A DNA stretch of 64,000 nt from Desulfosoma sp. (GTDB lineage Bacteria; Desulfobacterota; Syntrophobacteria; Syntrophobacterales; DSM-9756). The translations under genes were made by a program, and so were the position numbers. Positions 1-64,000 of the stretch are shown here, in pieces (positions within the stretch are counted from its first letter, which is position 1; each line of letters opens with the position of its first letter). The notes beneath the pieces are model-generated. The model saw only the letters and a list, made by a program, of their open reading frames with translations, did not search any database and had not been told where the DNA came from. The stretch lies in the NCBI GenBank assembly GCA_037481835.1, contig JBBFKW010000008.1:114512-178511 (forward strand), written 5' to 3'.

Positions 1-615
1 GCCGGGGGCACCGTGGTGAAGGAGCCGGCTCGGCGCGAACCCGTCTTCTATCAGGCCCCAACCGAGGAAATTCAAGTGCTGCGCTTGGTGGACGGCTCCT
101 TCGTTCAGAGTCGGCTGGGCGATCCCTATTACCAGATCCTGGATGTGCGATCCTCGGAAGAATACCTGGGAGCCAAACAAAATACCGGTTTGGACGGAAG
201 CCCGCTGGCTCCCGGACATATCCCGGGTGCCTACAACGTGGACTACCGCTCCAACTGGCGGGACGCCGCCACCAAGGCCCTTCGTCCCTACTCCGAACTT
301 CAAAAACTCTACGCCGGACTCGACCCCAACCGGGCGGTCATCGTCTATTGCCATTCGGGACGGCGCGCCTCCTTCGGCTATTTCACGCTGCGCCTCATGG
401 GCTTCCGGGACGTGCGCCTCTACGAAGCCTCGTGGAACGAATGGGGAAACAGCCGCTTTTACTATCCGGTGGAAACCAAGGCCAATGGGTTGGAAGGCGC
501 CCTTCCCATGCCCACGGCCGCTCCCGCCGCCCCGGTGAAGACCCCGCAGCCCGCGGAAGAAAAGCGCGAAACCCGGCCCGCGTCGTCCAGCGGCTACGTT
601 TCCTGCGGAGGGTGA
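1..615 (+). CDS. Rhodanese/sulfurtransferase, C-terminal part (5' end lies outside the window)
   Basis: Frame open from base 1. Has ILDVRS..EY.G, GHIPGA, active-site loop YCHSGRRAS and LYEASWNEW; Pro/Ala linker ends in SCGG-TGA. Confidence 0.9.
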   Translation, partial: AGGTVVKEPARREPVFYQAPTEEIQVLRLVDGSFVQSRLGDPYYQILDVRSSEEYLGAKQNTGLDGSPLAPGHIPGAYNVDYRSNWRDAATKALRPYSELQKLYAGLDPNRAVIVYCHSGRRASFGYFTLRLMGFRDVRLYEASWNEWGNSRFYYPVETKANGLEGALPMPTAAPAAPVKTPQPAEEKRETRPASSSGYVSCGG

Positions 616-621
616 AAAACG

Positions 622-1176
622 ATGGAGAAAAAGCCCATGATCCGAAACGCGGTCTCCGAGGAGACGGCGCACACCTGGCCGGTGATGCCGGCGGCTCTGG
701 CCCTGGCGGGCATCATCGCCTTCATCTTCGCCACCTTCGGCCCCCCGGCCTCTTCCAGCGGGTTCGTAAGTCTCCTCAAGGGCTTTCTGGGGCCGATCCT
801 TCCCGACTACATCGCCCAAAAGGAACATTACCGGATCATCCCGGGGCCGGGCTCGTGGCTCTTCGCCTTCGTCCTGGGCATGGCGGCGGGCGGATTTCTT
901 GGCGGTCTCACCCTGGGAAAGCCCATTCAAAATGTTCCGGCCTTGTGGGAGCGGCGTTTCGGTGCGCGGCCGGCTCTTCGCTATGCCGTGTCCTTTTTGG
1001 GCGGCTTCCTCATCCTTTTCGGAGCGCGCCTGGCCGGCGGGTGCACCCTGGGGCTCTTCATTTCCGGATCCACCCAGCTCGCCGTAAGCGGCCTCTACTT
1101 CGGAGCGGTCATCTTCGTCGTCGCTATGATCACTGCCCGCCTGGTATACGGGTCTCCAAAGGGAGGAAAGAAATGA
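622..1176 (+). CDS. YeeE/YedE family sulfur-compound transporter component
   Basis: Hydrophobic, with motif FGARLAGGCT; GGAGG RBS at 607-611. Confidence 0.85.
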   Translation: MEKKPMIRNAVSEETAHTWPVMPAALALAGIIAFIFATFGPPASSSGFVSLLKGFLGPILPDYIAQKEHYRIIPGPGSWLFAFVLGMAAGGFLGGLTLGKPIQNVPALWERRFGARPALRYAVSFLGGFLILFGARLAGGCTLGLFISGSTQLAVSGLYFGAVIFVVAMITARLVYGSPKGGKK

Positions 1177-1715
1177 CGCAGGTCCTGCTGGGGCTCTTTT
1201 CAGGACTCGCCTTCGGGTTCGTCATCCAACGGATGGGGGCCACGGACCCCGACAAGATGGCCCGGGCGCACCTCATGATGGAGCCCCAAATCCCCCAGTT
1301 CATGATGCTGGCGGTGGCCTTTTCCGCCCTGGGCCTGGCGGGCCTCCAGGCCGTGGGGGTGGGCCGAACGGTGATTCTGCCCACCAGTCTTGTCGCCACG
1401 GGAACCGCCGCGGTGCTCTTCGGCATCGGGTGGGGCCTGTGCGGGTATTGTCCCGGAACCTGCTGGGCCGCTGCGGGGGAAGGACGCCTGGACGCGGTCT
1501 TCGCCCTGCTGGGAGGACTCGCGGGAACGGCCGTCTTCGCCCATTTCCACGAACGGATCATCCCGGCGCTCTACCTTCCCACCAACAAGGGGCCGCTCGC
1601 CCTCACCGACTGGATGGGAAACCGCTTCGCCGCGGCGGGTCTTCTGGCTGCTGCCTTTGCAGCCGCCGCCTGGATCATCGGCCGGGTCTGGAAAGCGGAA
1701 AGCGACGAATCATAG
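1173..1715 (+). CDS. YeeE/YedE family sulfur-compound transporter component (second half)
   Basis: ATGA overlap with the previous gene; starts MTQVLLGLFSGLAFGFVIQR; motif FGIGWGLCGYCPGT. Confidence 0.85.
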   Translation: MTQVLLGLFSGLAFGFVIQRMGATDPDKMARAHLMMEPQIPQFMMLAVAFSALGLAGLQAVGVGRTVILPTSLVATGTAAVLFGIGWGLCGYCPGTCWAAAGEGRLDAVFALLGGLAGTAVFAHFHERIIPALYLPTNKGPLALTDWMGNRFAAAGLLAAAFAAAAWIIGRVWKAESDES

Positions 1716-1856
1716 AGCGCGCGGGAAGATCCTCTGAAGCGTGGGGGCTCATCCGGCAACTTAAGATTCAACAATACCGAAACCTCATGGCACGGTTCAT
1801 GACGTGGAGGGCGGCCGTGGGGGTCATTTGCCGGGTCTTGAATGCGCCAAGAGGCG

Positions 1857-2480
1857 ATGCGAAAGAAGAGATTGAACATCCGGTGTTTTTGGGGGCTGGT
1901 GCTGTGCCTCCTGTGGGGCTGCTCCGACGGAAGGGCGACGCAGGGTGCATCCCTTGAGGTGCCGAGGGGCTACGCGCCGGTTCTGGAATTCGTCCACAAT
2001 GGGCGGCTCTTTCGCTTCGGGCCCTTCGTGGGGTACTACTTCCGCCCGGACGTTCCGGGAGAGATGCGCCGCATCCGCCTGGTCTGCTTCAACGAACAAA
2101 AATTTTATTCATCGGACGCTCCCGAAAACGCCCTGCTCTACGAAGGCGACGGGGTTCTCACCGATCTCCCCCCCGCCGAAGCGCCCCTTCCCCGAGGAGA
2201 GGAGAGGATCCAACCCGTCTTTTTCCCGGACGCCCCCGCGGCGTGGCTCGAGTCGCGCCCTGAACCCCGCGACGCCTATGTGCACTTCCATTCGTGCCAC
2301 GACGCTTCGGGCCCGGTCTTCACCGGCTTTTGGATCCGGCACGTGGCTGTTCGTGATTTTACCTACGACATGGGCGGCCGCGTAGGGCCCGGAAGCCCTC
2401 TCTACCATCCGGTGCGCAAGGGAGAAGACAGGAACTTCGCCCGGATCATCGAGTTCGACCGCGGCAAGGAAAGACCGTAA
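1857..2480 (+). CDS. Hypothetical lipoprotein
   Basis: Basic N-terminus, hydrophobic stretch and lipobox-like LWGC; contains HFHSCHD. Confidence 0.65.
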   Translation: MRKKRLNIRCFWGLVLCLLWGCSDGRATQGASLEVPRGYAPVLEFVHNGRLFRFGPFVGYYFRPDVPGEMRRIRLVCFNEQKFYSSDAPENALLYEGDGVLTDLPPAEAPLPRGEERIQPVFFPDAPAAWLESRPEPRDAYVHFHSCHDASGPVFTGFWIRHVAVRDFTYDMGGRVGPGSPLYHPVRKGEDRNFARIIEFDRGKERP

Positions 2481-2488
2481 AGGGAGCC

Positions 2489-2680
2489 ATGGGAAGCTTG
2501 GCTGATCCTTCCCTTGAGGTAATCCTTTAGACACTCTCGGAAATCTTCGGCGATCCACAACAGGGTCTCGAACTTCGAGAAGAGTTTGAAGTCGAACTTC
2601 GGCGAACTCTTGATGCGGATGACACACGCCAGACCAGACCCGCACAGGAAATTGCCGCGAGACTCGGACTCACGTGGTGA
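2489..2680 (+). pseudogene. Antitoxin (RelE partner) with internal TAG
   Basis: RBS AGGGAG and ATG 2489 give MGSLADPSLEVIL*TLSEIFGDPQQGLELREEF...EIAARLGLTW; TAG at 2528-2530; ends 3 nt before the relE-like gene. Confidence 0.6.
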
Positions 2681-2683
2681 GAT

Positions 2684-2935
2684 ATGTTCCAGGTGGACTT
2701 CACCGCCGCGGCGGAAACCGATCCGGCGCGTCGAGACAAGCCGATTGCGCAACGGGCACTGAAAAAGTTGCGCTGGCTGGCCGAAAACTTTGACCTCATC
2801 ACGCCAGAGACATTGACGGGTCCATGGACCGACGTGTTGAAGCTTCGCGTCGGCGATCACCGCGTGCTTTACACCCGCGATCGAGACAAACGAAGGATTG
2901 TTTCGTAAGGCATCGGCGCGAAGTCTATAAGGAGC
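2684..2935 (+). pseudogene. RelE/ParE family toxin, frameshifted near the C-terminus
   Basis: MFQVDFT..LTGPW..VLKLRVGDHRVLY stops at 2908, while the family tail VRHRREVYK lies in another frame. Confidence 0.7.
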
Positions 2936-2995
2936 GAACCAGCCTTCGAGCGTCCTCACACAGGAGCTCGGCGGGGATCCAAACGCGGCATCGGC

Positions 2996-3302
2996 CTAAT
3001 CGCCCTCTTTGTCGGCGTTGCACCGGTCGTGGCAGGCGTCCTCGATGGCCTCCCGGGTTTCCGGGTCCACCCGGTCCCGGAGGCTCCAGGCCATCTCCAC
3101 CCATTCTTCCATGATCCGGTGGGCCTCCACCTCGTCGCCCGCATCGTCCAGATCGCTCACCAGGTCCATGGGATCGGTGAGGGCCTCCCGCACCGGCCGG
3201 GGCCCCTCGCTGGAAGCCATGGAGACTCCCGCTTTCACGTAGTCCCAGCCCAGAAGGCCCGTCTCCGGCTCCCAGAACTACACGATGCGCTTCTTGCGTC
3301 AT
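2996..3302 (-). pseudogene. Small acidic hypothetical protein, probably disrupted
   Basis: Frame reads RKKRIV*FWEPETGLLGWDYVKAG...; TAG at 3278-3280; the ATG at 3302 with an RBS is in another frame. Confidence 0.45.
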
Positions 3303-3344
3303 CCCGCGCTCCCCTCTCCTTTCGAAAGGATCGCTCAGGCGCCT

Positions 3345-3765
3345 TCCGCAGCTCCTTGTTGTAGATGAGGGCCACGTATTCGATGCCGAAAATCTGGATC
3401 GTATCGTCCTGGCGGGTCCAGTCCGGATAGGCCTGGGCGGCCGGAGCCGCGTAGGACGTTAGGACGCCCTATTCCTTCAGATAGTTCATGATGGGAAGGG
3501 GCGCCCGAAGGACGTCCGCCATGAGTTTTCCCGCCTGGAACTCGCTGAGCACCGTGGCCAGGTACTTGGAGGTGGACACCCGGGTGTAGAGCCCCTTCAC
3601 GCCCGTATCCTGACTGAACGCCTCCACGATGGGCTCGATGGCCGTGATGTTGGCGTAGAAATTCACCTCCCCTTCCGCCTTGGCCTTTGCCGGCAAGGCC
3701 GGATCCTGGGCCAACGCCGTGGACGAAACAAGGAAAACCAACAAGAGGCAAAGGATCTTCTTCAT
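3345..3765 (-). pseudogene. ABC transporter substrate-binding protein (Fe3+/thiamine-like), nonsense codon and truncation
   Basis: Signal peptide MKKILCLLLVFLVSSTALA; AKAEGEVNFY; TAG at 3469-3471, then GVLTSYAAPAAQAYP...ALIYNKEL, then similarity is lost; no permease genes follow. Confidence 0.75.
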
Positions 3766-4141
3766 GGCCGAAACTCATTCCCAAGTTTTGAAAGATCTGG
3801 AGCCCTTTTTCCTGCACCCTAAAAAAACCCGGCGAACAAGAACAGCCGCGTCCCTGCGTTGATTTGGGAACCGACTGTACGGGAGTAACGGCATTCCAAC
3901 TCCCCACATGCGAAAAAAGACATTCCCGGTCAAGCGCCCAGCCGAAAGGCGACCCTGGGGCGCCGCACGCGTTGACACCGGACGGCTTTCGTTCCAAGGT
4001 AAGGGCTCGGGGTATCCGGTGAATGTTTCCCCTGTCTGCGTTTATTCGCGTTCGTTCGCGGTTCCCTTTGTCCCGACCGGCAGGGCGATCCGTTCGCTCT
4101 CCCGGAAAAGCCTTTTGGCCCACCGAGGAGACGACCCGCCC

Positions 4142-5380
4142 ATGACGCTCTTTCAGATCATCTCCATCCTCATCACCGTTTCAGCGCTCTTCAGCTATAT
4201 CAACCACCGGTTCATCCGCCTTCCCACCACCATCGGGGTCATGGCCATCTCGCTTCTGGGCTCCCTGGGGATCGTGGCAGCGGGCCCCTTTTCTTTCGGA
4301 CTGCAGCAGGAAGCGATCCGGCTCGTTCGGAGTATCGATTTCGATGAAACCGTGCTCCACGGCATGCTCAGTTTTCTCCTCTTCGCCGGAGCCCTCCACA
4401 TCGACCTGGAGGCCCTGGCCCGCCGAAAGTGGATCATCGCCGTCCTGGCCACCGTGGGAACGGCCTTGGCAACGGCCCTGAACGGCCTGGGCACCTGGGT
4501 CGTGTCCCAATGGCTCGATTTGCAGCTTCCCTTTCTCAGTTGCCTTCTTTTCGGGGCCCTTATCGCCCCGACGGACCCCATCGCGGTGCTGGGTATCCTG
4601 CGAAAGGCGGGCGTTCCCGAAAGCCTGGAGACCAAGATCTGCGGGGAGTCGCTCTTCAACGACGGGGTGGCCGTGGTGATCTTCATCATCCTCTTGGAAA
4701 CGACCCGGGATCCCGCGGCCGCCACCCTGTCCCACGTCCTGAGTCTCTTCGCCAAGGAAGCTTTGGGAGGCATCGCTTACGGCCTCGTGATCGGATGGAT
4801 CGCCTACCTCATGCTCAAGAGCATCGACGATTACCAGGTTGAAGTGCTCATCACCCTGGCGCTGGTGTCGGGAGGCTATGCGCTGGCCGATGCGCTGCAC
4901 ATCTCCGGGCCCATCGCCATCGTGGTGGCGGGCCTCCTCATCGGAAACCCCGGCCGCATGCTGGCCATGTCGGAACGAACCCGCCGGCACCTGGACACGT
5001 TCTGGGAACTGGTAGACGAGGTGCTGAACGTGGTGCTCTTCGTGCTCATCGGCCTGGAAGTGCTGGCTCTCGACTGGACCCGCCTCCACCTGGCAACGGG
5101 GCTCCTGCTGATCCCTTTGGTCCTCGCCTCCCGGCTTGTGAGCGTGTCGGTCCCCGTGGCCCTGCTGCGGCCCTTCCGAAGGTTCAGCCCGGGGGTCATC
5201 CGAATCCTCACCTGGGGGGGACTTCGCGGCGGCATCTCAGTGGCCATGGCCCTCTCGCTGCCTCCGGCGGCCGCGCGGGACACCATCCTGGCGGCCACCT
5301 ACGTGGTGGTGGTCTTTTCCATCCTCGTTCAAGGCCTCACGGTGGAAAAGGTGGTGCGCTCTGTGGAAGAGCGCGTCTAA
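4142..5380 (+). CDS. Na+/H+ antiporter, CPA1/NhaP family
   Basis: Multi-TM protein with PTDPIAV, GESLFNDG and WGGLRGGIS. Confidence 0.92.
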   Translation: MTLFQIISILITVSALFSYINHRFIRLPTTIGVMAISLLGSLGIVAAGPFSFGLQQEAIRLVRSIDFDETVLHGMLSFLLFAGALHIDLEALARRKWIIAVLATVGTALATALNGLGTWVVSQWLDLQLPFLSCLLFGALIAPTDPIAVLGILRKAGVPESLETKICGESLFNDGVAVVIFIILLETTRDPAAATLSHVLSLFAKEALGGIAYGLVIGWIAYLMLKSIDDYQVEVLITLALVSGGYALADALHISGPIAIVVAGLLIGNPGRMLAMSERTRRHLDTFWELVDEVLNVVLFVLIGLEVLALDWTRLHLATGLLLIPLVLASRLVSVSVPVALLRPFRRFSPGVIRILTWGGLRGGISVAMALSLPPAAARDTILAATYVVVVFSILVQGLTVEKVVRSVEERV

Positions 5381-5417
5381 AAGACGATAAGGGGGTATTT
5401 TCATCGTAGCACTTATC

Positions 5418-5541
5418 GTAGCGCAGCCTCTCAGGGCTGCCAAAAGGGGCTTCGAATCATAAGGGTGACCCGTCCGCATGATCCGGGTATTCCAAGGGAA
5501 TCAGCAATCCCATTTCCGCTGGGCTGAAGCCCCGCGGCCAC
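5418..5541. repeat. Degenerate REP pair (family D)
   Basis: GTAGCGCAGCCTCTCAGGGCTGC at 5418-5440 and an inverted GTGGCCGCGGGGCTTCAGCCCAGCG ending at 5541. Confidence 0.5.
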
Positions 5542-5628
5542 GGAATGGGCGATCAATCCTTGGCCATGTCTGACGGAAGACTGTTTTTTCTTAAATGAGA
5601 CGATTCGTCCCAATCGCCGGGTTCCGGC

Positions 5629-5699
5629 GGGCGGGCATAAAGCCCGCCCCTACGAAGGCAGATGGACCTGTTCAGTAGGGGCGGGGTTGATCCCCGCCC
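5629..5699. repeat. Inverted REP pair (family B, GTAGGGGCGGG..CCCGCCC)
   Basis: 5629-5653 (-) and 5675-5699 (+), each GTAG plus a GC palindrome. Confidence 0.75.
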
Positions 5700-5844
5700 A
5701 CTAATCGCGCGGAAGTAAGAAGTAAGAAGAATACGGCGAAGGATTCGCTCCATTTAGGTCTTTACAAGTTAATGTGAAAGTCGCGGTTGGAATCCGGCAG
5801 GGCGGGACTTTCATGATTCGTTGTCTTGCCGGATATTGATCTGG

Positions 5845-5936
5845 GTTGGGGTTCGCTCCGCTCACCCCAACCTACGAGTTTATTGAACATTTTGGGCCGC
5901 CGACTGTAGGTTGGGGTGAGCGCAGCGAACCCCAAC
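5845..5936. repeat. Inverted REP doublet (family A, GTAGGTTGGGGTGAGCGNAGCGAACCCCAAC)
   Basis: 5845-5875 (-), 30-nt spacer, 5906-5936 (+). Confidence 0.9.
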
Positions 5937-6126
5937 AAAAACCGGGCATACGCTCGCACGTCTCGGTCTCACAACGAAGGATGAAACTCGAACCCCTGGA
6001 GCTTGTCCGAGAATCTTTTACATGAAAGTCTCTGTAACATACCGTAACTACAAGACTTTCATTCTTCGTTGTCACGGGCGGCCCGCCATGGGGGTCAATG
6101 TAAAAGAATGGCGCTCTCGGCGTCTT

Positions 6127-6176
6127 GTAGGAGCGGCCTCGGCAGCGAACCGCATCGCCGGGGAGCCGGCTCCTAC
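6127..6176. repeat. REPIN-like hairpin (family C, GTAGGAGC...GCTCCTAC)
   Basis: GTAG tetranucleotides at the outer ends of a 50-nt imperfect inverted repeat. Confidence 0.7.
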
Positions 6177-6287
6177 AGGGAAAACCTTCGCTTGTCCACA
6201 TCTTTCATCGATGCGGCGTGGCGAGCCTCGCCATGACCGTTAGGTCTTTACAAGCTTCGGGGCCACGGCTCGGCAAGGAGGAGTGGG

Positions 6288-7538
6288 GTGAGCGGTCGGG
6301 ATCCAGGGGGTCTTTCCAAGGGGCGATGGAGCGTTTTCGGCCTGTCGTCACTTCTCTTTATCCTCTCCCAGTTCTACCGGGTCTCCAACGCCATCATTGC
6401 CCCGGACCTGCAGAAGGACCTGGCGCTTTCCGCCGAGGAACTGGGGCTTCTGAGCGCCGCCTTTTTCTACGCCTTCGCTTTGGTTCAGGTCCCCCTGGGC
6501 ATCGCCCTGGACCGGTTCGGCGGCCGCCGGACCATGACCCTTCTTTCTCTCGTCGGGGCGGGAGGCGCCCTTCTTTTCGCCACCGCCCATTCCTTCGGAA
6601 CCGCTTTTGCGGGGAGGGCTCTTCTGGGACTCGGCATGGCCGGAAACCTCATGGGCTCCATGAAGCTCCTCACCCGCTGGTTTTCGCCCCGGGAATTCGC
6701 CACCCTATCCGGCCTCATGCTGGCCCTGGGAACTTTGGGAAACATGCTGGCGGCCACTCCCCTGGCCGCCGCCAAGGCAAGGATCGGCTGGCGGGGATCC
6801 TTCTGGGGTTTGGGGCTCTTTACGGCCGCCGCGGCCCTCTGCTTTTTCGCCGTGGTCCGGGAAAGGCCATCCCAGACCTATCCCCAGGCCGCCGCGGGCC
6901 CCCAGTCCGGGCCATCCTGGAAGGACGCCTTAAAAACCCTGTGCGGAAACGCCGACTATTGGATCATCTCGGCGGGAACTTTTTTTCGCTACGGGACCTT
7001 CGTGGCCATTCAGGGCCTGTGGATCGGCCCCTACATGATCCAACAGCTTCGGATGTCGGCCATTGCCGCCGGCAATCTGCTGCTGCTTCTCAACGTGGGC
7101 CTCATCTTGGGATCGCCCTTGGGCGGCTGGCTTTCCGATCGCGTGTTTTGTTCGAGAAAAAAGGTCATCGTGCTGGGGCTCGCCATGATGACGCTGGTGC
7201 TTTCGGCCCTGGCCGCCGGCTGGGGCGAAGCGGGCACGGCCGTCCTGGCGGTGCTTCTTTTCGCCTTCGGGCTTTTCGGGTCCTTCGGGATCGTCATGTA
7301 CGCCCACATCAAGGAACTCATGCCGTCGGACATGAGCGGAACGGCCCTCACGGGCATCAACCTCTTTACCATGCTGGGAGGAGCCGCCATGATGCAGGGC
7401 TTGGGGTGGGTGCTGGACCACGTGGGTCCCGCCGGGGCGCATGCCGGCCCCGACTACCGGCTGGCTTTCTTTTTGTGTGCCGCCGGAGTGGCCGTCGCCC
7501 TCCTGGGCTACCTCTCGGCGACGGACAGCCGGCCTTGA
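6288..7538 (+). CDS. MFS transporter
   Basis: About 12 TM segments; motif A GIALDRFGGRR; second-half GWLSDR. Confidence 0.9.
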   Translation: MSGRDPGGLSKGRWSVFGLSSLLFILSQFYRVSNAIIAPDLQKDLALSAEELGLLSAAFFYAFALVQVPLGIALDRFGGRRTMTLLSLVGAGGALLFATAHSFGTAFAGRALLGLGMAGNLMGSMKLLTRWFSPREFATLSGLMLALGTLGNMLAATPLAAAKARIGWRGSFWGLGLFTAAAALCFFAVVRERPSQTYPQAAAGPQSGPSWKDALKTLCGNADYWIISAGTFFRYGTFVAIQGLWIGPYMIQQLRMSAIAAGNLLLLLNVGLILGSPLGGWLSDRVFCSRKKVIVLGLAMMTLVLSALAAGWGEAGTAVLAVLLFAFGLFGSFGIVMYAHIKELMPSDMSGTALTGINLFTMLGGAAMMQGLGWVLDHVGPAGAHAGPDYRLAFFLCAAGVAVALLGYLSATDSRP

Positions 7539-8161
7539 CGGGGACGATGGGCAACGAGCCCGGCCTCTCTTTTGATCCTCAGCAGACCTGGGCTCTTGTG
7601 AAAATACATATGGGGCGAATCCACGCCTTTTGCCCGAAACAGCGCTTCCACGGTATCAAACAAGACGGGCCGGTCGGGATACGTGAACGCTTTTTCCGCA
7701 TCCCGAAGGCGCTGCCAGGCCACGCTGATTTCGGGACCGGCAGTAAAGACCTTTTCTTTTACGGCATCACAATAAAAGAAGGCGCAGGAAATGGGGGGGA
7801 GAGCCCACACGCACCCCTTAGGGCCCAAGTACACGCAGCGATCGGACCGGTAGGGGTGAAGAAGCGCCCGGAAAATCCGATCCCTCTCTTCGGGACCGGA
7901 AATGAGGACCGTGATCGCCTGGTCCGCGAAAAAGGTGAAGATACTTTCGAAACCGCAGCAGGCGCTCTGCGCGGTTTCAAAACACAAGGCCTTGCAGTAA
8001 GGCGCAAAAAAGCCCTCATGGAACGCGCTCAATTCCCGGCGAAACGCAAGGTAGGGTTCTACGGCCGAACGCAAGGCGGCGATCTCGCCGTCCTTCATCT
8101 TTTCCAGGGCCGCCTTTAGAGCGCTAAAACTTTGCCATTGCTCCCGGTTGTATTCGCTCAT
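7508..8161 (-). CDS. Cys-cluster protein (YkgJ/CxxCxxCC-like)
   Basis: CKALC...SACC, RCVYLGPKGC and PISCAFFYC. Confidence 0.65.
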   Translation of the reverse strand: MSEYNREQWQSFSALKAALEKMKDGEIAALRSAVEPYLAFRRELSAFHEGFFAPYCKALCFETAQSACCGFESIFTFFADQAITVLISGPEERDRIFRALLHPYRSDRCVYLGPKGCVWALPPISCAFFYCDAVKEKVFTAGPEISVAWQRLRDAEKAFTYPDRPVLFDTVEALFRAKGVDSPHMYFHKSPGLLRIKREAGLVAHRPRQGRLSVAER

Positions 8162-8229
8162 GGGGTTCGCTATCGTGCACGAGAAGATTTCAGACTGTTG
8201 GAAAACCCTTTGCCCGAGGAGGTGCGAAC

Positions 8230-8562
8230 ATGGCGTCCGATATCTTGATCACTTTTATTACCGTGGGCAATCAAGACCAGGCTTTCCGCATCGCCAAAGC
8301 GGTGGTTGAGGAAAACCTGGCCGCCTGCGTAAATATCATCCCCGCCGTCCGATCCCTCTACCGCTGGAAGGGGGAAATCTGCGACGATCCGGAATGCCTC
8401 CTTTTGGTTAAGACGACGCGTGATGTTTTCCCGCTCTTGGAAGCCCGCGTCAAGGCCCTGCACAGCTATGAAGTCCCCGAGATCATCGCCGTGCCGGTGG
8501 AATGCGGCTTCCAGCCGTACCTGGATTGGGTGAAGGAAAACACGCACACCCAGGCGGGCTGA
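8230..8562 (+). CDS. cutA: Divalent-cation tolerance protein CutA
   Basis: LAACVNI, SLYRWKGEI and HSYEVPEII. Confidence 0.93.
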   Translation: MASDILITFITVGNQDQAFRIAKAVVEENLAACVNIIPAVRSLYRWKGEICDDPECLLLVKTTRDVFPLLEARVKALHSYEVPEIIAVPVECGFQPYLDWVKENTHTQAG

Positions 8563-8595
8563 TGCCAACGGGGGCGCCTTGACGTCCCCCGGCTT

Positions 8596-9447
8596 TTAAC
8601 GCGTGCCCAGTATCCCTTTCAGGGCGGCCGGCAGGTCCGCGGGAAGAGCCACAATTTTCGTGTTTTCCGACAGGGCCAGGCTCTTGACGGCATCCACGTA
8701 GCGTTCGCCGAGGATAAAAAGGAGAGGCAAGGGGTTGTCTTTGGCGGCTTCGATGACGAGCTGAATGGCTTTCTGGTTGGCTTGGGCAAGGACGATTTTG
8801 GCTTCGGCATCCCGCCGTGACGCTTCCAGGCGCCCCTCGGCCTGGAGAATCGCCGCCGTCTTCTCCCCTTCCGCACGGGTTACCGTGGCGCGCCGTTGCC
8901 TTTCCGCCGCGGCTTGTTCCTCCATTGCCTGCTGCATGGTCCCCGACGGGGCGATATCCTGAATTTCCACCGTCTTCACCATGATGCCCCAATCGGCGAT
9001 GTCGTCGGAAATGGCGGTTTTGAGTTTGGTTTTAATGAGTTCCCTGGACGACAGAGCGTCGTCCAAATCCATTTCGCCGATAATGGAGCGCAGTGACGTT
9101 TGCACCAGGTTTTGGATGGCGAGCCGGTAGTCTTCGACGCCGTAAACGGCCTTCTCCGGAGAGATGATGTTGATGTAGGCCACGGCGTTGGCTTTGATGA
9201 CCGCATTGTCCCTCGTGATGACTTCTTGGGTGGGAATATCCAAGACGAGATCTTTGGTGGGCACCTTGTAGGCCACGCTGTCCATGTACGGGACGATGAC
9301 GTTCAGGCCCGGGGAGAGGGTTCGGTGATATTTTCCGAGGCGCTGCACCACGTGCTTATACCCTTGGGGCACGATGCGGATGCCCATGACGATGGTCACG
9401 AGCACCAGCACGAAAAAAACGACGACGAGAATCAATCCTGGACTCAT
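8596..9447 (-). CDS. SPFH/stomatin-like protein (QmcA/YbbK type)
   Basis: N-terminal TM, IRIVPQG, QEVITRDN and QAAAERQRRA. Confidence 0.92.
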   Translation of the reverse strand: MSPGLILVVVFFVLVLVTIVMGIRIVPQGYKHVVQRLGKYHRTLSPGLNVIVPYMDSVAYKVPTKDLVLDIPTQEVITRDNAVIKANAVAYINIISPEKAVYGVEDYRLAIQNLVQTSLRSIIGEMDLDDALSSRELIKTKLKTAISDDIADWGIMVKTVEIQDIAPSGTMQQAMEEQAAAERQRRATVTRAEGEKTAAILQAEGRLEASRRDAEAKIVLAQANQKAIQLVIEAAKDNPLPLLFILGERYVDAVKSLALSENTKIVALPADLPAALKGILGTR

Positions 9448-9462
9448 AAGGGCCTCCCTCTC

Positions 9463-9909
9463 TCACGCCTTGCGTTTGACGATCACAGTGTTTCCCACCA
9501 GTTCGGTCACCACGGCGCGATCTCCTACCGCGAGCCGCTTTTCCCCCTCGGCAATGCAGGGCCATTCGTCTGAGCCCAAGATCGGCGCCGGAAAACGAAC
9601 TTTTCCGCGATGGGCTTCCCGCGGAGGGTCGATGATGGTGCCCACGGCGCCCACAATCGCTTCCCTGGCTTGTCCCGCCGTTGTCCGATCCGCCATGCGC
9701 GGCTTCACCCAGAGAAACCATACCGTGACCCAAAAGGCGGATCCCAGGGCCCAGAGCAACAACTGGGCCGTCAGCGACAGGGGAAGCAGGAGCACAACGA
9801 GGCCGACGACCACGGCGGAAAGCCCGAACCAGATGATGACGAAGTTGGGGACGAAAATTTCCAGAATGGCCAGGATCATGCCGAAGGCGATCCACATCCA
9901 GTATTTCAC
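9463..9909 (-). CDS. Short NfeD family protein (YbbJ type)
   Basis: GTG start after GGAGG; 3 TM plus OB-fold (GKVRF..DEW); adjacent to SPFH. Confidence 0.88.
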   Translation of the reverse strand: MKYWMWIAFGMILAILEIFVPNFVIIWFGLSAVVVGLVVLLLPLSLTAQLLLWALGSAFWVTVWFLWVKPRMADRTTAGQAREAIVGAVGTIIDPPREAHRGKVRFPAPILGSDEWPCIAEGEKRLAVGDRAVVTELVGNTVIVKRKA

Positions 9910-9962
9910 CGGAAACCTCCTCTCCCCCAATCCCTGACGCCGTATGGGCCTGGGTTCTGCGG

Positions 9963-10598
9963 CTAGGCGCCGGAAGCCAGTTCGCGGAAGCCGTCCTTGG
10001 AAACAAGGGCGAAACGATAGGGCGGGCCCACCTCCTCTTTGTACCAGGTGAGAGATTCCATGGCGGAACGGACTTCTTTCAGCACCTCCTCGGCCGAAGC
10101 ACCTCTTTCGGCCATCTTGCTCAGTCGATATTCCAAGGCCATGCGTCGAGGTACCGTGAAGGCGTTGAGAATCTCTTCACCGTCCAGTTGGGGCCGCTTC
10201 TTCTTGGTCCAGACGAGATAAAGCTTGTAGGGGTTTTCATGGTCCTGGCCCGAAACCCCTGCCAGGATGAAATGGACGGAGTGCATGGGATCCAGGGGAA
10301 CGCCCCCGCACATCGCCCGCATGAATTCGTTGAAGCGGGAGGAGAGAAAAGCCAAACCCGCCGAGTAAATCTCTTCGATGGTTTCCAGCTTTTCCTCGCC
10401 GACGAAACGGCTCAATGCCCGGGCCATCTCCACGCCCTCAGGAGCGCCTCCGACCGCCACGGCCGCCCGCGGTCCCAGTGTAAAAAGGCGCTCCACGACG
10501 AGGTGAATCACATGGCCCTGAGCATCCAGGTCCACGGCCTTGGCGTCGACCCCGAGGACGATCCCTTCCGTGCTTCGACAGGCGATAAGCTGCGACAT
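9963..10598 (-). CDS. Proteasome-subunit-like Ntn-hydrolase fold protein
   Basis: MSQLIAC..EGIVLGVDAK, VERLFTLGPRAAVAVGG and VHFILAGV match the proteasome/HslV strand pattern; AAGGAGG RBS. Confidence 0.6.
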   Translation of the reverse strand: MSQLIACRSTEGIVLGVDAKAVDLDAQGHVIHLVVERLFTLGPRAAVAVGGAPEGVEMARALSRFVGEEKLETIEEIYSAGLAFLSSRFNEFMRAMCGGVPLDPMHSVHFILAGVSGQDHENPYKLYLVWTKKKRPQLDGEEILNAFTVPRRMALEYRLSKMAERGASAEEVLKEVRSAMESLTWYKEEVGPPYRFALVSKDGFRELASGA

Positions 10599-10712
10599 GA
10601 GTTCCTCCTTAAATGGGTTTGGTGTTTCTCCTGTTGCGTCCGATGCCTGTTTACGCTACAAATTTGAAACCCTCACAGACCTTTTTCCCTCGTGTCAAGT
10701 GGGAGCCCCTCA

Positions 10713-13631
10713 ATGCGGGAAAAACGCCTTGGCTGTGCCGTCACCATATGGTTCGTTCTTACAATGCTTTGCGGAATCTCGGAAGGCCAAATCGTCCGGG
10801 TTTGCACCTACGATGGATTCCCTCTGACCTTTCGCGACCCATCGGGCAAGCCGTCCGGTCTTTTCGTCGACATTCTGAATGAGATCGCTCAGAAAGAAAA
10901 GTGGTCGTTGGCATACCGCCACGACGCATGGCAAAATTGCCTAAATGCCGCTCGGGACAATGATGCGGATCTTTTGGTGGCTATTGCGGAAACCGAGGAT
11001 CGGCGATCATATGTGCGATTCAGCCGTGAAACCATCCTCGTGAATTGGGGTGTTCTTTTTACAAGCAAAGATCATCCCATCGAAAGCATCGTCCAGTTGC
11101 AGAATAAAAAGATCGCCGTCCTTCGCGGAGATGTCTATTTTCGACCGTTAGCCGATCTTCTGGATAGCTTCCGCATACCGGTGGACTATGTGGAAGCCCC
11201 TTCTTACGACACCGTGATGACCATGCTGGAAGAGCATCAGGTGGACCTGGGCCTGGTGAACAGAATTTACGGGGCTTTCGCTCAAAACCGGTACCGAGTC
11301 CAAAGCACGCCCATTGTCGTGCACCCGGTGGAATTGAAATTCGCCGCTTCCCTGAACGCTTCTCCCATGCTGTGCGACATCATTGATCGGTACATAAAAG
11401 AATGGAAAAGACAAGAAAATTCCTTCTTGCAGGAGGTCTTTTCCCGTTGGCTTCAAATCCCTATGAAAACTCCAAGGGAAGCCCTTTTTCAGCGATATTT
11501 CTATGCGGCCTTGGGAGGGGCCTTTATCCTCGTCCTGCTTGCGGTTTTTTTGCGAAAACAGGTGGGCCATAAGGCACGTCTGATCCAAAAAGTCATCGGG
11601 CAGCTCACGGATGCCGAAGCGCAACGGCGAGCGGCCGAGGAAGCCCTGGCGGAAGCGGAGGACTGGTATCGTGCGGTATTCCAAAAAGCGGACGATGCTC
11701 TCTTGGTCCTCGATGAATCCGGGAAAATTATAGAATGCAATCCGGCTGCAACCCGCTTGTTCCAGCTCCGCTTGGAAGACTTCGTCGGCCGCACCCCCAT
11801 GGATTTTTCTCCCGACCTGCAACCTGACGGCTCTGTTTCACGAGATCGTGGACGCTCACTTCTCGAGGCCACTATGGCCGGCTGTCCTCAGCGTTTCGGA
11901 TGGCAGCATAAAACCCCTGATGGGAAACTTTTTGATGCCGAAGTGCAATTAAGCCTCTTGTTCCAAAAGGGACACGCCCGCGTTCTCGCCTCCGTCCGGG
12001 ATGTCTCCCACCAAAAAGCTTTGGAAACAGAGCGAGAAAGACATCAGAAATACTTGGAAACCGTTCTCGACGGCATCCCTGTGGCCTTGTTTGTCATCGA
12101 CCTGAAAGGCCATGTGGTTTTTTGGAACAGGATGTGTGAGACGATTACGGGCATGTCCAAGGAGGCGGTTCTCACTCGTCCCTTGGACCTCAGGCCGATT
12201 TTGGAAGGCAAAGACCTCCCCATCCCGGCTTTGCTTCTCTTGGAGATGACCCCGGAAGACTTTCTTCGAAGCCATCCTGAATGGAAAGCCCAGCCTCTTC
12301 CCTTCCATTCCGAAGGCATCCAGCTTACCGGCAAAATTCTGGTCCACGGCGAAAAGCGCTATGTCAGTGTCGTCGCAGCCCGTTTGCGTAACCAAAACGG
12401 GGAGTTGATGGGCGTCGTCCAGTGTGCTCGGGATATCACTCATGAAATCCAAATGCAAAAGCAGCTCTTACATTCTCAAAAAATGGAGGCCGTTGGGAAA
12501 CTGTCCGGGGGGATCGCCCACGATTTCAACAACATTCTCACCATCATTTTGGGGTATTGCGACCTCATGCGAAAAAAGGCCGATCTGGATCCCATGATCC
12601 TCAAGGGCGTTGACGAAATCGAAAAAACAGCCGAGAGGGCTTCCAACCTCACACGGCAGCTTCTGGCTTTCAGTCGCAAGCAGATCATGCAGCCCGTCGC
12701 CTTGGATCTCAATCGCCTCATTGAAGACCTAGCGAAAATGCTTGAGCGTCTCGTGGGAGAGGATATCCACATCGACCGACAGCTGGATGAAAATTTATGG
12801 GCTGTTTGGGCTGATCCAGTTTTTCTTGAACAAATCATTCTCAATCTCGTCATCAACGCCCGAGACGCTATGCCCTCGGGAGGTAAGCTGACCATTCAAA
12901 CGAGCAATCTCGGCCTTACAAGAAGTCGGGATGCGGGGCTTTTTACCATTCGCCCCGGAGAATACGTGTGTTTGCGTGTGAGCGATACGGGACAAGGCAT
13001 CGATCCCGAGGTGCAGCCTCGGATTTTTGAGCCGTTTTTTACGACAAAACCCGAAGGGCGTGGGACGGGCCTTGGTCTTGCCACGGTCTACGGGATTGTG
13101 AAACAACTGGGCGGATACATCCTTTTGGAAAGCGAGCTGGGAAAAGGCACAACCTTTGATATCCTTCTTCCCAGGATTCTTATGAAACCCGATGAAACTC
13201 GACAGCCCCCTCCGTTGGAGACGCCTGTTGAAGGAAGGGGAAGCGAAACCATCCTCGTCGTTGAAGACGAAGAGGCATTGCGAAGCATGATTGAAGAGGT
13301 TTTGGCCGGCAGCGGATATGGGATCCTCACGGCCTCCACAGGCGTGGAAGCTTTGGACATCTTACGCCGCGCGCCGGATGTTGACTTGGTGATCACGGAT
13401 GTGGTCATGCCGGAAATGAACGGCGTCACTCTGAGCCGGGAAATCGCGCGGTACGCGCCCCATGTGCCCATTCTCTTCACATCCGGCTACGCCGACGAAC
13501 ACTTGGCCCATCGGGGGATCCTTTTGCCGGACGTGCGTTTTCTCGCCAAACCCTTTACGGCGCAGCAATTACTCCACGTTGTCCGCGAGGTGTTAAAACA
13601 CAGGGCCTCGAAGGGTTCCAAAGGCGCATAA
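10713..13631 (+). CDS. Hybrid sensor histidine kinase (periplasmic SBP, 2xPAS, HisKA, HATPase, REC)
   Basis: GGIAHDFNN, NLVINARDAM, EPFFTTK, GTGLGL and DLVITDVVMP. Confidence 0.95.
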   Translation: MREKRLGCAVTIWFVLTMLCGISEGQIVRVCTYDGFPLTFRDPSGKPSGLFVDILNEIAQKEKWSLAYRHDAWQNCLNAARDNDADLLVAIAETEDRRSYVRFSRETILVNWGVLFTSKDHPIESIVQLQNKKIAVLRGDVYFRPLADLLDSFRIPVDYVEAPSYDTVMTMLEEHQVDLGLVNRIYGAFAQNRYRVQSTPIVVHPVELKFAASLNASPMLCDIIDRYIKEWKRQENSFLQEVFSRWLQIPMKTPREALFQRYFYAALGGAFILVLLAVFLRKQVGHKARLIQKVIGQLTDAEAQRRAAEEALAEAEDWYRAVFQKADDALLVLDESGKIIECNPAATRLFQLRLEDFVGRTPMDFSPDLQPDGSVSRDRGRSLLEATMAGCPQRFGWQHKTPDGKLFDAEVQLSLLFQKGHARVLASVRDVSHQKALETERERHQKYLETVLDGIPVALFVIDLKGHVVFWNRMCETITGMSKEAVLTRPLDLRPILEGKDLPIPALLLLEMTPEDFLRSHPEWKAQPLPFHSEGIQLTGKILVHGEKRYVSVVAARLRNQNGELMGVVQCARDITHEIQMQKQLLHSQKMEAVGKLSGGIAHDFNNILTIILGYCDLMRKKADLDPMILKGVDEIEKTAERASNLTRQLLAFSRKQIMQPVALDLNRLIEDLAKMLERLVGEDIHIDRQLDENLWAVWADPVFLEQIILNLVINARDAMPSGGKLTIQTSNLGLTRSRDAGLFTIRPGEYVCLRVSDTGQGIDPEVQPRIFEPFFTTKPEGRGTGLGLATVYGIVKQLGGYILLESELGKGTTFDILLPRILMKPDETRQPPPLETPVEGRGSETILVVEDEEALRSMIEEVLAGSGYGILTASTGVEALDILRRAPDVDLVITDVVMPEMNGVTLSREIARYAPHVPILFTSGYADEHLAHRGILLPDVRFLAKPFTAQQLLHVVREVLKHRASKGSKGA

Positions 13632-13663
13632 AAAAAGCCGGAGGCAAAGCCTTCGGCTTTTTT
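13631..13663. terminator. Bidirectional intrinsic terminator
   Basis: AAAAAAGCCGGAGGC-AAA-GCCTTCGGCTTTTTT between the convergent kinase and tRNA. Confidence 0.85.
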
Positions 13664-13672
13664 CGCGTGTAA

Positions 13673-13749
13673 TGGTCGGGACGACTGGATTTGAACCAGC
13701 GACCTCTGCGTCCCGAACGCAGCGCTCTCCCAAACTGAGCCACGTCCCG
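13673..13749 (-). tRNA. tRNA-Pro(CGG)
   Basis: CGGGACG acceptor stem, anticodon arm CTGCG-TTCGGGA-CGCAG, GGTTCAAATCC T arm, encoded CCA. Confidence 0.97.
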
Positions 13750-13886
13750 GCCGACGGTCCTTTTAGCAAAACCCGGCTCGGCTGTCTAGCTTTTTCCTGA
13801 CTCTGGCCCCGCTCGGAGCGCGGTGTTATAAGAAAGCCGCTCCCCCAAAGAGCTCACGCCAAGGAAAAAGGTGCAAGGACACTCCT

Positions 13887-15884
13887 GTGGAAGAGAGGAC
13901 ACGAAACGACCCGGATTCCCATCCCATGACGGCTGCCCATTCCCCCGATGGAGAAGGAGCCGCCGAAAGAACGCAAGCCGGCCCTGCGGGCGATCCCGAC
14001 GCGTCGGCGCCGGGGGGAACGGAAGCCCCGGCCATCCGCGTGGATCTACGAAGCCTGCCCCATGAGCCGGGTGTCTATCTTTTCAAAGACGGGGATGGGC
14101 ATGTCCTCTATGTGGGCAAGGCCCGGGACATCCAAAAGCGCGTTGCCAGCTATTTTCGCCACGACGACGCCCTGCCCCTGAAGACGAGAGCGCTCCTCAA
14201 GAACGCCTCCCACCTGGAATTCGTCGTCACCACCAACGAAAAGGAAGCGCTCCTTCTGGAATCCAGCCTCATCAAACGGCACCGGCCTCGATACAACGTG
14301 GTGCTGCGCGACGATAAGAATTACCCCGCCTTGCGCCTGGACCCCCGGGAACCCTACCCGCGCCTCACCGTCGTCCGCCGTTTTGAAAACGACGGCGCCC
14401 TCTACTTCGGCCCCTATCATGCCGCCCATGCCCTTCGGGAAACCTTGAAAATCCTTCACCGGGTCTTTCCCCTGCGACTGTGCCGATCGCCTCGCCTTGT
14501 GCCGCGCGAAAGACCCTGCTTGAATTATTCCCTGGGCCGATGCCTCGGGGCCTGCGCGGGCAAGGTCACCCAGGAGGAATACCGCCGGGTGGTGGACGAG
14601 GTCGTCTTGTTTCTTCAAGGAAAGACCCAAAAACTCCAGGCCCTTTTGAAACAAAGGATGCAGGAGGCGGCCCAGGCTTTGGAATTCGAAAAGGCGGCCT
14701 TTTATCGCGATCGGCTGCAGTATATCGAGGAAGTCCAGGAATCCCAGAATATCGTTTCCAGCCGTTTTCAAGACCAGGACGTGGTGGGCTTCGTCCAAGA
14801 GGACGAGTTCTGGACTGTGGTGATGCTCTTTGTCCGCCGAGGTGCCGTCATCGGTCAAAGGACCTACCACCTTCAAAACATTTCAGGACGGCCTCCGGAT
14901 GTGCTCGCCTCCTTTCTCAGCCAGTTTTACGCCGATGGACGGATGATCCCCGACGAAGTCCTTCTCCCCGTGGCCGTGGAGGGCCAGGAAACCCTGGAGG
15001 AGTGGCTTTCGGAGTCCCGAGGAAAACGCATGCGGCTCTGGACGGCCCAACGAGGCAGCCGGCGGGCTTTGTTGGACCTGGCGGCCAAAAACGCTCTGGA
15101 ACAGCACCGGAGCTTCGCGCATGGAAACGACACACCCTTGAAGGTCCTGGAGGACATCCGGGACATGTTCCAGCTGCCCCGCGTGCCGAGAAGCATCGTC
15201 TGCGTGGACATTTCCAACGTCCACGGCCGCCACGCCGTGGGATCAGCCGTGACCTTCGTGGACGGGCGGCCCCGACCGTCTCTCTATCGGCGCTTTGTCA
15301 TTCGAACGGTTTCCGAACCCGACGATCCCGCCATGATGGCCGAAACGGTGGAGCGCCTCCTGGACGGACGGCGTCGTCTGGCCGAAACCACTGATTTGCT
15401 CCTCTTGGACGGCGGGAAGAGCCAGCTCAACCGCATTGAGCATCTCCTGGAAACCAGAGGACTCCGGGACCGTTTACCCGTTCTGGCCCTGGCCAAGGAA
15501 AAGGACAAGGACGTGGGGCCGGAAGGACGCGGCTTTTATGAAAAGGTCTACGTGCCCGGACGAAAAAACCCCGTGTTTCTCGCCCGCCATCCCGAGGTGC
15601 TCCATTTCTTCCAGAGGGTGCGCGACGAGGCGCACCGATTCGCCATCAGCGGCTACAAGCAGCGCCACAGAAAGGAACTCCTGGCTTCCGAACTGGACGC
15701 CGTGCCGGGACTCGGCCCAAAGCGCAAGCAGGTCCTCCTTGCCCATTTCAAGGACCTGGAAACCCTGCGCAGGGCAACCGTCGAGGAGCTCACGCAGGTT
15801 CCCGGCATTCCCGAACGGCTCGCCCACAGCATCTTCCGCCACTTTCATCCCGAAAGCCCGCCCCAGCCCGAACCCGCCCCCTAA
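13887..15884 (+). CDS. uvrC: Excinuclease ABC subunit C
   Basis: GIY-YIG (PGVYLF..YVGKA), RDDKNYP, DISN, DGGK, RDEAHRFAI, HhH. Confidence 0.96.
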   Translation: MEERTRNDPDSHPMTAAHSPDGEGAAERTQAGPAGDPDASAPGGTEAPAIRVDLRSLPHEPGVYLFKDGDGHVLYVGKARDIQKRVASYFRHDDALPLKTRALLKNASHLEFVVTTNEKEALLLESSLIKRHRPRYNVVLRDDKNYPALRLDPREPYPRLTVVRRFENDGALYFGPYHAAHALRETLKILHRVFPLRLCRSPRLVPRERPCLNYSLGRCLGACAGKVTQEEYRRVVDEVVLFLQGKTQKLQALLKQRMQEAAQALEFEKAAFYRDRLQYIEEVQESQNIVSSRFQDQDVVGFVQEDEFWTVVMLFVRRGAVIGQRTYHLQNISGRPPDVLASFLSQFYADGRMIPDEVLLPVAVEGQETLEEWLSESRGKRMRLWTAQRGSRRALLDLAAKNALEQHRSFAHGNDTPLKVLEDIRDMFQLPRVPRSIVCVDISNVHGRHAVGSAVTFVDGRPRPSLYRRFVIRTVSEPDDPAMMAETVERLLDGRRRLAETTDLLLLDGGKSQLNRIEHLLETRGLRDRLPVLALAKEKDKDVGPEGRGFYEKVYVPGRKNPVFLARHPEVLHFFQRVRDEAHRFAISGYKQRHRKELLASELDAVPGLGPKRKQVLLAHFKDLETLRRATVEELTQVPGIPERLAHSIFRHFHPESPPQPEPAP

Positions 15885-16018
15885 CCCGCATCCCTGTGCC
15901 AAATGTAAGTTTCGTGAAAGTTGAGCGCAGAATCTTAGAAAGCCGGATTTTCACGGTTTGCTGTCTGGCCGGAGCCCGATGCGCGTTGGGTTTGTTCCAG
16001 AACGTCGGCCGGCGACAT

Positions 16019-16049
16019 GTAGGTTGGGGTGAGCGGAGCGAACCCCAAC
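16019..16049 (+). repeat. Single REP (family A)
   Basis: GTAGGTTGGGGTGAGCGGAGCGAACCCCAAC between convergent genes. Confidence 0.9.
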
Positions 16050-16093
16050 ATTCACCGAAACGCCCTCGCCCCCCCACATGGCCCCCTCGGCCT

Positions 16094-16612
16094 TCAGGGC
16101 TCTTCGGGATCTTGGGGGACGAGCCGCAGGAGCTTCTCCCCCATCTTACGGAGCTCCTTATCGGGCAGGGACGCGATGAGCTCCTTTTCGGCCTCGGTGA
16201 GCTTCCTCAAGGCGGGGCGCCGGACTTTTTTTCGGACCTTTTTGGGGGTGAGCTTTTGCAGTTTTCGATAATTGGCGTCCAGATCCTCGGAGGTCTCCTC
16301 AATTTCTCCCACGCGGATTCGGATTTCTTCGATCACCCGACGGCCCCACAGGGCGTTGATGCGCCGCATGAGGGCTTCCTTGTTCAATTCCAAGTGGTGT
16401 TTCCAGACGCTGTCCCGAGCGATGATGACCAGACATCCATTCTTGAGGGATCTTGGAAGGCAATGGCGCGCCACGGATTCGCCGACCAGCTCCTTCCAGT
16501 CCCCCAGCGGGCTGGATGCAAAGGACGGATGCTGGGCGAGCACGTCTTTGATGAATTGACCCACAGCCACCGCCTGCCCTTTGTGCGATTTGTCCCTTGA
16601 ATCCTTCGGCAT
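16094..16612 (-). CDS. DUF721/DciA family protein
   Basis: WKELVGESVARHCLP, DSVWKHHL and INALWG..IEEIRIRVG. Confidence 0.8.
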   Translation of the reverse strand: MPKDSRDKSHKGQAVAVGQFIKDVLAQHPSFASSPLGDWKELVGESVARHCLPRSLKNGCLVIIARDSVWKHHLELNKEALMRRINALWGRRVIEEIRIRVGEIEETSEDLDANYRKLQKLTPKKVRKKVRRPALRKLTEAEKELIASLPDKELRKMGEKLLRLVPQDPEEP

Positions 16613-16660
16613 GCTTGCAAAGCTCCCGTGCCTATGCTATGGCTGAGCCGCTTCCGCCAA

Positions 16661-16737
16661 GCCCCCGTAGCTCAGGAGGATAGAGCACAGGATTCCTAAT
16701 CCTGGTGTCGCGTGTTCGAATCACGCCGGGGGCACCA
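16661..16737 (+). tRNA. tRNA-Arg(CCT)
   Basis: GCCCCCG acceptor stem, CAGGA-TTCCTAA-TCCTG anticodon arm, GTTCGAATC, CCA. Confidence 0.97.
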
Positions 16738-16845
16738 CCCCAGCAGATTTCCCGCCGCCTACTGCCGATGTTGACAGGCGAAGGCGGTAAGCAGCTCGAT
16801 CCACAATGTGTTTGCGGTTGACAGCCCTTATGCGGGAAAACACCC

Positions 16846-18852
16846 CTACCGGGGCCCTTCGTGCTCTTCCAGGGGGAGCCAGATGGTGAATTCCGTGCCT
16901 TTGCCCACCTGGCTCTGGACGCGAATCACGCCCCCGTGGCGGGCGACGATCCCGTAGGCCACAGCGAGCCCCAGGCCGGTCCCTTTGCCCACTTCCTTTG
17001 TGGAAAAAAAAGGCTCGAAAATCTTTTCCAGGTTTTCCGGAGGAACCCCGCATCCGGTATCCTTCACGCTGAGTTCCACGCCGAGCCGCTTGACCCCTTC
17101 CCGGCTCATGGACAAGGCCACTCGGCTCGAAACCGTGATGGATCCGCCCGCCTCCGTAGCATCCAGGGCATTGATGAGAAGGTTCAGAAGGACGCTCTTC
17201 ACCTGTTGGACGTCCATGGAGACCAGCGGAATCTCCTCCCCCGGTTCGAACCGCAGGGCTACGCCCTTGATGGCCGCCTGGTTTTCCACCAATGGCAAAG
17301 TGTCCAGAACCACCCGGTTGATGTCCGTCGGCTCCATGCTCAAGGAGGTCTGGCGCGAAAAATCCAGCAGGCTTTTCACAATGCGACGCACTCTTTCCGT
17401 GGCGTCCACAATGACCTTGAGCATTTCCCGGGCTTCTTCGTCCAAATCGTCCCGCTGCAAGAGGAGATGCCCGCAGGTGAGCACCCCCGTCAGGGGATTG
17501 TTCACCTCATGGGCCACCCCCGCCGCCAGCCGCCCAACGCTGCTCAATTTCTGGGCCATCACCAGCTTGCTTTCGGTTTCCCGTTTTTGCCGTGTCTCCC
17601 GATCGCGGATGGCCTCCAGCATGGTTGCAAACGCCCTTTGGACGACGCCGATTTCGCCCTTTTCCAGAGGCCCCAGATCCGGGTGCAGGTTTCCTTTGGA
17701 CACTTCCGCTGCGGCATCGCTCAGGCGGGCAATGGGCGCGATGATCTTCCATTCCAGAAAATACCCCAACCCGATGGCCACGCTCATCCCCATGACGCTT
17801 AAGGCGGCGAAAAGCAAGATGGCTTTGTTGCGTATCCCCGCATAGGGTTTTTCAAGAACACCGACATAGAGCATGCCCACAGGGCGGCCGTCCAAATCCG
17901 CAATGGGCTCGTAACAGGTGATATACCAATCGTGCACCACGAAGGCGCGATCGTTCCAGCGTTTTCCCTGTTCCAGGACCTGTCGGGCCACGGCCGGGGA
18001 AACCTTCGTCCCCAAGGCTCTTTGGCCGTCCTCCTCGAGAACGTTCGTGGCGATGCGCACATCCCCGAGAAAGATCGTCACCGTCCCCAGGTTCCAGCCG
18101 TCATGCTCGGTCCCGCGAAACAGGCTCTCCCGAATGCCGTCCACGAACGCGGACGCCCCGTTTAAAACTTTGATGCCGAAAAGGGCCGCCGGGCCGGCCG
18201 TCCCACTGCCCAACGGAACCGCCGCACTCAGAGTCATAACCTCCCCTAGGAACCGGCGGGACGAGGCCTCGGTCGGGGTAGGTTTGAGGGGGATCCGGGC
18301 TCTTTCGGAAAGAGCCGGATCCATGAGCGCCACGTCGGACAGGGCAAGCACCATGGTCCCACGAACGGGCTGATGGAACTTCAAGGCCTTTTCCACGGAC
18401 GGCAAAATCTTTTCGGAAGACCGGAAACTCTGGAAAGGCCCCGAAGAGAGCGCCCAGACCCGACCGCCGGCGTCAGCCAACCCCACCAGGTCGAACGGGC
18501 CGCTTTCAGCAATGGACCGCAGGGCCCGGCCAAGACCTTCGGCGCCCGAGTCCTGGAAAATCCCCTGAAAGTTCGTCCCTTCGGCGGCCACGCGAAGGGC
18601 CAGTTCCATCTTTCCAGCATGATCTTCGTACATTTGGCGGGCTGCGTTGAGATCCTGCGTGACGCGGATCTTGGCTTCACGAAGAAAAGTGTTGTACAGC
18701 ACGCCGCCTCCCACCAAAAGGGGGACACCGCCCGTCAGGAACGAAAAAAGGAGGAAGGTGGCGATGAGTTTGACGCGCGTGGATCCTAGGGCTGGAAATC
18801 TTTTGGAAAAGGAAACCATGCAAGCCTCGCCGCAGGAAGGAAGAGTCGTCAA
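16846..18852 (-). CDS. Sensor histidine kinase (Cache-HAMP-HisKA-HATPase); start may be 18819
   Basis: [26 protein letters not shown] and GTGLGL. Confidence 0.93.
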
Positions 18853-18971
18853 GCCCTCACGAAAGCGGCCTTTTTCCCCGGAGCACCCTTGAACAATAGC
18901 GCCATTCTGCTATCATCCGCAATGAAAACCCGGCACGGATACATGGATGAGAAACGAACAAGGAGCCTTGC

Positions 18972-19706
18972 ATGGTCCCCGGCCCCGGAGCGCTCAAAGC
19001 CGTAATTTTCGACTTCGACGGCGTCATCGTGGATTCCGAACCCTTGCACTACCAAGCCTTTTGCGACGTCCTGGAACCCCTGGGGCTGGCCCATTCTTAC
19101 GATGTTTATGTGGAACGCTACATCGGCTTCGACGACCGGGATGCCGTGCGCGCCATCTTTCAGGACGCCGGACGGATCCTTGATCCCGATGCGTTCCAAC
19201 GGCTGCTCCGGGCCAAGGAAGAAGCCTTCAAAAGAATCGTGGCCCGGGGTGTGGTGCCCTTTGACGGAGCGAAAGACCTGGTGAATGAAATCCTTCGGGC
19301 GGGGATTCCCCTGGCCATCGCCTCCGGGGCCAAAGGCGACGAAATCCGCCTCATCCTCCAAGGACTGGGGATGCTCCATGCCTTTTCCGTCATCGTTTCA
19401 GCGGATGACGTGACAGCGGGGAAACCCCAACCGGAAACCTACCAACGGGCCCTTCAGGGCCTATTTTCCCGGTGCCCCGACATGCTCTCAGATCCTGCGT
19501 CGGACGGAGCCTCCTCCCGGGGCGTTGTCGTCATCGAAGACACCCCCACGGGGATCCAGGCTGCGCGCAGCGCCGGTCTTTTCGTCGTGGGCGTCGGGCA
19601 CACTTACCCCGTCTCTGAGCTGCACCAGGCGCACTGGGTGGTGCCGCGGATTGCGGATCTCACTCTGGAACGGCTTCGCGACGCCCTGCGCCTTCACAAA
19701 CCTTAG
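18972..19706 (+). CDS. HAD family phosphatase
   Basis: IFDFDGVIVDSE, GKPQP and IEDTPTGIQAA. Confidence 0.92.
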   Translation: MVPGPGALKAVIFDFDGVIVDSEPLHYQAFCDVLEPLGLAHSYDVYVERYIGFDDRDAVRAIFQDAGRILDPDAFQRLLRAKEEAFKRIVARGVVPFDGAKDLVNEILRAGIPLAIASGAKGDEIRLILQGLGMLHAFSVIVSADDVTAGKPQPETYQRALQGLFSRCPDMLSDPASDGASSRGVVVIEDTPTGIQAARSAGLFVVGVGHTYPVSELHQAHWVVPRIADLTLERLRDALRLHKP

Positions 19707-19750
19707 ACCCGTTTTCCAGTTCCCCGCAGCCGAGAAGAAAGGTGCACGCC

Positions 19751-20977
19751 ATGCTGCTCGTCCCCTCTTCGGAAGTCGCTCAACGCATCGTGGCCTTCCA
19801 AAGCCTTCTTCAAACCCACCAGGTGGATGGGGCCCTGATCCGCCAAAACACGGACCTCTACTATTTTTCCGGGACCGTCCAAGACGGCTGGCTCCTCATC
19901 CCGGCCTCCGGTCCCCCTGTTTTCGCCGTGCGCCGCGATGTGCACCGCGCCGAACAACAGTCTCCTCTGAGGCCCATCCTTCCCTTGGAAAGCCTCAAGC
20001 AGTTGCCCGCCTTCCTGGACGAGACCGTGGGGCGGGCATCGCCCCGCACCCTAGGCATGGAACTGGACGTGCTGCCCGCCAACACGTTTTTTTTCTTCGA
20101 CGAAAAGCTTTTCCCCAAAGACCGCATCGTGGACGTGAGCGGGCTCATCCGCCAGGTGCGCATGGTCAAGTCTTCGTGGGAGCTGGAAATGATGCGCGGC
20201 GCCGCCGACATTTCCCATGCCGTCGCCCAGGCCGTTCCCCAGATCCTCCGGGAAGGCCTTCGGGAATGGGACCTTTTGGCGGAATTGGAAAAAACAGCCC
20301 GACAGGCAGGCCACCTGGGGTTCGCTCGAGTCCGCGGCTTCAATCTGGAAATCTACTTCGGGCATGTCCTTTCAGGGCCTGAAGCCGCCGAAGCTTCTTA
20401 CGCCGACCAGCCTACAGGGGGTCCCGGGATCAGCCCGGCCTTCAGTCAGGGATCGGGGCTTCGAAAGATCCGACGAGGCGATTTGGTCAGCGTGGACACC
20501 ATGATGAACCACAACGGATACCTGAACGACCAGACCCGGAATTTCAGCCTTGGCCCGCCCGACGAAGAACTTCGGGACCGCTACGCCCTATGCCGGGAAG
20601 TCCACCAGTGCCTTCGAGAATCGGCGGTTCCCGGCGCCGTCACGGGGGAACTCTACAATCTCTTGGTGGATTTGGTCCGAAAGGCCGGCCGACTGGAACA
20701 CTTTATGGGGCCCAATGAGAGCGGCGTGTCTTTTCTCGGTCACGGCCTGGGGCTGGAAGTGGATGAGTTTCCCTTCATCGCCAAAGGCCAGAAGATGGCG
20801 CTGCGGGAAGGCATGACGTTCGCCTTCGAGCCCAAATGGGTCATCCCGGGAAAGGGCATAGCCGGCTTTGAAAACACCTACGTGGTGACGGCCCGCGGCG
20901 CCGAAGCGCTCAATGTGACCCCTGAAGACCTCGTGGTCCTAGGAGCTTGTCCGAGAACTCGATTCTTGCCGATTTGA
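19751..20977 (+). CDS. Xaa-Pro peptidase (M24) with a MITE-derived C-terminus
   Basis: VKSSWE, DQTR, GHGLGLEVDE, FEPK and GFENT. Confidence 0.92.
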   Translation: MLLVPSSEVAQRIVAFQSLLQTHQVDGALIRQNTDLYYFSGTVQDGWLLIPASGPPVFAVRRDVHRAEQQSPLRPILPLESLKQLPAFLDETVGRASPRTLGMELDVLPANTFFFFDEKLFPKDRIVDVSGLIRQVRMVKSSWELEMMRGAADISHAVAQAVPQILREGLREWDLLAELEKTARQAGHLGFARVRGFNLEIYFGHVLSGPEAAEASYADQPTGGPGISPAFSQGSGLRKIRRGDLVSVDTMMNHNGYLNDQTRNFSLGPPDEELRDRYALCREVHQCLRESAVPGAVTGELYNLLVDLVRKAGRLEHFMGPNESGVSFLGHGLGLEVDEFPFIAKGQKMALREGMTFAFEPKWVIPGKGIAGFENTYVVTARGAEALNVTPEDLVVLGACPRTRFLPI

Positions 20978-21041
20978 GCAACGTAAATTCAGATAGTTAG
21001 GATGCCATAAAGCACCAAAATCGGCATTCTCGGACAGGCTC
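20943..21041. mobile_element. 99-bp MITE with 15-bp TIRs and CTAG target duplication
   Basis: GAGCTTGTCCGAGAA ... TTCTCGGACAGGCTC (14/15 match), flanked by CTAG at 20939-20942 and 21042-21045; AT-rich interior. Confidence 0.85.
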
Positions 21042-21323
21042 CTAGACTAAGGTTCACGGTTGCCCCTTTTCAAAAGACCAGGCAAATGACGGGCATGGCA
21101 CGGCAGGCTCGACCCTCGAAGGAATCGCCGCAAAGCCCCTGCAGGTGGAGCAGCGTGTAAAGATTCGTGCCGGGGTGAGCGGAACGAACCCCACTATCAA
21201 CGTCGTGCTCCACCCGAGGGTCCCGCGCCCCGTCACTGGGTCGCGGAAAAGCTTCCCACGCCAATTCCTTGCCAAGGTGCCGGCTTCCAAGGGATGAGGG
21301 ACGGCGGCTTTGTGCTGTTCTTG

Positions 21324-24017
21324 TCACTGCAACGCCAAGTGGGGAGCGCGAAGGAGCCGGCTGATGCGGCGGCTGTAGTACTGGACCTGCTGCCGATCGG
21401 CACAGTATTCCAGCTTCTCCACGGCCTTTTCCGCCCCCTTGGACTCGTCCAGACGACGTTCCAACAGGCCCTTTTCCACAAAATACGCCAGAGCGTTGCC
21501 GCACACGATCTTGGATATGGATTCGGGTCTTTCGATGAGGGCCATCTTGAAATGCTTTTCCCCGGTGGAAAGGACCTTCTTGATGAGGTCTTTTTCCGAA
21601 TATGGCTTTTTTTGCACGTAGCGCAAAGACCGCAGCACAAGCCAATAGGTTTCGAAGAAGTTTCGGATGAGACCGTGAAAAGCCTGGGCCGCCATGAGGC
21701 CCCGGTGCGTGAGCATGTACGGCTGGTTGTCCGCGGGTTCCAGGCTTCGCAGCCAGCCGAGCCGTTCGAAAACATTCAGCACCTGCTTGGCCAACTGGTG
21801 GTCCCGCGTGTCCATGTCGTAGACGAATTCGTATTTGAAGAAATCCTTCATAAAAGCCACATCGTCCAGAACATCCCCGAGACTGAACCGGAAGGTTTCC
21901 TGCCGGAGAATGGATGTGGACACGAATACCGCCGGCAAAAGAAAGTGGAGAATGTTGTTCTTGTAATACTCCAGCGTGAGCCGCTTTTCGTCGTCCAGGA
22001 TGAACACTTCCTCTTCCAGCTCGTCATCTTCGTCCTTGAGGCGTTCCAAGAGCTTGCTCTTGACGAGATCCTTCAACGTGTCTTCGATGACCACGTCGTA
22101 GTTCTGAAAGCTTCGGGAAAAACGAACGCCGTTTTGTTCCAGGTATTCCAGGAAGATCTGGATGGTCTGGAGGAGCTGTCCTTTGGCTGTCCCCTTGCGC
22201 GATCCGGAAAGGAGCGCCGCGGAGACCAAGGCATGGGATGTCACTAAAGAGGCCTGGTTGATACTGGAAATGATGCGGAAGGCGAAATCCCGGTACATGG
22301 CGTGGCGCACCTTCGACGGCAAGGTTTTGAGATCGTAACGGTTCCGCTCCAGGTAGCGCTGCAACGACATGGGTTCGGCGAATCGCACGTAGACCCGCCC
22401 GTAACGCTTCTTGAGAAACCGTCTGGCCCGAACCAGTTGGCCCAAGCTCTCTTGTTTCTTGGCGCCCCCGGTGATTTCGTTCACGTAGACTTCTTCTTCG
22501 GGGATCCTGTCGTAGCAGATGGATGTGGGCACAAAAACCAAATCGTCGCAGAATCCTTCTTCCACGGCCTGAATGAGAATGGCCAGGAGCCCCAGTTTGG
22601 GCAGGACCATCTTGCCGGTGCGGCTTCGCCCCCCCTCGATGAAGAACTCGATGTTGTGCCCAAACCGGACCATGGTTTTGACGTAAAGGGAAAAGACCTC
22701 GGAATAGAACCGGGCACCCTTGAACGTCCGCCGGATGAAAAAAGCGCCGCCCCGGCGGAAAAGGGGACCCAGTGGCCAAAAGGACAGGTTCTTCCCCGCG
22801 GCGATGAACGGCGAATAGAGGTTGTTTCGGAAAAGGACGTAGGACAAAATGAGATAGTCGATGTGGCTCTTGTGGCACGGCACGTAAACGAGGGTGTTGT
22901 GGCGGGCGGCCTTGCGCACACGGTGCAGGCTTTCCATGTCCACTTCAATGCCGTCGAACAGGTTGTTCCACATCCAGGTCAAGACCTTCTCGCCCAGTTG
23001 GATGAGCGTGTAGCTGTAATCGGCGGCGATTTCCTCCAGATACTCGTCGGCCTCTTTGCGGATCTTCCACACGGGTTCGCCCGAAGCCTTGGCCCGCCGT
23101 TTCATGAAGGCTTCCAACTTGGGGTGATGCAGGATGATTTCCTTGAGCTCCAGCTTGCTCTTAATCCGGGGGCCCACGACAGCGCGCCGGATTTCGTCTC
23201 CCGATTCGATGAGGCTTCGGCGCAGTTCGAAGACTTGCTTGCGCCGCTCCCAAGGGTCATCGGACAGTTCCGGCTGCACCTTGGAAAGGTCCAGGGGCTC
23301 CCCCACTTCGATGGCCGCATAGGAATAGTTGCGGATGAAGGAGACGAACTTTCGCACGAGGCCGGGATTTTCGGGGTTGCCGAAGACGATTTCCCAAAAC
23401 CCCCGCCGCTCCCTTCGAGGGGCCCTGCTGTAGAGCAGCACCAGGGGGACGATATAAATGGGCCTCGACGTCTCCTTCTGGAGGTCGACGAGGTGTTCCA
23501 AGGGGTCGTGCCGGACCATGACGGCCCGCTGGTAGTAGCCCTGTTCCCCGAGGAGAAACAGGAGGCCCGATCGGCCTTGGGTCACCATATCCCGGTAATA
23601 GCCGTTTTCGTAAGGATCCGGAACGCCGTCCCTGCTGAGGTGCTTGACGAAGTTTTGGAGGATGATCTTGGCGGCGTAGGTGCGCGACTGCCAAAAATAG
23701 GGGCGGAGGTCGAAGAGATAGGTGGGCGTGGGAAGGCCTAGTTGGTAGAGTCGAAGGCTCACGTAAACGAAATCCAGCTGGGAGCGGTGTCTCAGCGCAT
23801 AGACGATGACGCCTTTCTGGGCCAGGCTTTCCAAAAGTTTTTGCTGGTCCTCCGGGATGGACGTCTTGGCGATGAGCCGCTCGAAGATCGGGCTCAGGAG
23901 AAACCGGGGTTTGGACGGCACGGAAAACCCAAAAGGATCGTCATGGACGCGCTGTTTTTCCGTACCTTTCTGTCCGATTAAACCGTCCTTGACGGACTGG
24001 AACCAGGTGCTCATCAT
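21324..24017 (-). CDS. plsB: Glycerol-3-phosphate acyltransferase, PlsB-like
   Basis: PCHKSHIDY (HX4D), AAGKNL, GAFFIRR and FFIEGGRSRTGK. Confidence 0.88.
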   Translation of the reverse strand: MMSTWFQSVKDGLIGQKGTEKQRVHDDPFGFSVPSKPRFLLSPIFERLIAKTSIPEDQQKLLESLAQKGVIVYALRHRSQLDFVYVSLRLYQLGLPTPTYLFDLRPYFWQSRTYAAKIILQNFVKHLSRDGVPDPYENGYYRDMVTQGRSGLLFLLGEQGYYQRAVMVRHDPLEHLVDLQKETSRPIYIVPLVLLYSRAPRRERRGFWEIVFGNPENPGLVRKFVSFIRNYSYAAIEVGEPLDLSKVQPELSDDPWERRKQVFELRRSLIESGDEIRRAVVGPRIKSKLELKEIILHHPKLEAFMKRRAKASGEPVWKIRKEADEYLEEIAADYSYTLIQLGEKVLTWMWNNLFDGIEVDMESLHRVRKAARHNTLVYVPCHKSHIDYLILSYVLFRNNLYSPFIAAGKNLSFWPLGPLFRRGGAFFIRRTFKGARFYSEVFSLYVKTMVRFGHNIEFFIEGGRSRTGKMVLPKLGLLAILIQAVEEGFCDDLVFVPTSICYDRIPEEEVYVNEITGGAKKQESLGQLVRARRFLKKRYGRVYVRFAEPMSLQRYLERNRYDLKTLPSKVRHAMYRDFAFRIISSINQASLVTSHALVSAALLSGSRKGTAKGQLLQTIQIFLEYLEQNGVRFSRSFQNYDVVIEDTLKDLVKSKLLERLKDEDDELEEEVFILDDEKRLTLEYYKNNILHFLLPAVFVSTSILRQETFRFSLGDVLDDVAFMKDFFKYEFVYDMDTRDHQLAKQVLNVFERLGWLRSLEPADNQPYMLTHRGLMAAQAFHGLIRNFFETYWLVLRSLRYVQKKPYSEKDLIKKVLSTGEKHFKMALIERPESISKIVCGNALAYFVEKGLLERRLDESKGAEKAVEKLEYCADRQQVQYYSRRISRLLRAPHLALQ

Positions 24018-24133
24018 GCAATCCTTCCCCAAGGAAAAGATGTGTCGGCCTCGGCCTGCAAAACGCAGTAAACTACCAAAAGCCGACCCTTTTAGGAAAA
24101 GTTTTTTCCGGGCGATGGAAGGAGTGCTCTCCC

Positions 24134-25846
24134 GTGCTCAGTGAACTCGTGGTGCACAATTTCGCCATCATTTCACGCCTTCACGTGGCCTTTGATTCCG
24201 GTTTCACCGTGATCACGGGGGAAACCGGAGCCGGCAAGTCCATCCTTGTCGGGGCCGTCAACCTGCTGCTGGGGGGGCGGGCGTCCCAGGACATGATCCG
24301 AACCGGAGCCGACGAAGCCACCGTGGAGGCCCTCTTTACGTTCGACAATCCGAAGATCTTGGCCGAACGGCTTCAGGGTCTGGATGTGGAACCTTCCGCC
24401 GAACTCGTTATCAAGCGCACTGTCAGCCGCTCCGGGCGCAACCGCGTCTTCATCAACGGCCGACTCGCCACGCTGTCCCAACTGCAAGCCCTAGCCGTGG
24501 GGCTCATTTCCATTTCCGGACAGCACGAACATCAGGTGCTTTTAAACCCCGACATCCATCTGGACCTTCTGGACCAGTATGGCGGCCTGGAAGACGATGC
24601 GGCCCGCGTGGCCGAGGCCTACGCGCAATGGACTCAAAAGCTGGACGCCCTCAAGCGCCTCCAGCGAATGAAAGAGCAACGCCGGGAACAGCTGGACTTT
24701 ATGCGGTTTCAACTCCACGAATTGGAAGCCGCGCGGCTGGTTCCCAACGAAGACGAGGAGCTCCAAAATGAGCGGCGGATCCTCCAGCATGCGGCGACCC
24801 TTCATGAGGCCGCAGAAAACGCCCATCGGCTGATCTACCGCGAACACGGCTCCGTCATCGAAAAACTGGATGAAGCCGCCAGAAATTTGGAAACCATCGC
24901 CAGGATCGACCCCAGCCAAGCGCCCGCTTTGGACCATGTGGAACAGGCCAGGATCCACGTCCAGGAACTCAGTTATATGCTCCAGCAGTACCTTGGAGGC
25001 ATTCGTTTCGACCCGCAACGTCTTGCGGAAGTGGAAGACCGACTGGCCCAGCTCGCCCGTTTGGCCAAAAAGTACGGCCCCACCGTGGCGGACATGATTC
25101 GCACCCGGGACGAACTTCGCACGGCCTTGAGCGGGGATGCGGACGCGGATTGGGAAGAATCGGTCCTTCAAAAGGAAGCAGCCCGGGCCGAAGAACATCT
25201 CAGGGCCTTAGCCCAGGAACTTTCACGGCGGAGGCGTTCCGCGGCGGCACGGCTCCGCGGCGACGTGGAACAGGTCCTGGCCCGGCTGGATCTTCCCAAG
25301 GCGCGTTTCGATGTGCGGTTTTCTGGGGACGCGGACGTATCGGCGGAAGATTTTGCCGCCCAGATCACGGCCAAAGGGCTGGACCGCGTGGAATTCCTCC
25401 TTTCGGCCAACCCAGGGGAGGCGCTCAAACCCCTGGCCAAAGTGGCCTCCGGCGGAGAACTGTCGCGCATCCTCCTCGCCCTCAAAACGCTGCTCAGCGG
25501 CCAAGGGGAAGCGGAAACTCTCATCTTCGACGAAGTGGATGCGGGAATCGGAGGCCGCACGGCGGAGCTCGTCGGCCGCCAGCTGCAGGACCTCGCTCGG
25601 CGCTTTCAGGTGATCTGCATCACCCACCTGCCACAGATCGCCTGCTACGGTTCCCATCACTACCGTGTGGCCAAGGAAAGCGATCAGGACACGACCCGAA
25701 CCACCATCTCGCGGCTCGACCCTCAAGAGCGCATCACGGAATTGGCCCGCATGTTGGGCGGGGTCACCATCACTGAAAAAACCCTCGCCCACGCCCGCGA
25801 ATGGCTCGAACGCGCCCACCCTTCCGATCATGAGCCCTCACCATAG
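24134..25846 (+). CDS. recN: DNA repair protein RecN
   Basis: TGETGAGKS, GQHEHQ, ASGGELSR, FDEVDAG and ITHLPQIA. Confidence 0.96.
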   Translation: MLSELVVHNFAIISRLHVAFDSGFTVITGETGAGKSILVGAVNLLLGGRASQDMIRTGADEATVEALFTFDNPKILAERLQGLDVEPSAELVIKRTVSRSGRNRVFINGRLATLSQLQALAVGLISISGQHEHQVLLNPDIHLDLLDQYGGLEDDAARVAEAYAQWTQKLDALKRLQRMKEQRREQLDFMRFQLHELEAARLVPNEDEELQNERRILQHAATLHEAAENAHRLIYREHGSVIEKLDEAARNLETIARIDPSQAPALDHVEQARIHVQELSYMLQQYLGGIRFDPQRLAEVEDRLAQLARLAKKYGPTVADMIRTRDELRTALSGDADADWEESVLQKEAARAEEHLRALAQELSRRRRSAAARLRGDVEQVLARLDLPKARFDVRFSGDADVSAEDFAAQITAKGLDRVEFLLSANPGEALKPLAKVASGGELSRILLALKTLLSGQGEAETLIFDEVDAGIGGRTAELVGRQLQDLARRFQVICITHLPQIACYGSHHYRVAKESDQDTTRTTISRLDPQERITELARMLGGVTITEKTLAHAREWLERAHPSDHEPSP

Positions 25847-25875
25847 TCGCCCCCCACAAATTTACCCCGTTTTCA

Positions 25876-25935
25876 AATTCCAATCCTACGTATCCCAATC
25901 TTACATATCCCAATCTTGCTTATCCCAATTTTGCT
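25876..25935 (+). repeat. 4 x 15-bp tandem repeat (TATCCCAATCTTRCW)
   Basis: Units start at 25876, 25891, 25906 and 25921. Confidence 0.85.
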
Positions 25936-25949
25936 TCTTCTGATCTTAC

Positions 25950-26052
25950 GTAGGTTGGGGTGAGCGAAGCGAACCCCAACATTGCCATCTCGTCAGAAAC
26001 GCTCGGTCCGTTGAGGAACTGTCAAGTTGGGGTGAGCGAAGCGAACCCCAAC
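25950..26052 (+). repeat. Two direct family A REPs downstream of rayt
   Basis: 25950-25980 is intact; 26022-26052 has GTAG replaced by TCAA; both are followed by ATTGCCATC. Confidence 0.9.
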
Positions 26053-26059
26053 ATTGCCA

Positions 26060-26285
26060 TCCCCCACCCACCGTGCTCCAACAAACATGATCCACCCAAC
26101 CCCAACCCCTCATCCACCTCAATCCAACACCCCCTGATCCACCCACTCCAACATCCCTCATCGACCCTGCTCCAACAAACCCCATCCACCCAACCCCAAC
26201 CCCTAGTGCACCTCAATCCAAACCCCCTGATCCACCCACTCCAACATCCCCCATCCACTCTGCTCCAACAAACCCCATCCAATCC
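26060..26285 (+). repeat. C/A-rich higher-order tandem repeat (about 93-94 bp period, 23-25 nt subunits)
   Basis: TGCTCCAACAAAC recurs at 26074, 26168 and 26261; subunits ATCCACCC..CCAAC..CCC. Confidence 0.85.
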
Positions 26286-26291
26286 CAAGCT

Positions 26292-26819
26292 TCAACGCTC
26301 CCCAAAACTTCCCCCCAACTCGGGCACTCCCCCCCAATCCGCCGAAAGCCATCCTCGCTTCACAAAGGCGTGGAAGGTGGAAAAAGGCCAATCCACAACC
26401 CTCGCCACATATCCGTGCTTCACAGGGTTGTAGTGAATATAGGTGCAGTGGATTTCCAGATCTCGCTCATCGCGGATCATGTGTTCCCAATACCTGCGCT
26501 GCCAGAGGCCCCGTTCGCCTTTTTTCCGGCGGCTTTCAGAAATGGGTTCCGTGTTTGGAATACCTCTGGAAAAACCGGCCTTGATCATGGCCCATCGCGT
26601 AGCGTAATCGGCATCGCCCTGCGGCATGTGCCATATGGCGTGCATATGATCCGGAAGCACCACCCAAGCGATGATTTCGAAAGGATGGGCACGGCGGACG
26701 CGCCGGACCACGGTCCGAAGAAGTTCGATGTTTTTCGTGAGAAGATCGCTGGTTCTGTCTACAAGATTCAGCGTAAAGAAATAAGCGCCTCCAGGAACAA
26801 AGGCTCGACGATAGCGCAT
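26292..26819 (-). CDS. rayT: REP-associated tyrosine transposase (RAYT/TnpA-REP, HUH Y1), 175 aa
   Basis: MRYRRAFVPGGAYFFT, HUH motif LPDHMHAIW, WQRRYWEH and YIHYNPVKHG; flanked by REPs. Confidence 0.93.
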   Translation of the reverse strand: MRYRRAFVPGGAYFFTLNLVDRTSDLLTKNIELLRTVVRRVRRAHPFEIIAWVVLPDHMHAIWHMPQGDADYATRWAMIKAGFSRGIPNTEPISESRRKKGERGLWQRRYWEHMIRDERDLEIHCTYIHYNPVKHGYVARVVDWPFSTFHAFVKRGWLSADWGGVPELGGSFGER

Positions 26820-26861
26820 GGCGCTCTTCCTTTTTGGAGGAAGGCAAGGGTGGGGATGGGG

Positions 26862-27770
26862 AAAAACCGCGCCCACGCACCGACACCCCGGCACGGCGCC
26901 GCACCATGAAAGTCCAAGGCTTCCGCGCCTTCCCATCGATCGTCATGGAAGCATGCACGGATTTTCGTAGAAACTCGCACGGGTTTTCTATCCCACGGCT
27001 TTCGTGCAATCAGTTTAACGTTGGCGGGTGGTCATGGGAAAGTGGGCGGCAAGGAGAAAAGGGTCGGGGATGGGGAAATGTTGGGGTTCGCTGCGCTCAC
27101 CCCAACCTACATGTTTACATGTCGCCTCGGCGAGGCGGCGAACACGGAATGTCCGGCCGTCCCACACTCTGGGCCCGCCTTTCATCCTTCGGCCCGAAAT
27201 TCTGCAAAAAACCCGTAGGTTGGGGTGAGCGAAGCGAACCCCAACAAAAACCGCGCCCACGCACCGACACCCCGGGAAGGCGCCGCACCATGAAAGTCCA
27301 AGGCTTCCGCGCCTTCCCATCGATCGTCATGGAAGCATGCACGGATTTTCGTAGAAACTCGCACGGGTTTTCTATCCCACGGCTTTCGTGCAATCAGTTT
27401 AACGTTGGCGGGTGGTCATGGGAAAGTGGGCGGCAAGGAGAAAAGGGTCGGGGATGGGGAAATGTTGGGGTTCGCTGCGCTCACCCCAACCTACATGTTT
27501 ACATGTCGCCTCGGCGAAGCGGCGAACACGGAATGTCCGGCCTTCCCACACTCTGGGCCCGCCTTTCATCCTCCCTCCCAAAATTTTGCAAAAAACCCGT
27601 AGGTTGGGGTGAGCGAAGCGAACCCCAACCAAAACCGCGCCCACGCACCGACACCCCGGCACGGCGCCGCACCATGAAAGTCCAAGGCTTCCGCGCCTTC
27701 CCATCGATCGTCATGGAAGCACGCACGGATTTTCATAGAAACACGCACGGGTTTTCCATCCCACGGCTTT
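26862..27770 (+). repeat. About 2.4 copies of a 384-bp tandem repeat carrying REP doublets (BIME-like)
   Basis: CCGCGCCCACGCACCGACACC at 26867, 27251 and 27635; REPs at 27080-27110(-), 27215-27245(+), 27464-27494(-) and 27599-27629(+). Confidence 0.93.
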
Positions 27771-27782
27771 TGGGCGATCCGG

Positions 27783-28535
27783 TTAACGCGGCGAATCCTC
27801 CACAAGGCGGGGGACAAGGTCACCGGCCTTGCCGAGGAGGCTCACGTTAAAGGCTCGGCTGTAAGGGGTGGGTTCCAGGTTGATTTCCACGACGAAGGCG
27901 CCGTGTTCCTGGGCATAGAGGCCCATGGAGGCGGCCGGCTGCACAACACCGGATGTGCCGACAACCACCATGACGTCGCATTGCTCCAGTTTGCCGTAGG
28001 CCGTTTGGAGGACGGCGGGGTCCAAGGATTCGCCGAACCACACCACGTCGGGCCGCACCATGGCACCGCAGGCTTCACAATGGGGCGGATAGGGAATGGG
28101 CACGCGGCGGTCTTCCTTCTTCAGACCGCATCGGCTGCATCGAACCCACCAGATGTTGCCGTGGAGCTCCACGACGGCGAGGGAACCGGCGGCCTGGTGG
28201 AGCCCGTCGATGTTCTGGGTGAGCAGGACGAAATCGGGCGTTCGGTTTTCCAGGGTCACCAGAGCCTTGTGGGCTGGGTTGGGTTTCACCGACGCCAGGA
28301 CTTCGCGCCGATAGTTGTAGAATTCCCAAACCAACTGGGGATTTCGGGAAAAGGCTTCGGGTGTGGCCAGATCCGTCGCTCGGTATTCCCGCCACAGGCC
28401 TCCCGCCCCGCGAAAGGTGGGCACGCCCGATTCCGCCGAAATGCCGGCCCCGGTGAGCACCACGATCCGGCGGGCCTGCCGGATTTTTTCCCGAACCCGT
28501 GCGATGTCCTTCGCCACCTGATCCGGTCGACTCAC
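27783..28535 (-). CDS. cobB: NAD-dependent protein deacylase (Sir2 family)
   Basis: TGAGISAESGVPTFRG, TQNIDGLH, HG, CxxC..CxxC and RPDVVWFGE; GTGA overlap with the upstream gene. Confidence 0.95.
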   Translation of the reverse strand: MSRPDQVAKDIARVREKIRQARRIVVLTGAGISAESGVPTFRGAGGLWREYRATDLATPEAFSRNPQLVWEFYNYRREVLASVKPNPAHKALVTLENRTPDFVLLTQNIDGLHQAAGSLAVVELHGNIWWVRCSRCGLKKEDRRVPIPYPPHCEACGAMVRPDVVWFGESLDPAVLQTAYGKLEQCDVMVVVGTSGVVQPAASMGLYAQEHGAFVVEINLEPTPYSRAFNVSLLGKAGDLVPRLVEDSPR

Positions 28536-29308
28536 AGCCCCCCTCCTTCGTCCAAGGATCGGAAAATGTCGTAGATGTCCAGTCCGAGGCGCCGAAATCC
28601 TTCCAGCCCGTAGACCATGTTGGCTTCCAGCACCCACCAACGGCCTCGGGCATGGCAAAGATCCAACCCCACCTCGTCGAACCGACACACCCTCGCCGTC
28701 CATCGCGCGAACTCCAGGGCCTCGTCCGGCACGGCGTCGAAAGAGATGGTCCCACCCCGGGACACATTGTTTCGGAATTCTCCGGGCCGGGCAATGCGCC
28801 AATAGGCGTGGACCACTCGGCCGGCGATGAGCACCACGCGCAGATCGCGGTCGATGGGAAGGTATTCTTGGATGTAGGCCGGGTGGTGGTGGGCGAGGTA
28901 GCGGCGCAGGTCCTCTTCCGTGCGAACCAGCCAGACCCCTTCCCCTTGGGACGACCCCACTGGGTTTTTGGCGATCATGGGATAGGAGAAATTATCCAGG
29001 ATCCGGGACAATCTGTTCGAGCCGTAATAGAGTCGCGTGCGGGGATGGGGAACATCCAGCAACTGAAACAGGGCCGTCTGGCGGATCTTATGGCCCATGA
29101 ACCTGTAGTAATTTCGAGGGAAAACCTCCTTGCCCACGGAACGGAAAAGGTCTTCGTAGAGCCGGCTTGGATAGTAGACGACGGGGCTCCGGACCAGCTC
29201 GCATCGAATCTCTTCCGGGTAATCCCTCCAATTGGGCTGCACCCCCACGCACCGAAAGGAGCCGCACCGGCGAAGGCGCTTTCCCAAAGACAGGCGTTGT
29301 TTCGACAT
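28532..29308 (-). CDS. RimK-like ATP-grasp ligase
   Basis: GSSQGEGV, YIQEYL, DLRVVLI, FRNNVSRGG and VLEAN. Confidence 0.88.
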   Translation of the reverse strand: MSKQRLSLGKRLRRCGSFRCVGVQPNWRDYPEEIRCELVRSPVVYYPSRLYEDLFRSVGKEVFPRNYYRFMGHKIRQTALFQLLDVPHPRTRLYYGSNRLSRILDNFSYPMIAKNPVGSSQGEGVWLVRTEEDLRRYLAHHHPAYIQEYLPIDRDLRVVLIAGRVVHAYWRIARPGEFRNNVSRGGTISFDAVPDEALEFARWTARVCRFDEVGLDLCHARGRWWVLEANMVYGLEGFRRLGLDIYDIFRSLDEGGGL

Positions 29309-29482
29309 CCAAGGCCCCTCACTGTGATCGAAAAAGGTCGTTCCCCCGCCCATCCCCCAAGGTCGTCGAAATCGTCTCTTGAACCGCAAACCCTCCTTAC
29401 CGCCCTTCGATTTTATGTGACACAGGGCCATTCGCGTGTCAAAATTTTCCCGACTTAACCTATCAACCACAGGAGCCGGGCC

Positions 29483-30070
29483 ATGGTGCGCATCGTCGCC
29501 TTGTACGGAAGTCCCAGAAGATCCGGAAACACCTCCACACTGCTCACCCACGCCGTCGAGGGCGCCCGCGAAGCCGGCGCCTCCGTCCAGTGCTTTTACC
29601 TGCGGGATCTCAAGATTTCCCCCTGCCTGGAACTCTACGGGTGCACAAAGTCAGGCCGCTGCATCATCGAGGACGACTTCCAGAAAGTGGCCGAAGCCGT
29701 CACGGACGCCCACGGCATCATGCTCGCCTCCCCCATCTTTTTCTACACCGTTTCGGCCCATACCAAGATCTTCATGGACCGATGCCAGTCCCTTTGGGTC
29801 AAACGCTATTGGATCGACGGCGTTCCTTTCGGGTCCAAGGACTACCCTCGAAGGGGGTTTTTCATCGCAGCCGGAGCAACCCGCGGGAAAAGACTCTTCG
29901 ACGGTGTGCTCCTTACGGTCCGGTATTTTTTCGACGCCGTCGGGGCCGACCTTTGGGGTAGTCTGCTCGTGCGCGGGGTCGATGCGGAAGGGGACATTTT
30001 GAAACGCCCCGACGACTTGATCGCCGCTCGCGAAAAGGGTAAAGAGTTCGCCCGAGCGCTCATGGTGTGA
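29483..30070 (+). CDS. Flavodoxin-fold iron-sulfur flavoprotein / FMN reductase
   Basis: GSPRRSGNT, CLELYGC..GRC, ASPIFF and KIFMDRCQ. Confidence 0.9.
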   Translation: MVRIVALYGSPRRSGNTSTLLTHAVEGAREAGASVQCFYLRDLKISPCLELYGCTKSGRCIIEDDFQKVAEAVTDAHGIMLASPIFFYTVSAHTKIFMDRCQSLWVKRYWIDGVPFGSKDYPRRGFFIAAGATRGKRLFDGVLLTVRYFFDAVGADLWGSLLVRGVDAEGDILKRPDDLIAAREKGKEFARALMV

Positions 30071-30223
30071 TGGGGGCGCTGGGTGTGGGGATGTGGGGGA
30101 GGCGCGTTGTGGGGGCGCTGTTTTGTATGAAAGTCTCTTTAAGACAGCGGAACCACCCTACTTTCATCCTTCGTTGTCACGGTCTGCCCGCGATGGGGGT
30201 TTGTATATAAGTCCAGTTAGGGT

Positions 30224-30254
30224 GTTGGGGTTCGCTGCGCTCACCCCAACCTAC
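30224..30254 (-). repeat. Single REP (family A)
   Basis: GTTGGGGTTCGCTGCGCTCACCCCAACCTAC. Confidence 0.9.
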
Positions 30255-30305
30255 GGGCTACGACCTGCGGTCACCCACCCTACGAATCGACATATCGAAA
30301 GGCAA

Positions 30306-30965
30306 ATGATGGAAGAGAGAAGTCAGAAAGCGTTCATTGTTCTCAACAGCATTTTCGTCGGCAGCCTGGTCATCTCATCGGTTTTGGCGAGCAAGATCAT
30401 CACGGTGTCCGGCATGGTGGTTCCGGCGGGAGTGCTGGCCTACTGCATCACTTTTGTCGTCACCGACGTGGTCAGTGAATTGTGGGGCCGCGAAAAGGCC
30501 AACACGGTGGTCTTGGGCGGCTTTGCCGCCCTCTTGATCTCCTTGGTTTTGGTGCGTCTTGCTTTGCTGTGGCCACCCGCCGTCTTTTGGCCTCACGACG
30601 CAGCCTTTCAGACCATCTTGGACAGCACTTCTCGGATCATCGTCGCCTCCTTCAGCGCTTACCTCCTCAGCCAGTACCACGACGTGTGGGCCTTTCATCT
30701 CCTGCGGCGGCTCACAGGCGGAAAACATCTCTGGATCCGAAACAACCTCTCCACGGCCGTCTCTCAACTCATCGACACCGTGGTTTTCATCACCATCGCT
30801 TTTTACGGCGTCATGCCCGTCGCCCCTCTCATTGTCGGCCAATGGGCCATCAAACTCACCATCGCCCTTCTGGACACCCCGGTCGTCTATGCCGCCGTCT
30901 GGCTCCTCAAAACCCGCCGATGGGCCCCGCCCGAGCCGGCCATTCCACACTCGGCGGCACAGTGA
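30306..30965 (+). CDS. Queuosine precursor transporter (YhhQ/VUT family)
   Basis: TDVVSELWG, RIIVAS..AYLLSQYHDV and WIRNNLSTAVSQLIDT. Confidence 0.9.
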   Translation: MMEERSQKAFIVLNSIFVGSLVISSVLASKIITVSGMVVPAGVLAYCITFVVTDVVSELWGREKANTVVLGGFAALLISLVLVRLALLWPPAVFWPHDAAFQTILDSTSRIIVASFSAYLLSQYHDVWAFHLLRRLTGGKHLWIRNNLSTAVSQLIDTVVFITIAFYGVMPVAPLIVGQWAIKLTIALLDTPVVYAAVWLLKTRRWAPPEPAIPHSAAQ

Positions 30966-30972
30966 GGATCCC

Positions 30973-32748
30973 ATGAATCCCCTCGGGCCGGACCCTTCCC
31001 CAAGACGGGATGGGATGAACGCCTTCCGGCTCCTCAAACTTTCGGCAGGCCGGTATGCGTGGCGGTTGGCCGCCGGTTTCCTGTGCTTGGCCTCGGTGGA
31101 CATCCTCCAACTGTGGATTCCCCGCGTGATGAAGCACGCCGTGGATGGGGTTTCGGCCGGCGCAGACACGGTCCTTCTTGCCGCACGTTCGGCCCAGATT
31201 GTGGGTCTGGCCCTGCTCATCGCCGTCCTTCGCTATTTTTGGCGGTGGTTCCTCCTGGGCTTTTCCCGGCTTTTGGAAAGAGACATCCGCCAAGAAATGG
31301 TCAGCCACGTGCTCACCCTGGACCGAACGGGCCTCCATGGACGCAGCACGGGGGACATCCTCGCCCTTTCGAGCAACGACTTGGCTTCGGTGCAGCTCGC
31401 CGCCGGCATGGGGCTGGTGGCGTTTGTGGATGCAGTCTTCATGAGCGTCGCCACCTTGGCATTCATGGCCGCCCTGCACGGCGGATTGACCGCCATCACC
31501 GTCGCTCCTCTTCCCTTCTTGGCCCTTTTGACCCGAACTCTTTCGGCGCGACTCCACCGGCAGTTCGTCCGGGTCCAGGAAAAGTTTTCCGAACTGACCG
31601 AATGCGCCCGAACCACGCTGGCTTCCATCCGGCTGTTCAAGGCATACAACCAGGAAGAAGCCCAAACGGCCCGCTTCGACGCCCTGGGCCGAGCCTACGT
31701 GCACCACAACCTCCGGGCGGCCATGGTCCAGGGCACCCTTTTTCCCTTCGCCGGCCTGGTGGGGAACGCCAGCGTGGTCCTGGTCCTCTATTTCGGCGGC
31801 CGCCTCACCATGCAGCAAACCATTAGCGCCGGCGATTTCGTGGCCTTCGTCGCCTACCTCCATCTCCTCACATGGCCCATGATGGCCTTCGGCTGGGTCG
31901 CCAACTTGTTCCAGCGAGGCCTCACGAGCTTAAACCGCATCCATGCGCTCCTTTCAGAGCGCGCCGCCCTTCAAGACCCCCCAAGGCCCGTTGCCGTGCC
32001 GTCGCCTCCTGTGACGCTTCGCCTGCACGAGTGCACCTTCACCTACCCGGGCATGGAAAGACCCGTGCTGCGCCGCTGCTCCATCACATTGGAACCCGGC
32101 ATCACCGGTCTCATCGGCCCCACAGGCTCGGGCAAATCCACGCTGTGTCAGATTCTCACCAGGCTCTACCCCGTCCCCGACGGGACCTACATCGTCAACG
32201 GCATCGACGTAAACCGACTGGCAATCGCCGAGCTTCGCTCCCTCATTGCCTACGTCCCTCAAGACGGCGTCCTTTTTTCCGATACCATCGCCGCCAATAT
32301 CGCCTTTGGAAAACCCGACGCCACGGAGGCAGAAATCGTGGCGGCGGCACAAGCGACGGCCATCCACGAGGAAATCCTCGCCATGGAAAACGGGTATGAG
32401 ACGCGCATCGGGGAAAAGGGGGTGCGCCTCTCCGGCGGCCAGCGCCAGCGGATCGCTCTGGCGCGGGCCCTCCTTATCAACCGGCCCATCCTCATCATCG
32501 ACGACGGTCTGTCCGCCGTGGATACGGAAACCGAGCAGATCATCCTGCGCCGTTTGGCCGAGCACGCCCGAGGCAAGATCTGCCTCGTCATCTCCCATCG
32601 GATTGCTCAGCTTGTGAATGCCCACCGGCTCCTCGTCATGGAAGACGGTCGTATCGTGGACGCTGGAAGCCACCGGGAACTCCTGGAGAGGAACGCCTTT
32701 TACCGAACGATCCATGAGCATCAAACCCGCATCCTGTGTGCAGGATAG
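30973..32748 (+). CDS. ABC exporter, fused permease/ATPase (MdlA-like); start may be 31015
   Basis: TM domain plus GPTGSGKST, LSGGQRQR and IIDDGLSAVD. Confidence 0.92.
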   Translation: MNPLGPDPSPRRDGMNAFRLLKLSAGRYAWRLAAGFLCLASVDILQLWIPRVMKHAVDGVSAGADTVLLAARSAQIVGLALLIAVLRYFWRWFLLGFSRLLERDIRQEMVSHVLTLDRTGLHGRSTGDILALSSNDLASVQLAAGMGLVAFVDAVFMSVATLAFMAALHGGLTAITVAPLPFLALLTRTLSARLHRQFVRVQEKFSELTECARTTLASIRLFKAYNQEEAQTARFDALGRAYVHHNLRAAMVQGTLFPFAGLVGNASVVLVLYFGGRLTMQQTISAGDFVAFVAYLHLLTWPMMAFGWVANLFQRGLTSLNRIHALLSERAALQDPPRPVAVPSPPVTLRLHECTFTYPGMERPVLRRCSITLEPGITGLIGPTGSGKSTLCQILTRLYPVPDGTYIVNGIDVNRLAIAELRSLIAYVPQDGVLFSDTIAANIAFGKPDATEAEIVAAAQATAIHEEILAMENGYETRIGEKGVRLSGGQRQRIALARALLINRPILIIDDGLSAVDTETEQIILRRLAEHARGKICLVISHRIAQLVNAHRLLVMEDGRIVDAGSHRELLERNAFYRTIHEHQTRILCAG

Positions 32749-32754
32749 ATTCCG

Positions 32755-34602
32755 ATGCATTACGGTTACGGATACTTTGAAGAGGCCCAGCTGGGCCGCG
32801 TTCGAGACCTGAGGCTGTGGAGGCGCCTTCTGGACATTCTTCGGCCTTATTGGAGGCCGATTCTCGGCGCCATCCTCCTTTCCCTGCTCATTTCGGCCAC
32901 GGGCTTGACCCTTCCCTACATCGTGCGGCTGGGCGTGGACGGCTACATCACGCGGGAGGCCCTGTCCTTGGCGGAGCGGCTGCGCGGATTGCGTCATTTG
33001 GCTCTCGCCTTTACCATGTTCATGGCCGTCGGGTTCGCGGCCAATTTCTTTCAAGTGGTCCTCTTGGAATGGGCGGGGCAGCGGGTGATGCACACCCTGC
33101 GCCAGCGCCTTTTTCACCACGTGATCCATCTGGATGTCGCCTTCTTCAACAAACACCCCGTGGGCAAACTGGTCACGCGCCTTACCAACGACATTCAAAA
33201 CATGCACGAAGCCATGACGTCCGTCGTGGTCACCGTCTTTAACGACCTCATCCAGCTTTTCGGCATCCTCGCCATCCTCTTTTGGATGGATTGGCGGCTC
33301 ACCGGCCTGCTGTGCACCGTCATCCCCATCGTCCTGGCGGTGACCTGGTATTTCAGCCGCTTGGCCCGGGAATCCTTCCGAGATCTTCGCACGCGCCTGG
33401 CGCGCATCAACGCCTTCTTGCAGGAAGTCCTCGGCGGTCTGTTCGTAATCCAAATTTTCCAAAGGGAAAGGGATACGGCCGCGCGGTTCCGGGACCTCAA
33501 CGAGGCCCACCTTGAGGCCGCCTTTCGGCAGATCCGCATTTTCGGCTTTTTCATGCCCTTTATCGAAGTCATGCATTCCTCGGCCGTAGCCCTTATGATC
33601 TGGTTCGGCGGACGGGAAATCGTCCAAGGACGCATGTCCCTCGGAACCCTCATCGCTTTCTTGTCCTATGTGCGCCTGTGCTTCCAGCCTCTTCGCGAAC
33701 TGTCCCAGAAATACTCCATCGTTCAGTCCGCCCTGGCTTCGGCGGAACGAATCTTCGAACTTTTGGACACCCCCCGTTCGGCACCGGATTCCGCCGCCGT
33801 GGCGGCACCTTCCCAAGTGAGAGGCGTCCTCACCTTCGACCGGGTTTCTTTTGCCTACGATTCCGGCCGTCCCGTGCTTCAGGACGTCTCCTTTCACATC
33901 GACCCGGGGGAGACGGTGGCCGTGGTCGGGGCCACCGGCGCGGGCAAAACCACCCTGATCAATCTCTTGGAGCGGTTCTATGAACCCTCCCAAGGGCGCA
34001 TCCTTCTCGACGGGATGGACATCCGGGACATGGATGTGCACGCCTTGCGCCGTCGGATCGGATTGGTCATGCAGGACGTGTTCCTGGTGCCGGGAACCCT
34101 TCGGGAAAACATCTGCCTGGATCTGCGCCTGGATGCGCCCGAGCTGGAACGGATCGTTCATCACGCCCGCCTCGCCTCCTTCGTCGCCCGGCTCCCCCAA
34201 GGGCTGGACACCCGAGTGGGCCCCGGGGGGATCGACCTTTCCGCCGGCGAGAAACAACTTCTCGCCTTCGCCCGGGTGTTGGCACGGGATCCCAGGATCC
34301 TTATTCTTGACGAAGCGACGTCCAATGTGGATTCATCCACGGAACGGGAGGTGGAAAGGGCCTTGGAAGAGGTCTTGGCGGGACGCACGGGAATCATCAT
34401 CGCCCATCGTCTGTCGACGGTTCAAAGAGCGTCCCGGATCTTCGTCCTGGACGGCGGAAAATTGGTGGAAACCGGAACTCATGAGGACTTGGTCCGAAAG
34501 GACGGGTATTACGCCAGATTGCTCCGATTGAGTCTGGCCTGCGGCCCGAGGGAAGAACATCGTGCTTCAGGGGCATTGTCTGAATCCCAAATTGCCAAGT
34601 AA
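32755..34602 (+). CDS. ABC exporter, fused permease/ATPase (MdlB-like partner)
   Basis: GATGAGKTT, LSAGEKQ, LDEATS and IAHRLST. Confidence 0.92.
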   Translation: MHYGYGYFEEAQLGRVRDLRLWRRLLDILRPYWRPILGAILLSLLISATGLTLPYIVRLGVDGYITREALSLAERLRGLRHLALAFTMFMAVGFAANFFQVVLLEWAGQRVMHTLRQRLFHHVIHLDVAFFNKHPVGKLVTRLTNDIQNMHEAMTSVVVTVFNDLIQLFGILAILFWMDWRLTGLLCTVIPIVLAVTWYFSRLARESFRDLRTRLARINAFLQEVLGGLFVIQIFQRERDTAARFRDLNEAHLEAAFRQIRIFGFFMPFIEVMHSSAVALMIWFGGREIVQGRMSLGTLIAFLSYVRLCFQPLRELSQKYSIVQSALASAERIFELLDTPRSAPDSAAVAAPSQVRGVLTFDRVSFAYDSGRPVLQDVSFHIDPGETVAVVGATGAGKTTLINLLERFYEPSQGRILLDGMDIRDMDVHALRRRIGLVMQDVFLVPGTLRENICLDLRLDAPELERIVHHARLASFVARLPQGLDTRVGPGGIDLSAGEKQLLAFARVLARDPRILILDEATSNVDSSTEREVERALEEVLAGRTGIIIAHRLSTVQRASRIFVLDGGKLVETGTHEDLVRKDGYYARLLRLSLACGPREEHRASGALSESQIAK

Positions 34603-34613
34603 AGGAGCGGGTT

Positions 34614-35111
34614 ATGGCAGCGAAGAGGCCGAAGAGGCGGATTATCGTTTTTATGGTGTGGTGCGTGATTTTTGGGCTTGTCGGGGCCGTAGGAGCCCAG
34701 CCCCCGGCGAGCAGCATGGGAGGGTGGGAAAAAGGCGGCGCCTACGATCGCCTCTATAACCCCCAGGAACTGGACAAGATCAAAGGCACCGTCGTGAAAA
34801 TCCAGGAAGTCACCCCCATGGAGGGGATGAGCCCCGGCGTCGCCTTGACGGTGGAAGACAAGGACGGGACCAAGGCCTTGGTGCATCTGGGCCCTCGCTG
34901 GTTTATCGACCCCAAGACCATGGGCATCCAGGTCGGGGACACGGTCAAGATCACGGGCTGCTGGGCGGATATCAAGGGCCAGGAAGTCTTCATGGCATCC
35001 AAGGTCAAGAAGGGCGACCATTTTGAGTTCAAGGTGCGCCTCACCAAGGATGGAACGCCGTTCTGGACCATGAGCCCCGAAGAACTGGCCAAAGAGCGCG
35101 CCGCCGATTAG
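34614..35111 (+). CDS. Exported OB-fold-like protein (MamS/MamX-like domain suspected)
   Basis: Signal peptide; IKGTVVKI, VHLGPRWFI and GDTVKITG. Confidence 0.55.
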   Translation: MAAKRPKRRIIVFMVWCVIFGLVGAVGAQPPASSMGGWEKGGAYDRLYNPQELDKIKGTVVKIQEVTPMEGMSPGVALTVEDKDGTKALVHLGPRWFIDPKTMGIQVGDTVKITGCWADIKGQEVFMASKVKKGDHFEFKVRLTKDGTPFWTMSPEELAKERAAD

Positions 35112-35115
35112 ACCC

Positions 35116-36234
35116 ATGTGGACTTTTCTTCTCCTTTTTCTCACCGTCTACACGAGCATGCACGCGGTGTTCTATTACCGCGTGCATGTGCTGTTCGGTG
35201 AGCGCAAAGGGATGGCGCTCGCCTTCACGGTCTTCCTCGGGCTCATGATCCTTTCTCCCGTTTTGTGCCGTCTTTTGGAACGCACCGGCTGGGAAACCCA
35301 GGCGCGCGTCTTGGCCCATGTGGGCTATCCCTGGATGGGTTTTCTCTTCTTGGCTTTCTGGTGTTCCGTGCTCGTCGGCGCCGTCAACGCGGTGCTTTGG
35401 GGTCTTCACCGTTATGCCGGTCTCAACATGGTCCGCATCCCCGAAAAACCAGCCGCCGTCGCGGTCCTCGTCGCAGCGGGGATTCTCACACTTTACGGCG
35501 CTTTTGAGGCCTGGAACATCCGCGTGGAACGGATCCGGCTGGAAACGGAAAAACTTCCGCCGCATGTGCCGCGACTCGTCGTCGCCCAGATTTCCGATGT
35601 GCACCTGGGGTTGAACGGCCGTGAAGGCCGTGCGGAAAGGATTCTTCGCGCCGTTCGAGCCGCCGAACCCGATTTGCTCGTTTCCACGGGGGACTTGGTG
35701 GACGGAGCGCCCCATTCCCTGGAACCGTTGCTTCCCCTGTTCCAAAGCGTGCAGCCGAAGCTCGGCAAGGTGGCCGTCGTGGGAAACCACGAATACTACG
35801 TGGGCCTCCAGGGGGCCATGGACTGGACGCGCCGGGCGGGCTTCATGCTCCTCAAGGACAACGGGACCACCCTGGCGGGGATTCTCAACGTGGCGGGCGT
35901 GGACGACACTTGGAAAGACCGGCCGGACATCGAATCCGGACTCCTGCGATCCCTCCCCGATGAGCTCTTCACCCTCTATTTGAAGCACCGCCCCCAAGTA
36001 TGCCCCGAAACGGTCGGCCTGTTCGACCTGCAGCTTTCCGGTCACACCCACCGCGGCCAGATTTTTCCCTTCTCCCTTTTCGTCGCCCTGATGTATCCTT
36101 TTTTCAACGGCACGTACGACATGGGCGAAGGATCCGTGCTGCACACCAGCCGCGGCACGGGCACGTGGGGTCCGCCGATCCGCCTGCTGGCCCCGCCGGA
36201 AATCACCGTGTTCGAAATTGTTCGAAAGCATTGA
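35116..36234 (+). CDS. Membrane-anchored metallophosphoesterase
   Basis: SDVHLG, TGDLVD, GNHE and SGHTHRGQ. Confidence 0.92.
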   Translation: MWTFLLLFLTVYTSMHAVFYYRVHVLFGERKGMALAFTVFLGLMILSPVLCRLLERTGWETQARVLAHVGYPWMGFLFLAFWCSVLVGAVNAVLWGLHRYAGLNMVRIPEKPAAVAVLVAAGILTLYGAFEAWNIRVERIRLETEKLPPHVPRLVVAQISDVHLGLNGREGRAERILRAVRAAEPDLLVSTGDLVDGAPHSLEPLLPLFQSVQPKLGKVAVVGNHEYYVGLQGAMDWTRRAGFMLLKDNGTTLAGILNVAGVDDTWKDRPDIESGLLRSLPDELFTLYLKHRPQVCPETVGLFDLQLSGHTHRGQIFPFSLFVALMYPFFNGTYDMGEGSVLHTSRGTGTWGPPIRLLAPPEITVFEIVRKH

Positions 36235-36313
36235 ACGGACCGGCTCGACCCATACCGGCGGACGCACTGCCCATCGCCAACCAGGAACGACTTCAAAACA
36301 GGAGGGTCTCGGC

Positions 36314-36661
36314 GTGGACAAGAACCGATGGCTTTATCTCACCGGCGCTTTACTCTACGTTGACTTTACGGCGCTCGTCATTCTCGGCTTGTTGTTGAAA
36401 TTCGCCATCCCCACAGGCCCCCGCGGCGGCGGATCACCCCCTTCGTTCCTGGGCGTCACCCGCCACGGTTGGGCGGACGTCCATGGCACGCTGGGAATTT
36501 TGTTCATCGTGCTTGTCGCCGTCCATATTGCGCTCAACTGGACCTGGGTCGTGAACTCGTCCAAGCGCTACTTCCAGGACAAATGGGCAAAGGCCCTGTT
36601 GATCCTCAGCGCGGTGTGGGTGCCCGTCCTTTTCGTCGGCTGGATCGCTTCCCGGTTTTAA
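36314..36661 (+). CDS. DUF4405-like small membrane protein (two TM His, cytochrome b-like)
   Basis: WADVHGTLG...VHIALNWTW; GGAGG RBS before GTG. Confidence 0.75.
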   Translation: MDKNRWLYLTGALLYVDFTALVILGLLLKFAIPTGPRGGGSPPSFLGVTRHGWADVHGTLGILFIVLVAVHIALNWTWVVNSSKRYFQDKWAKALLILSAVWVPVLFVGWIASRF

Positions 36662-36804
36662 GCCCCATGGGGGTGTGTTCCATGTTGGGGGTCGCGGCGC
36701 CGCACCACTTCGCATCCTGCCGCAGCGGGACAAAAACACGGCGGGCTTTTGGGCCCGTGGAGGCTCTTTAAAGGTTTTTTCCCGCAAGAAAGAAATCTTT
36801 ACCG

Positions 36805-38745
36805 TCAAAAGGCGATGCCGTCGTCACTCCAGCGAAAACTTTCCCCGTTCAGCACCAGCCTCTCCTTGGCAAACCACAGCGCCAAGTCTTCGCCTTCGTC
36901 GTCCTTCTTTTCCGGCTTGGATTCCTGCAGTTTCTCCGAGGCGCGTCCTTCGGAGGGGGGCGGCGCGGTGCGCTTGGAGTCGGTGAAAAGGAACGAGGAG
37001 TACTTGACGATTTTCGATTCCTGCTCTTCGGCGGGCACGATGGCCGTCGTAAAGATCATCTCGATCGTGTAGGCCTCCTTTGCGCTTCGGTCTTCGGCGA
37101 GCTTTTCCCGCATCAGGGACACGGCGATGCGCGCCTGCCGCTTCTTTTTGATGAACTTTTTCGTGGACAGCACATCCTTAAAGGTCAACACGGTGACCTC
37201 GGGATAATTGCGCAGCGGCGCCGTCTCCGAGGGCTGAAAGGTATGTTCCCCATCCTCGTCCATGAGACGCAGCTGCACGGTGAGGTTGTCCGCCATCCAA
37301 CGGGTCGGAAGCAGGAGCGCCAGATTGTCCCCTCGAAACACGTTCAGGGGGTTCAGCCATGATTTGTTTTCGGCAAGCAGGAGCACATGGTCGAATTCCC
37401 CTTGGATCCTTCGCAGGATGTCGCGGTTTCGCAGTTGTCCGTAGAGCCATAGGACATCGTAGTTTTTGATCTTATCGTTTTTCAGCACGGCGTCCATGAT
37501 GCGGTCGAACACGTCGCTTCGGGCGTCGAGCAGCAGAGCCGGTCCTAGAGCGCGCATCATTTCGGGATCTTCGATGAAGGTGAGATACCCGTTATCCAGG
37601 TTTCGCAGGATGAGTCGGCCGGCCGTGTCCTTGTCCCCGAGGCGCGCATAGTGCAAGGCGGCAAAAAGGATATTGCCCCAGTCTTCATCGTCGGAATTGG
37701 CTAGGACCACCTCCAGGTCCCGGCGGATTTGCGCCGGGGAGGCGTGTTGGACGGTGAGCATGATCTTGTGCATGGCGGTGGAGGCCGCAAAGGGGTCTTT
37801 CCTCAGGATCCCCTGGTGGATGCTTTGGAATTGGTTGAAGCAAAAAAGCGCCTCCTTGGCGTTGCCCATTTCATAGGCGGACTGGCCCCGGTAGTACCAA
37901 TAAGGCGGAAACTTCTGGAACGCGCTTTCCAGCCGTTCCAACTTGCGGTATCGGCGCTCGATGTCCGGTTCCTTGAGAATGGCCGTGTAGTCGCTGAGCT
38001 GTTTTTCATTGAGCCGCCATTCGTCGGGCAGCTGGTAGCGCCGCATCAAGTCCCAGGAATACTTGAGCAGCTTCTTGTAAAAATTGTTCAGGCCCTGGAG
38101 GGTGGCCGCCTCGATTTTCCACGCCGCCTCTTCCCGCTCCTTCTTGTAGTCGTCCATCCTGTCCCGGTAATTGAAATAGAACGAGCCCACGTTGAGCACC
38201 GCATTGAGGACGCCCATGTAGGGATTGAGGAGAAGGTCCGTTTCCAGGATCCGCTTTCGCAACCGCTTCCTGAGTTCGTTTTGCACGTTCTTTTCGTAGC
38301 TTCGGGAGAGCGCGGCGCGTTCGTGTTCCTGGATTTTGGAGGCGGTCAACAGGTCCATGAGTTCCTGGAGCAAGCTGATGATGTCGGCATCGGGGATTTT
38401 GTTGAGGTTCAAGTTGTTGATGATCGTGTTGTATTCCTGGTCCAGCACCACCTTGTCGTTGTAGGTGATGATGTGGGTCAGGGAGACGGCGATCTGGTTC
38501 AGAGCCTGCAGGACCTGAAGTTGGACGGAGCCTTCCTCCTGCGCCGCACCCGGCCGAGGCGGGCCCACATCGCACAGGCCCGCAGGCGCCGAAAACACTA
38601 TTGCGAGACACACAAAGAGGAGCTCACACCCCGGAAAAAGTCGTCGTCGAACAGTCCGTGCACGCCATCCCATCGTCTTGATTCCCTCCATCGCCACATT
38701 TGCGATCCATGAGCAGAGCTTCGTCTGTGCGGCGAAAAGATTCAT
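36805..38745 (-). CDS. Large exported alpha-helical/TPR hypothetical protein (start 38745 or 38673)
   Basis: Long ORF with a signal-like segment and TPR-like WYYRGQSAYEMG; ATGA overlap with the upstream regulator. Confidence 0.7.
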   Translation of the reverse strand: MNLFAAQTKLCSWIANVAMEGIKTMGWRARTVRRRLFPGCELLFVCLAIVFSAPAGLCDVGPPRPGAAQEEGSVQLQVLQALNQIAVSLTHIITYNDKVVLDQEYNTIINNLNLNKIPDADIISLLQELMDLLTASKIQEHERAALSRSYEKNVQNELRKRLRKRILETDLLLNPYMGVLNAVLNVGSFYFNYRDRMDDYKKEREEAAWKIEAATLQGLNNFYKKLLKYSWDLMRRYQLPDEWRLNEKQLSDYTAILKEPDIERRYRKLERLESAFQKFPPYWYYRGQSAYEMGNAKEALFCFNQFQSIHQGILRKDPFAASTAMHKIMLTVQHASPAQIRRDLEVVLANSDDEDWGNILFAALHYARLGDKDTAGRLILRNLDNGYLTFIEDPEMMRALGPALLLDARSDVFDRIMDAVLKNDKIKNYDVLWLYGQLRNRDILRRIQGEFDHVLLLAENKSWLNPLNVFRGDNLALLLPTRWMADNLTVQLRLMDEDGEHTFQPSETAPLRNYPEVTVLTFKDVLSTKKFIKKKRQARIAVSLMREKLAEDRSAKEAYTIEMIFTTAIVPAEEQESKIVKYSSFLFTDSKRTAPPPSEGRASEKLQESKPEKKDDEGEDLALWFAKERLVLNGESFRWSDDGIAF

Positions 38746-39869
38746 GGCACATCCCCTGCTGCCTGAGACCACGAGGTCGGCAGAGATCCGTACCCATGGA
38801 GCACGACGGCGTTGGCCGAAAAGACGGCCCAGGCCCATGCGCCTTCCTTGAGCTTCATTCGGTCGGCGCTTTCCGCCGTAATGACGGCACAGAGCTCCGT
38901 CCCGTCGGAAAGTTCCACGGTGACTTCGGCCGTCACCGTGCCCCGAAGGAGGCGCCGGATCGTGCCCCGAAATCGGTTCTCGGCGCTTAACTCTGGTTCT
39001 TCGGGCCCCGAACCGAGAACGACCCACGGGGCCTTGACTTCCGCAACCATGTATTTTCCTTCCTCGATGGCGAGACGCTGGAGGCTGTCGGCGGTGATCA
39101 CCGTGATGATCCTATGGCCGCCAAGCGTCTCCAGGTGCACCTCCGCCTGAATGTCTCCCCGATGGACGGCCTTCACTCGACCGAAAAAAGCATTTCGGGC
39201 GCTGGTCCGCCCGGTGGATTCCCTTTCGAGGAAAAGCTTCATCACCTGGCGGATGTCGTCCTGGGAAAAAGAAACATAGCTCGTGCCGACGGCAGGCGTC
39301 CCGTACCCGAGAACCCTCTGGACGACGGGAAGGGGGATGTGCCCCTTGAGGAGTTCCACGGCTCTCGCTTTGCGGATCATTTCGGGGCTGCCCAAGCCTT
39401 TGGGAAACCCGCAGGCGTGCGCCCTTTCGTAAAACTTTCGGCGCACGAAGGCGGCATCCAAGGCGAGTGGCCCACGGAACCGGGCCGTGAGGTCGGGGGA
39501 GTCCACAAGGGACCGAATTTCGCCGAGCACCCGTCTCGCCACGTCCACGGTGCGGGATGAAGGGCCTTTGGCCCCGGGACCTCCTCGAAAAAGCACGCAT
39601 TGATTTTCCCAGTCGATATCTCGAGACGGGTCCAGACGAAGAACTTCATTGAGCTTCGCGCCCGTGTGGCGGATGAGGAGGAAAATGAGATAAACCCGAG
39701 AGCGGGAAAGGCGATGGGCGGCGGATTCCTGAGCCCACCGGCGGAAGGATTCTTCCAGGCGCTCCAAGGCCGGGGGATCCAAAACCCTGGTGCGGTCCAA
39801 AGGGGCCGCGGCCGAGCGGCCCGACGGCCCTTTCTCGGCGCTTTTGTTCCCGCTGTCAGTCCCGCTCAT
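38742..39869 (-). CDS. TunR-family regulator: degenerate tyrosine-recombinase domain plus tandem TOBE domains
   Basis: LIRHTGAKLNEVL, PEMIRKARAVELL and VQRVLGY..TSY, then TSARNAFFG and LSAENRFRG TOBE motifs. Confidence 0.85.
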   Translation of the reverse strand: MSGTDSGNKSAEKGPSGRSAAAPLDRTRVLDPPALERLEESFRRWAQESAAHRLSRSRVYLIFLLIRHTGAKLNEVLRLDPSRDIDWENQCVLFRGGPGAKGPSSRTVDVARRVLGEIRSLVDSPDLTARFRGPLALDAAFVRRKFYERAHACGFPKGLGSPEMIRKARAVELLKGHIPLPVVQRVLGYGTPAVGTSYVSFSQDDIRQVMKLFLERESTGRTSARNAFFGRVKAVHRGDIQAEVHLETLGGHRIITVITADSLQRLAIEEGKYMVAEVKAPWVVLGSGPEEPELSAENRFRGTIRRLLRGTVTAEVTVELSDGTELCAVITAESADRMKLKEGAWAWAVFSANAVVLHGYGSLPTSWSQAAGDVP

Positions 39870-40103
39870 GCAACCCTTATCCCTTGCCCGTGCCTCATTT
39901 CCGGGGCGCCCCCTCTCCCCCGCCTTCAGAAACCGCCTCGATGCCGAAAGGCTGCCTTCTTTGGGAGTGCATGTCCTTCGGCCCCGCAGCGCCGCCAGAC
40001 CCCCTTGCGGCGCTCTTATGTACCACAACCGGCAAGGCGGCCGCCAGAGGCAGCGGGGCGGCCTCTTTTGGATCTTGACGCAGGGGGCCTGCGAAGGCTA
40101 GAT

Positions 40104-40131
40104 TGACACGAAAAATTTTATTTTCGTGTCA
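40104..40131. promoter_or_regulatory. Perfect 11-6-11 palindrome, putative TunR-family operator
   Basis: TGACACGAAAA-ATTTTA-TTTTCGTGTCA, overlapping TTGACA, 38 nt upstream of the TSUP gene. Confidence 0.8.
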
Positions 40132-40169
40132 GATTGGGAAAAAACTGAGCGGGAACGAAGGAGGGGCTT

Positions 40170-41132
40170 ATGGTCTTTCCCACTGCGGGGATTGAAGTGG
40201 CACCCTGGGTGCCGCCTTTGGTGGCTTTCGTGATTTCCTTTTTCACATCCATGGGGGGGGTTTCCGGGGCGTTCCTGCTCCTGCCCTTTCAAATGTCCGT
40301 CCTGGGCTACACGCATCCTTCGGTGAGCGCCACGAATCAGTTGTTCAACATCGTGGCCATTCCCAGCGGGGTGTACCGGTACTGGAAGGAAGGGCGGATG
40401 GTTTGGCCCCTGACGTGGGTGGTGGTCATCGGGACGCTGCCCGGAGTGCTCATCGGCGCCGTCGTCCGCGTGGCCTATCTTCCCAACCCCAAGAATTTCA
40501 AGCTCTTTGCCGCCGCCGTCCTGCTCTATATCGGCGTGAGGATGGTGCAGGATCTTCTGAAAAAAAACACCGGGGGCGCGTCGAAGGCCGATACGGAAAA
40601 GAGGTTTCAGGAAATGGTGCGCCGTCATCGGGCCATGGCTTCCCAGGCCGCCGGGGGAACCTCGCCCCAGGCCCTGCCGTCGGTCAAAGTGACCCATTTC
40701 AATACGCGGCGCCTCGGCTACACGTTCTATGAGGAATCCTACGACGTGCCCTTTTGGGGGATTTTCGCCCTGGCTTTCATCGTGGGTATTGTGGGCGGCA
40801 TTTACGGCATCGGCGGCGGCGCCATCATCGCTCCGTTTTTCGTGACTTTTTTCAAACTGCCCGTCTACACCGTGGCCGGAGCGGCCCTGATGGGCACATT
40901 TGTCACGTCCGTGGCCGGAGTGGCCTTCTACCAGGCCTTGGCGCCTTTTTACCCCAACATGTCCGTGGCCCCGGATTGGCTTCTCGGGGTCCTTTTCGGC
41001 CTCGGCGGCATGGCCGGCATGTATCTCGGCGCCCGCTGCCAAAAATACGTCCCGGCGAGGGCCATCAAATGGATGCTGGCCGCCATCATCGTCTTTACGG
41101 CCGTTAAATACATCGTCGGGTTTTTCTCTTAA
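40170..41132 (+). CDS. Sulfite exporter TauE/SafE (TSUP) family permease
   Basis: SMGGVSGAFLLLP and GGIYGIGGGAIIAP repeats. Confidence 0.9.
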   Translation: MVFPTAGIEVAPWVPPLVAFVISFFTSMGGVSGAFLLLPFQMSVLGYTHPSVSATNQLFNIVAIPSGVYRYWKEGRMVWPLTWVVVIGTLPGVLIGAVVRVAYLPNPKNFKLFAAAVLLYIGVRMVQDLLKKNTGGASKADTEKRFQEMVRRHRAMASQAAGGTSPQALPSVKVTHFNTRRLGYTFYEESYDVPFWGIFALAFIVGIVGGIYGIGGGAIIAPFFVTFFKLPVYTVAGAALMGTFVTSVAGVAFYQALAPFYPNMSVAPDWLLGVLFGLGGMAGMYLGARCQKYVPARAIKWMLAAIIVFTAVKYIVGFFS

Positions 41133-41176
41133 CGATCGAGGCGAACCTGACGGGGACTCGGCTGTCGGGAGGGCTT

Positions 41177-41611
41177 TCAGGATTTTACCTGCCGGGACAC
41201 CATGTCTTCCTTTGCGGCCTGGACCATGGCGACGACAAACCGAGCGCCTTCCCGCGCCTCCCGGGCATCATCCAGACCGTATTCTTCCGTGGGGATGAAG
41301 TCGATGTCCCCGGAGAAGGCCAGTTCGCGTTCCTTGCGCAGCTTCTTGGAAATGCGCGCCGCCGCAGGAATCCGTGAGGCCACTTCGGGGCAGAAGCGAT
41401 GGGCATGCTCCATGAGCAACCCGCCCACATCGTGATACTTGGGAGGTTCCACACCGGCAAAACGCAAAAGCCCTTTAAGAGCCAGTTCGACGATTTCTTG
41501 CGCCTCCCGAACCACGTCCGAATAGGCTCCCTTGCCCATGAGAAGGTCCGGAATATCCAGGCGATCGATCGCCTTGCGCAGACAGCTTTCGGCGAGGGTG
41601 AGATTCGTCAT
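41177..41611 (-). CDS. HEPN domain protein
   Basis: AQEIVELALKG, PPKYHDV and RKERELAF; downstream of MNT. Confidence 0.85.
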   Translation of the reverse strand: MTNLTLAESCLRKAIDRLDIPDLLMGKGAYSDVVREAQEIVELALKGLLRFAGVEPPKYHDVGGLLMEHAHRFCPEVASRIPAAARISKKLRKERELAFSGDIDFIPTEEYGLDDAREAREGARFVVAMVQAAKEDMVSRQVKS

Positions 41612-41613
41612 GG

Positions 41614-42123
41614 CTAGAGCTCAAAGATTTCGCCCGGCTTGTAGTCCGGTTTGAGGTCCCAGTACCACGCACTTCCCTGACGAATGCGCTTGGCTCCGAG
41701 CACCTTCAACCGTTCGGCAAGGCGTGTTAAAACTTTTCGGAAAAAGTCGTCGCGGTCGAACAAAATCCTTGCATCTTCCACCATGTCGAGAAAAAGGGGG
41801 GATCCCGCCAAAGCCTCGTCGGGCGTCTTGAAGACGACGGAAATGGGCATGGATTCCGGCTCCGCTGCCGAAATGCCCAAGGATCCCCACAAGGCTTCCT
41901 CCACCGCATCGAATTCTTCCTGGCGTTTCATGCGTCCCCGGGGCAACCCCGTGGCGATGAGGAACACGTCCAAGTCGGATTCGCCGTGGTGGGTGCCTCG
42001 CGCCACCGATCCGTAGAGGACCAAGGAGACCAATCGATCCCCGTAATGGCGCAGGCACTGGGCCAACAGAGCCTCCGTCAACGCCTTTATGGACTCTTGG
42101 TCCCGCCCGAGTTCTTTCGTCAT
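41614..42123 (-). CDS. Minimal nucleotidyltransferase (MNT) of a HEPN/MNT toxin-antitoxin pair
   Basis: LYGSVARG...SDLDV (GSX10DXD). Confidence 0.88.
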   Translation of the reverse strand: MTKELGRDQESIKALTEALLAQCLRHYGDRLVSLVLYGSVARGTHHGESDLDVFLIATGLPRGRMKRQEEFDAVEEALWGSLGISAAEPESMPISVVFKTPDEALAGSPLFLDMVEDARILFDRDDFFRKVLTRLAERLKVLGAKRIRQGSAWYWDLKPDYKPGEIFEL

Positions 42124-42290
42124 GGTCCCCCTTTCATGAACCGGTGCCTGCGGTTTTTCCCATCCGGATGGCTTTCTTTTTCACCATACTCAACCGGCGC
42201 CGAAAGGAAAGAGTCCGTCCATGGCTTTTGGGCTCATGGGGAGCCGTTGACATGGGGACGGGTTTTTTATACATGATATGCACGTTCGAA

Positions 42291-42352
42291 AGGCAATGAA
42301 GTCTGCCTGAACCGCCCCTGCCTCGCACGGCGTGGGGATGATGACTTCTCCA
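42291..42352 (+). ncRNA. Fluoride (crcB-motif) riboswitch aptamer
   Basis: GGCAATGAAGTCTGCC-TGAACCGCCCC...GGGGATGATGACTTCT; P1 GGCA/TGCC and pseudoknot GAAGTC(42298-42303)/GACTTC(42343-42348); TTGACA upstream at 42247. Confidence 0.85.
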
Positions 42353-42436
42353 CGGCGGTGGCGGTTGCCCATGGACGGCAACCGTCCTTCCGACCTGCGG
42401 GCGGGGTTGCGGGCGTGCACTCGTTGTTTCCGGAAG

Positions 42437-42470
42437 AAACCCCATCCGCAGGGGCGGATGGGGTTTTTTT
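42437..42470 (+). terminator. Leader intrinsic terminator (riboswitch expression platform)
   Basis: AAACCCCATCCGC-AGGG-GCGGATGGGGTTT-TTTT, 28 nt before the dynamin start. Confidence 0.85.
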
Positions 42471-42498
42471 GTGGGAACACCCTCAGGAGGACACGGCG

Positions 42499-44286
42499 AT
42501 GCTGGAAAGTTACCGACACATGCAGGCGCGGCTTCTCAACGTCTTGGAAGACATGAGGACCCTGAAAAGGGAAAACCTGGACGACGCTCTCGTGGGCAGG
42601 GTCGACGAATTGGCGGAAAAAATCCGCCAAAGCGCTTTTTACCTTGTGGTGCTCGGAGAATTCAAGCGGGGCAAGAGCACCCTGGTCAACGCCATCCTCA
42701 AGGACAACCTTCTTCCGACGGCCGTGGTGCCGCTCACCTCCATCGTGACCATGATCCGCTACGGCCCCGATGAAGAAATCCTCGTTCGGTTCAAGGATGG
42801 ACGAACGGAGTCCATCCATCGGGGCCGACTGGCCGACTACGTCACCGAAAAAGGCAACCCGGACAACGCCAAGGGCGTGGACCGCGTGGAAATCGCCTAT
42901 CCGGCGGAAACCCTCCGCGGAGGCGTCCACCTCATCGACACGCCGGGGGTGGGATCCATTTTCGAAACCAACACGCAGGCCACTTACGATTTTCTGCCCA
43001 AGGTGGATGCAGCCCTGTTCCTGTTCACCGCGGATCCGCCCATCAGCCAATCGGAACTGGCCTTTCTGCGGGACGTGCGCCAGTACGTCACCAAGATCTT
43101 TTTCGTCCAAAACAAGATCGACGTCGTGGATCCCGAGGATCGGGAAGAGTCCCTGGAATTTTCCAAACAGGTGCTCAAGGACGTCATCGGCGACGGCGAG
43201 ATCCGGATCTTGCCCCTGTCCGCCAAGCTCGCCCTGGAAGGCCGGCTCAAAGAAGATCCTGCGAAAATCTCCCAGAGCTACTTTCCCCGGCTGGAAGAGG
43301 TCCTCACGCGGTTTCTCACGCAGGAGAAGGGGCGGGTGCTGCTCCAGTCCGCCGTCCAAGCGGCGCGCAAGATCCTCAACGATGTGGAATTTTCCGTCCA
43401 ACTGGAACAGAAAGCCATCGAAATGCCGCTCCAGGACCTGGAACAGAGGATCGCCCTGTTTCAGAAAGAACTCCAAAAGATCCGACGAGACCGCGAAGAA
43501 AACGGCTATTACTTCGAAGCTGAAATCAAGCGGATCATGGCCTGGTTGGACCGGGAACTGGAACGGCTCCAAAAGGACCATCTGCCGGAACTCATGGAAG
43601 AGCTGCGCCGGGAGGGAGAAAAAAACCAACATCTGCCCGTGTCCCGATACGTGGAAAAGATGGAAAGCGTGCTCAACGAAGGCATCGTCCACACCTTCGA
43701 CGACTGGATCGTCGCACAAGAGAAAGCCTTGAACGAAGAATTCGCCCGCGTCTCCCGACAATACTCGGACCGGACCAACCAGGTCATCGAACGCCTCATT
43801 CAGGCGTCGGCCAAGCTCTTTGACATCCCCTTCGAAACCATCCAAACGGACGAAGCCTTGCGGGCCGACAGCCGCTTTTATTATCTCCTTGGAGACCCAC
43901 CCCGATTTTTTGACATCGCCGGTGCGGTGGATTTCTTCTCCCGAAAGCTCATGCCCAAGAGCTTCTCCCAGAAGAAGGTCTTGAGCGACCTCATGAAGAA
44001 ACTGCCGGAACGGATCGATGCCAACTGCGGACGCGTCCGCTCCGATTTCATGCGCCGTCTGCAGGAAAGTTTTCTCGCCTTCCGCTGGAACCTGAACGCC
44101 AAGATCGACACCACGGCCCAAGGCATCCAGGACGCGTTGGACAAGGCCGTCGCCATGCAAAAGGCCGGGGCGGCCGAAAGGGACCGGAAGAAGGCCTTGC
44201 TCGGCGAAGAGATGCGCGGCATAGTGGCGATCAAAGGAGCCTTGAACCGGATCGCCGAGGACATCGCGTCAGCCGATGTGACATAA
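42499..44286 (+). CDS. Bacterial dynamin-like GTPase
   Basis: G1 GEFKRGKS, LPTAVVPLT, G3 DTPG, G4 NKID and a helical C-terminus; AGGAGG RBS. Confidence 0.9.
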   Translation: MLESYRHMQARLLNVLEDMRTLKRENLDDALVGRVDELAEKIRQSAFYLVVLGEFKRGKSTLVNAILKDNLLPTAVVPLTSIVTMIRYGPDEEILVRFKDGRTESIHRGRLADYVTEKGNPDNAKGVDRVEIAYPAETLRGGVHLIDTPGVGSIFETNTQATYDFLPKVDAALFLFTADPPISQSELAFLRDVRQYVTKIFFVQNKIDVVDPEDREESLEFSKQVLKDVIGDGEIRILPLSAKLALEGRLKEDPAKISQSYFPRLEEVLTRFLTQEKGRVLLQSAVQAARKILNDVEFSVQLEQKAIEMPLQDLEQRIALFQKELQKIRRDREENGYYFEAEIKRIMAWLDRELERLQKDHLPELMEELRREGEKNQHLPVSRYVEKMESVLNEGIVHTFDDWIVAQEKALNEEFARVSRQYSDRTNQVIERLIQASAKLFDIPFETIQTDEALRADSRFYYLLGDPPRFFDIAGAVDFFSRKLMPKSFSQKKVLSDLMKKLPERIDANCGRVRSDFMRRLQESFLAFRWNLNAKIDTTAQGIQDALDKAVAMQKAGAAERDRKKALLGEEMRGIVAIKGALNRIAEDIASADVT

Positions 44287-44485
44287 CCCTAAAGAGGGAC
44301 AGATCTCGCTGGGATGGGGGATAAGGGGATTTGTGCACGGGGTCGCTGCGCTCGACCCAACATCCTCGGGACATCGCTGACGCCCGGGGCCGGCCGTGAG
44401 GGTATCGCCCCGAAGGGGCACGGGATCCAAGCCCGGGCGAAGCCATAGGTTCTGGGATGGGAATCGTTGAAAACGGAGGTTTTTC

Positions 44486-45970
44486 ATGGCGATCAGTTTG
44501 GCTTTGATCATCGTCCTGGGTCTTTTTGCGGACTACGTCTTCAAGAAGCTGAAACTGCCGGGCCTTGTCGGCATGCTCTTGGTGGGCATCCTGGTCGGTC
44601 CCTATGTTCTGGGCCTCATGCGCCCGGAAATGATGCAAGTTTCCGCCGACTTTCGAAAGATCGCCCTGATCGTCATCCTGCTTCGGGCGGGCTTTGAGCT
44701 TCACAGGGACACCCTCAACCGCGTGGGCCGCGCGGCCTTGACCATGAGCGCCGTGCCGGCCATGTTCGAAATCCTCGGGGTCATGCTGGTCGCTCCCAAG
44801 TGGTTGGGCATAAGCCTTCTGGAAGCCGCCATGCTCGGCGCCATCTTGGGGGCCGTCTCCCCCGCCGTCGTCGTGCCGCTCATGATCGACTACATGGATC
44901 GGGGTCTGGGATTAAAAAAAGGCGTCCCCACCTTGATCTTGGGGGCCTCGTCCGTGGATGACGTTTTCGTCATCGTGCTTTTCACCATCTTCCTTGGCAT
45001 GTACGGCGGCGGCTCGGTCAACGTCTGGGCCAAGCTGGCCGAAATTCCCATTTCCATCGTCCTCGGCATCCTCGTGGGGGCGATCCCAGGCTATCTTCTC
45101 TACAAACTGTTTACGACCTACGACTGGAAACCGCCCAAGAGGACCCTCGTCGTCCTGGGGGTTTCCATCGTGCTCACCTGGCTGGAATCGGCCGTGGAAC
45201 ATTGGGTTCCCGTGGCGAGCCTCCTGGGGGTCATGGCCATCGGGTTCGTCATTCTGGAAAAGGCGGAACCCATCGCCCACCTCATTTCCCAAAAGCTGAA
45301 AAAGCTTTGGGTCTTCGCCGAGTTGCTGCTGTTCGTCCTCGTCGGGGCCCAGGTGAACATCCACGTGGCGTGGAAGGCGGGCCTGGCGGGCACGGCCGTC
45401 ATTTTTGTGGGCCTGATCTTCCGCAGCCTCGGCACCTGGGTGTCCCTGTGGGGAACGCCTCTGAACTGGAAGGAAAAAGTCTTCTGCGTGGTCTCTTACA
45501 TCCCCAAGGCCACCGTGCAGGCGGCCATCGGCGCCGTGCCCATGGCCGCCGGGGTGGCTGCCGGCGAAGTCATCCTTGCCGTGGCCGTCCTCTCCATCAT
45601 CCTCACCGCCCCGCTGGGCGCCATCGGCATCATGCTCCTCGGGGACAAGTGCCTGGACAAGGGAGACGTGAGCCCTTACCGGTTCAAGGAACTGAGGGCC
45701 AAGCTGGATCTGCCGCGTGTCGGGGAACGCGTGCGCAGCAAACGCTACGGCACGGTGTGGAAGATCATCGAAGAGAAAGAAACGTGGATCCCGGTTCCGG
45801 AGCATCTGGCCGGGTCGGTTTTTCCCGACGGCAAAATGCCCGCCATCATCATCCGTTTCTGGAAGGAAGGCAGCTCCAAAGGCCCCGGCACGGGCAAAAC
45901 CATGACATACCGCTACAGCCAGCTGGATCCTTCCTTCCAGGAACACTGGGAAGTGCTCTACGACTGGTAG
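44486..45970 (+). CDS. Cation:proton antiporter (CPA1, NHA2-like) with soluble C-terminal extension
   Basis: AVSPAVVVP, SSVDDVF and PKATVQAAIG. Confidence 0.9.
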   Translation: MAISLALIIVLGLFADYVFKKLKLPGLVGMLLVGILVGPYVLGLMRPEMMQVSADFRKIALIVILLRAGFELHRDTLNRVGRAALTMSAVPAMFEILGVMLVAPKWLGISLLEAAMLGAILGAVSPAVVVPLMIDYMDRGLGLKKGVPTLILGASSVDDVFVIVLFTIFLGMYGGGSVNVWAKLAEIPISIVLGILVGAIPGYLLYKLFTTYDWKPPKRTLVVLGVSIVLTWLESAVEHWVPVASLLGVMAIGFVILEKAEPIAHLISQKLKKLWVFAELLLFVLVGAQVNIHVAWKAGLAGTAVIFVGLIFRSLGTWVSLWGTPLNWKEKVFCVVSYIPKATVQAAIGAVPMAAGVAAGEVILAVAVLSIILTAPLGAIGIMLLGDKCLDKGDVSPYRFKELRAKLDLPRVGERVRSKRYGTVWKIIEEKETWIPVPEHLAGSVFPDGKMPAIIIRFWKEGSSKGPGTGKTMTYRYSQLDPSFQEHWEVLYDW

Positions 45971-46410
45971 CCGCTCAGGGCGGCGTCATGGATCCATCGC
46001 TGGAGTTCGGAAGCGTCCATGGCGCCGGACCGGCGCGCCAGTTCTTTCCCCCGTCGAAAAATCACCACCGTGGGAATGCTTCGAATGGCGTAGCGGGACG
46101 CGAGAGCCGGTTCTTCTTCCGTGTTGACCTTGAGGAAGCGCACATGAGGTTCCAGGTGCCGCGCGGCTGATTCGAAGGCCGGCGCCATCATGCGGCACGG
46201 ACCGCACCACGGCGCCCAAAAATCCACCACCACGGGAACATGGGAACGGCTGACGTGCTTTTCGAAAGCCGAAGCGGTCACGCTCACAGGACGTCCCGAA
46301 AACAACGGCGCCGAACATCGGCCGCACTTGGGTCCCTGCCCCATGCGGTTTCCATCCACACGATTGACCGCCTCACACTGGGGACAAACCACATGCACCG
46401 CATCTTTCAT
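45958..46410 (-). CDS. trxC: Thioredoxin 2 with zinc-finger N-terminus
   Basis: CPQC...CGRC plus WAPWCGPC. Confidence 0.93.
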   Translation of the reverse strand: MKDAVHVVCPQCEAVNRVDGNRMGQGPKCGRCSAPLFSGRPVSVTASAFEKHVSRSHVPVVVDFWAPWCGPCRMMAPAFESAARHLEPHVRFLKVNTEEEPALASRYAIRSIPTVVIFRRGKELARRSGAMDASELQRWIHDAALSGYQS

Positions 46411-46501
46411 CGTCGTTTTCACCTCCCGAACCGGATCCCCCTTCACCGGGACCTTGGGCTTTCGCCCCGCCGGCGCACGGCCTCTTGCCCGGCGACTGCG
46501 C

Positions 46502-47233
46502 CTAGCCCGCATCCGCCATCTGCGTTGAAAACCGCCCGTAAGGCAAGGCCACGGTGGCTTTCCAAATCGCTGAGGGATTGTCCGCCAGAGTCCACACCTG
46601 AACCGCGGCTCTTTCGAGAACGTGCGGTTTTCCCATAACGACCGTCACCGCCACATTCCACAACTGGACGGATCGCCGTCCCAGGGGCGTGGCCAGTTCT
46701 TCACGCCGCCCCGGGATCGTGCGCACTTCGAACACCCTCCTGCCGTCCGTGACAAAAAACGGCCCTTGGTTTTCCGAAGCGCCGAGAAACCGATGGACCG
46801 CCCCCAGGGGATCCAAGGTTCCCTGAGGCACGTGCAGCGTGCGGCGAAGCCTTCCGTTTTTAAAGACATCCACGGTGATCGTGCCTTCCTGCCCGGCGGT
46901 TTTGACGTCGCCGAAAACGAGGAGTTCCGTCTTTTCCTTGCCGCGCCCTTCCCGGGTTTTTTCCCGATAGCGCTGCGCCGCCAATCCGTCCGCGACCAGC
47001 AAAGACTCGGCGTCGAACGTGACGGGATAGAAGGCATCCATGAGCGCCTCGGTTCGGCCCGTGAGTGTGACCACGGTGCGGCCTTCCGAACGGGCGCAGT
47101 GCACGTCGGCTTTTCCTGCAGGCACACCGTTCCAAAAGATGCTATAAGAAAGGCTCCGACATGGGCCGTCGGATGGCGACCCGCTTTCGGTCCAGGCCTT
47201 CATCGGGCGGCCCATGACAATGAGAAGTGCCAT
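46502..47233 (-). CDS. DUF3108-like exported protein (start uncertain)
   Basis: LSYSIFWNGVPAG, FYPV, TLDPLGA and EELATPLG. Confidence 0.6.
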   Translation of the reverse strand: MALLIVMGRPMKAWTESGSPSDGPCRSLSYSIFWNGVPAGKADVHCARSEGRTVVTLTGRTEALMDAFYPVTFDAESLLVADGLAAQRYREKTREGRGKEKTELLVFGDVKTAGQEGTITVDVFKNGRLRRTLHVPQGTLDPLGAVHRFLGASENQGPFFVTDGRRVFEVRTIPGRREELATPLGRRSVQLWNVAVTVVMGKPHVLERAAVQVWTLADNPSAIWKATVALPYGRFSTQMADAG

Positions 47234-47251
47234 GCCAAGGAGGACCACGCC

Positions 47252-48061
47252 GTGTCCGCACCCCGGCTTGTGCTCACCGCAGCGGCTCTCTATGCGATCT
47301 ATTGCGCCCTTCTTTATGTCTTCCAACGCCACCTCATCTTTCCCGCGCTTTTCGTGGGCACCCCCCCGTTCTCTCCGCCTTCGACGCCCATGGAACGGCT
47401 CTGGGTGGACATTCCGGGCGGCCGGGTCGAAGGCTGGCTCCTCCTCAGCCCCACAGCCGAAGGCCAACGCAAGCCGCTCGTCATCTTCGCCCACGGCAAC
47501 GGCGAACTCATCGATATCTGGCCCCAAACCTTTGAGGGCCTGACCCGGCGAAATCTCCACGTGCTTCTCCTGGAATACCCCGGCTACGGCCGATCCACGG
47601 GAAAACCCACCCAGCACACCATCACCCGAGCCTTTTGCGCCGCCTATGACCGCCTCATCACCCGGCCGGACGTGGACCCTTCCCGGATCGTTTTCATGGG
47701 CCGATCCATCGGAGGGGGAGCCGCCTGCGCCCTGGCGGCCCAAAGACCGTCGGCGGCCTTGGTGCTCCTGTCCACCTTTACGAGCCTGCGCCCTTTCGCC
47801 GTCCGATACTTGGCCCCCAGCTTTCTCATCCGAGACCCCTTTGACAACCACACCGTCGTCTCCTCTTACCCGGGGCCCGTTCTCATCGTTCACGGAAAGC
47901 ATGATGCCGTGGTTCCCTACGGGCATGGCAAAGCCTTGGCCCAGGCCGCACGCCGCGGACGGTTCATCACCTACGACGCCGATCATAACGACTGTCCCCC
48001 GGACTGGGAAGCGTTCTTCGACGCCCTCACGGCTTTTCTCAGGGAGGTTCATGTGATCTAA
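47252..48061 (+). CDS. Alpha/beta hydrolase with N-terminal anchor
   Basis: AAGGAGG RBS plus GTG; HGNGE, YPGYG, GRSIG, HGKHD and DHND. Confidence 0.9.
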   Translation: MSAPRLVLTAAALYAIYCALLYVFQRHLIFPALFVGTPPFSPPSTPMERLWVDIPGGRVEGWLLLSPTAEGQRKPLVIFAHGNGELIDIWPQTFEGLTRRNLHVLLLEYPGYGRSTGKPTQHTITRAFCAAYDRLITRPDVDPSRIVFMGRSIGGGAACALAAQRPSAALVLLSTFTSLRPFAVRYLAPSFLIRDPFDNHTVVSSYPGPVLIVHGKHDAVVPYGHGKALAQAARRGRFITYDADHNDCPPDWEAFFDALTAFLREVHVI

Positions 48062-48083
48062 AGGATTGGAGGAGATGGGGGTC

Positions 48084-49070
48084 ATGCTTGAGCCGATGAT
48101 CGCAGTGGAAGGGTTGCGAAAGCGTTTCGGGTCCGTGGAAGCCGTGGCGGGGATCTCCTTCCATGTGGGCCACGGCGAGCTTTTCGGTTTTTTGGGGCCC
48201 AACGGCGCCGGCAAGACCACGACCATCAACATGCTCACGGGCCTTGCTCGACCCGACGCCGGATCCATCCGGATCGCCGGCACCGACTGCTCCCGAAACC
48301 CCAAGGCCGCCCAGCATCTCATCGGCGTCGTTCCCGACGAAAGCAACCTCTACCCCGAACTGAGCGGGTTCCAAAACCTGTGCTTTTGCGGGGCCCTCTA
48401 CGGCCTTTCCAAGCGCGAAAGGGAACGCCGCGCCTGGGAACTCTTGGAAGCCTTCGACCTCATGGAAGCCGCCCACAGAAAGTTCGCCGGCTATTCCAAG
48501 GGCATGAAGCGCAAGCTCACCCTGGCGGCCGGCATCCTCCACAAACCCGCCATTCTTTTCCTGGACGAACCCACCACGGGAATCGACGTGGCCAGCGCCC
48601 GCCATGTGCGCCGTCTGGTGGCCGATCTGCACCGGAGCGGCACGACCGTCTTCCTCACCACGCACTACATCGAAGAAGCGGAACGGCTTTGCCAGCGCAT
48701 CGCCTTCATCGTCTCCGGGCGCATCGTGCGAACCGATACGGTATCCGAGTTGCTCCAGCCGCTCCATGACCGCTTCGTGCTTCATGTGACCTGCGCCCAG
48801 GAGCCTCCCGCCCGGGTCCTGGAAAGCCTTTCGGCATTGGATCCGTCGCTCCATCCGTCTCTGAAAAACGGCGGGCGCATCCGCGTGGAAGCAGCCCACC
48901 CCATTCGGGTGGGCCCCTTGGTGCGGATCCTCGAAGAGCACGGGATCGACGTCCTGGAGGCACGCCTGGGCCGCCCGAGCCTTGAAGACGTCTTCGTGGC
49001 TGTAACGGGCCTGGCGGCTGAAGCCCTCAAAAAGGAAAAAGAAAAACCGGGAGGAGGAAGCGCGCCGTGA
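48084..49070 (+). CDS. ABC-2 type transporter ATP-binding protein
   Basis: GPNGAGKTT, YSKGMKRK and LDEPT. Confidence 0.93.
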   Translation: MLEPMIAVEGLRKRFGSVEAVAGISFHVGHGELFGFLGPNGAGKTTTINMLTGLARPDAGSIRIAGTDCSRNPKAAQHLIGVVPDESNLYPELSGFQNLCFCGALYGLSKRERERRAWELLEAFDLMEAAHRKFAGYSKGMKRKLTLAAGILHKPAILFLDEPTTGIDVASARHVRRLVADLHRSGTTVFLTTHYIEEAERLCQRIAFIVSGRIVRTDTVSELLQPLHDRFVLHVTCAQEPPARVLESLSALDPSLHPSLKNGGRIRVEAAHPIRVGPLVRILEEHGIDVLEARLGRPSLEDVFVAVTGLAAEALKKEKEKPGGGSAP

Positions 49071-49804
49071 AGGGCTGGATCGCCTTTTGGAATATCCTGC
49101 TCAAGGACATGCGCACCTATTATCTCAAGCCGCCCAACATCAGCTGGGGGATCCTCTTTCCTCTGGCGTGGACGGCCATGTTTTTCATCAAATCCGGCGA
49201 AGGGCTCCATCATATCCGCCAGATCCTTCCCGGCGTGGTGGCCGTCTCCATCCTGTTCGGCACGACATCCATGCTGGCCGTCACCGTGACGTTTGAAAAG
49301 AAAAACCGCTCCTTCGAGCGGCTGCTCCTCGCGCCCATCTCCCTGACGCATCTCATGCTCGCCAAGACCGGAGGCGCCATCGTCTTCGGCATCGCCAACG
49401 CTTTTGTCCCCGTGGGGCTCGCCGCTTTTTTCACCGATTTGAGCCATCTCCGATGGCTCCCCTTGACGGCCGCCGTCGTTCTCATCGCCGCCGCATCCAC
49501 TTTTCTCGGCCTTTTCATCGCCGTAGCGGTGAGCGAAGTTTTCGAAGCCCAAACCTTTTCCAATTTTTTCCGCTTTCCCATGATCTTCCTGTGCGGGCTG
49601 TTCTTCCCCATCGAGCGCCTCCCCGCACTCCTGCGCCCCCTGTCCTATGCCCTGCCCCTCACCTACGGAGCCGACGTCCTCCACGGAGCCGTCCACGGCC
49701 GAAGCCTTTTCCCCGTCGCCGTGGACCTGGCCGTCCTCGCCCTCTTCTCTGCGGCGCTCTTCGTTGCCAGCCTGTGGAACATCCAGAGGCGCTGGATCCA
49801 ATAG
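49067..49804 (+). CDS. ABC-2 type permease
   Basis: 6 TM; FERLLLAPI and FLCGLFFPI; GTGA overlap. Confidence 0.9.
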   Translation: MKGWIAFWNILLKDMRTYYLKPPNISWGILFPLAWTAMFFIKSGEGLHHIRQILPGVVAVSILFGTTSMLAVTVTFEKKNRSFERLLLAPISLTHLMLAKTGGAIVFGIANAFVPVGLAAFFTDLSHLRWLPLTAAVVLIAAASTFLGLFIAVAVSEVFEAQTFSNFFRFPMIFLCGLFFPIERLPALLRPLSYALPLTYGADVLHGAVHGRSLFPVAVDLAVLALFSAALFVASLWNIQRRWIQ

Positions 49805-49881
49805 GGAGGATGACATGAGAGCCCGGAATTGCCGGGCCGCGAAGCATGATTTGAAATCCTCACGAGGCTTAAGAGGACGCC

Positions 49882-50790
49882 ATGGAATGGAATCTTTTTT
49901 CGCTCAAGGTTTTTTCCGAAGTCGCCCGGCAGAAGAATTTTACCAAGGCGGCGAAAGTTTTGGGACTGACCCAGCCGGCCGTGAGCCTCCAGGTGCAGAA
50001 CCTGGAAAGACAAACGGGCTGCCCCCTCTTGGTGCGAACGCGGGCCGGCGGGGTGGCGCTCACCGAAGCGGGCCGAGTGGTCCTTCGACACATGGAAAAG
50101 ATGGAAGAACTGTTTCGGAATCTGCAGCGGGAACTGGAACCATGGACGGCGGCCAGAGACCGGGCCGTGGCTGTGGGCTGTTGCTGCATTGCCGGCGAAC
50201 ACATTGTGCCGTCTTACACGGTGGCGTTCCGCCGGGTTCGTCCTCACGTCAGCGTCCAGTGCCACGTGGGACGGTGCGCCGATATTTTCAGCCGCATCCT
50301 GAACGGATCCCTGGATGTGGCCATTGCCGGTGTTTCGCCTGGCGATCCTCAGCTCGTGTCCCTTCCCTTCGTGAGCATGCCTTTGACGTGCTTTGAAGCC
50401 CGGAAAGACCCGCCTCGGCGCCTGTCCATCAAAGATCTGGCGTCCGAACCCGTGGTGCTTCGCGAAGAAGGCTCGGGGACGCGCACGGCCCTGCAAAAAT
50501 TTCTGGAACACCACGGCCTGGCCCTCGACCGATGCGCCGTTGCGGCCACCTCGGAAAGCAATGAAGCCCTCAAGGAAATGGTCGCCAAGGGCATGGGCTG
50601 GTCCATCCTGCCCCACGTCGTCATTCGAAACGAGCTGGACCAGGGACACCTCAGCCTCATCGAGCTTGACGAAGGCCACCCGGTGCAAGATTTCTTCGTC
50701 GTCTACCGAAAAAACGCTCTCCTCAACGGAGCCCAAAAAGAATTCGTGGATCTGCTGCTCCATGAAAACCCCGACCCCACCCGAGCCTGA
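49882..50790 (+). CDS. LysR family regulator (CysL-like)
   Basis: NFTKAAKVLGLTQPAVSLQVQNLE and REEGSGTR. Confidence 0.93.
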   Translation: MEWNLFSLKVFSEVARQKNFTKAAKVLGLTQPAVSLQVQNLERQTGCPLLVRTRAGGVALTEAGRVVLRHMEKMEELFRNLQRELEPWTAARDRAVAVGCCCIAGEHIVPSYTVAFRRVRPHVSVQCHVGRCADIFSRILNGSLDVAIAGVSPGDPQLVSLPFVSMPLTCFEARKDPPRRLSIKDLASEPVVLREEGSGTRTALQKFLEHHGLALDRCAVAATSESNEALKEMVAKGMGWSILPHVVIRNELDQGHLSLIELDEGHPVQDFFVVYRKNALLNGAQKEFVDLLLHENPDPTRA

Positions 50791-50813
50791 AATGCGGGGT
50801 TTTTAAGCGTCGC

Positions 50814-50828
50814 ATAAGTTTTTCTTAT
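50814..50828. promoter_or_regulatory. LTTR box (T-N11-A palindrome)
   Basis: ATAAG-TTTTT-CTTAT between lysR and the molybdoenzyme operon. Confidence 0.6.
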
Positions 50829-51141
50829 AAGGTCAGAAAAACTTTCAATTAGACAGCCCGTCACCTCCCCCGTTATCAGTCAAAACAAGGCTGCGCGGCC
50901 GCGTGGTCATGCGCTCCTCAAGCAGCCGTTGGCGTCCCGCTGTCTTGACCCTGTCTCGTCCTCTGCACAGTGACCGCGCCTCGCCCAAATCCTTTCCCCC
51001 TCCAAATCCCCGCGCAGGTCCTTGCGGCTTCGGCGCCCATCCTTCCGCAGGATGTCGTGAAATGCAGGGGCGATTTCCCAAAACGTTCCGCATGGGGCCC
51101 CGGGAGGGGGAGATGCGGGCCAAGTGAAAGGAGGGACGGTC

Positions 51142-53346
51142 ATGGCACGGTTGAGCCGGCGTGAATTCCTGCAGTGGACCACGGGAGGGGTGGCCGCCGC
51201 CGCTCTTTCCGACTGGATCTTTTTCAAAAGGATCTTGGAAGCTCAGTCCGAAGAAGGCCCCAAACTCTTCTATCACGCGTGCCACATTTGCGACTGCAAC
51301 TGCGGGATGATCTACCAGCTGAAGAACGGCCGCATTGTGGAAATGCGCGGCAATCCGGCGGACAAGCTGGGATCTGCCGGGAAACTGTGTGTCAAGGGCT
51401 ATTCCACGCCTCGCCTGTATCACGATCCATGCCGGTTATCCCACCCGCTGCAGCGCACCAACCCTCGAAAGGGCCGGGACGAAGACCCCGCCTGGAAGAT
51501 CATCAGCTGGGACGAGGCCTTCACTGTGGTGGGCGAACAATTTCGCCGCGTCTACGACCGGCATGGGCCCGAGGCCATTTTGCTTTTCGCCCGTGCCAGG
51601 CCCTGGGACTCCCATCTCCAATACGCCATCGGCACACCCAACCAGCTCTGCCACGTGGACACGTGCTACATCAACCACGAGGTTGCGGGGAAGGCCGTAT
51701 CGGGGGATCGGATTTGGGGTTGGGATTTTTCCCACGCCAAGTACATCATGGGATTCGGCTACGACCAGGTGGGCAAGAGCAAGAACATTCACCAGAGGGA
51801 GTTTATGGAGGCCCGCCGAAACGGGGCCAAGATCGTCATCTTTGATCCGCGGCTTTCGGAAACGGCCCAGAAAGCCGACCTGTGGATCCCCATCCGGCCG
51901 GGAACGGACCTGGCGGCGATCTTGGCCATGATTCACGTGATCATCAACGAGGGGTTGTACGACAAGGATTTTGTGGAAAAATACACCGTCGGCTTGGACA
52001 AGCTGAAACCCCATGTGGCCAAGTACACGCCCCAATGGGCGCAAAAGATTTGCGACGTCCCCGCCCAGACCCTCGTCCAGATCGCCCGGGAATTCGGCTC
52101 CACAAAACCGGCCACCCTGGCCTACCACAAGCGCGATGCCGGCGGCCCCGTCTTTATGAACTCCTTCCAAACCGCCCATGCCATGCTGGTCCTTCAAGCC
52201 CTCGTCGGATCCCTGGACCGGCCGGGAGGGCTCTATTTTTCCAGAACGCCCAAAATCCCTTCCGTTAAAGACGTCTATCAGTTGACCTATCCCGATCTGG
52301 AGGGGAAAGCGCGCTTTGACGACCAGGAAAACCTCACCCCTTTGGCCTTCAAAGCCAAAAAGGCGGGATTCAGCACCGCCGCCGACGCCATTCTGAACGA
52401 TTCCAAGCCTCGAGTGGCCCTCTTCCACAGCTATAACACCACCTCTTTTTCCAATCCGCAGCGGTTTGAACAAGCCCTGCAAAAGTTGGATTTCATCGTC
52501 AACGTGGACATGTACCTCACCGAACTGGGCATGTATGCCGACGTCATCCTGCCGGAAAACTTATGGATCGAAAGCAGCGGCTTTACGGTGCGCAGCTACC
52601 AGGCCGAAAGACCCCAGATCCTCCTGGACGAAGGGGCGCCCAAGCTTCGCGACACCAAGAGCTACGGGGAAATCGTCAACGGCATCTTGGCGGCCATGAA
52701 GCTCTACGATTTTGTGGTCGACCCCAAAAAATTGACGGGAGCCCAGCTGGCGGCCATGGGTTTGGATAAAGATAAGCTGCGTCAAGCCGGCGGGGTCTTC
52801 GACAGCGGGGAACCGTTCAAACCCACCGAGCACTTCAAAACCCCCAGCGGCAAGATCGAACTGTACAGCACTGTGCTGGAAAAAGCCGGACACGCCCCCA
52901 TGCCCGAATGGGTGGACCCGGCCGCCAAGCCCACCCCGGAATTCCCGTATTATATCGTCACCCACCATTTGCCCTGGATGCGCATGCTGAAAAATGCCAA
53001 CGATCCCATCCTCAAGGACCTTCAATGTGAAAACAAGGCCCACATCCACCCCTCCGTCGCCAAAAAGCTCGGTGTGAAAGACAAGGATCTCGTGTGGCTG
53101 GAATCCCCCGTGGGCCGAATCAAACTCAAGGTGGCGGTCACCGAGGGCATTCGCCCCGACACCATCATGACCGAACACGGCTTCGGCATCTGGGCCAAAG
53201 GCCGATGCCAGGGGTTCGGCTGGGGACAAAACGAAGGGGAAATCCTTCCCGACAGAACCCTTGCGGAGATGAAACAATGGAAACGGCATGCGGCCGGTCG
53301 AGGGGTGGGGATTTGCGACACGACGGTGCGCCTCACCAAGGCCTGA
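51142..53346 (+). CDS. Tat-exported bis-MGD oxidoreductase catalytic subunit, PsrA/PhsA-like
   Basis: SRREFLQ, FS0 CHICDCNC..KLCVKG, putative Cys ligand HVDTC, PIRPGTD and FKTPSGKIE. Confidence 0.9.
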   Translation: MARLSRREFLQWTTGGVAAAALSDWIFFKRILEAQSEEGPKLFYHACHICDCNCGMIYQLKNGRIVEMRGNPADKLGSAGKLCVKGYSTPRLYHDPCRLSHPLQRTNPRKGRDEDPAWKIISWDEAFTVVGEQFRRVYDRHGPEAILLFARARPWDSHLQYAIGTPNQLCHVDTCYINHEVAGKAVSGDRIWGWDFSHAKYIMGFGYDQVGKSKNIHQREFMEARRNGAKIVIFDPRLSETAQKADLWIPIRPGTDLAAILAMIHVIINEGLYDKDFVEKYTVGLDKLKPHVAKYTPQWAQKICDVPAQTLVQIAREFGSTKPATLAYHKRDAGGPVFMNSFQTAHAMLVLQALVGSLDRPGGLYFSRTPKIPSVKDVYQLTYPDLEGKARFDDQENLTPLAFKAKKAGFSTAADAILNDSKPRVALFHSYNTTSFSNPQRFEQALQKLDFIVNVDMYLTELGMYADVILPENLWIESSGFTVRSYQAERPQILLDEGAPKLRDTKSYGEIVNGILAAMKLYDFVVDPKKLTGAQLAAMGLDKDKLRQAGGVFDSGEPFKPTEHFKTPSGKIELYSTVLEKAGHAPMPEWVDPAAKPTPEFPYYIVTHHLPWMRMLKNANDPILKDLQCENKAHIHPSVAKKLGVKDKDLVWLESPVGRIKLKVAVTEGIRPDTIMTEHGFGIWAKGRCQGFGWGQNEGEILPDRTLAEMKQWKRHAAGRGVGICDTTVRLTKA

Positions 53347-53351
53347 GGGGT

Positions 53352-53963
53352 TTGGACACGGAAAAAGCGGCCGAGTTGGCCCCCATTCTGGCATGGGCGA
53401 AGACGGCGGCGCGCTATCCCAAGACGGCGGACCACATGGAGGCCCTCCTGGAGCATTCGGAGCCCCTGGTCCACTGGCTCCCCCAAACCCTGCCCCTTTT
53501 CCATGACCTGTTGGCGGGCTGGGTCGAAGCCCCGGAAACAACCCTGGAAGCCCACCAGGTGGAATACACGCGGCTCTTCGTGGCGCGCTGGGGGGGCGTG
53601 CCCGCTCCCCTCTACGCCTCTTGGTATCTGGACCAGGAGACCTTCCGCGGGGACGCGGCGGAAGCAAGCGTGGACTTCTATGAGCGGTGGGGGTTGGTGT
53701 GGCGGGAGTCGGATTTGAAGGAGCCGCCGGATCACTTGGCCGTGGAGCTGGAATTTCTCGAGATTCTCTGCCGGGCCGTCCCGGCGGCGCCCGGCGATCC
53801 GGCCCGGGAGCGCCTTTCACCGTCCGCGATTTATCGGGACTTTCGTCTTTCCCATTTCGATCGTTGGGTTCCGCGGTGCGCCGCGACGATGGGGCGGCAT
53901 GCCGCTCAGCCCGTCTACAAGATCTTGGCGCTCAGTCTCACCCAACTGTGCGAGGAGGATTAG
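53352..53963 (+). CDS. TorD/DmsD family chaperone
   Basis: EYTRLFV, PLYASWY and EPPDHLAVELEF. Confidence 0.9.
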   Translation: MDTEKAAELAPILAWAKTAARYPKTADHMEALLEHSEPLVHWLPQTLPLFHDLLAGWVEAPETTLEAHQVEYTRLFVARWGGVPAPLYASWYLDQETFRGDAAEASVDFYERWGLVWRESDLKEPPDHLAVELEFLEILCRAVPAAPGDPARERLSPSAIYRDFRLSHFDRWVPRCAATMGRHAAQPVYKILALSLTQLCEED

Positions 53964-53967
53964 GCTT

Positions 53968-54582
53968 ATGAAGGAAACCACCCGAGACCGCTACGTCATG
54001 GTCTACAACGCGGATCTGTGCATCGGCTGCGCCGCCTGCAGCATCGAATGCCGCCGCTTTTACGGCTTGGATGAAAAGGGAAGTTTCCGGGTGCGGATCG
54101 AAACCAAGGAAACGGGGTCCTTTCCCGACGTGAGCCTGGAGCATGTGCGGGTGTCCTGCGCCCACTGCGCCAACGCCGAATGCATCAAGGAATGCCCGAC
54201 GGGGGCCACGTTCCGCGCCGAAGACGGCTTCGTGCTCATCACCCAAGAACGCTGCATCGGCTGCGGTGCCTGCGTGGATGCCTGTCCCTACGGCGCCCGA
54301 TACATGCGCCAAGTGGGGCAAATGCTCAAAGCCGACAAATGCGCATGGTGCTATGCCAGGGTCTATGAAGGCCAAAAACCCGTGTGTGTGGAAAAATGTA
54401 TCACCGGGGCGCTCCTCTTCGGCCTGTCTTCGGATCCTGCCATCAAGGCGGCTTTGGAAGAGCCCGGCGTGGATGTCTATCATCCCGAATACAACACCAA
54501 ACCCCAGTTGTACCGAAAAAGCCCGCGGCCCCGGCACAACGACGTGAAAGTGCTGGCCCAAATGCCGCACCTTCAAGCATGA
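53968..54582 (+). CDS. 4x[4Fe-4S] subunit, PsrB/DmsB-like
   Basis: CIGCAAC, CAHCANAEC..CPTGA, CIGCGACVDACPY and KCAWC. Confidence 0.92.
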   Translation: MKETTRDRYVMVYNADLCIGCAACSIECRRFYGLDEKGSFRVRIETKETGSFPDVSLEHVRVSCAHCANAECIKECPTGATFRAEDGFVLITQERCIGCGACVDACPYGARYMRQVGQMLKADKCAWCYARVYEGQKPVCVEKCITGALLFGLSSDPAIKAALEEPGVDVYHPEYNTKPQLYRKSPRPRHNDVKVLAQMPHLQA

Positions 54583-54607
54583 AGCACCGTGCATGGGCTG
54601 GCGAAGG

Positions 54608-55957
54608 TCACGGCCGGACCTGTCCCAAGGCGGCGGCCAACACTTCCACGGGGTGATAGACGGGAAGGTCCAGCACATGCCGGAACTGGAGGCGGCAACT
54701 GAGGCAGTCCGTAACGATGGCTTCAGGGGCCGCCTTTCGCATTTTTTCCATCAAAGATGCCCCCAACTGCAACGACGCCTCGTGAAAGGCCTTCTTGTAA
54801 CCCAGACTTCCCCCCATGCCGCAGCAATCCGTGCTGCTCCCGACACGCTGTAGGTCCAGACCGGGAATCCCTTGGAGCATGTCCACGTATGGGGTGCCCA
54901 TCCCCTGTTCGCGTTGATGGCACGGGGCGTAGTAGACCCATCGCCCGGAAAGGGGCCGGAGGGCGGCGCGAAACCGGCCTTCGCAGTGAAGGCGCGCCAG
55001 GTATTCGCCCACGTCGAAGACATGCTCGGAAAGGCGGATGCGTTCCCCGGGATCCAGGGTGGGGAAGGCGTCGTCGGCCAAGGAACTGGCCCCGTAGTTT
55101 TGGGACGACCGCCCCCCTTGGCTCGCCGCATCCACGCATCCTGTGGTGAGGCAGGCGTTTTCCTTGAGAATCACCTTGAGGAAATAGCCGCACGTGGGGC
55201 AGGAACAGACGATGTCAAAGCCCTCGTCCGCAAGACTTGTGAGCACGGCCATGTTGGCCCGAATGCGCCGAAGGCTTCGGGGCATGTCCCCTTCCACCAC
55301 CGTGGGCATGCCGCAGCACTCTTGCGGGGGCACATAAAGGTCCACGCCGGCGTGCCCGAAGACAGCCGAAACGGCCCGAGCGACTTCCGGAAAGAGATAA
55401 GCCGCCGTGCACCCTGTAAAATAAGCGACGCGACGGGCTCCTTCCCTCAGCGCAGGCTTTCGGTTCAAGCCGTGGCGGGCCGCCCAGGTAAAGAAATCCT
55501 CGGCGGCAAGGGGCGGCAGTAAACGTTCCGGATGGACGTGAAAGACTTTCTCAAGGAAGCGGCGCGCCATGCGGGTGGAAAAAAGAGCATTGACGAGCTT
55601 GGGAGCCCGGCGGCCGAGGCGCGCAAAGGTTTGGATGTCGGACAGAGCGCGGGCGCCCGGTTCCAACCCTTCGTCCCGCACCCGGTCCGCCTTGGCCCGG
55701 ATCATGTTCGCCCGCACATCGGGACAGGGACACAGCCCGCACAAGGTGCATCGATCCGTCAGGTCGCGGAGAGCGTCCGGATCCGGTGTTTTCCTCGTTT
55801 CCAGAGCCTCGTCGTAGCGGCGGTACATTTCGGGAAAGACGAGGCAGCTCTCATCCATGAGGAAGCGGCAGATGTCGCAGTCCGTGCAGCCGTTGAACAG
55901 GCGCTGCAAGGCGTTTTCGGAGAACGCTCCCTCTTTCGGCGCACCATCAGGGCACAT
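54608..55957 (-). CDS. GlpC/HdrD-like Fe-S protein with two CCG domains
   Basis: CTDCDIC, CTLCGLC, YFTGC, ECCGMP, PCHQ and DCCGMGG. Confidence 0.88.
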   Translation of the reverse strand: MCPDGAPKEGAFSENALQRLFNGCTDCDICRFLMDESCLVFPEMYRRYDEALETRKTPDPDALRDLTDRCTLCGLCPCPDVRANMIRAKADRVRDEGLEPGARALSDIQTFARLGRRAPKLVNALFSTRMARRFLEKVFHVHPERLLPPLAAEDFFTWAARHGLNRKPALREGARRVAYFTGCTAAYLFPEVARAVSAVFGHAGVDLYVPPQECCGMPTVVEGDMPRSLRRIRANMAVLTSLADEGFDIVCSCPTCGYFLKVILKENACLTTGCVDAASQGGRSSQNYGASSLADDAFPTLDPGERIRLSEHVFDVGEYLARLHCEGRFRAALRPLSGRWVYYAPCHQREQGMGTPYVDMLQGIPGLDLQRVGSSTDCCGMGGSLGYKKAFHEASLQLGASLMEKMRKAAPEAIVTDCLSCRLQFRHVLDLPVYHPVEVLAAALGQVRP

Positions 55958-56003
55958 TGGGATCCCTCGTGCTTTTTTCCATCGACAAACTCCCGGCGCT
56001 GTC

Positions 56004-56156
56004 CTAATCCAGGTGGGATTTCAGGGCCTTGCGCTCGTCGGCTTCGAGCCTTTTGAGAAACACCTTGATCAAGCGCAGGGCTTCCTCCTTGTCGCCGTCC
56101 AGAACGATCCCCTTCATGGCCACGTATTCTTCGGGCGTGACGGTCAATACGGGCAT
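56004..56156 (-). CDS. 50-aa small protein (not in the ORF track)
   Basis: RBS GAGGGAG; MPVLTVTPEEYVAMKGIVLDGDKEEALRLIKVFLKRLEADERKALKSHLD; paralogous to the upstream small gene. Confidence 0.75.
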   Translation of the reverse strand: MPVLTVTPEEYVAMKGIVLDGDKEEALRLIKVFLKRLEADERKALKSHLD

Positions 56157-56172
56157 GGTCCGTCTCCCTCTT

Positions 56173-56382
56173 TCAGCGTTTGGTGAAGGCGTCTTTTTGG
56201 GCGGGGCCGTAGCCGGCCTCGAAAACGGGCACTCAATGGGTTTTCAGGGCCTCGCGCACCTTTTTGGCCAAAACCGACCGCACCAGGTCCAAGGCTCCCG
56301 CAGGATCGCCGTCCAGGTCCACCCGCAGGATCTCCTGGGCCTCCTCGGCGGTAAGGTTCAACACCACGTTTTTCAACCTCAC
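56173..56382 (-). CDS. Small protein, candidate selenoprotein (69 aa with Sec at codon 50; 49 aa if UGA is a stop)
   Basis: GGAGG plus GTG; MRLKNVVLNLTAEEAQEILRVDLDGDPAGALDLVRSVLAKKVREALKTH-UGA-VPVFEAGYGPAQKDAFTKR; hairpin GGCCG-GCUA-CGGCC after the UGA. Confidence 0.65.
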
Positions 56383-56491
56383 GGTTCAGCCTCCATGACC
56401 ATTGTGTTCCCCGGCACCGCGCGGGCCGCCCCGCCGACAGCCGGGGGAGTCGCCTCCGCCGAAGGGCCCGCCGGTATCCCGCCGGTATCCC

Positions 56492-56642
56492 GTAGGTTGG
56501 GGTGAGCGAAGCGAACCCCAACATCCAAGTGCTTCACCCCAAATTCCAGCTGTAGGTTGGGGTGAGCAAAGCGAACCCCAACATCCAGATGTTTCGGCCC
56601 AAATTCCAGGCGTAGGTTGGGGTGAGCGAAGCGAACCCCAAC
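56492..56642 (+). repeat. Three direct family A REPs at 60-bp period
   Basis: Start at 56492, 56552 and 56612; the two 29-nt spacers resemble each other (ATCCA...CCCAAATTCCAG). Confidence 0.92.
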
Positions 56643-56651
56643 AACCAACTG

Positions 56652-59600
56652 CTATGGATGCCCCCGCGGCGGTTGGGGCGGCTGCGGCCCGGCCCAGAAT
56701 TTTTTCACGAGGCGGCCGGCATCGTCCAGCAGGCTGTAGGTCACCGGCGTGATCACCAGGGTCATGACCGTCCCCACCAGGAGCCCGAATCCGGCGGCGG
56801 TGGCCAGGGGGGACATGCGTTCCAAGCCCACGGCGGTTTCCAGGATCATGGGCAGCATGCCCACGAACGTGGACACGGTGGTCATGAGCACCGGCCGAAG
56901 CCTCAGCCGCACGGCCTCTTCCATGGCCAGCTCCCGAGCCATGCCCTGCGCCAACCCCTGGCGGATAAAGTCGATGAGGAAAATGGAATTGTTGATCACG
57001 ACCCCGGCCAGGAGCACCATGCCCATCATGGCCGGCATGCACATGGGCTTGGCGAAAAGCAACAACCCCCAGAGGGATCCGATGACCGCCAGGGGGATGG
57101 CCACCAGGATGGGAAACGGCAGGAGGAAGGATTGAAACGTTCCGATGAGGAGCACCACGAGGAGGGCGAGGCCGAGCATGAGGGCCCGCATCATCCTTTG
57201 CATGCTCTCCTGCATGTCCGCCGCCGTCCCAGCGCTCTTGATCCGGATGCCTCCCGGCAGGGGCGTCTTCGCCAAAACGTCCGCGATCTTCGCCAGGACG
57301 TGGCTCATGGGCCGCCCTTGGTTGTAAGCCGTGATATCGATGGTGTTTTCCAGGTCTTCCCGGGTGATGAGGGTCTGGGTCGTCTCCGACGTCACGCGGG
57401 CCAGGGTGCGCAGCGGCACCGCGCCTTGAGCCGTGGGCACGGGAAGGCTTTCCAACTTTTTGGGACTGTCCACCCACGCATCGTCGTAGGCCACTCGAAT
57501 GGGCACATCGAGAAACCCTTGGAGCCGCAGTCCGGACACGGGCACACCGCCCACGGCCACGCGAAGCGATCGGGCCACATCCCCCGGCGTCGTTCCGTAG
57601 ATTCGGGCCGTGCGCGGATCCACCACGACCCGCACCTCCTCCTTATCCAGCCACCAGCCCGGGACCACGTCGGAAAGCCCGGCAATGCCCTCCATTTTCT
57701 CCATGATGGCCCCCGCCGTGTCCCACAAGGCCTTCGCGCTGTGACCTCCCATGATCACCAGATCCACGGGCGCCCGGGACGTGCTCATGACCGTCGCGCC
57801 GTATTCGTAGATCTGCAGGGACCGGATGCCCGGAATGTCCTGAATCTTGCGCCGCCAGGCGTCCTGGATCTCCCAGATGGTCCGATCCCTTTGGTCCCGC
57901 GTGGTCAGCGTCACCGTAATGGACACCTTCTGAGCCGTCTGGGCACCGGCCCCGAACGACACCTGCCCGGGCTCCGATCCCACCGTGGAAGAAATCATGC
58001 GCACGCTGGGTTCTTCCTTGAGGATCCGTTCCACGGCGGTGAGCACCCGTTCGACCCGGTCGACGGAGGCCGACGGCGGCAGTTCGAACAAGATGTTGAC
58101 GAAGCCCGCGTCCATGGGCGGCATGAGGTCCCGGCCGATCAGGGGCGGCACAACCTTCAGGGTCACGGCGAAAGCCGCCGCGGCCAAGCCGACGGCCGCC
58201 CAGCGGCGGCGTAACGCCCAGCGCACGGCGCCCACGTAGAAACCCCCCAGTTTTTCCACGCCGCGGTTGAAAGGCAGCGCCAGCCGGTTCAAGAAGCTCC
58301 TGGAGGACCCATCGGCACCCGTGGGGTTTCCAATGAGCCGCAAGGCCACGGGGGGGACCACGAAGATGGCGGTCAGGAGCGATCCCACCAGGGCGTAGCA
58401 CAGGGTCAGGGTGAAGCGCCGCATGACCTGCTGCACGTAGCCTCCGGCAAACATGATGGGCACAAGCATGACCACCGTGGTGAGGAGCCCCGCGTTGATG
58501 GACAGGAGGATTTCCCCCACGGCCCCTTCCACGCACCGCACGGGCTCTCCGGGACAGACGGCCTGATGCCGGTGAATGTTTTCCACCACGACCACCGTCG
58601 CGTCCACGACCATCCCCGTGGCGATGATCAGCCCCGAGAGGGTGACCACGTTGAGGGTGTGGCCCGTGAGGCCGAGGAGCGCCAGGGCAAAGAGAAACGA
58701 CAGGGGGATGCTCACGAGCGACACGGCGGATGTTCGCCAGTCCGCCAGGAAAAGAAAGATAATGATCACCGTGAGGACGATGGACATGTACAAGGACGAG
58801 CGCATCCCGGCGGTGTTGCGTTCGATCAAGGGCTCTTGGTCGTTGGTCACCTCGAAGGTCACCTGGGGCCATTTCTTGGCAAAAGCGGGCAACGCCTCCT
58901 TGACCGCGCGGATGACGCCCATGACGTTGCCGCCTTCGGCGCGCAGCACGTTCACACCCACGGCCGGGGCGCCGTTGCCGTGGTACAGGCTGCGGAGGTC
59001 TTCCATGCCCAGTTCCACGCGGGCCACGTCCTTGAGGCGCACGTAGGCGTCCCGAGTCTGCTTGACGACCACGTTTTCCACGTCCAGAACGTCCCGGAAC
59101 TCGCCCACCGTCTTGACGAGCCGTTCCGAATCGGGATCCTGCATGAATCCCGCTGGGACCGTGATGTTGTTTTCCTGCACGGCCGTCATGACGTCCCGCG
59201 GGGTGAGCCCGTAGGCTTCGAGGCGATCCCGGTCCAGCCATATGTTCACCTGGAGGTTGTGGCCGCCGAAGGTGTCCACGTCCGCCACGCCGGGAAGGCG
59301 CAGCAGCTCGTCCTTGATGTCGTTGTCCACCAGGAGCCGCACCTGGGCCAAGGACAGCCCCGATTCGGGCTTGGGCCGCACCGCCAGAGTCATGACGGGC
59401 CGGGTGGCGTCCGTGATCCGATAGATGCGCGGCTCCAGGATGTCGTCCGGCAAATCGGCCCGAATGCGGCTCAAAGCGTTCTGAATGTCCGTGACGGCTT
59501 CCCCGATGGGTTTTTGGTAGCCGAACTGCACGTTGATGGACGCCACTTCGTCCCGGGACGTGGAAGCGAGTTTGGTCAGACCGGACACACTGGACAGTTC

Positions 59601-59807
59601 TTTTTCCACAACTTCCGTGATGCGCCGGTTCACATCCACCGCCGCCGCTCCCGGTTCCACGATGATCACCGCGGCTTGGGGCGGGTTCGTGTCGGGGAAG
59701 TATTCCACCGGCATGGTGAAAAAGGCCTTCAGGCCCATGACGGCCACAACCAAGGCCCCCACCAGGACGGCCCACGGGTTTCGAAGCGCCCAGCCGTGGG
59801 GATTCAT
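56652..59807 (-). CDS. RND efflux permease (AcrB/CusA superfamily)
   Basis: GMVVDATVVVVENI, GVVINNSIFLID and RLRPVLMT; 1051 aa. Confidence 0.95.
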   Translation of the reverse strand: MNPHGWALRNPWAVLVGALVVAVMGLKAFFTMPVEYFPDTNPPQAAVIIVEPGAAAVDVNRRITEVVEKELSSVSGLTKLASTSRDEVASINVQFGYQKPIGEAVTDIQNALSRIRADLPDDILEPRIYRITDATRPVMTLAVRPKPESGLSLAQVRLLVDNDIKDELLRLPGVADVDTFGGHNLQVNIWLDRDRLEAYGLTPRDVMTAVQENNITVPAGFMQDPDSERLVKTVGEFRDVLDVENVVVKQTRDAYVRLKDVARVELGMEDLRSLYHGNGAPAVGVNVLRAEGGNVMGVIRAVKEALPAFAKKWPQVTFEVTNDQEPLIERNTAGMRSSLYMSIVLTVIIIFLFLADWRTSAVSLVSIPLSFLFALALLGLTGHTLNVVTLSGLIIATGMVVDATVVVVENIHRHQAVCPGEPVRCVEGAVGEILLSINAGLLTTVVMLVPIMFAGGYVQQVMRRFTLTLCYALVGSLLTAIFVVPPVALRLIGNPTGADGSSRSFLNRLALPFNRGVEKLGGFYVGAVRWALRRRWAAVGLAAAAFAVTLKVVPPLIGRDLMPPMDAGFVNILFELPPSASVDRVERVLTAVERILKEEPSVRMISSTVGSEPGQVSFGAGAQTAQKVSITVTLTTRDQRDRTIWEIQDAWRRKIQDIPGIRSLQIYEYGATVMSTSRAPVDLVIMGGHSAKALWDTAGAIMEKMEGIAGLSDVVPGWWLDKEEVRVVVDPRTARIYGTTPGDVARSLRVAVGGVPVSGLRLQGFLDVPIRVAYDDAWVDSPKKLESLPVPTAQGAVPLRTLARVTSETTQTLITREDLENTIDITAYNQGRPMSHVLAKIADVLAKTPLPGGIRIKSAGTAADMQESMQRMMRALMLGLALLVVLLIGTFQSFLLPFPILVAIPLAVIGSLWGLLLFAKPMCMPAMMGMVLLAGVVINNSIFLIDFIRQGLAQGMARELAMEEAVRLRLRPVLMTTVSTFVGMLPMILETAVGLERMSPLATAAGFGLLVGTVMTLVITPVTYSLLDDAGRLVKKFWAGPQPPQPPRGHP

Positions 59808-61012
59808 GAACGCCCCTCCACCTTGACCAGCATTCCTTCATGCCGGCGCACCCATTGCAAGTATTCGCCCACCGCCGTGGGTTCGCCAGGCCGCAGATCC
59901 CCTCGCACCAAGGCTCTCTCGTCGGTGGCCAGGACCACCTCCACGGGGACCTTGGCCAAACGCCCGTCGCGGACCGCATAGACGAACCCGGTCCCGTCCT
60001 GCGCCGGCACCAGCGCCCGCCGCGAAACACTCACCCCCTCCCCTTCCCGAACCACCACGTTTACGGCCACGAAGGACCCGGGCCTCATGGGGTTTTCGCA
60101 CGTCCACGGGAATTCCGCTTCCACGCGCACCGACTTGGCCGTTTCCAGGGCCGGAAAGATCCGCGTGAGGGAAATCTCCTCGGGCAGGCCCGCGAACCCT
60201 TCGGGCCAACGGACTCTCAGGGTCTGGCCGGGCCGGAGCATGAGGACGTCTTCCTGGACGGCGTCGAAGGCGAGCTTGGCTTCGGAACAGTCCATGATTT
60301 CCAGGAGGGGCACGCCGGGTTTGGCCAAATCCCCCGGATCCACCAACCGGCGGCTCACCACGCCGTGGAAGGGCGCTTCCACCCGCGTGTAGGAAAGGCG
60401 GGTTTCGGCTTCCTTGAGCTGGGCCTTTGCCGCATCCACTTCACGTTGGGCGCTGCGCACTTCCGCCGCAAAGGATTCCCAGCGGCCCACCGCCGACGTC
60501 AGCCGGTTTCGGGACGTATCGAGCGCCGAGGCGCTGATGCCTTTTTTTTCGAAAAGAGCGCGGTCCCTCTCGAATTCCTGGCGGTAATAGTCCACATCCT
60601 TCCGGGCGGCGGCTTCGGATGCCATGACGGCCTTGAGCTTGGCCTGGAGGGCTTCCACTTTGGCTTTGAGGGTTTCCAGCTCCGCCCGCAGGTCTCGATC
60701 GTCCAGGACCACCAAGAGATCGCCCTGGGAGACGGAATCGCCTTCGTTGACCAATACGGCGGTGATCTCCGCGGTGAGCCTGGGGGACACGGCGGCCTGG
60801 GCCGCCGGCTCCAGCCGCGCCAGGTACCGCAGGGTGTCGGCGAGCTTTTCATGGCGCACCGCATCGGTTTCTACGGGTACGGGCCGCTCTTTCCACACGG
60901 GGGCTGAGGCGAGCCGCTTTCGGGCACGCTGCACCCCCACCCCCAGAGCGACAACCAGGACCACGCACACCAGCACGATGCCCAACCTGCGCCCCGACAT
61001 GCTCTTTTCCAT
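59804..61012 (-). CDS. RND periplasmic adaptor (MFP)
   Basis: N-terminal anchor, lipoyl halves (VNEGDSVSQGD, VEAPFHGVV) and a coiled coil. Confidence 0.93.
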   Translation of the reverse strand: MEKSMSGRRLGIVLVCVVLVVALGVGVQRARKRLASAPVWKERPVPVETDAVRHEKLADTLRYLARLEPAAQAAVSPRLTAEITAVLVNEGDSVSQGDLLVVLDDRDLRAELETLKAKVEALQAKLKAVMASEAAARKDVDYYRQEFERDRALFEKKGISASALDTSRNRLTSAVGRWESFAAEVRSAQREVDAAKAQLKEAETRLSYTRVEAPFHGVVSRRLVDPGDLAKPGVPLLEIMDCSEAKLAFDAVQEDVLMLRPGQTLRVRWPEGFAGLPEEISLTRIFPALETAKSVRVEAEFPWTCENPMRPGSFVAVNVVVREGEGVSVSRRALVPAQDGTGFVYAVRDGRLAKVPVEVVLATDERALVRGDLRPGEPTAVGEYLQWVRRHEGMLVKVEGRS

Positions 61013-61108
61013 ACGATCCGCCTTTCCGATCTCCCCGCCCCGTCCATGCGGTCCCGGCCCCGACCTGACCGGAGGCGAAACCGCCCCCCAAGAACCGCGG
61101 CCCGGCCC

Positions 61109-62503
61109 CTACCGGAGGCCTTCGGCCGGGTCGCGGCCCAGGGCTCGATCGCGTTCCATCAGAGCAATCCGCGCATCCACCACGGCCTGGGAATATTCCA
61201 CTTCGGCCTGGAGCAACGCCGCCTGGGCGTCCAGGACGTCGTTGATGCTGTTTTTGCCGGCCGCGTATTTTTCCCGCTCGATCCGAAGGGTTTCTTCCGC
61301 CACCGCAACGGCCGATCGCGTCACGTCCGTTCTTTCCAGGGCATCATTCAAGGCCGTGAGGGCCCGCTCCACATCCTTTCGGATTTCCAGTTCCACCGCG
61401 CGCAGCTGTTCCCGCGCCCGATCCCGGAGGCGCTCCGCCTGGCGCACCCCCGCCCGAACGGCGCCTCCCCGAAACAACGGCACATCCACCTGGAGCCCGG
61501 CGGCCCACGTGTCTTCATGGGACAGCCCCCCGGACCTATCCTCCGCGTCATAGGGAATCCCCTGGCGCAGCCCGTACCGGCCGAAGGCGGACACCTGGGG
61601 GAAATGGTCGGCTTGAGCGGCCCGCACCGCCTGAGCCGCCGCGTCCGCCGCAGCCTGTGCCGCTTTTTTCTCCGGGCGCTTGTCCATGGCCTCGCGAAGG
61701 GCGTCCTCCTGCGTCAATGGCGTCACCCGGGGCTTTTCCAACGTTCCAGACACATCGAAGGACGGCCGTTCCACGACGTCCAAGCCCATGAGGCGTCCGA
61801 GGAAGACCAGGAGCACCTGGCGGTCGGCCCGGAGTGAAGAGAGTTTTTGGGTAAGGCTGGAAACCCGCACCTGGATCTTCATGAGATCCACGGGCGCCGC
61901 CCGGCCCACGTCCAGCTGGTCCCGGACCAGTTTTTCCTGGGCGCTCAAAGCTTCCAGGGAACCTTCCGTGGCGCGGATGACCTGATCCAATTGGAGGATT
62001 TTGTAGAAAACCGATGCCGTGTTCAGGGTGACGTCGTGGGTCGTCGCCGTGAGATCCCACAGGGCGCGGTCGGCCCCCAGCTCCGCCGCCCGCACGGCGG
62101 CCGCGCGGCGACCCCCTTCGAAGAGCACGAGACGCCCGATGAGGGCCGTATCCACAAGGTCCCGGTCGAAGACGCCGGGTTGGTTGTTGGCGTGCGCGGG
62201 GACGACGCGCTGGGGTTCCCCGAAACGGGAATAGACTCCCTGCGCGTCCAAGGAAGGCCAATACGCCGCCCGCGCCTTCGTCTTCTCCTCCAGGGCCGCC
62301 TCATGGCCGAAGCGCTGCCCGCGAATTTCGGGATTTTTTTCCAGAGCCGTGCGGATGCAGTCTTCAACAGTGAAAAGGTCGGCGGCCCACCCTGCGGTCC
62401 CGCAGCCGAGCGCAACGCTCACCAGCAGCGCCCACACCCACACACTTCCGCCAACCACCGAGCACCCCGAAGCCTTCCCAGGCAGCGCCCCCATGCTGCG
62501 CAT
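61109..62503 (-). CDS. TolC family outer-membrane protein (start uncertain)
   Basis: ALEKNP, YWPSL, HFPQVS, VPLFRGG and DVLDAQ. Confidence 0.92.
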   Translation of the reverse strand: MRSMGALPGKASGCSVVGGSVWVWALLVSVALGCGTAGWAADLFTVEDCIRTALEKNPEIRGQRFGHEAALEEKTKARAAYWPSLDAQGVYSRFGEPQRVVPAHANNQPGVFDRDLVDTALIGRLVLFEGGRRAAAVRAAELGADRALWDLTATTHDVTLNTASVFYKILQLDQVIRATEGSLEALSAQEKLVRDQLDVGRAAPVDLMKIQVRVSSLTQKLSSLRADRQVLLVFLGRLMGLDVVERPSFDVSGTLEKPRVTPLTQEDALREAMDKRPEKKAAQAAADAAAQAVRAAQADHFPQVSAFGRYGLRQGIPYDAEDRSGGLSHEDTWAAGLQVDVPLFRGGAVRAGVRQAERLRDRAREQLRAVELEIRKDVERALTALNDALERTDVTRSAVAVAEETLRIEREKYAAGKNSINDVLDAQAALLQAEVEYSQAVVDARIALMERDRALGRDPAEGLR

Positions 62504-62598
62504 CTCCTTTGTCCGCCCACATCCCACGACCTTGTCCAACAACGGTTAAGCAATGGCGAATTGGTCCCGTTTGTAGGGAAGTCGCGCTCGGTAAGGGC

Positions 62599-62690
62599 GT
62601 TGGGGTTCGCTTCGCTCACCCCAACCTACGCCTCGGCGTCCCCATTCTCCAACAACCTCGTAGGTTGGGGTGAGCGAAGCGAACCCCAAC
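62599..62690. repeat. Inverted REP doublet (family A)
   Basis: 62599-62629 (-), 30-nt spacer, 62660-62690 (+). Confidence 0.9.
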
Positions 62691-62731
62691 ACACACCCCA
62701 ACATAATCCCCAACAAAAGTCTCACACGCCC

Positions 62732-63436
62732 CTAGGCCGGCATGAAAGGCCGGAGGATGAAATAGACGCCAAGAAGGCCTATGGCCACTCCCGCCGCTTT
62801 ACGAAACCATAGGCTTCCCCTCTGGAACGTGCCGTTCGCCATGATCCTCCTCACCAGGGCCGTGAAACTTCCCGCTATGGCGATGGGCACGCAATGGCCG
62901 ATCCCGAAAAGAACGATGGAGGCCACCCCGGTGAGCAGCTTTTCCTCCACGGTGATGACCGCCAGAATGGGAGCGATGAAACCGAAGGTGCACGACCCCG
63001 AAAGAATCCCGTAGGCGAGCCCCAGGACGAAAGCCCCTCGAAGACCCCGAACACGGAGTTTAGCCAGATGAGTCCCAGAAAGGGAACAGGCGGAGACGCC
63101 CATCATGTCCAAAGCCAGCCACAGGAGAATGACCCCCACCACGATGGTCCAATAGGGGCTCACATCCCCCAACATGCGCCCCAGGAGGGAACAGATGATT
63201 CCGATGGCGGCAATGGTCAGGAACAAGCCCAGGGTGAAGACGACGGCGTACCGGGCCGCTTCTCGAGGTGCCAAGAGGCGCTGCTGGCCCGCCACGTAGC
63301 TCACCACCAGCGGGATGGAGGCCATATGGCAGGGGCTCAAGAGCACCGAAATCATCCCCCAGAGAAAACAGCCCGCCAAGGCCAGGCCTCCCTGGGTGGT
63401 CATCCACGCGTTGACCAGGAGAAAAACATCCTGCAC
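62732..63436 (-). CDS. CcdA/DsbD-type thiol-disulfide transporter
   Basis: 6 TM; LSPCHMASIP and SGSCTFGFIAP. Confidence 0.88.
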   Translation of the reverse strand: MQDVFLLVNAWMTTQGGLALAGCFLWGMISVLLSPCHMASIPLVVSYVAGQQRLLAPREAARYAVVFTLGLFLTIAAIGIICSLLGRMLGDVSPYWTIVVGVILLWLALDMMGVSACSLSGTHLAKLRVRGLRGAFVLGLAYGILSGSCTFGFIAPILAVITVEEKLLTGVASIVLFGIGHCVPIAIAGSFTALVRRIMANGTFQRGSLWFRKAAGVAIGLLGVYFILRPFMPA

Positions 63437-63460
63437 GACGCCACTCCTTCCCGGTTGGGT

Positions 63461-63859
63461 TTACTGCACCCCTAACTTGGTGAACACGTGCACGATGCTC
63501 TTCTTGTCCAAAAACCCTTCGTGCCGAAAGACCTCCCGGCCATCCTTGTCGTAGAAGATCTGGGTCGGAATGACGCGGATGCCGAACTTGGGGGCCGCCT
63601 GCCGATCCTTCCACACATCAATGAACACCACCGCCGCCTTCCCTTCGTATTCCTTTTGCACCTCTTTTAAAACGGGTTCCATCATCTTACAGGGGATGCA
63701 CTCATGGGCCCCCAGATCCACCATGGTGACCATGCCTTTGACGGGAACCTCCGGGACGGATTCCCCCGCCCCGGCTGAACCGAGCGTTACGCCCCCCAAG
63801 AGCCCCGCCACCGCCATGAACCCGAAAAGTCCCGCAAGAAACCCAACGCGCTTTCTCAT
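63461..63859 (-). CDS. Exported thioredoxin family protein
   Basis: Signal peptide; DLGAHECIPCKMM and IPTQIF. Confidence 0.92.
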   Translation of the reverse strand: MRKRVGFLAGLFGFMAVAGLLGGVTLGSAGAGESVPEVPVKGMVTMVDLGAHECIPCKMMEPVLKEVQKEYEGKAAVVFIDVWKDRQAAPKFGIRVIPTQIFYDKDGREVFRHEGFLDKKSIVHVFTKLGVQ

Positions 63860-63946
63860 CCTCGTGACCTCACCGTCTCTTTTTCCGAAGAAACCGACTC
63901 TTCCCCGCCCCCCAACGTCCTATGCCGCTTCATGACCTGCCGGGTC

Positions 63947-64000
63947 TGTCAATTGTCGCCCGTAAAGGGGCCACCAATTGTCGGCCAAAGTGGTCCACTT
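63947..64000. mobile_element. Probable IS21-family terminal repeat (element continues beyond the window)
   Basis: Begins TGTCAA; tandem motifs CAATTGTCGCCCGTAAAGGGGCCAC and CAATTGTCGGCCAAAGTGGTCCAC. Confidence 0.55.

Follow-up and report, generated by a model that had tools for sequence, protein, structure and literature searches.

A tandem array with filled and empty REP-doublet junctions beside a RAYT gene in Desulfosoma sp.

The RAYT locus and its intergenic array

In the genome of Desulfosoma sp., a gene for a REP-associated tyrosine transposase (RAYT; 26292..26819, minus strand, 175 aa) lies between a recN-like gene on the left (24134..25846, plus strand; Pfam SMC_N, 9.6e-19, and AAA_23, 1e-14) and a sir2-family deacetylase gene on the right (27783..28580, minus strand, with a provisional start; Pfam SIR2, 3.9e-55). 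All positions are those of the window, by which we mean the whole 64,000-nucleotide stretch of DNA that was analysed. The RAYT protein has the Y1/HUH transposase fold and matches both the curated RAYT equivalog NCBIfam NF047646 (1e-60, 203.9 bits against a cut-off of 80) and Pfam Y1_Tnp (27.5 bits, cut-off 23); an H-x-H motif and a downstream Tyr, at what we take to be the motif positions, can be discerned in its translation. A longer, 214-aa open reading frame represents an upstream extension, and the start of the rayt gene was corrected to 26819. The gene is single-copy, with one match in its own genome (designated G000), and has that genome's REPs on both sides (25954, 26026; 27080 onward). 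Those on its 3' side are two REP(+) copies on the plus strand, each with an exact match to the 27-nt core, one carrying its own GTAG (25950..25980) and the other without it (26026..26052). Other repeats occupy the same side of the gene: C-rich tandem repeats (26058-26281; 2.4 copies of 94 bp at 89%, in which a 24-bp sub-period is apparent) lie between the second REP(+) and the RAYT 3' end, and a 15-bp x 3.8 repeat (25880-25936) sits just past recN.

A 384-bp array (2.4 copies) and an extra partial unit make up the entire sir2-RAYT intergenic region, which they fill from a point shortly upstream of the ribosome-binding site of RAYT as far as the sir2 stop codon. Tandem Repeats Finder placed the array at 26862-27788, with a period of 384 bp, 2.4 copies and 96% matches. 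Read along the plus strand, the region opens with X0 (26846..26861, AAGGGTGGGGATGGGG), which begins 26 nt beyond the RAYT start codon (26819) and is the left flank of an empty junction: a 159-nt tail, Y1 (26862..27020, starting AAAAACCGCGCCC), abuts it directly, with no doublet between the two. Next comes Yend1 (27021..27058), a 38-nt segment between Y and X that is found only at the two internal unit junctions, followed by X1 (27059-27075, 17 nt, AAGGGTCGGGGATGGGG), which together with AAAT occupies 27059..27079. The first doublet, D1 (27080..27245, 166 bp), consists of REP(-) (27080-27106), CTAC, a 104-nt spacer, GTAG and REP(+) (27219-27245). The same order then repeats on the plus strand as Y2 (27246-27404), Yend2 (27405-27442), X2 (27443-27459, again AAGGGTCGGGGATGGGG), AAAT (27460-27463) and the second doublet copy, D2 (27464..27629, 166 bp), which also matches the core. 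A third, partial tail, Y3' (27630..27788, plus strand), closes the array, its homology stopping 6 nt within sir2 (stop codon 27783-27785). This is the layout of a tandem REPIN cluster, with flank-REPIN-flank units adjoining RAYT and an array that ends 26 nt from the RAYT start.

The first-pass annotation had claimed that the same flanks occur with and without the doublet within this one locus. The aligned junctions bear this out: in an affine-gap alignment, the empty junction differs from either filled junction by one 170-nt gap, corresponding to AAAT and the 166-bp doublet, and Y is identical for at least 28 nt past the junction. Direct re-reading of the junctions also confirmed the coordinates given there. 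X0 matches X1 and X2 at 16 of 17 positions, X1 and X2 being identical to each other and having one extra C, and the first base of Y is A after D1 and C after D2. The left-flank match is not a product of chance, since at no more than one edit X0 occurs three times on both strands of the 3,629,418-bp genome, every time at this locus. In whole-genome searches, Y and the 104-nt spacer had no copies beyond the locus, the other BLAST matches being 15-16 nt long with E values of at least 0.14. Likenesses of X to the 5' half of the REP (9/17) and to the junction of the empty composites described below (12/17), both noticed by eye, were set aside as falling far below the 16/17 shared by X0 and X1. Inside Y3' there is also a 22-nt direct repeat (27711-27756; 2.1 copies, 87%), with a matching stretch in Y1 and Y2.

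A simple scan of 26700-27900 detected no sigma-70-like promoter, and an Rfam search of the locus returned hairpin look-alikes only, all far below threshold. On the minus strand, a weak terminator-like hairpin with a T run is present at each Y start (26869-26886, 27253-27270 and 27637-27654), and these hairpins are positioned between sir2 and RAYT. The repeat unit takes in the stop codon and last codon of sir2 (27783-27788). By our own reading, the sir2 orthologue of a sister species (G003) is two codons longer (L002:41-60), and the sir2 C-terminus may have been remodelled by the repeat.

We compared the locus across 41 genomes (40 relatives and G000), among which only sir2 is conserved, its orthologues in the relatives being 64-86% identical. 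Matches to the RAYT protein reached at most 64% identity among 80 of 585 confirmed metagenome loci and at most 67% among 78 of 591 confirmed genome loci, and a 27-nt Y pattern had 0 matches in metagenome contigs and 0 in genome contigs. At these identities the RAYT loci were left out of the comparison of strains. In the congeners G001 and G002, recN and sir2 are 29 and 11 kb apart, and neither REP nor RAYT was found in these two genomes. The sister species G003 has the same REP, with at least 20 matches; the recN contig and the sir2 contig of this species each terminate within a REP (L013:1-290, L002:1-47). RAYT was not found in the G003 assembly, which is 95% complete, and the RAYT locus of this species is probably unassembled. 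Another member of the same family, G006, has four RAYT paralogues within 25 kb (C1:733145-757506, L020-L023), one elsewhere and one distant weak match, the paralogues being 52-62% identical to the present RAYT.

The REP family, the unusual doublet and the recurrent tails

The 27-nt REP core has 15 matches in the window against 0 expected, and 193 cores with at most 3 mismatches are distributed over 117 clusters genome-wide. In the genomic flanks, GTAG precedes most REP copies. The family thus combines a short imperfect palindrome, a GTAG foot and high copy number, the features of GTAG-tagged REPs. Adjacent (-,+) REP pairs with their GTAG feet inward number 35 in the genome, and the gap between their cores is 38 nt in 16/35 and 20-45 nt in 29/35; a 112-nt core gap belongs to D1 and D2 only. 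Apart from its two copies in D1 and D2, the 104-nt spacer has no match in the genome. Like those of a REPIN, the two inverted REPs of the doublet pair into one long hairpin with a 31-pair stem; unlike a REPIN, the doublet is not represented by many near-identical copies at a fixed REP-to-REP distance. The 112-nt rather than modal 38-nt gap, together with a locus-unique spacer that contains a second repeat module, led us to reject the idea of an ordinary mobile REPIN: the D doublet has the orientation of the family but is not a standard copy.

Sorting the REPs by their GTAG-distal flank revealed two recurrent tails, T1 (about 150 nt, with AAAAA at its start) and T2 (about 70 nt, containing a hairpin). 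These commonly form a composite in the order T2 (reverse), REP(-), 30-nt linker, REP(+), T1, which measures about 315 bp at window position 5765-6090 (G000:C8:120276-120600) and recurs at about 16 other loci. Seventeen T1 copies are nearly full length, and five have near-identical profile scores (three of 158.2 bits and two of 151.2 bits), which suggests that the composite, rather than the bare doublet, spread recently. The nhmmer T2 profile also detected a T2-like module within the spacer of D1 (27126..27185, plus strand; E 5.3e-6, 2.4 kb searched) and of D2 (27523-27569; E 2.3e-6). Close to the T2 module, some 60 nt of sequence (L184:842-912, G000:C15:121441-121511) match many places in G002 (about 14 of its 25 matches) and a few in G001. 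Because these matching congeners lack REP and RAYT, that hairpin module may be an older, independent repeat family.

The Y tail itself bears a resemblance to T1. In an anchored PWM comparison, the first 60 nt of Y1 are T1-like and in register with the expected REP(+) end. On T1 columns 9-60, which exclude the shared AAAAACCG, Y scored -17.4 and its shuffles averaged -75.8 (sd 14.8); the score of Y was reached by 5e-5 of 100,000 Y shuffles and by 3e-5 of about 200,000 random 52-mers from the genome. Of 61 offsets tried, Y1, Y2 and Y3 each scored highest at offset 0, and among REP flanks Y ranks right behind the recognisable T1 copies. Global alignment of Y to the T1 consensus gave a z of about 3.4, or about 2 when the first 8 nt were removed. 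When the locus was searched locally with the nhmmer T1 profile, there were no forward-oriented matches on Y (the strongest, at E 0.025, were on the opposite strand and elsewhere in the unit), and the relationship between Y and T1 is therefore based on the anchored test. On this similarity in sequence we interpret Y as a T1-type tail that has diverged strongly; this is the weakest link in the argument about direction that follows.

Origin of the filled and empty junctions

That the tandem structure or the empty junction does not exist in one molecule, and instead reflects an assembly artefact or a mixed population, seems extremely unlikely to us. The genome is a draft of 38 contigs, 384-bp repeats at 97.7% identity are hard to assemble from short reads, and the G003 contigs break at REPs at the same locus. 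However, each junction in the array has unique sequence (RAYT 5'-X0-Y; Y-Yend-X-AAAT-doublet; doublet-Y; Y3'-sir2), and because X0 differs from X1 and X2 by an indel, the assembly implies that both junction types must exist in the reads. What could then still be misassembled is the number of copies (1.4 or 2.4 or more).

Between units 1 and 2 there are 9 differences in 384 positions (97.7% identity): two are adjacent in Y, and the other 7 fall among the 104 positions of the spacer in D1 and D2, as two singles and a cluster of five. Y1 and Y3' have 5 differences in the first 141 positions and 5 in the next 18, with no homology from position 160. On these comparisons, the simplest order would be an older duplication that produced two X..Y copies, followed by a later duplication of the block Y-Yend-X-AAAT-D. 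A plain tandem duplication predicts Yend to the left of X0, where it is absent; pairwise alignment found no homology to Yend left of X0 or right of Y3', and there is no other copy in the genome. Candidate homologies of Yend with the RAYT 5' region or the sir2 3' end were discarded, as they reached at most about 60% by eye and the aligner placed nothing. The doublet missing from the RAYT-proximal unit lies outside the 384-bp block that was duplicated later, and this leaves no order between the loss and the last duplication. The first-pass annotation had proposed the gain or loss of a doublet followed by tandem amplification. Amplification of the filled unit agrees with our findings, the last step being duplication of the 384-bp block Y-Yend-X-AAAT-D with 9/384 differences; of the proposed order, what the sequences show is the first duplication preceding the last.

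The genomic T1 copies provide a standard for judging which junction came first. An nhmmer search gave 45 T1 matches in the genome, and 21 of these reach model position 3 or lower. A canonical REP(+) adjoins 19 of the 21 T1 starts and a degenerate REP one more, and the remaining start is preceded by a REP at a distance of 24 nt, leaving none without a REP; Y1 is the sole tail that keeps the AAAAA start with no REP nearby. Because Y is T1-like and T1 starts directly follow REP(+) elsewhere, the filled junction is the family-typical one, and it is probably ancestral. Two other composites, at C15:121604 and C18:101597, lack the doublet and join T2 (reverse) to T1. Both have kept the first 7 nt of REP(-) (GTTGGGG) but not the opening 6-7 nt of T1, and their breakpoints fall within a direct repeat, TGGGG, away from the REP ends (G000:C15:121520-121690, G000:C18:101520-101690). 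Judged by their sequence, these junctions resemble deletions between short repeats, unlike an unoccupied target. Orthologous sites in the nearest species support neither loss nor insertion. At the sites orthologous to C15 and C18, G003 lacks the whole composite, and no direction can be read from them; for window 4900-6900 there is no orthologous match in G003. The canonical 38-nt-gap doublet at 62599-62690 is absent, with about 44 flanking nt, from the corresponding G003 spacer (G003:C37:33748-33952), and this doublet has a near-identical paralogue with the same flanks at G000:C7:203269.

If the doublet had instead been inserted, the ancestral arrangement would be X on Y, the doublet would have entered one copy of an older duplication, and the filled unit would then have been duplicated. 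This history involves the same number of events as loss, the edges of the insert are complete REPs, and REPINs are thought to be mobile (PMC3116915). However, it requires that the REP(+)/AAAAA-tail junction seen at 19/21 T1 starts was re-created by chance, and on a T1-like tail that happens to be in register. It also lacks a donor or sibling, as there is no second copy of the doublet or its spacer to supply one beyond the array, and the typical doublet gap in this genome is 38 nt rather than 112 nt. The adjacency of REP(+) and tail, the donorless doublet and the two other doublet-less composites together favour loss strongly over insertion. Insertion, which the first-pass annotation had offered on equal terms with excision, we consider improbable, given that the tail family to which Y belongs as a diverged copy stands directly behind REP(+) elsewhere.

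How the doublet could have been lost is suggested by its fold. As single-stranded DNA, D1 and its flanks form a 31-pair hairpin (14 + 17) of -63.2 kcal/mol (z -7.4), and 0 of 200 shuffles were as stable. The hairpin base pair T27079-A27246 falls exactly at the breakpoints; each side carries an AAA (within AAAT and AAAAA), and the deletion therefore has four equivalent placements. Direct-repeat endpoints at the base of a stable hairpin are what a hairpin-assisted or slippage deletion would produce. With modest confidence, we regard deletion of the doublet from the RAYT-proximal copy by a host hairpin/slippage process as the best explanation overall. Hairpin-mediated deletion had been mentioned as an alternative in the first-pass annotation, and with breakpoints at the base of the 31-pair hairpin, in an AAA repeat, it turns out to be the better fit. 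From these observations we infer the direction of change (loss), a host rather than a RAYT mechanism, and the order of events. The original plus-strand spacer would have contained, in order, the RAYT ribosome-binding site, X, AAAT, the REP(-)/REP(+) doublet, the T1-like tail Y and the sir2 stop. Tandem duplication of the X-to-Y stretch of this spacer would have come next, after which the RAYT-proximal copy would have lost 170 nt, namely AAAT and the doublet. In single-stranded DNA, the paired REPs of the 31-bp hairpin would bring the flanking AAA(T) and AAAA runs together, allowing clean removal either by replication slippage across the hairpin base or by host-nuclease cleavage of the hairpin and microhomology repair. 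A later duplication of the 384-bp block Y-Yend-X-AAAT-doublet would account for the 2.4 copies present today. Among the points against a host deletion, a microhomology of 3 nt is short, and the excisions seen in Pseudomonas fluorescens reads were taken by the authors as RAYT intermediates (PMC3116915). What we present below on cleavage specificity nonetheless favours the host process.

The principal alternative is that the neighbouring enzyme, encoded 46 nt away, cut single-stranded DNA on either side of its own upstream doublet and resealed the donor, leaving the empty junction and releasing the doublet in hairpin or circular form with AAAT as a short 5' tail. A Y1 enzyme makes both of its cuts on one strand. 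The TnpAREP of E. coli is described as cutting C|T near REPs (PMC3333891), and a Marinomonas enzyme as cleaving at CT or CA under GTAG selection (PMC8266576). By this rule, which was derived from enzymes of other species, excision calls for C|T or C|A at both breakpoints on one strand. In our own reading of the junctions, the left cut can be G|A, A|A or A|T only, on either strand, and the right cut can be C|A. Because the breakpoints misfit two C|T cuts, we favour host hairpin/slippage deletion over RAYT excision. A bona fide single-copy RAYT does adjoin the junction, and the missing piece is a complete doublet with a 1-4 nt 5' tail. Such an asymmetric 5'-tailed hairpin is the form that Bertels and Rainey found excised in reads (PMC3116915), and among the places where E. 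coli TnpAREP cuts is likewise the side of an inverted REP that is distal to GTAG (PMC3333891). Against this stand the unsuitable left cut, which leaves no strand with a C|T or C|A site at both breakpoints, and the other two doublet-less copies, which break in a direct repeat as slippage predicts. To our knowledge, RAYT-driven excision has also not been reconstituted in vivo, and on balance we judge it unlikely here. It is quite unlikely that the empty junction is a RAYT-resealed donor and that the 384-bp amplification was primed by the same enzyme as well, along the lines of the rolling-circle-like amplification of BIMEs proposed by Ton-Hoang et al. (PMC3333891). If RAYT had both excised and amplified, the two halves of RAYT activity would be preserved at this locus as a fixed, natural record, and the enzyme would have a cleavage specificity other than C|T. 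Alternatively, a fork stalled at the hairpin could have made two template switches in one complex replication event, generating the duplication and the doublet-less copy together with the 38-nt Yend as junction filler. This would explain both the 38-nt segment at the unit junctions and a left edge of the array that lies only 16-20 nt from the point of the missing doublet. A search of the genome, however, turned up no template for Yend, and on the sequences compared here such an event looks no different from sequential ones; we give this scenario little credence.

Relation to known REP systems

The closest parallel is in P. fluorescens SBW25, where tandem REPIN clusters with their flanks lie beside each RAYT gene and whole doublets are lost; excision there is documented by single reads only in three cases and by 200 reads in a fourth, which involved a GII doublet (Bertels and Rainey, 2011; PMC3116915). 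As in those clusters, the REP doublets here form long hairpins, are repeated in tandem with their flanks, adjoin RAYT and are lost as a unit. Compared with SBW25, the present array differs in having one doublet-less unit, with filled and empty states side by side in one assembled genome, and in a doublet with a long unique spacer (112-nt core gap) that carries another repeat module. In E. coli, BIMEs and the REPtron show variable tandem copy number, for which a model of excision and amplification has been put forward (Ton-Hoang et al., 2012; PMC3333891). The Desulfosoma REPs share with BIMEs the alternation of REPs and conserved motifs in mosaics, and with the REPtron a Y1 transposase gene between its own REPs. 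The flanking modules here are much longer than BIME linkers (T1 about 150 nt, T2 about 70 nt), and the breakpoints misfit the C|T rule mapped for the E. coli enzyme.

Inverted repeats can also be deleted by hairpin-assisted slipped mispairing or by SbcCD (Sinden et al., 1991; Connelly et al., 1999, both as cited in PMC3733652), and the instability of long REP-dimer hairpins is discussed in the same article (PMC3733652). The present locus shares with such deletions, as summarized there, a long palindrome with a perfect stem, a short direct repeat and endpoints at the base of the stem. It departs from them in that the direct repeat is only 3 nt and the junction is a natural fossil, not a measured rate.

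IS200/IS605 elements move by 'peel and paste', a single-strand transposition in which an HUH/Y1 enzyme acts on subterminal hairpins and the donor is precisely resealed, with no target duplication (summarised in PMC8266576). The lines of resemblance to the present locus are a related HUH/Y1 enzyme, hairpins, precise resealing and the lack of a target duplication. Unlike in those elements, RAYT lies outside the element here, and the guide-matched motif is missing at one required cut site.

The locus neatly exemplifies behaviour that is already known and does not represent a new kind of element: both tandem REPIN clusters next to RAYTs and excisions of REPINs have been published. What it adds is a single molecule in which a filled and an empty state of one junction are both fixed, and REP doublets that are nested in longer mosaics. 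The movement of REPs and REPINs and the role of RAYT in cells are unsettled, and the published evidence for excision, in the portions of that work drawn on here, amounts to a few sequencing reads. The side-by-side junctions provide exact substrates and an exact expected product with which RAYT action could be separated from host hairpin processing, and the nesting of doublets in mosaics matters wherever REP ends are taken as element ends.

Follow-up and report, generated by a model that had tools for sequence, protein, structure and literature searches.

A fluoride riboswitch ahead of a dynamin-like GTPase gene and an NHA2-like antiporter gene in Desulfosoma sp.

Why should a fluoride riboswitch precede genes for a dynamin-like GTPase and a cation/proton antiporter rather than for an exporter of the Fluc or CLC type? 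The question is raised by a locus of Desulfosoma sp. (GCA_037481835.1, contig JBBFKW010000008.1, positions 114,512-178,511), and we have analysed the whole 64,000-nt stretch that contains it, here called the window, in whose positions all coordinates below are given. A preliminary description had proposed a fluoride-stress module coupling membrane remodelling with cation/proton or fluoride transport; of that interpretation the aptamer, the expression platform, the gene order and the lack of Fluc/CLC genes have stood up, whereas the CPA1 label of the antiporter and its transport of fluoride have not. Our own reading, to which we give a probability of about 0.6, is that the riboswitch is a transcriptional ON switch for a membrane-protective induction, with a BDLP/IniA-type dynamin as the first gene and an NHA2-like antiporter most likely as the next. 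The leader contains the following features:

42247-42252, plus strand: TTGACA hexamer, candidate −35 element of the leader promoter (direct reading), followed by an AT-rich stretch at 42264-42279
42283-42357, plus strand: RF01734 aptamer (covariance model), with P1 at 42292-42295/42304-42307
42298-42303 with 42343-42348, plus strand: aptamer pseudoknot, GAAGUC with GACUUC, fully complementary
42315-42322/42329-42337, plus strand: extended P3 of the aptamer (folding), an 8-bp stem permitted by inserted nucleotides
42360-42369/42377-42386, plus strand: 10-bp hairpin (folding) between the aptamer and the antiterminator strand, possibly a spacer or pause element
42394-42411, plus strand: switching strand, pairing with either the P3 5′ strand (42313-42330) or the terminator 5′ arm (42439-42452)
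42433-42449/42454-42470, plus strand: intrinsic terminator with a 17-bp stem, an AGGG loop and a U7 tract (42464-42470)
42485-42490, plus strand: ribosome-binding site AGGAGG (direct reading), 8 nt ahead of the ATG at 42499

A covariance-model search of the whole window with the Rfam Fluoride model, as suggested in the preliminary description, gave a plus-strand match at 42283-42357 that spans the full model (positions 1-64 of 64) and scores 38.7 bits, above the gathering score of 34, with an E value of 3.5e-7; it encloses the crcB-type aptamer placed earlier at 42291-42352. The same match had an E value of 2.5e-8 in a local search, and no second Rfam match was found in 41900-46600, even at E ≤ 1. 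The score is close to the cut-off, being 4.7 bits above it. In the model alignment, P3 comprises three canonical pairs and one non-canonical outer pair, a G-A mismatch at its base, and it carries an unusually long insertion. The pseudoknot, which joins the loop of P1 to the 3′ tail, lies outside what the model scores; across 55 dynamin-linked aptamers, P1 and the pseudoknot are 99.8% paired, with seven of ten pairs varying on both sides and a covariation score reached by none of 500 shuffles, and the pseudoknot alone is 99.7% paired, with four of its six pairs covarying. The A-U variant of the pseudoknot seen in the window recurs in 29 of the 55 relatives, and the window aptamer retains every invariant column of their alignment. 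It is well supported by these comparisons that the element is a genuine fluoride-riboswitch aptamer, predicted to bind fluoride (Mg2+-F−). The TTGACA hexamer upstream is a candidate only, since a consensus promoter scan called no promoter there.

Step-wise folding of the transcript revealed four mutually exclusive helices, in line with the multi-state platform that had been proposed. In the MFE structure of the transcript ending at 42412, an anti-antiterminator pairs 42394-42411 with 42313-42330; in that of the transcript ending at 42453, 42394-42407 pairs with 42439-42452, which reproduces the suggested antiterminator (42394-42408 with 42438-42452). The complementarity of 42312-42321 to 42448-42457, also pointed out before, is exact over 10 nt by direct reading, and a helix of 8 bp represents it in the MFE structure once the transcript extends to 42458. 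Folding likewise recovered the hairpin expected at about 42360-42386 as a 10-bp stem, and the strong terminator expected at 42437-42470 as the 17-bp stem and U7 tract of 42433-42470 (−23.9 kcal/mol), 80 nt downstream of the aptamer and ahead of the ATG at 42499. This site was omitted by a simple consensus terminator scan, a discrepancy with the folding results. Compared with shuffled sequences, the whole leader folds with a z score of −6.4, none of 200 shuffles being equally good. The full-length MFE keeps the terminator even when the aptamer is enforced, so folding energetics by themselves do not predict ligand-dependent readthrough; for the transcript ending at 42453, the MFE structure is the antiterminator whichever state is assumed, and the calculations therefore show feasibility and not ligand dependence.

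The leaders of related dynamin genes bear on the direction of the switch. A terminator-like hairpin with a T-run precedes the start codon in 42 of 55 dynamin leaders, and in most of these the 5′ arm overlaps the aptamer 3′ tail, the canonical ON design; Weinberg 2010 likewise describes terminators that overlap the crcB motif and states that ligand should raise expression. Unlike those of most relatives, the window terminator lies 80 nt from its aptamer; distal terminators are also present in the related loci L001, L004 and L007-L010, whose aptamers score 40.2-56.8 bits. The sequence of the window's relay platform is unconserved in L001-L003 and L064. Downstream of the leader, the locus continues as follows:

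42499-44286, plus strand: P0002, dynamin-like GTPase of the BDLP/IniA type, 595 aa (Pfam Dynamin_N, AF2, Foldseek)
44287-44485, plus strand: intergenic gap of 199 nt (terminator, Rfam and folding scans)
44486-45970, plus strand: P0001, cation/proton antiporter, 494 aa, with a Na_H_Exchanger domain at aa 10-380, NHA2/SLC9B2-like, DD motif
45671-45967, plus strand: aa 396-494 of the antiporter, a small beta-rich cytoplasmic domain at its C terminus, of no known family

The order of a dynamin and a co-oriented antiporter behind the riboswitch is as first described, with Pfam Dynamin_N found on P0002 (4e-24, 85.9 bits against a cut-off of 27) and Na_H_Exchanger on P0001 (2.5e-48, 165.2 bits against a gathering score of 26.2), both on the plus strand. 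Neither CRCB nor Voltage_CLC domains were detected among 69 window ORFs of at least 90 aa chosen by a crude longest-ORF rule, in agreement with the earlier statement that the window holds no crcB or eriC.

As judged from its domains and structural model, the product of 42499-44286 is a bacterial dynamin-like protein and a predicted GTPase. A G domain (approximately aa 45-245) leads into a neck and trunk made of helices, and the P-loop GxxxxGKS, the switch-I threonine (T80), DTPG and NKxD (motifs G1-G4) are invariant in 76 sequences. The AF2 model (pLDDT 82.7) has long helices at 277-440 and 487-594, and its best Foldseek matches are BDLP (2j69, 2.2e-22) and IniA (6j72, 3.4e-20), at a TM score of about 0.46; phmmer gave 2.5e-30 and 2e-14 for the same two proteins. 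Between the long helices, where a paddle is expected, the loop aa 441-486 has many aromatic and hydrophobic residues and contains no transmembrane-grade hydrophobic segment; with a pLDDT below 50 over aa 446-469, it is a putative membrane paddle.

The association of this dynamin with a fluoride sensor extends well beyond Desulfosoma. In the survey of riboswitch-dynamin synteny that had been recommended, 80 loci encoding relatives of the window dynamin (29-57% identity, many phyla) were collected, 79 of them assessable, and the outcome was strongly positive: 54 of the 79 carry, on the strand of the dynamin gene and within 320 nt upstream of it, a Fluoride riboswitch above the Rfam cut-off. In a further five the riboswitch lies 880-2770 nt upstream, in an operon with intervening genes, and 20 of the 79 have no upstream riboswitch. 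The Fluoride matches total 84 and fall in 61 of the 80 loci; on a neighbour-joining tree, riboswitch-positive loci are scattered over nearly all clades. Around the dynamin lie genes typical of fluoride regulons (CrcB, MFS, enolase, Na+/H+ exchangers, DUF190, MutS-like and Usp), CrcB being close to the dynamin in 6 of the 80 loci. Other riboswitches in these loci precede CrcB, MFS, enolase, Na_H_Exchanger, DUF6062, NADHdh/Hyc-like, MutS_V and His_Phos_1 genes. A full-text literature search, whose coverage stopped short of Baker 2012 and its supplement, returned no paper that ties fluoride riboswitches to dynamins, and the conserved pairing points to an arm of the response to fluoride stress that has apparently not been described before.

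For the antiporter, an ND motif at the transport site is a mark of CPA1 (NhaP/NHE-type) proteins. The window protein has DD instead, and this motif and a PKATVQAAIG segment align with NHA2/SLC9B2, its nearest solved relative (8e-41 over aa 23-393, against 7e-8 for NhaP). The CPA1 label given earlier is doubtful on account of both this relative and the DD motif, even if some public pipelines still use it, and an assignment to CPA1 is not supported. Public names of the homologues conflict (CPA1 family, NhaP-type, SLC9B). The NCBIfam CPA2 and NhaP2 models all score far below their cut-offs. The suggested transport of fluoride found no support. The C-terminal domain (aa 396-494; model pLDDT 88.9) has 221 homologues, with no match in Pfam and none in the PDB (best E 0.17).

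Whether the antiporter belongs to the fluoride response here is where the main reading meets its strongest rival, namely that the riboswitch governs the dynamin alone and the antiporter is served by its own promoter in the gap. The gap is indeed long at 199 nt, where L004 has about 57 nt between a dynamin and an antiporter of the window's kind; Desulfacinum hydrothermale has its homologue of the antiporter (P0124) and its dynamin (L002) on contigs of different length, 92848 and 244026 respectively, which makes them separate there; and full-length homologues in L025 and L045 each follow a riboswitch of their own, which the window's antiporter lacks. However, scans of 44287-44485 turned up neither terminator-like nor promoter-like sites and no match to Rfam, and its folding is unremarkable (z −0.21); the dynamin-then-exchanger tandem recurs in four other loci and involves two exchanger subfamilies, that of L031, L047 and L050 differing from that of L004. 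Na+/H+ antiporters are, moreover, a leading cargo of fluoride riboswitches, the second commonest associated class in PMC11139923. We consider a dynamin-only switch unlikely, if still a serious contender, and the two genes are probably co-transcribed across the gap.

The preferred ON-switch reading would then work as follows. Without fluoride, the P3 5′ strand (42313-42330) would pair with the switching strand (42394-42411), the terminator (42433-42470) would form next, and transcription would halt ahead of the ATG at 42499. Once fluoride is present, the aptamer with its bound Mg2+ and fluoride would keep P3 and the pseudoknot closed, and the freed switching strand could pair with the terminator 5′ arm (42439-42452), so that RNA polymerase reads through; we infer both this direction and the kinetic order of folding. 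The induced dynamin may attach to the cytoplasmic membrane via its paddle loop and stabilise or reseal it under fluoride stress, by analogy with DynA and IniA under envelope stress, and the antiporter would offset the acidification and ion imbalance caused by HF entry. Fluoride sets off lysis in diverse bacteria, according to PMC12700350.

A membrane-protective role is suggested by the protein family; a rival account starts from the GTPase itself. Fluoride complexes are well established in biochemistry as traps for GTPases: MgF3− and AlF4− imitate GTP in its transition state and would inhibit the dynamin, and the cell would therefore make more of it, as for enolase and pyrophosphatase, with no membrane damage by fluoride at all. 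The invariant catalytic G motifs fit this account, as does the presence of enolase and phosphatases, known fluoride targets, among the riboswitch cargo of the same loci and in the review PMC11139923. A fluoride switch of its own in 54 of 79 subfamily members, on the other hand, makes the dynamin look fluoride-dedicated rather than a topped-up housekeeping enzyme, and literature searches found no other GTPases as riboswitch cargo; compensation for self-inhibition is in our view distinctly improbable. That the aptamer is a decaying or re-purposed copy, unresponsive to fluoride, with the terminator constitutive or under another signal, is very improbable: the narrow score, the G-A mismatch and long insertion in P3 and the distant terminator fit it, but the pseudoknot is perfectly complementary in a variant shared with 29 of 55 relatives, every invariant alignment column is retained, and distal terminators accompany aptamers of 40.2-56.8 bits in L001, L004 and L007-L010.

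Present descriptions of the fluoride response centre on exporters, pH homeostasis and enzymes such as enolase and pyrophosphatase, and the cause of fluoride lysis is still being studied. Bacterial dynamin-like proteins are widespread, yet to our knowledge the inducing signal and the physiological role of most are unknown. Here one whole subfamily, in many phyla, brings its own marker in the form of an RNA sensor specific for fluoride, which would make membrane integrity a part of how bacteria respond to fluoride stress and makes addition of NaF a ready experimental handle on an orphan membrane-remodelling GTPase. We put forward tentatively, at somewhat less than even odds, that riboswitch-linked dynamins are an ancient, dedicated and unrecognised arm of the fluoride regulon, a membrane remodelling or repair machine needed to survive fluoride; if so, damage to the cytoplasmic membrane would be a primary lesion of fluoride toxicity. 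In a bolder form, the dynamin itself might respond to fluoride, GDP-MgF3− or GDP-AlF4− locking its G domains in a dimerised, membrane-tethering state. The family assignment of the antiporter is also corrected, and a new small C-terminal domain is flagged on it.

The locus has the same aptamer as the crcB/eriC-F riboswitches (RF01734, transcriptional ON), matching the model over its full length and possessing P1, P3 and the pseudoknot as well as the nucleotides conserved in loop and tail, and shares their 5′-UTR location and intrinsic-terminator platform. It differs from them in its first cargo gene, a dynamin-like GTPase and not an exporter, in a P3 lengthened to 8 bp, and in a terminator that lies 80 nt away with no overlap of the aptamer, bridged by an alternative-helix relay and a 10-bp spacer hairpin.

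The dynamin has the overall fold of Nostoc punctiforme BDLP (PDB 2j68/2j69) and Mycobacterium IniA (PDB 6j72), a G domain with neck, trunk and tip loop, and like IniA, whose PDB entry name reads 'isoniazid inducible', it is a single chain of about 600 aa. In contrast to both, it has a proposed inducer in fluoride, acting through an RNA switch; identity to them is just 17-20%, and the invariant subfamily motif E117-x2-N120-P121-x-N123 has no matching BDLP residues in the phmmer alignment. Its gene is unpaired, whereas bacterial dynamin-like genes mostly occur as pairs within operons (PMC6104087). Bacillus subtilis DynA, likewise a membrane-remodelling GTPase of the dynamin superfamily, provides the functional analogy, since it has a part in membrane surveillance and in the delay of lysis (PMC8844932); DynA is a two-headed fusion, and the window protein, with 74 bits against the cut-off of 1600 for the NCBIfam DynA model, is therefore not its orthologue. 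The antiporter, finally, is closest to NHA2/SLC9B2 and the bacterial NapA-type (CPA2-like) proteins, with NHA2 as best solved relative and a shared DD motif and PKATVQAAIG segment, and it differs from NHA2 in being bacterial and in bearing an extra 99-aa beta-rich C-terminal domain.

The scan of the whole window against Rfam returned a single riboswitch, a match to the Fluoride family (RF01734) that covers the full model. The preliminary description of this DNA had proposed a search with this model, and the match scores 38.7 bits (E 3.5e-7), above the family's gathering score of 34 bits. A permissive scan of positions 41900-46600 found nothing besides this aptamer at E ≤ 1. The 198-nt leader folds far better than its shuffled versions (z −6.4, with 0 of 200 shuffles as good), and the same description's claims of a hairpin, a terminator, an antiterminator pairing, a complementarity to the aptamer and a dynamin gene followed by a co-oriented antiporter gene were all borne out, as listed below.

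Features of the riboswitch and the genes behind it (window positions)
42283-42357, +, Fluoride aptamer (RF01734)
42292-42295/42304-42307, +, P1 of the aptamer, from direct reading and alignments
42298-42303 (GAAGUC) and 42343-42348 (GACUUC), +, pseudoknot strands, from direct reading and alignments
42315-42322/42329-42337, +, P3, an extended 8-bp stem, from folding
42312-42321 and 42448-42457, +, exact 10-nt complementarity
42360-42369/42377-42386, +, 10-bp hairpin
42394-42407 with 42439-42452, +, antiterminator pairing
42433-42449/42454-42470, +, terminator with a U7 tract, hairpin ΔG −23.9 kcal/mol
42499, +, ATG start codon of the dynamin-like GTPase (P0002, 595 aa), 8 nt 3′ of AGGAGG; Pfam Dynamin_N 4e-24
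44486-45970, +, antiporter (P0001, 494 aa); Na_H_Exchanger 2.5e-48

A simple consensus scan did not list the terminator, in discrepancy with the folding result, and the same scan called no sigma-70 promoter at the leader. A perfect TTGACA hexamer at 42247-42252 is a candidate −35 element. Directly 5′ of the aptamer, a weak hairpin followed by a T-run (CCGTTGACATGGGGACGG then GTTTTTTATA; 42244-42270, +) overlaps this hexamer, and no co-oriented gene ends there.

Step-wise folding of the growing transcript gave mutually exclusive helices, which fit an ON switch. When the transcript ends at 42412, the unconstrained minimum free energy (MFE) fold pairs the P3 5′ strand (42313-42330) with 42394-42411, at −68.1 kcal/mol versus −49.0 kcal/mol with the aptamer enforced, the latter value leaving out the pseudoknot and ligand energies. 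At 42453 the segment 42394-42407 is paired with the terminator 5′ arm, and in the full-length transcript the terminator is formed. A thermodynamic proof of antitermination had to be rejected, since the full-length MFE fold keeps the terminator even with the aptamer enforced; the antiterminator is moreover the MFE fold at 42453 in both states. Because the calculations thus fail to discriminate the two states, we infer the fluoride dependence of switching in this leader from the riboswitch family. Fluoride would stabilize the aptamer, causing the terminator to be bypassed and the dynamin-like GTPase to be made, and read-through of the terminator-free gap behind its gene would yield the antiporter too. 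Fluoride-induced synthesis of the GTPase and, by read-through, of the antiporter is the most likely reading of this locus.

The strongest rival is that the antiporter is transcribed independently of the riboswitch. The 199-nt gap between the two genes holds no second or degenerate riboswitch and no other known RNA at E ≤ 1 in Rfam, and folds no better than its shuffles (z −0.21). Among the 80 loci fetched around relatives of the GTPase (numbered from L001), the window antiporter subfamily is full-length in three, lying 3′ of the dynamin gene in L004 and behind a riboswitch of its own in L025 and L045. A role of the antiporter under fluoride fits the literature, in which Na+/H+ antiporters are described as the second commonest cargo of fluoride riboswitches, with a presumed role in countering acidification (PMC11139923).

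The CPA1 label given earlier to P0001 was not accepted. Its best solved relative is NHA2/SLC9B2 (8e-41), with NhaP and NapA far weaker, and the public names of its homologues conflict ('CPA1 family', 'NhaP-type', 'SLC9B'). An ND-versus-DD motif rule separates the antiporter families, and the DD pair of NHA2 is aligned with the DD in SVDDV of P0001. Residues 396-494 of P0001 (45671-45967, +) form a predicted beta-rich domain of 99 aa (AF2 pLDDT 88.9), for which there was no PDB match (best E 0.17) and no Pfam or Atlas match. Conserved across 221 antiporters about 494 aa long, this domain also occurs as a stand-alone gene beside dynamin in L021 (4277-4621, −) and L051 (3913-4140, +).

The window was also said to lack crcB and eriC, and indeed CRCB and Voltage_CLC domains are absent from all 69 ORFs scanned, although the ORF calling was crude, its longest-ORF rule picking an antisense ORF, for instance, in place of the dynamin gene. 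A second Na_H_Exchanger gene (3908-5380, +; 1.8e-59) has no riboswitch; the organism therefore has at least two such antiporters, one alone behind a fluoride switch. A gene for a TrxC-type thioredoxin lies downstream of the antiporter in convergent orientation. Upstream of the riboswitch and divergent from it are a HEPN gene (41177-41611, −) and a nucleotidyltransferase gene (41614-42123, −) with weak NCBIfam matches to MntA and HalB, a pair that looks like a MntA/HepT-type toxin-antitoxin. An ORF at 38742-40028 (−) has two TOBE domains (4e-30) together with a weak match to Phage_integrase; this odd combination may be an artefact of the crude ORF calling.

P0002, whose close relatives in Desulfosoma (87% identity) are named 'dynamin family protein', matches none of the NCBIfam equivalogs (for DynA it reaches 74 bits where the cut-off is 1600). 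By these relatives, the window comes from a Desulfosoma-like member of the Thermodesulfobacteriota. Its AF2 model (pLDDT 82.7, pTM 0.68) has a G domain with long neck and trunk helices, and the top Foldseek match is the Nostoc punctiforme dynamin-like protein BDLP (2.2e-22), followed by mycobacterial IniA (3.4e-20) and then by the Campylobacter DLP pair, SynDLP and mitofusins. In the model, a non-helical, low-confidence, aromatic-rich loop (residues 441-486) occupies the place of the BDLP paddle, and no transmembrane-grade segment was found in the protein. E117, N120, P121 and N123 (E-x2-N-P-x-N, residues 117-123, window 42847-42867) are invariant in 76 of 76 subfamily sequences but lie where the phmmer alignment to Nostoc BDLP has no matching residues; the motif is a subfamily signature in the G domain. 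Most bacterial DLP genes are paired (PMC6104087), unlike the single gene of P0002.

A second rival is that the protein is made to compensate for a fluoride-poisoned GTPase; all 76 aligned sequences keep its P-loop, switch-I Thr80, DTPG and NKxD unchanged. By analogy, membrane maintenance would be the favoured role under fluoride, because Bacillus subtilis DynA acts in membrane surveillance and delays lysis (PMC8844932) and fluoride sets off lysis in diverse bacteria (PMC12700350).

The riboswitch-dynamin synteny, a survey of which had been proposed beforehand, proved to be widespread. A genome-collection scan with an alignment of 19 P0002 relatives confirmed 572 relatives, and the best 80 loci (29-57% identity) were kept on protein similarity only. 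At the Rfam gathering threshold, 61 of these best 80 of 572 contain 84 Fluoride matches. In 54 of the 79 assessable loci (L011 being incomplete), a same-strand riboswitch lies at most 320 nt upstream of the dynamin start, and in 53 of these 54 within 189 nt. Five of the 79 have it 880-2770 nt upstream with intervening genes (MFS, CrcB, DUF6062/Usp), and 20 have no upstream Fluoride riboswitch, two of which (L012 and L043) have one nearby. Judged by their record titles, positive loci include members of Deltaproteobacteria/Desulfobacterales, Syntrophobacteraceae, Rhodospirillaceae and other Proteobacteria; of Bacillota (Thermovenabulum, Fervidicola, Desulforudis, Desulfosporosinus, Heliobacteriaceae); and of Actinomycetes, Bacteroidetes, Kryptoniota, Calditrichia and Synergistaceae. 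In a neighbour-joining tree (Biopython, without support values) they are scattered across nearly all clades, the riboswitch-free clades being mainly cyanobacterial/Obscuribacter, Dehalococcoidia and some Bacillota branches. One riboswitch-dynamin pair (L072, 453-2415) comes from a 4.5-kb contig assigned by binning to a Methanobacteriota archaeon; the contig is either truly archaeal or bacterial and mis-binned.

Pairing in P1 and the pseudoknot amounts to 99.8% across 55 dynamin-linked aptamers; both sides have changed in 7 of their 10 pairs, and the covariation score was reached by 0 of 500 shuffles. This covariation is an independent check of the aptamers; the pseudoknot adds nothing to the Rfam score. 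The third rival, that the window aptamer has decayed, seems improbable. Its P3 has one non-canonical outer pair in the RF01734 model alignment.

A constant partner of the dynamin gene was looked for and rejected: the 525 neighbouring ORFs made up 410 clusters, of which the biggest is present in 12 loci. The recurrent neighbours are classic fluoride-regulon families, and the extra riboswitches in the dynamin loci head genes of these same families. In the 80 loci and the window, the dynamin gene is often the first of a tandem.

Recurrent families near dynamin, and tandems headed by it
MFS: 12 loci
Na_H_Exchanger, two subfamilies: 9 and 5 loci
DUF6062: 8 loci
Enolase: 7 loci
DUF190/CBS: 7 loci
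CrcB: 6 loci
Proton_antipo_M: 5 loci
Usp: 5 loci
MutS_V-only proteins: 4 loci
NADHdh (Hyc-like): 3 loci
Dynamin then Na_H_Exchanger: L004, L031, L047, L050, window
Dynamin then CrcB: L036
Dynamin then MFS: L012, L038, L042
Dynamin then DUF6062: L037, L046, L054

Many of the dynamin loci can be called 'fluoride islands', having 2-4 Fluoride riboswitches in about 10 kb, frequently in divergent pairs (L015, L017, L020, L024, L025, L029, L037, L038, L045, L048, L060, L074, L076 and L077). Their riboswitches head CrcB, MFS, enolase, Na_H_Exchanger, Hyc-like NADHdh, MutS_V-only, DUF6062, His_Phos_1 and HEAT-repeat genes, and two ORFs without a Pfam match (L020 2230-3132 and L037 4057-4521). An M-box (Mg2+) riboswitch lies just 3′ of the L021 dynamin (4758-4935, +), and a TPP riboswitch near the dynamin locus in L007 (756-860, −).

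Baker 2012 with its supplement is reportedly the primary list of fluoride-riboswitch genes, and it is not known to include dynamins. Neither the aptamer, an unremarkable representative of its class, nor its association with an antiporter is new; what appears to be new, and was not found in the searchable literature, is the conserved linkage of the fluoride riboswitch to a dynamin-like GTPase subfamily. The literature search, whose reach ended short of the Baker gene list, found no report linking a fluoride riboswitch to dynamin and no related report linking the riboswitch or crcB motif to a GTPase, nor, in the portions of the sources it covered, any of a bacterial dynamin with a fluoride response. 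The main text and 8 of the 10 supplementary files of Weinberg 2010 do not mention dynamin, GTPase or COG0699.

A terminator-like hairpin with a T-run stands between aptamer and start codon in 42 of the 55 dynamin leaders, most of them with a 5′ arm that begins 13-23 nt inside the aptamer 3′ end. The terminator is placed 57-80 nt further downstream in the window, L001, L004 and L007-L010, and a relay, that is, a chain of alternative leader helices, is therefore needed; the sequence of the window's relay platform is not kept beyond the aptamer in the compared loci (L001-L003 and L064). In the canonical fluoride switch, the ligand-stabilized pseudoknot withholds the terminator arm, a logic also described in Weinberg 2010, and most dynamin leaders are built likewise.
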